This document shows positions 1-18,499 of a stretch of 18,499 bases of DNA, piece after piece (positions within the stretch are counted from its first letter, which is position 1; each line of letters begins with the position of its first letter). Both the position numbers and the translations under genes were made by a program. This DNA comes from Promethearchaeota archaeon (GTDB lineage Archaea > Asgardarchaeota > Lokiarchaeia > Sigyniarchaeales > SOKP01): the NCBI GenBank assembly GCA_048938025.1, contig JBHLMP010000026.1, forward strand, positions 1 through 18,499, in the 5' to 3' direction. The notes beneath the pieces were generated by a model. That model saw only the letters and a program-made list of their open reading frames with translations, had not been told where the DNA came from and did not search any database.

Positions 1-93
1 GAGATTGATTTGGAAAAAACAGTTGATATTTTAGATAAAATTGAGTCGGCTAAACCCCAAATGGAAAATTTAATATTACAGATTATCCAATAA
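1..93 (+). CDS. 3' end of a gene entering from the left edge (partial, product unknown)
   Basis: Frame 1 is open from base 1 (EIDLEKTVDILDKIESAKPQMENLILQIIQ) to TAA at 91-93, looks like an amphipathic helix, and overlaps the convergent PfkB gene end by 11 nt. Confidence 0.6.
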   Translation, partial: EIDLEKTVDILDKIESAKPQMENLILQIIQ

Positions 94-1171
94 AATCCTG
101 ATTATTTTCAAGAGCAAACGTGTTTATAAAATTTTGAAGTTCTTCTGGAGTAGGAGCTTGTTGCCTTATAATTTTGTATATTGCCAAATAAGTAGCATAA
201 TTTCCACATGAGCTAAGAATAGATTTTAGTTGATCAGAATTCTCTTTTTTAAGCAATTCATTTAATTTAAAGTTATTTTCTACAGCATCGTATAATTTTT
301 TTAAAAATCCTGCAGCGTAACAATCTCCAGCTCCTGTTCGATCTACTATTTCTGAGACTTCAACACCAGGAAAGTGAAGTTTAAAGAAATCAGTTATTAT
401 ATAAGAACCCCTACCTCCTGCGGTATAAACCCGGATTTTTGCATATGGTTTGAATTTTTCATCAACTTCTATTATTGATGAATGTTTATTTTTTAAAATA
501 ATATATGCATCTTTCAAATTAAGAAAAAAAAGATCGTATCTTTTCTTTATTAATTGAGTTAATTGTTGTAAAGTTTGAACTTTTTGAGTTTCAATATTAT
601 ATGCTGTGATTAAATCTAATTGAGAAGCTCTTTCAAATATTTCTATAAATTTTTTGGCAATAGGAGTACAAAAAATTATTTTTCCATGCTTAAATACAAC
701 AGTATCTACTTTTATTCCCTCAAAATTCATTTTATTTTTCAAGTTTGGAGCTAAATGGATTTTAGTAGTAAAACTAGACTTTATTATAGTGCTAACTGGA
801 GTGATTTCATCTATTTGAAAAACAGCCTCAGTATTAATACCTAATGATTTTAATTCATCATACATCCATTTACTTCCTCTTCCAATGATCGAAATTAGTT
901 TTGTTGGAATTCCCAATCTAGTGAGAAATTCACTTGAATTATTACCATTGCCTCCACGTTTAAAATAACAATGACCGATGATTTTTTTAGGTGTTTCTGA
1001 AAATCCACTTTTGATAACTTTCTCGAATATCTTGCGATTTAAATCATCGGGATTATATTTGATAAATTGACTTAATCGAGATACTATTTTTTCAACAAGT
1101 TGCTCATAAAAATCGCTTTCGTAATAAAGATCTAGATGCAGCTCACCTAGAACCAGTATTTCTTTTAACAT
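83..1171 (-). CDS. PfkB/ribokinase-family carbohydrate kinase
   Basis: N-terminal ILVLGELHLD strand, RGGNGNN..LTRLG (PfkB signature 1) and DRTGAGDCYAAGF (signature 2 with catalytic Asp and anion hole); GGAG upstream of the ATG. Confidence 0.9.
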   Translation of the reverse strand: MLKEILVLGELHLDLYYESDFYEQLVEKIVSRLSQFIKYNPDDLNRKIFEKVIKSGFSETPKKIIGHCYFKRGGNGNNSSEFLTRLGIPTKLISIIGRGSKWMYDELKSLGINTEAVFQIDEITPVSTIIKSSFTTKIHLAPNLKNKMNFEGIKVDTVVFKHGKIIFCTPIAKKFIEIFERASQLDLITAYNIETQKVQTLQQLTQLIKKRYDLFFLNLKDAYIILKNKHSSIIEVDEKFKPYAKIRVYTAGGRGSYIITDFFKLHFPGVEVSEIVDRTGAGDCYAAGFLKKLYDAVENNFKLNELLKKENSDQLKSILSSCGNYATYLAIYKIIRQQAPTPEELQNFINTFALENNQDFIG

Positions 1172-1202
1172 GTTAGTTCTCCATCATAAAATAAATCTTT
1201 AA

Positions 1203-1305
1203 CGCAGATGGAGGGAATCGAACCCCCGAGCGCTTTCGCGCACCGGCTCTCTATGTCATCAAAAAACTCTCGAGGCCGGCGTCTTACCAGCTAGGCTACA
1301 TCTGC
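1203..1305 (-). tRNA. tRNA-Ser(CGA) with a 20-nt intron at canonical position 37/38
   Basis: Reverse complement folds as a cloverleaf: acceptor GCAGATG/CATCTGC with discriminator G, D-loop AGCTGGTA, anticodon stem CCGGC/GCCGG with CT-CGA-G[intron]A, long variable arm GCGC-GAAA-GCGC, T arm GGGGG-TTCGATT-CCCTC. No CCA encoded. Confidence 0.93.
1249..1268 (-). other. tRNA intron (AGTTTTTTGATGACATAGAG)
   Basis: Removing these 20 nt restores a 7-nt anticodon loop CTCGAGA. Flanking GA repeats make the exact boundary slightly ambiguous; the canonical 37/38 position is assumed. Confidence 0.85.
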
Positions 1306-1350
1306 TTAAATGTGAAATTAAATAAAACTACTATTAATTTTAAAATGGAA

Positions 1351-1370
1351 TAGATATAAATTTCTTTCCT
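1351..1370 (-). promoter_or_regulatory. Putative archaeal BRE/TATA promoter for tRNA-Ser
   Basis: Minus strand reads AGGAAAGAAA-TTTATATCTA (purine-rich BRE-like element then TATA-like box) about 50 nt upstream of the mature tRNA 5' end. The AT-rich background limits certainty. Confidence 0.45.
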
Positions 1371-1392
1371 TTTTAAGGTTAAGAGAAACTAG

Positions 1393-1695
1393 TTATTTCG
1401 ATACTGGTACGTAGATTTTTAATTTTAAAGAGGGATCTAGTAATTTTATTAATCCTTCTTCTTCATATTGTTTAAATAATAATTTTACTGTTGAGACTCT
1501 TATATCATACTTTAATGCAATATCTGTTGCTAGAATGCTTTTCCTTTTTAATATTTCTTCTTTTAGATCTTTCTCAAGCTTTCTCGGAATGAATGCATCT
1601 CTCTCAACAATATTTATCTGCTTGGTTCTTCCATATTTTCTTCTTAGATTTAATGTTCCTTTTCTTACAATTAGTTTTTCTTCTTTCTCAGACAA
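1393..1695 (-). CDS. rps25e: 30S ribosomal protein S25e (eS25)
   Basis: 100-aa basic protein with Lys/Arg-rich N-terminus and a winged-helix core (ILATDIALKYDIRVSTVKLLFKQYEEEGLIKL...KIY) matching eS25; TTG start with GTGAT upstream. Confidence 0.82.
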   Translation of the reverse strand: MSEKEEKLIVRKGTLNLRRKYGRTKQINIVERDAFIPRKLEKDLKEEILKRKSILATDIALKYDIRVSTVKLLFKQYEEEGLIKLLDPSLKLKIYVPVSK

Positions 1696-1847
1696 ATAAA
1701 ATCACAAAATTTTCTCGAAGATGAGTATTTGAATAATTTGAAATAAAAAATATTTAAAATCTAATAAAATTTTTGATTTAATATTGAATTATAAATAAGA
1801 TAGATATTCCTAACCAAAATATAATGAGTTTTTAAGCTACAAGGAAA

Positions 1848-2486
1848 TTGAGGGAAGAAATTAATTTTAATGTAAAGAAAGAGAGACCAGAAGAGATTTA
1901 CCAGAACATTTTTGATTACTATACGGAACAAACAATTGTTCAATATGCTACTTCAAAAAGTATGAAAAAAATACAAGAAAAGATAACATTAAGAGTTCTA
2001 GAAATCTTAGATCTTAAAAATAAAAATTATTTTGTTTTAGATGCAGGCAGTGGACCAGGTTTTGCATCTATTTTTTTAAATTCAGTTGGATTTCAAAAAG
2101 TTATTGCTCTAGATTTAATCCCTGATTTTTTGAAATTTTTTGATCTTAAAGATGTGAATCCAATATTAGCTGATATGTGTTTTCTTCCATTTAGATCTCA
2201 TACTTTTGATGCTGTCATTTCAATTTCAGCTTTACAATGGATATATAGAGATATTAATAACAAAAGTATGGATTTGAAGTTAATAAATATGATAAAGTCT
2301 TTCTATAATGCTCTAAAGCCTAAATGTAAGGCAGTAATTCAGTTTTATCCTAAGAATAAAACTATTATGAAAAATATAGGAAAAATAATTGTGAAGAATA
2401 CCGATTTTAATGGCAATTTCATAATAGATAATCCAAATAATCCTAAAAAAAGAAAAATTTTCTTATTTTTGAAGAAAAATAAATAA
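1848..2486 (+). CDS. Class I SAM-dependent methyltransferase, Bud23/WBSCR22-like (candidate SSU rRNA m7G methyltransferase)
   Basis: Motif I VLDAGSGPG plus Bud23-type blocks RPEE, IQEKITLRVLEILDL, DM..LPFR..TFDAVISISALQW, QFYPKN and IIDNPNNPKKRKIFLFL; TTG start. Confidence 0.82.
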   Translation: MREEINFNVKKERPEEIYQNIFDYYTEQTIVQYATSKSMKKIQEKITLRVLEILDLKNKNYFVLDAGSGPGFASIFLNSVGFQKVIALDLIPDFLKFFDLKDVNPILADMCFLPFRSHTFDAVISISALQWIYRDINNKSMDLKLINMIKSFYNALKPKCKAVIQFYPKNKTIMKNIGKIIVKNTDFNGNFIIDNPNNPKKRKIFLFLKKNK

Positions 2487-2763
2487 CTTTTATAAACAAT
2501 ATTGCGTGAAAGAAAAATTATAGATTACTAATGTGACATCTTTTTTAATAAATTTGCCATATGTAATGAAATTTAAACTATTGTATCACTGTTATGCTTA
2601 ATGTTTATTATCTAATTGTAAAGATTTTTATTTATATGATTTATTATTTTTATACATTTTTCAAAAATTAATAAAAGCATATATACTATAAATGGGATCT
2701 TTAAGTTAACATATCCTATTTTTTCGTATAAAAAAAAATTTGGTATAAAAAACGGTAATAAAT

Positions 2764-5700
2764 ATGAATAGAATTTTTCATAAAAATACAAAATGCTTAA
2801 TTTCAGTTATTCTTTTGTCAATGCTCGTAGTAAGCTCTTTATCTACAATATTTCCAACGACGTCTAACAAAATGAACTCAAATTCTGATTTAGGAACTGA
2901 TCCATTAGATCCAATTGATGACAATTTAGAAGTTTCTGATACTTATCAAGTTGGTGATGAATATGAATTGGATGAGTGGTGGAATACTAGCTACAGATAT
3001 CGAATTGGTATTGAAATAGAAGAACTTGATGGTATAGATAGGTACGAACCTGTGGAACTTTTCTTGGAATTTGAAGAAAATACATATTATGAAGGTACTG
3101 AAAGAATTGTTGCATACTATGGACCTGGTAATTGGAGCGATCCTATACCTGTTCAGGTATGGAATGTTGAAAAATATAATGGTGTTTTTATTCAAAATTG
3201 TTCAGCTACCTTTATCGCGAGTGTTTCAGCAAATAACAATCAAACTTACTTCTTTTATTATAATGAGAATGATGATAATATAGAAACTGGCGATATTTAT
3301 GATACTGGTTTTGAAAGTGATTTTACTGGTGGGACAACTTTAACAGTTAATATTGCTGGAGATTCCGGATCTGATTATTCATTAATACTTCAAGAAGGTT
3401 ATGGTGTAAAAGTATTAAAAAAAGATGGTCTTGATATAAATTATCACCAAGCAGAATCATTAGCTCCAGAAAAGCAATTAACACATCCAAATTTAGTATT
3501 TCTAGCTCATATGGATGAAAATACAGGTAATATGGTTTATGATTCAACTGGTAATGTACCTTTAGGCGGTTATATCTCTGAGGCTACTTGGACATCTGGG
3601 ATCGTAAGATATGGATTACATTTTGATGGTTTAGATGATTATGTTGATTTTGGGGCTGAGTTAGAGTCTCCGGGTGATCCATTTCATGGAGCAACTAGAG
3701 AATTTACTATGACAGCTTGGATAAAACCTGATGATTTGAGCGATTCCTCAACAACTAATCATGGTACTCAGAACTGCTTCATGGCGAAAGCAAGTGATCC
3801 ATATAATGATAATTTTGAAATAGGTGTAAATACTAACGGCAAAATTCATGTATATCTTGATATGGATGGTAGAGATAGTCAATTTGATTTTGATCTTACC
3901 GGAACAGTTGAAGTAGATAAATGGAATTTTGTTGCCTTAAAAGTTGATTTAACAAAACCCAATTATAAAGTAGGAGTTAAAGTTAACGACGCTTCTTTTC
4001 AATATACAACCAATTGGGATGCTGGTAATGATATGGATGAAGCATATGGCAGCACTTTTTCAATTGGATCTTCAGAACATATAAACAATTATTTTGGCGG
4101 TAGCATTGATGAAGTTGCTTTTTATGATATTCCCCTTTCTGATGAAGATATTGAAGATTTCAAATATTTATCTGAACCTTCTGTAATCGATCAAATAACT
4201 CTACTTGTAAAGGGGGATGTGTTTTCTCGCTATCAAGTTGATTGGACTGAGACTTTTGATATGCATGTATCAGATATTTGTACTTTTTATTGGGATTATA
4301 ATCTATGGAATATTGAACGAAGTATATATTTTGATGGTCCATACTACGCAAATGAATCTGCCATGATTCCATTGAATACGCACTATAATTATTCGCTAAT
4401 TAATGACCATGCTTCATGTAGATACATCTATGATGGTATTATTGATATTGATATAACAGATCCAGACTTTACTGCTGAAGATTATACGATTGTCTATAAT
4501 TATCCGGATTTATCCAAAGATGCAATAGGAATTTTCGTATCGAACTATACATTAACTAATCCAAGTCAAATGAGCATGACCTATTTTAATGGTACCACAA
4601 AGTATTATGATAATACAATCGATTTTACCCCAGGAGTGAATAATGATCTTGACAATAGTGGCGGAACTGCTATTAATACATTGATTGTACAATTTTGGGA
4701 ATTTGTTGATTCTGTTCCTTATGTAGGTAATAATGAATTAATTTGGTATTTCAATAATGTTAGTTCTTCACTTAAAAACCCTGTTAATATCTATATTTAT
4801 GAGGAAGACAGTAGATTCTATAATATTGAAGTATACGTTCAAGATTCCGATGGTAGACCTGTTCCTGAAGCAACAATTACTATTTGGAACAATACTGCTA
4901 GTGCTACTGAATACCAATGGAACCAAGACACTGATACAGCTGGATGGACTACTTTCAAGCGATTTATTAATGGAACATACGTTGTAAACGCTTCCTATGT
5001 CAGATATGGACAAACTCTAACTATTACTTCTTCTCAAACTGTCGTAGATCTCGGAGATATCGTTGATGAAAAAGGCGTCTATACTATAAATTTCTTAAAC
5101 GTTGACCTGACATCTATTATTTTAAATTGTTCAAGATACTATCAAAATAATTATCAAGGACCATTACCAGGTGCTAAATTAAACTTTACATTTGATGATG
5201 GAACTGGACCAGTAGTACTTAATGGTTATGAAACGACTAATGCAACAGGTGCAGCGGTTTTTCACTGGAAGGATACAACTTCTGGTAATGTAACCTTTTC
5301 CATTGAATGGTTTGGTTATCCACAATATCCTATTTCCACACCAGCTGATAATATCCCCGGTGATATCACTAAAATCAGTTTAAATTTCACGGAATATGCT
5401 TGGCATGAAGTTAATGTAACTCAAGGAACAGACTTTCAAACCCATTTAGAAGTCCATGACGAAGGAACACAATCAAAAGTAGTTGGAGAAACTATATCAT
5501 TATGGGTTTACTTTTATTTCACTGAAAATAACACAAATCCAATGCCAATGGAAGATCCTCTTACAATTACAATGGATCTAAAAGATGGTACAAGGATAAT
5601 TAATGAAAATCCATTAATCTTTAGTCCTGGAACTGGAGCAGGTAATTATAGCATTACATTTGATACTTCACAACCAATAGAAACAGGAGGAGAATCATGG

Positions 5701-7065
5701 CTTTCAGGTACATATTCAGTTTTAATAACTGCATCAAAACCTGGTTTTGACACTGCGTTTAATTCAACCGAGATTACATTATTAGATATACCTACACGAT
5801 TTAGCGCTAATGAAAGTGAATCATATGCAAACTGGCAAGAACAACTTATTTTTGACGTTCATTTAGAATATGAGGATTCTGGTGTTTGGTATGATTTAGA
5901 TAATGCCTTGGTTTCATATTACGTATTTCGACACGAGGAAATTTTCGGAACTCTAACTTGGTATGGTTCTGGTGGTTTATACAGGTTAGAAATGGAAAGT
6001 ACTGATTTTCCTAAAACGGGTGAATATGATTTAGTTATATCAGCAATCATACAAAATTATGAAACAAAAACAATTAGCCAACACGTTGTAATCCTTGAAA
6101 TCAGAACGTTTTTAAACAATTCGATCTCAATTGCTCAAAGTGAATCAGTGTATTTTGGAGTAGAAAAGATTTTTTACTTTAATTATACTGAAGCTATAAC
6201 TGGTTTGGGATTATCTGGTGCTGAAACAGCTTATTTTGATTGGGAGAAGCAAGATGACCTAGGCAATCGTTTAGCTGGTGGTTATGATGTTCCTCTGGTA
6301 AATGTAATTGATGGAATATATGCTCTTGATTTTGATACAGAGACCTTAGATATTGCAACTTATTTCTTTGATATCACTATTAAAAAAAATAATTATGAAG
6401 ATAGAAGAGCAACCCTTTATCTTTATATTACAAATAGAGATTTTACCCCAATAGAAAAAAGAAAATACGAAGTTGTATCTGGAGAAACATTAATAATTAC
6501 ACTAAACATTACAGACTTTAAAACTCATGAACAATTAGATATCGATATTGCTTATGTAACATTTAGGGGTCAAACCTTCAACTTCACTGGAAGTGGAGGA
6601 ATTTATACAGCTAGAATTACGAATATTCCTGATGCATTTATTATGCCAGAGACATTATTAGCAACAATTACAATTATAAGAGAAAATTATACAACAGCAG
6701 AAATCCAAATTACAATTGTTGTTCAAATGGTAGAGATTTTTCCAGGAATGCCATTATTCTATTTCTTAATGATCGTTGTCGCAGTGGGTGCTGTTGCTGG
6801 TAGTTTAGTTACATATCGATATGTACAGCAACGCAGGATTCCTACATTTGTTAAGAAAGCCAGAGAGATGAAAAGTAACATCAAAGGAAGAAAGTCAATT
6901 TCAGATTCACTTTTGTACCCTTCTAAAGAGCAGTATATAATAAGGAGATTAGGAGATAAATGGGAAATGCTAGGATTGTCATTAGAAGATATACTAGGAA
7001 TCGAAAGTAAGAAACGAAAAAAGATGTCAGAAATTAGTGAAGAATTTGAAGGAGGTGGGTTATAA
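2764..7065 (+). CDS. Large single-pass cell-surface glycoprotein with LamG/ConA-like domain and Ig-like beta-sandwich repeats
   Basis: Signal-like N-terminus (KNTKCLISVILLSMLVVSSL); WWNTSYRYRIGIEI motif; LamG signatures GLHFDGLDDYV, FTMTAWIKP, WNFVAL, FGGSIDEVAFYDIPLS (about nt 3490-4170); VQDSDGRPVPEATITI and TDTAGWTTF carboxypeptidase-regulatory/prealbumin-like repeat; about 27 NxS/T sequons; TM helix FYFLMIVVAVGAVAGSLVTY; about 80-aa basic cytoplasmic tail. Confidence 0.88.
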   Translation: MNRIFHKNTKCLISVILLSMLVVSSLSTIFPTTSNKMNSNSDLGTDPLDPIDDNLEVSDTYQVGDEYELDEWWNTSYRYRIGIEIEELDGIDRYEPVELFLEFEENTYYEGTERIVAYYGPGNWSDPIPVQVWNVEKYNGVFIQNCSATFIASVSANNNQTYFFYYNENDDNIETGDIYDTGFESDFTGGTTLTVNIAGDSGSDYSLILQEGYGVKVLKKDGLDINYHQAESLAPEKQLTHPNLVFLAHMDENTGNMVYDSTGNVPLGGYISEATWTSGIVRYGLHFDGLDDYVDFGAELESPGDPFHGATREFTMTAWIKPDDLSDSSTTNHGTQNCFMAKASDPYNDNFEIGVNTNGKIHVYLDMDGRDSQFDFDLTGTVEVDKWNFVALKVDLTKPNYKVGVKVNDASFQYTTNWDAGNDMDEAYGSTFSIGSSEHINNYFGGSIDEVAFYDIPLSDEDIEDFKYLSEPSVIDQITLLVKGDVFSRYQVDWTETFDMHVSDICTFYWDYNLWNIERSIYFDGPYYANESAMIPLNTHYNYSLINDHASCRYIYDGIIDIDITDPDFTAEDYTIVYNYPDLSKDAIGIFVSNYTLTNPSQMSMTYFNGTTKYYDNTIDFTPGVNNDLDNSGGTAINTLIVQFWEFVDSVPYVGNNELIWYFNNVSSSLKNPVNIYIYEEDSRFYNIEVYVQDSDGRPVPEATITIWNNTASATEYQWNQDTDTAGWTTFKRFINGTYVVNASYVRYGQTLTITSSQTVVDLGDIVDEKGVYTINFLNVDLTSIILNCSRYYQNNYQGPLPGAKLNFTFDDGTGPVVLNGYETTNATGAAVFHWKDTTSGNVTFSIEWFGYPQYPISTPADNIPGDITKISLNFTEYAWHEVNVTQGTDFQTHLEVHDEGTQSKVVGETISLWVYFYFTENNTNPMPMEDPLTITMDLKDGTRIINENPLIFSPGTGAGNYSITFDTSQPIETGGESWLSGTYSVLITASKPGFDTAFNSTEITLLDIPTRFSANESESYANWQEQLIFDVHLEYEDSGVWYDLDNALVSYYVFRHEEIFGTLTWYGSGGLYRLEMESTDFPKTGEYDLVISAIIQNYETKTISQHVVILEIRTFLNNSISIAQSESVYFGVEKIFYFNYTEAITGLGLSGAETAYFDWEKQDDLGNRLAGGYDVPLVNVIDGIYALDFDTETLDIATYFFDITIKKNNYEDRRATLYLYITNRDFTPIEKRKYEVVSGETLIITLNITDFKTHEQLDIDIAYVTFRGQTFNFTGSGGIYTARITNIPDAFIMPETLLATITIIRENYTTAEIQITIVVQMVEIFPGMPLFYFLMIVVAVGAVAGSLVTYRYVQQRRIPTFVKKAREMKSNIKGRKSISDSLLYPSKEQYIIRRLGDKWEMLGLSLEDILGIESKKRKKMSEISEEFEGGGL
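7051..7057 (+). promoter_or_regulatory. Shine-Dalgarno site GGAGGTG for the 7065 gene
   Basis: GGAGGTG lies 7 nt before the ATG at 7065, inside the last codons of the upstream gene; stop and start overlap as TAATG. Confidence 0.85.
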
Positions 7066-8168
7066 TGCCAATTGGATTAGTAGTTATGAGATGGGATGAA
7101 AGAGTTGGTACTGAAATATTGGCAAAATATCCACCAGAAATAAACGTAACTGATAAAACACTTATGCAAGTATATAGCACACATGAATATAGCGGAGAGT
7201 CAGGAATGATTAGTTTAATGATTGGTTCATTAAATATCGCATCATACTACACTGGTCCTGAAAGGGGCTTTTACATTTTATTACTTTTGAATATAGATGA
7301 TGATCCTGATGCCTATGAAGGCGGATTAGCTGACACTTCTAGGATAATTTTACAAAATCTTGAGGATGATTCATATTTACAATTGATTCCATCACTTTTT
7401 CGAAGGCTATCTGTTTATCCTACACTTAATAACGAACAACGATTAGCTATGACATATCAAGACGAAATTAAACGTATGATTGTTAATCGTCTTAGAGATG
7501 AAGGTGTTGTTTCGAAATCTGAATTAATGGTTTGGTTAAAAGATAGGTATAAACAAGGTTTTGTTGATCTAGAAGGAGTTTTAATCGAACTAATTAAACG
7601 GGAAATCATTAAAGAGGCTTCAGTAAAAGGAATGCCATCTGAATTAATATTTCTCACCAATGATATTTTGATGATGCGAGTTCCACCGGTTAAACTTCTC
7701 ACTGATCCTGCTGATCGTGGATTACCCTCTCAACTTGTTAGCGATTACAGAACAGAGTCTAAAAAATATTTCCAAAATTACCGCCCAACCGAAGAAGATA
7801 ATCTCAGAATCATTGACGTCATAATAAATCCACAGGTTTATGAAACAATGCGTTTATTAAGAACTGCAATTGTTACTAAGAACGATCTAGAGAAACTCAA
7901 AAAGAAAGGCGTTGATGATGTTGATGAGGTGTTAAAGATGTTATGGGATAATCAAATGATCCAAGTCTTCCAAGATGAGCGTAATAACGAGTATTATGCC
8001 CTTATAACTGATTTCTATTTGGACCTTATCTTTCCGAAATATCTTCTTAACATCATAAAAACAGAATACGAACAAAAATCAAAAGCAGATCAAGTATTAG
8101 TTGAGTACCTTACTGTTCTTGAGAATGCTTATACTAATTTAAAAGCAGCTATGAAATCGAAAGAGTAA
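7065..8168 (+). CDS. Conserved-looking Asgard-type protein: predicted longin/uDENN-like N-domain plus two predicted winged-helix domains
   Basis: MPIGLVVMRWDERVGTEILAKYP resembles the uDENN/NPR2 beta1-G-beta2-P start; b-b-a-b-b-b-a pattern over about 115 aa; two wHTH-like blocks (IKRMIVNRLRDEGVVSKSEL..LEGVLIELIKREII and VYETMRLLRTAIVTKNDL..VDEVLKMLWDNQMIQV). The gene is certain, the domain call is inferred. Confidence 0.7.
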   Translation: MPIGLVVMRWDERVGTEILAKYPPEINVTDKTLMQVYSTHEYSGESGMISLMIGSLNIASYYTGPERGFYILLLLNIDDDPDAYEGGLADTSRIILQNLEDDSYLQLIPSLFRRLSVYPTLNNEQRLAMTYQDEIKRMIVNRLRDEGVVSKSELMVWLKDRYKQGFVDLEGVLIELIKREIIKEASVKGMPSELIFLTNDILMMRVPPVKLLTDPADRGLPSQLVSDYRTESKKYFQNYRPTEEDNLRIIDVIINPQVYETMRLLRTAIVTKNDLEKLKKKGVDDVDEVLKMLWDNQMIQVFQDERNNEYYALITDFYLDLIFPKYLLNIIKTEYEQKSKADQVLVEYLTVLENAYTNLKAAMKSKE

Positions 8169-8184
8169 ATTTTTAATAATTAAG

Positions 8185-8203
8185 TTTTTTTATTTTTTTT
8201 TTT
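8185..8203 (+). terminator. Archaeal oligo-T terminator of the 2764-8168 operon
   Basis: T7-A-T11 tract starting 17 nt after the stop at 8168. Confidence 0.6.
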
Positions 8204-8299
8204 GTCTCATTCTATTGTTTCTTGTTTTATTCAAAACATTTTTCTACTTTTCAAGATTCTTTGACTTGATTAAAATTAAAAATATGATGTGAGAAAAAG

Positions 8300-9619
8300 T
8301 TGGACTCAACAGATCAATATTGGGAAACTCCCGAAGCATTGATGGATGGTATTGATTTAGAAAAATATATTATTGCATCATACATTGTCAAACGTCCTCG
8401 TGGAATGAATGTAAATTATTTGGCTCGTTTTGCCGCGATTGAACAATCGACTGGGACCTGGATTCGTGTGCCTGCTGAGACTGCCGAAGTAAGGAAGCAT
8501 CATGTAGCCCGAGTTCTCGGAGTCTATGAGCTTCCTATGTATGAATTCGTATTGCCCCCAAAAGATGAATTAAGGGAGAGAATATATTTTATGCAAGTCG
8601 GATTTCCAATTGTGAATATTAAAAATTTAGGCATTCCAATGTTGTTTACTACAGTTATTGGAAATATTAGCATCACACATGGCTTGAAGCTAGTAGATCT
8701 TTCATTTCCTAAAGCATGGTTAGAAGATTTTAAAGGTCCTAAGTTTGGGATTGATGGGATTCGAAAGCTTATGAACGTACCAGAACGCCCTCTTTTGAAT
8801 AATATGGTTAAACCCTGTACTGGGCATACTTGTGACGTCGCAGCAGATTTAGTTTACCAAGCGGCTGTAGGAGGTTGTGATGTAGTGAAGGATGATGAGT
8901 TAATATCTGATCCTTCCTTCAATACTTTAGAAGATAGAATAACGGCGGTAATGGAAGCTGTAGATCGAGCTGATTCTGAGAAAGGAGAAAAGACATTATA
9001 TACAATTAATGTTACTTCTAAATTCCCAGATATGTTTGAAAAGGCTGATAAGATGATAGAATTAGGAGCAAATGCGTTAATGATAAACTACATAGCTACG
9101 GGGTATGAGGCTCTTAGACAGCTTGCCGAAGATCCTTCAATTAAAGTGCCGATTCTTGGTCATATGGATTTCGGTGGTTGTATGTTTGGTGGAGAATGGA
9201 CAGGGATGACCAGTATGTTAACGTTTGGCAAATTACCACGAATTTGTGGGGCTGATAGCGTTGTAATTCCGGCACCTTATGGTAAAGCTGAGATAATAGA
9301 AGAACGATACGAGCAAAACCTCAAGGCTTTACGATATCCATTTCAACATATTAAACCTACATTACCTATGCCAAGTGGAGGGATAACGCCAGGCATGGTG
9401 GAAAAAACCATAAAAGAGGCAGGTAAAGATATCCTTATTGGAAGTGGTGGAGGAATTCATAGCCATCCTGATGGCCCAATAGCAGGAGCTAAAGCGTTCA
9501 GACAAGCGATAGATGCAGTAATGCAAGGAAAGAATGTAAGAGATGTGGCAAAGGAGAAAAAAGAATTGGGAATAGCTCTTGGTGTATGGGGTAGCGGAAA
9601 AACCCAATTAGTAGAATAA
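8300..9619 (+). CDS. RuBisCO-like protein (form IV RLP)
   Basis: AIEQSTGTW, FKGPKFGIDGIR, KPCTG, GGCDVVKDDE (carbamylated-Lys/Mg motif), PMPSGG, GGGIHSHPDG. Carboxylase-specific residues are altered (KPC rather than KPK; GHMDFGG rather than HRAMH). TTG start. Confidence 0.93.
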   Translation: MDSTDQYWETPEALMDGIDLEKYIIASYIVKRPRGMNVNYLARFAAIEQSTGTWIRVPAETAEVRKHHVARVLGVYELPMYEFVLPPKDELRERIYFMQVGFPIVNIKNLGIPMLFTTVIGNISITHGLKLVDLSFPKAWLEDFKGPKFGIDGIRKLMNVPERPLLNNMVKPCTGHTCDVAADLVYQAAVGGCDVVKDDELISDPSFNTLEDRITAVMEAVDRADSEKGEKTLYTINVTSKFPDMFEKADKMIELGANALMINYIATGYEALRQLAEDPSIKVPILGHMDFGGCMFGGEWTGMTSMLTFGKLPRICGADSVVIPAPYGKAEIIEERYEQNLKALRYPFQHIKPTLPMPSGGITPGMVEKTIKEAGKDILIGSGGGIHSHPDGPIAGAKAFRQAIDAVMQGKNVRDVAKEKKELGIALGVWGSGKTQLVE

Positions 9620-9631
9620 CTAATTTATTAA

Positions 9632-9639
9632 TTTTTTTT
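9632..9639 (+). terminator. Putative oligo-T terminator after the RLP gene
   Basis: T8 tract starting 13 nt after the stop codon. Confidence 0.4.
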
Positions 9640-9762
9640 CATATAGTACCTTCTTTTGAGTAATTTACAGAAATAATTATTATTTAAGGAATAAGCGATG
9701 CAATTAAAAATTACCGATCATATCCTAATCATAACATTCTAAGCATAATATTTTGAAGGAGT

Positions 9763-10686
9763 ATGTTAGAAGAAGCAGGGCTTAAACTAAAAAAAATTAA
9801 GTGCCCTATGTGTGGCAAAAAATTTGTTCCGAAATCTTTTCATCGTGAAAAGGTGAAATATGAATTTGGGGGTACAATTTATAGGATAAAAATACCAAAA
9901 TTTAAAAATTCAAATGAAAATGGTCGTCCTTATAATATAGTTCGTCGATCTTGGGTAACTTTTTGCCCTAAATGTAAATATATTATTAAATTTGCTGCAG
10001 AGGTTGGTAAAAAAGAATCGCTAGCAGAATTCAGCTCCTTCCTACACTTAAAGGAATTCAAAGAAAATGGTAATATCTACGAATATAATTTTTATAATTT
10101 TGAAAAACCTTATAAGGAAACTTTATACTACAATAAAATATTAGTGGAGGGATTGCGAAATAGTATTTTGAATACTCTTAAAGACTTAAGATTAGAACAC
10201 TGGGGAAAGTTATATAAGATGTGGAGGATTGAAAACGTTATCGACTCATTCAAGTTTCTAATTAGATTTTTTTCGCTTATATTGAAACATTTCGAAATTC
10301 CAAACATTAAAATTAGCAATGCAAAGTATTCTGAACAGATTAAAAACTTAGACATATCAGAAGATCTAAAGAAGGATTTACTAGAAATAGAAAAACTTAG
10401 AAAGAAAGTAATTTATGAATATTACGATTTAAATAAAGTGGATGAGAATTTTATTCAAAATATATTTTTTAATTTAACGTTCGACCTTATATTTAAAAAG
10501 TTAGAACCGATGGGATTAAATAGCATTTATAATAAAAAAGAATCCGAAATAATAGACAACGAGATTTTATATTCAGAATTAAAAAAAATATTTGGCAACT
10601 ATTTAGATGAGCAATTAGGATTAGGAGAATATGCTAATGAATTTGTAATTTCTTTATTCAAGAAGTTAAATATAACTCTAGCTTAA
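9763..10686 (+). CDS. Hypothetical protein with N-terminal split Zn-ribbon and helical, possibly HEPN-like, C-terminal domain
   Basis: CPMC and CPKC pairs 50 aa apart; GAAGGAG just upstream of the ATG; C-terminal ISEDLKKDLLEIEKLRKKVIYEYYDL resembles a degenerate HEPN Rx4H helix. Confidence 0.7.
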   Translation: MLEEAGLKLKKIKCPMCGKKFVPKSFHREKVKYEFGGTIYRIKIPKFKNSNENGRPYNIVRRSWVTFCPKCKYIIKFAAEVGKKESLAEFSSFLHLKEFKENGNIYEYNFYNFEKPYKETLYYNKILVEGLRNSILNTLKDLRLEHWGKLYKMWRIENVIDSFKFLIRFFSLILKHFEIPNIKISNAKYSEQIKNLDISEDLKKDLLEIEKLRKKVIYEYYDLNKVDENFIQNIFFNLTFDLIFKKLEPMGLNSIYNKKESEIIDNEILYSELKKIFGNYLDEQLGLGEYANEFVISLFKKLNITLA

Positions 10687-10743
10687 AAAGTATTGTTAAA
10701 AAACCATCTCTATTTGATGAAAAAGATAGCAGATGAATAAAAC

Positions 10744-11712
10744 TCATTTTATTTTAATATAAGAATCATTTAGAATAACTCTTATTTTTGAATTAAACTC
10801 AACAATTCTGATATTTTTAGCTAGTTCATTGCCTCTTAAATCCAAATATTCTAGAGATGGTAAGGATTTTAAATAATTAATATTCTCTAAATCAGTAATG
10901 TTATTGTTTGTTAGTATGACGTTTTTTAATTTTACAAATTGGCTCAATTTTTTAATATTTTTAATTTGATTATTTGAAAGATCTATTTTTTCTAAATTGT
11001 TTAAGTTGAATAAACCAATTATCTCAGAAAGCTTTTTTATATTATTTTTCCAACCCCATGGAGTCCCTTTTACTTCATATTCCATGTAATCTGATAAATC
11101 TAATTCCTTTATTAAAGCAGTTTTGGGATCCAATTCATAATATACATTTGGAAACTGTTTTATCAAATTTCGAATTGTCAAGTAATTAATCAAGATTTCT
11201 CCCAATTCTTTATTAGAGACCTCGTTAAACTGTCTTTCTTTAAATACTCCTTTTAGAGTTTTTTTAAATTTTTTATTTTGAATGGCTTTATCTTTATTCA
11301 GATATTTGATTTTTCTAATTTTTTTTAGTTGATCAATTAAAATTGTTTTAGCTTCTTTATTATTAATTTTTTTTAACGTTTTGATTATTGTTATTAAGCA
11401 TTCATAATTCGATTCATGCTTAATGGCCCATTTTAAAGGAATTAGTGCTTTTTCATTAGTAAATTTCTTTTCTATAATTTTTGCGGCAGCATTTCTAATG
11501 TTTCCATTTGAATCAGAAATTAATGCATTTTCCAAGATAGAAAAGGTTTGCCCATCAAATATTCCAATTTTTTCCAAACTTTCAATGGATTCTACTCTAA
11601 CATTTTCATTTTCACTATTTTCAATTAATGAAATAAGGAGATTAAATGCTGTATGTTTATCTAAGTTATGATTCTCAAATTCCTCGCAAATCTTTTCGGG
11701 GTTTAAAGTCAT
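10744..11712 (-). CDS. HEAT-repeat plus leucine-rich-repeat protein
   Basis: HEAT-like units (ENENVRVESIESLEKIG; DSNGNIRNAAAKII) and SDS22-like LRRs (LEKIDLSNNQIKNI, LKNVILTNNNITDL, LEYLDLRGNEL). Confidence 0.85.
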   Translation of the reverse strand: MTLNPEKICEEFENHNLDKHTAFNLLISLIENSENENVRVESIESLEKIGIFDGQTFSILENALISDSNGNIRNAAAKIIEKKFTNEKALIPLKWAIKHESNYECLITIIKTLKKINNKEAKTILIDQLKKIRKIKYLNKDKAIQNKKFKKTLKGVFKERQFNEVSNKELGEILINYLTIRNLIKQFPNVYYELDPKTALIKELDLSDYMEYEVKGTPWGWKNNIKKLSEIIGLFNLNNLEKIDLSNNQIKNIKKLSQFVKLKNVILTNNNITDLENINYLKSLPSLEYLDLRGNELAKNIRIVEFNSKIRVILNDSYIKIK

Positions 11713-11736
11713 GCTAATTTTTATATAAAACTCATT

Positions 11737-14196
11737 TTATATAATTTTAATGTCTAAAGAGATTCTATCTTTAAATTTAACAAATAATTTCCATATATTA
11801 TTTACTGGATCAAGGTTGGAATAGTTAAAATTATATTTTTCAATTTTTTTATTTTTTGGAAGTTTAAGAATAAGAAATCCTTCTCTAATCCCTATTAACT
11901 CAATTTCAATATTTAGTTCATTAGATTCAACTTTATACTCATAGCTTTTTATTTCACAACATCCTTGAGTAATATGTAGGTTTGTAGAGAGCAAGAGTGG
12001 TAAATTATAGAATTTTCTATTTACTGGAATTAAATTCAGGTATTTACACGCATGAGGGTAAATTCTTTCTAACTTTAAAGAATCATGAATTTTATATTCC
12101 CCTAAATATTTATGGTCCCAAAAATCATAAATATAGAATTTTTCCAGATTATTAGGATGATTTGGAATCATCTCAGATATTTTTAATTCTCTTGAAATTG
12201 AATGATCTTCCCAATTAATAATCGCAACTAAATATCTTTTTCCAATAATTTCATTGGTTTCAAGCATATAGATAGAAGGCAATTCTGAAGTGAATGCATC
12301 AATTACAATAGTATCATATTCATTTGAGTTATAAGGAGGGATAAGCAATTTTGCATCATTGATTTCATCATTAGTGAGTTTAGTCATATCATCTGAAATT
12401 AAGATTTGTCCTCCAGATAATCCAAAGATAGTTATTTGCAATTTTATTTCTTCATTTGTTAATCCTGTATCAGTTCTTCTAATCATCAAGCAATCAGGAT
12501 CATTGATCCAAAAATATTTATGCATAAAAGAACGATAGAGGATATTAAGTAATGCTTCCATTAAACCTGGTTGAGGTACACCTACTTCAATTTCATAATT
12601 AGCTCTCCATTGAGGAGCAGTATCTTCACTTATTCTCATAGCATCTACTAACCCAATACATGGTCCAAGTGGAGCACCACAGCCCAAGAGAAAAGAGTCA
12701 TTAGTAATAGCATCTCTTATCGTTTTTAGGCCATTATAATATAATTGGGCCCTAGTTAACGTTTTATCTTGATAATCTGCATGAAAAGGAACCGCAGCAT
12801 GAAGAAAATCGATTTTAAAAAACTCTATCATTGGAAGTTCAGATTTAGAGTAAATAAATAAAAGATTTTTAAAAAAATCGTTTAAGTAATTAAGTACTTC
12901 TTTATTTGATAGATCTAAACCGTATTGGGATGTATTCCAATTAAAACATACTCTTAATAGTTTATTTGACTTTTTAAGAAACCAATCTCGATGATCTTTA
13001 AATAAGTTAGATTTTTTTACAGCAAAAAAGGGTGCAGTCCATATACCACCTTTAAATCCAGACTTCTTTATTTGATCAAATAACCAGCTTAAACCCTCTG
13101 GGAACTTATCGTTGATATGACTGTAATCTCCTATTTTAGTAAAGTATCCATCGTCTAATTGGATAAAATCAATAGGTATATTTTCTCTATTTTTTTTAAA
13201 AAAATTCAAGTTTTTAATCATTTCTTCTTGGTTGATATTAGTAAAATAATAATACCAACTACACCATCCAGTTGGAATTTTACTTATTCTTTTTTCTTTG
13301 ATCAAGGTTTTAACAATTTTAGCATAATCAGTTAAACCATAGTAGCCAAGATTTTTTGTTTTAAGGCATATAAAAAGTTCTTCTGAAGAATCAATGGACG
13401 ATTTTTGCATTTCAATACCATCCATGCACCCAAAAGCTGTAAGTAATTTAATTTCATCAGAATTTTCATAATCTAATATTATTCTGGTAAATTGATCCTT
13501 AAAAGATACAAAACTTAAAATTAAGGTATTAGTTGATTGTAAATCTGTGATAGCTGTACAGAATTCACTGTAAAATCTCCCTTCGATTTTATAATCTTGA
13601 TTATCATACATTAAATTAAACAATTCTGTTGATAGCCCTTTATTGTCTTTTTTATTACCAAAAAATATTCTACAAGGGCTCCAACTCTGAAACCCGTTCT
13701 TAAACCAAGTTAAATTATCTAGATTAGTTGGAGTATCACTCCCCGACAGCCACAACTTACTATTTTTAATAGTTAGTGGAGCTAAACTATGTACTGCTAA
13801 CGGATTTTTAGTTTTATCGTTAATATCTATTAATTTAATTAAAATAAATTGCTTATTATTATAAATTTTAAACTGGATTTTATAAAATATTTCTTGTTCT
13901 TTATTATTATATGAAATAAAAATAATCTTCATACCTATTCCTATTGAATCGGTAACTTTTTCAACTTTACTATTAAAATTATATTTTGTAGAACTAGATT
14001 CTATTAAATTATTATTAATATCCTTATGAAAATTCAATGATGAATAACAATTTTTAAGGCAACACTTATTTCCATTATCTAAATCAAAATAGATTGAATA
14101 AGTTCCTCGATTCTGTCCATTTTTATAAAATTTAAAGCCAACAATACCATTATCAACCTCAAATATATCATCATTGTTTTGAATTATATTTAGCAA
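11737..14196 (-). CDS. Alpha-galactosidase, glycoside hydrolase family 36 (clan GH-D)
   Basis: PTGWCSWYYYF, FIQLDDGY, GIWTAPF, FFKIDFL (nucleophile Asp), AMRISEDT (acid/base Asp), WINDPDCL; no signal peptide; TTG start with AGGGG upstream. Confidence 0.9.
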   Translation of the reverse strand: MLNIIQNNDDIFEVDNGIVGFKFYKNGQNRGTYSIYFDLDNGNKCCLKNCYSSLNFHKDINNNLIESSSTKYNFNSKVEKVTDSIGIGMKIIFISYNNKEQEIFYKIQFKIYNNKQFILIKLIDINDKTKNPLAVHSLAPLTIKNSKLWLSGSDTPTNLDNLTWFKNGFQSWSPCRIFFGNKKDNKGLSTELFNLMYDNQDYKIEGRFYSEFCTAITDLQSTNTLILSFVSFKDQFTRIILDYENSDEIKLLTAFGCMDGIEMQKSSIDSSEELFICLKTKNLGYYGLTDYAKIVKTLIKEKRISKIPTGWCSWYYYFTNINQEEMIKNLNFFKKNRENIPIDFIQLDDGYFTKIGDYSHINDKFPEGLSWLFDQIKKSGFKGGIWTAPFFAVKKSNLFKDHRDWFLKKSNKLLRVCFNWNTSQYGLDLSNKEVLNYLNDFFKNLLFIYSKSELPMIEFFKIDFLHAAVPFHADYQDKTLTRAQLYYNGLKTIRDAITNDSFLLGCGAPLGPCIGLVDAMRISEDTAPQWRANYEIEVGVPQPGLMEALLNILYRSFMHKYFWINDPDCLMIRRTDTGLTNEEIKLQITIFGLSGGQILISDDMTKLTNDEINDAKLLIPPYNSNEYDTIVIDAFTSELPSIYMLETNEIIGKRYLVAIINWEDHSISRELKISEMIPNHPNNLEKFYIYDFWDHKYLGEYKIHDSLKLERIYPHACKYLNLIPVNRKFYNLPLLLSTNLHITQGCCEIKSYEYKVESNELNIEIELIGIREGFLILKLPKNKKIEKYNFNYSNLDPVNNIWKLFVKFKDRISLDIKII

Positions 14197-14345
14197 AATT
14201 AAATTCCCCTATCTCTAGAAACCTATATAATACTAGTCTTTAATTGTAATTCTAATAAATTATTTCTTGTTTTACTTACTATTAAATAGAGTCTGATTAA
14301 AAGGGTGATAAATTGCAAAGAGGTTATTTTAATTCGTCATTCAAT

Positions 14346-15548
14346 CTAATTGGCAAAACTAAAAGGAGGAAATTTTTTTCTCTTCGTAAAGTTCTCTTTC
14401 AATTTAGCCTTTAATTCATTAAATGGTTGTAGATTCCCTGAAAAGGATGTTTCTGTTAATGGATTTATGTTTTTATCTAATAATTCCTCAACTTTTTCAA
14501 CTTTTTCTAAATTACCTTCAGAAAGTAAATTTAAAAAATAATCATTTTGATATTTTCTAAAAGTAATAAATCGATATTTTTGAAAGCCTAATTTAACTGC
14601 AATCCAACGAGGGATAGCACCTGTATTTCCTTGAGTATTAGCGGCAATAGCTTCGATCCTGGCAGTAAGCATCGACTCTTTCATTTCTTTTTCTTCATTA
14701 GGATCTTCATAGTTTCCGGGGATTTCAATATTCAGCTTATCATCACCTAATAAAAGGGAAACAACACCAATGGACATAGAAGATAAGCCAAGATAATCAA
14801 TTCTGATTGTATCCTCTACATAACCAAGATCCTCATCTCCAAATACTTCTTGCAAATTAACGTACGCTTCTAAAATGGATTTCATTATAGGTCGAAAATC
14901 CTTCTCAAAAAATTCTTTCTCAGGTTCACTTAATTTATCAACGTCTCTTTCTCCAACTAAATCTTTAAAGTATTTTGCCATTTCTTCTAAAAGCCACTTT
15001 CCCTTTTTATCAGGAAATTTTCCATAAACTAAATATATAATGTTATGTTTCTCATAAAATTGACATTTCTCTTCTTCATTCTTTTCTTCAGATATTAGAA
15101 GCATTTTATCTAAATCTCCACCTAAAAAACCAGTGGCTATAAAATCTAAGTTATTTGTTAATTCTAAAAGATACTCATAGTTTTGATTACTACAATAAAG
15201 TGGAGTTCGCTCAACAGAAGTAACACCGAGTAACTTTACATATTCACCTTTGGTTAATTCAATTTTATCTTTCTCTATATCTATACTTATTGGTTTTTTT
15301 TCTTTAATTTTTACTTTATCTTTAAGTTTAGTAGATAGGGTTTCAGTCTTAGTTTCAAATTGTTTAGGTTTAGTCTTTATCTGATCATTTTCTGAAAGAT
15401 AATCATATAAATCAGTAAGAAATGTACCACAATTACGACACATTGAATCCTTGGGATAAGGTTTCACATGTCTATATCCACATTTCTTGCATACAATCTC
15501 ATCTTTTCTTTTATCTGAATGGAATAATAACTTTGGAATAAATATCAA
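14346..15548 (-). CDS. Hypothetical protein: N-terminal Zn-ribbon, Lys-rich linker, two possible longin/roadblock-like alpha/beta domains
   Basis: CKKCG..CRNCG; low-complexity K/T/E linker; two segments with a b-b-a-b-b-b-a hydrophobic pattern; TTG start 21 nt after the hisC stop. Confidence 0.6.
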   Translation of the reverse strand: MIFIPKLLFHSDKRKDEIVCKKCGYRHVKPYPKDSMCRNCGTFLTDLYDYLSENDQIKTKPKQFETKTETLSTKLKDKVKIKEKKPISIDIEKDKIELTKGEYVKLLGVTSVERTPLYCSNQNYEYLLELTNNLDFIATGFLGGDLDKMLLISEEKNEEEKCQFYEKHNIIYLVYGKFPDKKGKWLLEEMAKYFKDLVGERDVDKLSEPEKEFFEKDFRPIMKSILEAYVNLQEVFGDEDLGYVEDTIRIDYLGLSSMSIGVVSLLLGDDKLNIEIPGNYEDPNEEKEMKESMLTARIEAIAANTQGNTGAIPRWIAVKLGFQKYRFITFRKYQNDYFLNLLSEGNLEKVEKVEELLDKNINPLTETSFSGNLQPFNELKAKLKENFTKRKKFPPFSFAN

Positions 15549-15569
15549 CTCGCTTTGTGATTTTTAGAA

Positions 15570-16655
15570 TTATAAATACTTTTCTGCTACTTGATTAAAC
15601 GCATCTAAAAATTTTTCATTATCCTCTTTGGTCCCAATTGTTACTCTAATATAATTATAAAGTCCTGGTTTACTAAAATGCCTTATAAGTATCTTCATCT
15701 CCTTTAGATCCCAGATAAACTTTAATGTTTTAGATTCATCTTCAAATTTTACGAAAATAAAGTTAGCATCTGAAGGTAATACAGAAATTCCAGGAAATTT
15801 ATCTAGTTCCTTAATTAGTCGCTCTCTTTCTTCTATGATCTTTTTATTCTGTTCATATATTTTAGTTCTATGTTTAATGCAAGATAATGCAGCAACTTGT
15901 CCTAAATAATTTGTATTATAAGGCAATTTAACTCTATTCATTTCTTTAATAATACTGGGATCTGCTAAAGCATACCCGATTCTTAAAGATGCAAGTGAAA
16001 AACTTTTTGAAAAGCTGCGAATTACTATTAAATTCTTAACTTTTTTTAGCAATGGCAAACTTGTTTTGTCTGAGAAATCCGCATAAGCTTCGTCTACAAC
16101 AATAATACCCGGAAAATTCCCGCAGAGTTTTAGGATTGCCGCATTACCAAATGATTGACCATTAGGGTTATTAGGTGAATTAATAAATAATAATTTTCCC
16201 TTTGCTGAATAAGCAGATTCTGGTATTGAAAAATCATTATTTAATTTTAATTCATTAATTTTTGCATTATAAAGTGTAGCTAATACCTTATATAGACCAT
16301 ATGTGGGATAAAAAATAACAATTTCATCACCAGGGTCAATAAAGACCTTGAAAATAACATCCAAAATCTCATCAGAACCATTACCAATAAATATTGAATT
16401 TCTATTAGTTAAAGTATCTTTATCACTTAATAACACAGAAAGCACCAACTTTCGAAGCTCAAATGATGTTGGATCGGGATAGCGTCTGATATTTGCATTT
16501 ACAGCCTTTTTAATATCATTTAAAATTTCCGGAAGAGGGGGATAGGGGTTTTCATTTGTGTTTAATACAACCCAATCATCATCGGGGGGTTGTTCTTCGG
16601 TTTCGTAAGTAGAATAATTCTTAAGATTATTTCTTACTAATTCATTTAAATCCAT
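15570..16655 (-). CDS. hisC: Histidinol-phosphate aminotransferase
   Basis: LNTNENPY, RYPDP, GNGSDEIL, SPNNPNG, VVDEAY, RSFSKSFSLASLRIGY (PLP Lys), PSDANF, IRVTIGT. Confidence 0.92.
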   Translation of the reverse strand: MDLNELVRNNLKNYSTYETEEQPPDDDWVVLNTNENPYPPLPEILNDIKKAVNANIRRYPDPTSFELRKLVLSVLLSDKDTLTNRNSIFIGNGSDEILDVIFKVFIDPGDEIVIFYPTYGLYKVLATLYNAKINELKLNNDFSIPESAYSAKGKLLFINSPNNPNGQSFGNAAILKLCGNFPGIIVVDEAYADFSDKTSLPLLKKVKNLIVIRSFSKSFSLASLRIGYALADPSIIKEMNRVKLPYNTNYLGQVAALSCIKHRTKIYEQNKKIIEERERLIKELDKFPGISVLPSDANFIFVKFEDESKTLKFIWDLKEMKILIRHFSKPGLYNYIRVTIGTKEDNEKFLDAFNQVAEKYL

Positions 16656-16774
16656 ATCTTTTACCCTTTATAGGTTTGAAAATTTTAATTTTTTTGAGAA
16701 TATCATAATAACTCGATAATTTATGCTAGAGAATAATATAATTTAATTTTTGTCTTTTGTTCTCTCTTAACCTT

Positions 16775-17740
16775 TCAATCAAAATATTCTTCAATTTTGT
16801 CATCCATATTTAATATAAGAGCAATGGTTTGAGAAAGTTCATTATCAGAAATGTCGTCTTTATTAGACAATTTTCTCGCAAGTCCTTGATATTTTTTTTT
16901 TATTAAGGGAGATGATAAATTAGTAAGTTTTTGAGTAAAGGAGTAAAGATTTAAATAGGCTTCATTATAATCACCTTCTTTTAGAGACTTTTTTCCTAGT
17001 TGATTTACTGCTTCTGTTAATAAGGTCTTCACTTTCTTTAGGAAAAAATTCAACTTGATTTTTGCATCTTCTATTGTTTCTCTTAAAATTTTTGCTTCAT
17101 TCTTATATTTAATGGACCCATCATAATCTTTGACATTTTCAGAGATTTCAATTAATTTTTCAATTATAGTTAATTTTTGAAAGTAATTATTTACCCTTTT
17201 TAATCTGGAAATTAAATAGTCTCTTTCTTTGATCAAATTTAGTTTTGATTGTTCAGATACTTCTCTTTTTTGTGAGGAGATCGACTTTAAAATTTTTTTA
17301 ATATTAAAATCTTTGATTGATCCTGAACCAGATTCTCCTAGTAATTGTTTTTTTGAATAAATTAGATCGGTTAACGGTTGATCTAAAATTAAAAACTCAT
17401 TTACATCAGCACGCCATTCAATAAATAATTCTTTATGATTTAGAATGATCTTGATAATCTTTAGAAAAAGTCTCTTTAAGAGTTTGTAATCTTCTTTATC
17501 GGCAATTATAACTAAGTCTGAATTTGTATCTGGAACTAATGATGTAAATATAATATAATCTCCTAATTCAATCGTTCTTAATTCTTTTGAGCCCTCAAGT
17601 AAAATTTCTGAAATATATGATTTTATTGCAGAAAAAAAAGCACCGAACATTTCCATCTTTCCATTACTAACATCTTGAAAGACTTTATTATAAAGAAGTA
17701 GCCCAGACTCTCTTTGATAAAGAAATAAGGAATAAATCAC
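16775..17740 (-). CDS. Longin-like domain protein with helical C-terminal region
   Basis: MIYSLFLYQRESGLLLYNKVF...MFGAFFSAIKSYISEIL...LRTIELGDYIIF...DLVIIAD matches the longin pattern of Asgard proteins and TRAPP/AP-sigma subunits; C-terminus is all-helical; GTG start. Confidence 0.72.
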   Translation of the reverse strand: MIYSLFLYQRESGLLLYNKVFQDVSNGKMEMFGAFFSAIKSYISEILLEGSKELRTIELGDYIIFTSLVPDTNSDLVIIADKEDYKLLKRLFLKIIKIILNHKELFIEWRADVNEFLILDQPLTDLIYSKKQLLGESGSGSIKDFNIKKILKSISSQKREVSEQSKLNLIKERDYLISRLKRVNNYFQKLTIIEKLIEISENVKDYDGSIKYKNEAKILRETIEDAKIKLNFFLKKVKTLLTEAVNQLGKKSLKEGDYNEAYLNLYSFTQKLTNLSSPLIKKKYQGLARKLSNKDDISDNELSQTIALILNMDDKIEEYFD

Positions 17741-18020
17741 GCTTAGATTTAAATGAAAATATACATAAAAATTTTTTTAAATTAATTTTTGTTTTATATA
17801 CAACTAAAGAATCGAATATTTTAAGCTTTTTTTCACTTCTAAATTAGATTAATATATTCTAATAACTTAGAAAATTTACAGAAAAAGCATTTTAAAATGT
17901 ATATTTCTTAATTATCGTTGATTGAAAATTCGCTTAATGAAAACTCAATTTTTAAATTTATTAAAACTATTAATTTTATATTAAGATAGTAACAACTAAA
18001 ATACTTATAATTAAAGAGAG

Positions 18021-18499
18021 GTGTTCGCGGCGCCAAGTTTTGGGCTAATGTTCAACGTAGAGGAGGGAGGAGTAAGCACTCCTATTGAATGGTCAAAAGA
18101 AAGTCTTACAGATGATCGTTCTGTTATAATTTTAGACGAATCAAGTCAAGCGATTTGGTTATGGCATGGAGCAAAACAAGGATTAGTAGCACGTCGAACT
18201 GCTTTAAGACAAGCTGAATCACTTAAGGGCCATGGTTATACAGTGGGAAAAAGCATTCTTGGACGAGATATAAAAGAGATTTATGAAATTGATCAAAGAA
18301 AAATTGGTAGGGATCCAGAAACAGACAAATTCAATACAGAATTTCAGAAAGTATTTAATAGAACATACAAGGAATTGGATGATTTTATAATTACTTTTGA
18401 TTTGAAAGAAATAATAATACCTGCTTCTAAACCAGCAGTAAAAGAAGAGGTTAAACCAATACCTAAACCTGAGCCAATGCCAGAACCTAAACCTGAGCC
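18021..18499 (+). CDS. Gelsolin-like domain protein with Pro/Glu/Lys-rich linker (partial, runs off the right edge; not in the ORF track)
   Basis: Frame open from GTG 18021 (alternative ATG 18048) to the window end: ..FNVEEGGVSTPIEWSKESLTDDRSVIILDESSQAIWLWHGAKQGLVARRTALRQAESLK..KPIPKPEPMPEPKPE. The SL....VIILD....IWLWHG pattern followed by a long helix is the gelsolin repeat signature. Confidence 0.82.
   Translation, partial: MFAAPSFGLMFNVEEGGVSTPIEWSKESLTDDRSVIILDESSQAIWLWHGAKQGLVARRTALRQAESLKGHGYTVGKSILGRDIKEIYEIDQRKIGRDPETDKFNTEFQKVFNRTYKELDDFIITFDLKEIIIPASKPAVKEEVKPIPKPEPMPEPKPE
18461..18499 (+). repeat. Coding tandem repeat (PKPEP), 24-nt period
   Basis: ACCTAAACCTGAGCC occurs at 18461-18475 and at 18485-18499. 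Confidence 0.8.

Follow-up and report, generated by a model that had tools for sequence, protein, structure and literature searches.

An archaeal Bud23-family gene next to eS25 encodes a putative Trm112-dependent methyltransferase

Introduction

Bud23 of yeast, called BUD23 or WBSCR22 in human and RID2 in plants, is the Trm112-dependent methyltransferase that makes m7G1575/1639 in 18S rRNA. The small-subunit head guanine equivalent to yeast G1575 (G1338 in E. coli) is universally conserved.

In eukaryotes, assembly of the 40S subunit depends on the Bud23 protein and not on the methylation, by way of eukaryote-specific partners; for yeast, the Dhr1 helicase is described as a partner (PMC5372719). 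The C-terminal extension of the eukaryotic protein is accessory, and the crystal structure was solved without it; the complexes of Trm112 with methyltransferases are described as having the geometry of a beta-zipper (PMC5372719). Archaeal class I methyltransferases are activated by Trm112 through a beta-zipper as well (PMC6144793). The solved archaeal holoenzymes Hvo_0019-Trm112 of Haloferax volcanii (6f5z) and Trm11-Trm112 of Archaeoglobus (6zxw) are likewise class I, but do not belong to the Bud23 family. Among the four classic partners of Trm112, Bud23 is, in the available portions of two papers from one group, the sole one reported to have no archaeal homologue (PMC5372719, PMC6144793). 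The authors state in the available text that they found no Bud23 orthologue in H. volcanii or in archaea generally (PMC6144793). In the same portions of the two papers, m7G at the G1575-equivalent position is unreported for those archaeal 16S rRNAs that have been analysed, and the group links the missing archaeal Bud23 to this missing m7G (PMC5372719, PMC6144793). The archaea analysed for 16S m7G include none from the lineages that carry a Bud23-like gene.

A guanine-N7 methyltransferase of archaeal rRNA is known from Thermococcus kodakarensis: TK0008 makes m7G2354 in 23S rRNA (PMC12124282). This enzyme comes from a family without relation to Bud23 (UPF0020 / N6_N4 DNA-methylase-like, Trm14-like) and has a large-subunit target. 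The available part of the TK0008 paper makes no mention of Trm112, and its authors claim the first archaeal rRNA m7G enzyme (PMC12124282). A survey published in 2021 on the factors of ribosome biogenesis reported no eukaryotic factor exclusive to Asgard archaea, and its main text does not name Bud23; in its Table S5, with column identities inferred from the header line, BUD23 is pre-LECA unfiltered and LECA after filtering (PMC8481954). A preprint describes eukaryote-like Trm112 in three Heimdallarchaeia proteins, and both Bud23 and WBSCR22 are absent from its text. Our literature searches found no published description of an archaeal Bud23-like family. Here we describe a member of such a family, its neighbourhood and its relatives.

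Results

We analysed a stretch of 18,499 nucleotides from a Promethearchaeota archaeon (the window; assembly GCA_048938025.1, contig JBHLMP010000026.1). A gene for a Bud23-like class I SAM-dependent methyltransferase occupies positions 1848..2486 of the + strand, the end coordinate taking in the stop codon. The TTG start lines up with the initiator Met of homologues, and the encoded protein of 212 aa comprises the catalytic domain only, stopping where this domain ends, at about residue 200 of the 275 residues of yeast Bud23. Pfam assigns the generic Methyltransf_11/25 domains alone (Methyltransf_11 E 1.1e-9) and finds no match to PF12589 (WBS_methylT) in the 212-aa protein. Among 125 representatives scanned, PF12589 was detected in 32, each at least 251 aa long, and in none of the archaeal-type ones. 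We therefore class the 212-aa protein as an archaeal member with the catalytic domain only, and not as a eukaryote-type Bud23. A look-up of RNA runs yielded none that contains its coding sequence.

A phmmer search of PDB sequences returned seven matches, five of which are Bud23/BUD23-type sequences (E 2.1e-27 to 4.8e-20); the last two are generic methyltransferases (E 4.7e-5 and 1.8e-3). Yeast Bud23 matches at E 2.1e-27, with residues 13-209 of the query collinear with residues 3-200 of the chain. The aligned segments include RPEE, IQ.K.TLR.LE.L.L, PFR...FDA.ISISA.QW, QFYPKN and, in the tail, D.P...K..K..L. A sequence-only reading of the window had quoted motif pairs with yeast Bud23 and described a protein that ends with the catalytic domain and lacks the eukaryotic C-terminal extension; both observations hold, and all the quoted pairs are present in the HMMER alignments to 7wtn_CB and 4qtt_B. 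As judged from these alignments, the likeness to Bud23 is far above chance and above the level of generic SAM motifs. All NCBIfam matches of this protein fall far below their cut-offs; of the best rows, BioC (TIGR02072) reaches 49.9 bits against 184.95, and PRK05785 (NF004452) 39.9 bits against 207.

The relation is reciprocal, the archaeal protein and eukaryotic BUD23 being mutual best hits. When eukaryotic sequences were searched against the archaeal genome, BUD23 of Saccharomycodes (P0336) recovered the protein at 1.7e-27, a paralog at 1e-17 and the next sequence at 4.7e-4; the corresponding values for BUD23 of Clytia (P0338) are 7.4e-22, 2.7e-18 and 6.1e-6. Identity between archaeal and eukaryotic members is 29-39%, and the protein studied here is 39% identical to Saccharomycodes BUD23 and 33-35% identical to the yeast chains in Foldseek alignments. 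A family profile built from 58 archaeal members detects typical full-length eukaryotic BUD23 at E of about 1e-40 to 1e-51; a few divergent, fragmentary or isoform entries from legumes score more weakly, down to 2e-12, and the best generic methyltransferases reach 1e-16 or weaker.

We examined family-wide conservation by position in 16 eukaryotic and 54 archaeal rows. Twenty positions are common to at least 85% of both sets. In motif I (GxGxG) and at the acidic position that follows beta2, the residues D65, G67, G69, G71 and D89 are kept in at least 93% of the archaeal and 100% of the eukaryotic rows. Seven of the twenty positions (Q43, S125, S127, Y167, P168, F187 and K203) occur in just one or two of six generic methyltransferase outgroups.

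The AF2 model of the 212-aa protein is of high confidence (pLDDT 93.9, pTM 0.91) and displays an alternating strand-helix pattern. Ranks 1-8 of a Foldseek search of the PDB are all yeast or human Bud23, with chains from 4qtu, 4qtt, 6g4w, 7wts, 7wtt and 7wtw (E 7.9e-19 to 4e-16, TMq 0.72-0.83), and generic methyltransferases follow from rank 9 on (E 2e-10 or weaker, TMq about 0.58). The archaeal Trm112 holoenzymes are remote matches: 6f5z_A at E 3e-9 with TMq 0.60 and 14% identity, and 6zxw_G at E 2.8e-9. In the ESM Atlas, the protein's own archaeal clusters come first, followed by eukaryotic 18S rRNA (guanine-N7)-methyltransferases with a TM of 0.80-0.86 by query.

The genome encodes a single Trm112, a long form of 207 aa recognised by its one PF03966 match; it lies on contig C48, in agreement with the earlier remark that the window holds no trm112. 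Structure prediction of the methyltransferase with this Trm112 gave an ipSAE of 0.89 (0.90, 0.89 and 0.89 in separate runs), against 0.01 for the best of three controls. In the calibration of this score, the mark was reached by 116 of 157 solved complexes and by 2 of 215 mismatched pairs. The partners in the predicted complex have a pLDDT of at least 91 and a contact agreement of at least 94%. Residues 104-117 of the methyltransferase are placed against residues 8-13 and 167-173 of Trm112, which is the geometry of a beta-zipper. A canonical heterodimer with Trm112 is thus predicted on the same surface as in Bud23, and the success of the model may stem from prior exposure to 4qtt and 4qtu, in which Bud23-Trm112 has been solved. 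Trm112 is a hub with several partners. The AF2 model of the 207-aa Trm112 has a pLDDT of 81 and matches eukaryotic TRMT112 weakly in Foldseek (E 3e-3, TM 0.22/0.36); the insert of this long form might be a counterpart of the eukaryotic helical domain. Relatives of the long Trm112 were found in families f9 (3/3), f21 (6/6), f7 (2/2) and f6 (2/2), where the Bud23-like gene is present in 0/3, 0/6, 0/2 and 0/2. Since families without the Bud23-like gene have the long form too, the co-occurrence is not exclusive, and we dropped the co-distribution of the two genes as a sign of specific partnership.

Upstream of the methyltransferase gene, a gene for ribosomal protein eS25 (100 aa) lies at positions 1393..1695 on the - strand. 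It was identified by a match to Pfam PF03297 (Ribosomal_S25) at E 8.6e-7 and 29.6 bits, above the cut-off of 28.8. eS25 is a protein of the small-subunit head. The two divergent genes are separated by an A+T-rich spacer of 152 bp (1696..1847) that presumably carries the promoters of both. Related loci were collected with a 17-row alignment, and the best 80 of 116 relatives, all of Promethearchaeota type, were compared. In all of these best 80 loci an eS25 homologue lies directly upstream on the opposite strand, at a gap of 95-184 bp, and the other flanks vary (pfkB in 34/80, a LamG protein in 17/80). The contigs that bear the archaeal loci with conserved synteny reach 2.3-3.3 Mb. In other families of the phylum, eS25 adjoins the methyltransferase gene at 4 of 12 loci and is missing at 8. 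Linkage to eS25 does not extend beyond a single order, whose genomes are kin and not independent. A scan of metagenomes with an alignment of Micrarchaeota-type sequences recovered about seven family members (L098-L104) among the best 80 loci, the others being generic methyltransferases. At two Micrarchaeota-type loci no ribosomal neighbours were found, and the gene comes after two PmbA/TldD genes; these loci therefore give no independent synteny support for the pairing with eS25.

A careful maximum likelihood tree was calculated from 76 rows and 203 columns, comprising 16 eukaryotic and 54 archaeal ingroup rows and six generic methyltransferases as outgroups. The 70 ingroup rows stand apart from the outgroups with moderate support (93/89). 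All 16 eukaryotic rows form a single clade (100/99) on a long stem of 0.89, with no archaeal clade inside. In the backbone, the eukaryotic clade and about 11 deep archaeal clades diverge from one polytomy, which leaves eukaryotic Bud23 with no resolved archaeal sister clade. Holding the eukaryotes together with the clade that contains the protein studied here (the A clade) costs 7.24 lnL and is not rejected (p-AU 0.251); the grouping is not recovered when the search is free. A first quick tree with one very long outgroup placed the root inside the eukaryotes; this root is unreliable, and the tree was superseded by the one with six outgroups.

The archaeal family consists of proteins of about 200 aa, and its named members come from Promethearchaeota/Lokiarchaeia-type Asgard archaea and from DPANN Micrarchaeota. 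Of 134 genomes from the organism's own family, 126 carry the Bud23-like gene, as do 13 of 14 genomes from a sister family. In a sample of 400 genomes of the phylum, 151 have a match, nearly all of them in the order to which the organism belongs; many families in this sample yielded none, among them f13 (0/31), f16 (0/22) and f19 (0/19). The distribution across archaea is patchy, not general.

The same genome (G000) encodes a second paralog of 215 aa on contig C81, 35% identical to the protein described above. Its best PDB match is also Bud23 (7.8e-16), but the match begins at about residue 56 and leaves the N-terminal RPEE segment unmatched, and the paralog is closer to generic methyltransferases (PH0226, 1ve3, at 5.4e-11). 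Such paralogs form a separate B clade (99/99) in the careful tree. Paralogs A and B occur together in most genomes of the order, and in the sister families f2 and f3 the two stand in tandem downstream of eS25, A before B. The presence of a second, 35% identical copy indicates that the family has diversified, and the targets of the copies may consequently differ.

Discussion

Sequence, reciprocal best hits, fold and tree place the protein unmistakably within the Bud23/WBSCR22 catalytic family, as a genuine archaeal member. This bears out the central proposal of the sequence-only reading, and in the tree the protein does not cluster with generic Methyltransf_11/BioC-like enzymes. A position as sister of eukaryotic Bud23, which that reading expected, is neither recovered in the polytomy nor rejected in the constrained comparison. 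The further claim that this step of small-subunit maturation would predate eukaryotes goes beyond these results. Compared with Bud23/WBSCR22/RID2, the archaeal protein has the same class I fold and family motifs and is collinear over the catalytic domain, whereas the basic WBS_methylT extension is missing, the host has no nucleolus, and the gene comes with an eS25 partner, a second paralog and a 207-aa long Trm112.

Our best reading, held with moderate confidence, is that of a putative Trm112-dependent m7G methyltransferase of 16S rRNA, of the Bud23/WBSCR22 family and with the catalytic domain only. In the mechanism that we propose, the protein would pair with the genome's single Trm112 through its beta3 strand and a strand of Trm112, SAM would be held by the conserved class I motifs, and the methyl group would be moved to N7 of the conserved guanine of the small-subunit rRNA head, the counterpart of G1575 in yeast 18S rRNA, during 30S maturation. 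We only infer the substrate, the modified position and the role in assembly. A search with RF01959 found no 16S rRNA gene in the MAG, which is 96.7% complete; the guanine in question being universally conserved, its presence could not discriminate between the hypotheses in any case. The role of Bud23 in the eukaryotic 40S subunit runs through eukaryote-specific partners and is therefore not simply transferable to archaea.

The rival that we take most seriously, although we consider it unlikely, accepts a Bud23-family enzyme that binds Trm112 and gives it another substrate, such as a different rRNA position, a tRNA or a translation protein, the specificity for G1575 having arisen later. The family's deep split into at least about 11 archaeal clades and the coexistence of the A and B paralogs in most genomes of the order fit such a history, as diversification of a family is usually accompanied by changes of target. 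So do the lack of ribosomal neighbours at Micrarchaeota-type copies, the activation of many methyltransferases with varied substrates by Haloferax Trm112 (PMC6144793), and the fact that no m7G at the G1575-equivalent is reported for the archaea covered by the available parts of PMC5372719 and PMC6144793. On the other hand, eukaryotic and archaeal members alike retain the seven family-specific positions that lie outside the SAM motifs, the N-terminal segment is collinear with yeast Bud23 from RPEE, at yeast residue 3, onwards, which argues for the same substrate pocket, and the adjacency of eS25 in all of the best 80 loci among the 116 relatives points to the small subunit.

Both remaining rivals appear much weaker. 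It is very improbable, in our estimate, that the catalytic domain of a eukaryotic Bud23 was transferred into Asgard and DPANN archaea, or moved between these, so that the archaeal genes are not ancestral; were this true, the gene would be silent on pre-eukaryotic ribosome biogenesis, whatever its activity. The patchy spread (151 of 400 genomes of the phylum, nearly all in one order), the occurrence in distant DPANN lineages and the unresolved root and backbone of the careful tree would suit a transfer. It is opposed by a well-supported eukaryotic clade (100/99, stem 0.89) that stands beside many deep archaeal clades and encloses none, by an identity of just 29-39% between archaeal and eukaryotic members, by the absence of PF12589 from the archaeal-type representatives scanned, and by synteny conserved on long archaeal contigs. 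An explanation as a generic methyltransferase for small molecules or lipids (BioC/UbiE/Methyltransf_11 type), which would resemble Bud23 only in the shared Rossmann fold, is already disfavoured and seems to us scarcely credible. It could call on the Pfam assignment to Methyltransf_11/25 alone, on BioC (49.9 bits) and PRK05785 (39.9 bits) as top NCBIfam rows, and on the name UbiE that automatic JGI annotation gives to some relatives. Those NCBIfam scores are, however, far under their cut-offs of 184.95 and 207, the family is separated from generic methyltransferases in the tree (93/89), and the E-values of Bud23 are ahead of those of all other solved methyltransferases, with a margin of over 15 orders of magnitude in the sequence search and of about 6-8 orders in Foldseek.

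Building on the reading as a putative 16S rRNA methyltransferase, a broader and more tentative scenario, to which we give somewhat less than even weight, would make the Bud23-Trm112 pair an archaeal invention passed to eukaryotes. Lokiarchaeia-type Asgard archaea and some DPANN would then putatively already modify the P-site guanine in their 16S rRNA to m7G with a minimal Bud23 and a two-domain Trm112, possibly co-regulated with eS25. The C-terminal extension and the assembly checkpoint would have been added later, and the A/B pair might provide a second Trm112-dependent RNA methylation.

The picture of Bud23 as a protein with no archaeal homologue would have to be revised in the light of a conserved archaeal family. 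Such a family raises the testable question of whether the 16S P-site guanine carries m7G in these archaea, and whether the eukaryotic mark was inherited from archaea. Interest in the family is tempered by the facts that the kind of enzyme is known, that automatic names exist and that the phylogeny gives no resolved sister relation between Asgard archaea and eukaryotes. The archaeal protein offers a minimal Bud23 for biochemistry. Some automatic JGI annotations, derived from KEGG, already name members of the family Bud23.

A Bud23-like methyltransferase gene in an Asgard archaeon

In a metagenome-assembled genome of 3.52 Mb and 88 contigs (completeness 96.7%, contamination 5.1%), the window corresponds to contig C15, with a G+C content of ∼24–35%. 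The ORF at 1848..2486 (+ strand) encodes a protein of 212 aa from a TTG start that lines up with the initiator methionine of its homologues. Pfam recognizes generic domains only (Methyltransf_11, 1.1e-9; Methyltransf_25, 2.6e-8). The resemblance of this protein to Bud23 is nevertheless genuine. A phmmer search of all PDB sequences (E ≤ 0.01) recovered seven matches, five of which are Bud23/BUD23-type chains (7wtn_CB, 2.1e-27; 4qtt_B, 5.8e-26; 7wtw_q, 2e-20; 9xab_1, 3.1e-20; 6g4w_q, 4.8e-20); the remaining two are generic methyltransferases (4.7e-5 and 1.8e-3). The Bud23 alignment spans query residues 13–209 and yeast residues 3–200, and contains every one of the motif pairs that the sequence-only reading had given. 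It stops at yeast residue 200, and the Pfam search finds no PF12589, the eukaryotic C-terminal extension, in the ORF, in agreement with the earlier observation that this extension is absent.

The AF2 model of the protein (alignment of 42 rows; pLDDT 93.9, pTM 0.91) places yeast and human Bud23 chains at Foldseek ranks 1–8 (E 7.9e-19 to 4e-16, TMq 0.72–0.83), followed by generic methyltransferases at E 2e-10 or weaker (TMq ∼0.58). In the ESM Atlas, the protein's own archaeal clusters come first, then eukaryotic clusters named '18S rRNA (guanine-N(7))-methyltransferase' (TM 0.80–0.86 by query). The reverse search was reciprocal: both eukaryotic BUD23 proteins tested have the ORF as top match in the window's genome, that of Saccharomycodes (P0336) at 1.7e-27 (paralog 1e-17, next 4.7e-4) and that of Clytia (P0338) at 7.4e-22 (paralog 2.7e-18, next 6.1e-6).

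Phylogeny

A careful tree was inferred with IQ-TREE (LG+C20+F+G4 PMSF) from 76 rows and 203 columns; 16 of the rows are eukaryotic and 54 archaeal, and the other 6 are generic methyltransferases used as outgroups, among them the genome's own Trm9-like protein. Fragments below 184 aa and representatives with two-stretch matches (mostly intron-broken eukaryotic models) were removed before the first tree, from which the clades of the second, careful tree were hand-picked. In the 76-row tree the 70 ingroup rows stand apart from the 6 outgroups with support 93/89, and the family-level relationship to Bud23 is therefore solid; along the backbone, the eukaryotic clade and ∼11 archaeal clades form a polytomy. 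The eukaryotic rows are monophyletic (100/99, stem 0.89), the query falls in an 11-row A clade (97/93) that also holds the A copies from sister families, the second copy of the same genome falls in a 14-row B clade (99/99), and Micrarchaeota form a separate clade (99/95). Forcing eukaryotes together with the A clade costs 7.24 lnL (p-AU 0.251). Of the expected placement, the grouping apart from generic methyltransferases is recovered, while a position as sister to Bud23 is neither recovered nor rejected. The same residue occupies 20 positions in at least 85% of the eukaryotic and at least 85% of the archaeal rows; seven of these positions (Q43, S125, S127, Y167, P168, F187 and K203) are not part of the generic SAM motifs, and at each of them the residue is seen in only 1–2 of the 6 outgroups. 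The PDB and Foldseek rankings, the reciprocal matches and the 93/89 split together uphold the proposal that the ORF encodes an archaeal Bud23 homologue.

Predicted complex with Trm112

The genome encodes one Trm112 (PF03966, 27.6 bits; 207 aa), on the minus strand of contig C48 at 74541-75161 (locus L001:1372-1995), which bears out the earlier remark that trm112 lies outside the window. It is a long form with ∼125 residues inserted between the zinc-knuckle halves. The best 120 of its 760 matches are 63–100% identical and nearly all 207 aa, the top one being the genome's own protein. Its AF2 model (pLDDT 81) has extra strands and three long helices, and resembles eukaryotic TRMT112 weakly in Foldseek (E 3e-3, TM 0.22/0.36).

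Co-folding of the methyltransferase with this Trm112, as the sequence-only reading had proposed, yields a predicted complex: with both alignments the median ipSAE is 0.89 (runs 0.90, 0.89 and 0.89) against 0.01 for the best of three controls. This passes a mark that 116 of 157 solved complexes reached in a calibration only roughly valid for predictions with their own alignments, as did 2 of 215 mismatched pairs. The partner has a pLDDT of at least 91, and the runs share at least 94% of contacts. The predicted contacts join methyltransferase residues 104–117 to Trm112 residues 8–13 and 167–173, reproducing the beta3/beta4 zipper of Trm112 complexes as described in section 2.5 of PMC5372719. The model supports binding of the two proteins; since the Bud23-Trm112 complex is already solved, the pass may reflect likeness to it and not independent evidence. 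Many families of the phylum have full-length relatives of the long Trm112, including some that lack the methyltransferase. This gives no specific co-occurrence signal and is consistent with a hub role of Trm112.

Distribution in archaea

Of 729 candidates drawn from 5.8 billion proteins, 519 match at E ≤ 1e-5. The best 120 of the 519 are 173–223 aa long and 57–96% identical to the query; the named ones come from Promethearchaeota, Lokiarchaeia, Hod-, Heimdall-, Thor- or Odinarchaeota MAGs, and JGI has automatically named five of the 120 '18S rRNA (guanine1575-N7)-methyltransferase'. Of 400 genomes sampled from the window's GTDB phylum, 151 contain a match (E ≤ 1e-10). These include 126 of 134 genomes of the window's own family f1 (E down to 1e-138) and, in the same order, 1/1 of f2 and 13/14 of f3 (both E ∼1e-36 to 1e-50) and 4/4 of f4 (∼1e-20). 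Further matches occur in f5 of the same class (2/3), in f27 (3/4) and in one genome, G397, of the further family f32 (∼1e-22). None was found in f13 (31 genomes), f16 (22), f19 (19), f15 (12) or f18 (12). Because the high-scoring orthologues fall nearly all in one family and order, NCBI taxon labels probably overstate the range. Proteins ∼60% identical to the query bear Hod-, Hermod-, Thor-, Odin- and Heimdallarchaeota names in NCBI titles; the public phylum labels of the Asgard MAGs carrying such relatives look inconsistent.

Searched exhaustively, 1.84 billion cluster representatives yielded 650 proteins at E ≤ 0.001, 212 at 1e-10 and 13 at 1e-30. PF12589 was sought in 125 of 150 listed representatives, those of at least 184 aa. 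It occurs in 32, all of at least 251 aa and therefore eukaryote-type, and in none of the scanned proteins of ∼190–245 aa. A profile of 58 short members from outside the window's own clade matched proteins labelled Micrarchaeota, Micrarchaeia or Norongarragalinales at 1e-58 to 1e-70, proteins labelled Promethearchaeota, Lokiarchaeia or Sigynarchaeum at 1e-42 to 1e-62, and typical full-length eukaryotic BUD23/RID2 at ∼1e-40 to 1e-51; a few legume BUD23/RID2 entries, which are divergent, fragmentary or isoforms, are weaker, down to 2e-12, and generic methyltransferases reach 1e-16 at best. The ESM Atlas adds a Nanobdellota cluster. As the genome sample, profile tiers and Atlas clusters show, this archaeal family has a patchy distribution that takes in one Asgard order, a few further Asgard lineages and DPANN.

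Gene order and paralogs

The gene for ribosomal protein eS25 (PF03297, 8.6e-7) lies upstream on the opposite strand at 1393..1695. In all 80 related loci from species-representative genomes eS25 is the immediate upstream neighbour, on the divergent strand and 95–184 bp away. The methyltransferase, which shows purifying conservation, is 48–91% identical to the query in these loci, and the other flanks vary (pfkB in 34, LamG protein in 17). The pair also occurs on one metagenome locus. Among 12 loci from other families, four have divergent eS25, the A copy and then the B copy in tandem (G130 of f2; G135, G138 and G143 of f3); eS25 is not nearby in the other eight (G134 of f3 and the loci of f4, f5, f27 and f32). 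Quite unlike this pairing, Micrarchaeota-type metagenome contigs (L098:165-3609 and L099:3-3165) carry a Bud23-like gene after two same-strand PmbA/TldD metallopeptidase genes, with overlapping stops and starts. The small-subunit head, which contains the Bud23 target, includes eS25 among its proteins. The linkage, seen in related genomes only, is suggestive.

The B copy of the window's genome (215 aa, 35% identical) is on the minus strand of contig C81 at 353-1000 (L003:353-1000); it is also found at L086, L087, L088 and L097. Its tandem position directly after the A copy in the sister families f2 and f3 suggests an old duplication, with B later relocated in the window's own family. A genome of the same genus, G191, has an extra decayed methyltransferase copy (C2:54746-55150, + strand; one TGA and three TAA within the match); its intact copy lies ∼5 kb away, at 49156-49779.

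Function and novelty

The product is probably a Trm112-stabilised guanine-N7 methyltransferase of the small-subunit rRNA head: Trm112 would stabilise the SAM-dependent enzyme, which would methylate guanine N7 in the head during 30S maturation. Here we infer substrate, site and assembly role. A Bud23-family enzyme acting on a different substrate is a possible but clearly weaker candidate. Transfer of the archaeal genes from eukaryotes appears improbable, and a generic small-molecule methyltransferase more improbable still: Bud23 ranks ahead of generic enzymes in the PDB search (2.1e-27 against 4.7e-5), the tree separates them, and no NCBIfam model matches the ORF at its cut-off (BioC, 49.9 bits against 184.95; PRK05785, 39.9 against 207).

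A Bud23-like family in archaea contradicts a statement repeated in the specialist literature. In their available text, Bourgeois et al. 2017 (PMC5372719) and van Tran et al. 2018 (PMC6144793) report archaeal genomes to be without a protein significantly homologous to Bud23, and no modification to be known at the corresponding 16S nucleotide. The available main text of Birikmen et al. 2021 (PMC8481954) describes no eukaryotic ribosome biogenesis factor as exclusive to Asgard archaea and leaves Bud23 unmentioned; its Supplementary Table S5 lists BUD23 as pre-LECA (unfiltered) and LECA (filtered), column identities being inferred from the header. TK0008, which the available text of Tsai et al. 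2025 (PMC12124282) presents as the first rRNA m7G enzyme from archaea, is of an unrelated family. A preprint of October 2026 (PMC13734099) describes, in its available text, a eukaryote-like Trm112 cluster including three Heimdallarchaeia proteins, and neither Bud23 nor WBSCR22 occurs there. Full-text searches covering few subscription journals found no paper that pairs Bud23 with Asgard archaea or WBSCR22 with Lokiarchaeota; a supplementary table may hold an earlier mention, and automatic JGI/KEGG annotation already names some archaeal members. What is new is an archaeal member, consisting of the catalytic domain only, in an enzyme family that is known; it makes testable at the bench the evolutionary question of whether the eukaryotic modification may come from archaea.

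Other genes of the window

Downstream, at 2764-7065 (+), a protein of 1433 aa combines LamG (Laminin_G_3), weak Big_1 and CarboxypepD_reg domains with a hydrophobic stretch at the C terminus; its gene is kept beside the methyltransferase in just 17 of the 80 loci. Its stop overlaps the start of a 367-aa ORF without Pfam match (7065-8168, +). A RuBisCO large-subunit homologue of 439 aa (8300-9619, +; PF00016, 2.5e-47) has no small subunit near it in the window and, with the pfkB-family kinase at 83-1171 (−), may represent a RuBisCO context of the nucleotide-salvage type. On the minus strand, a 322-aa protein with HEAT and leucine-rich repeats (10744-11712) adjoins an 819-aa GH31/melibiase-like glycosidase (11737-14196).
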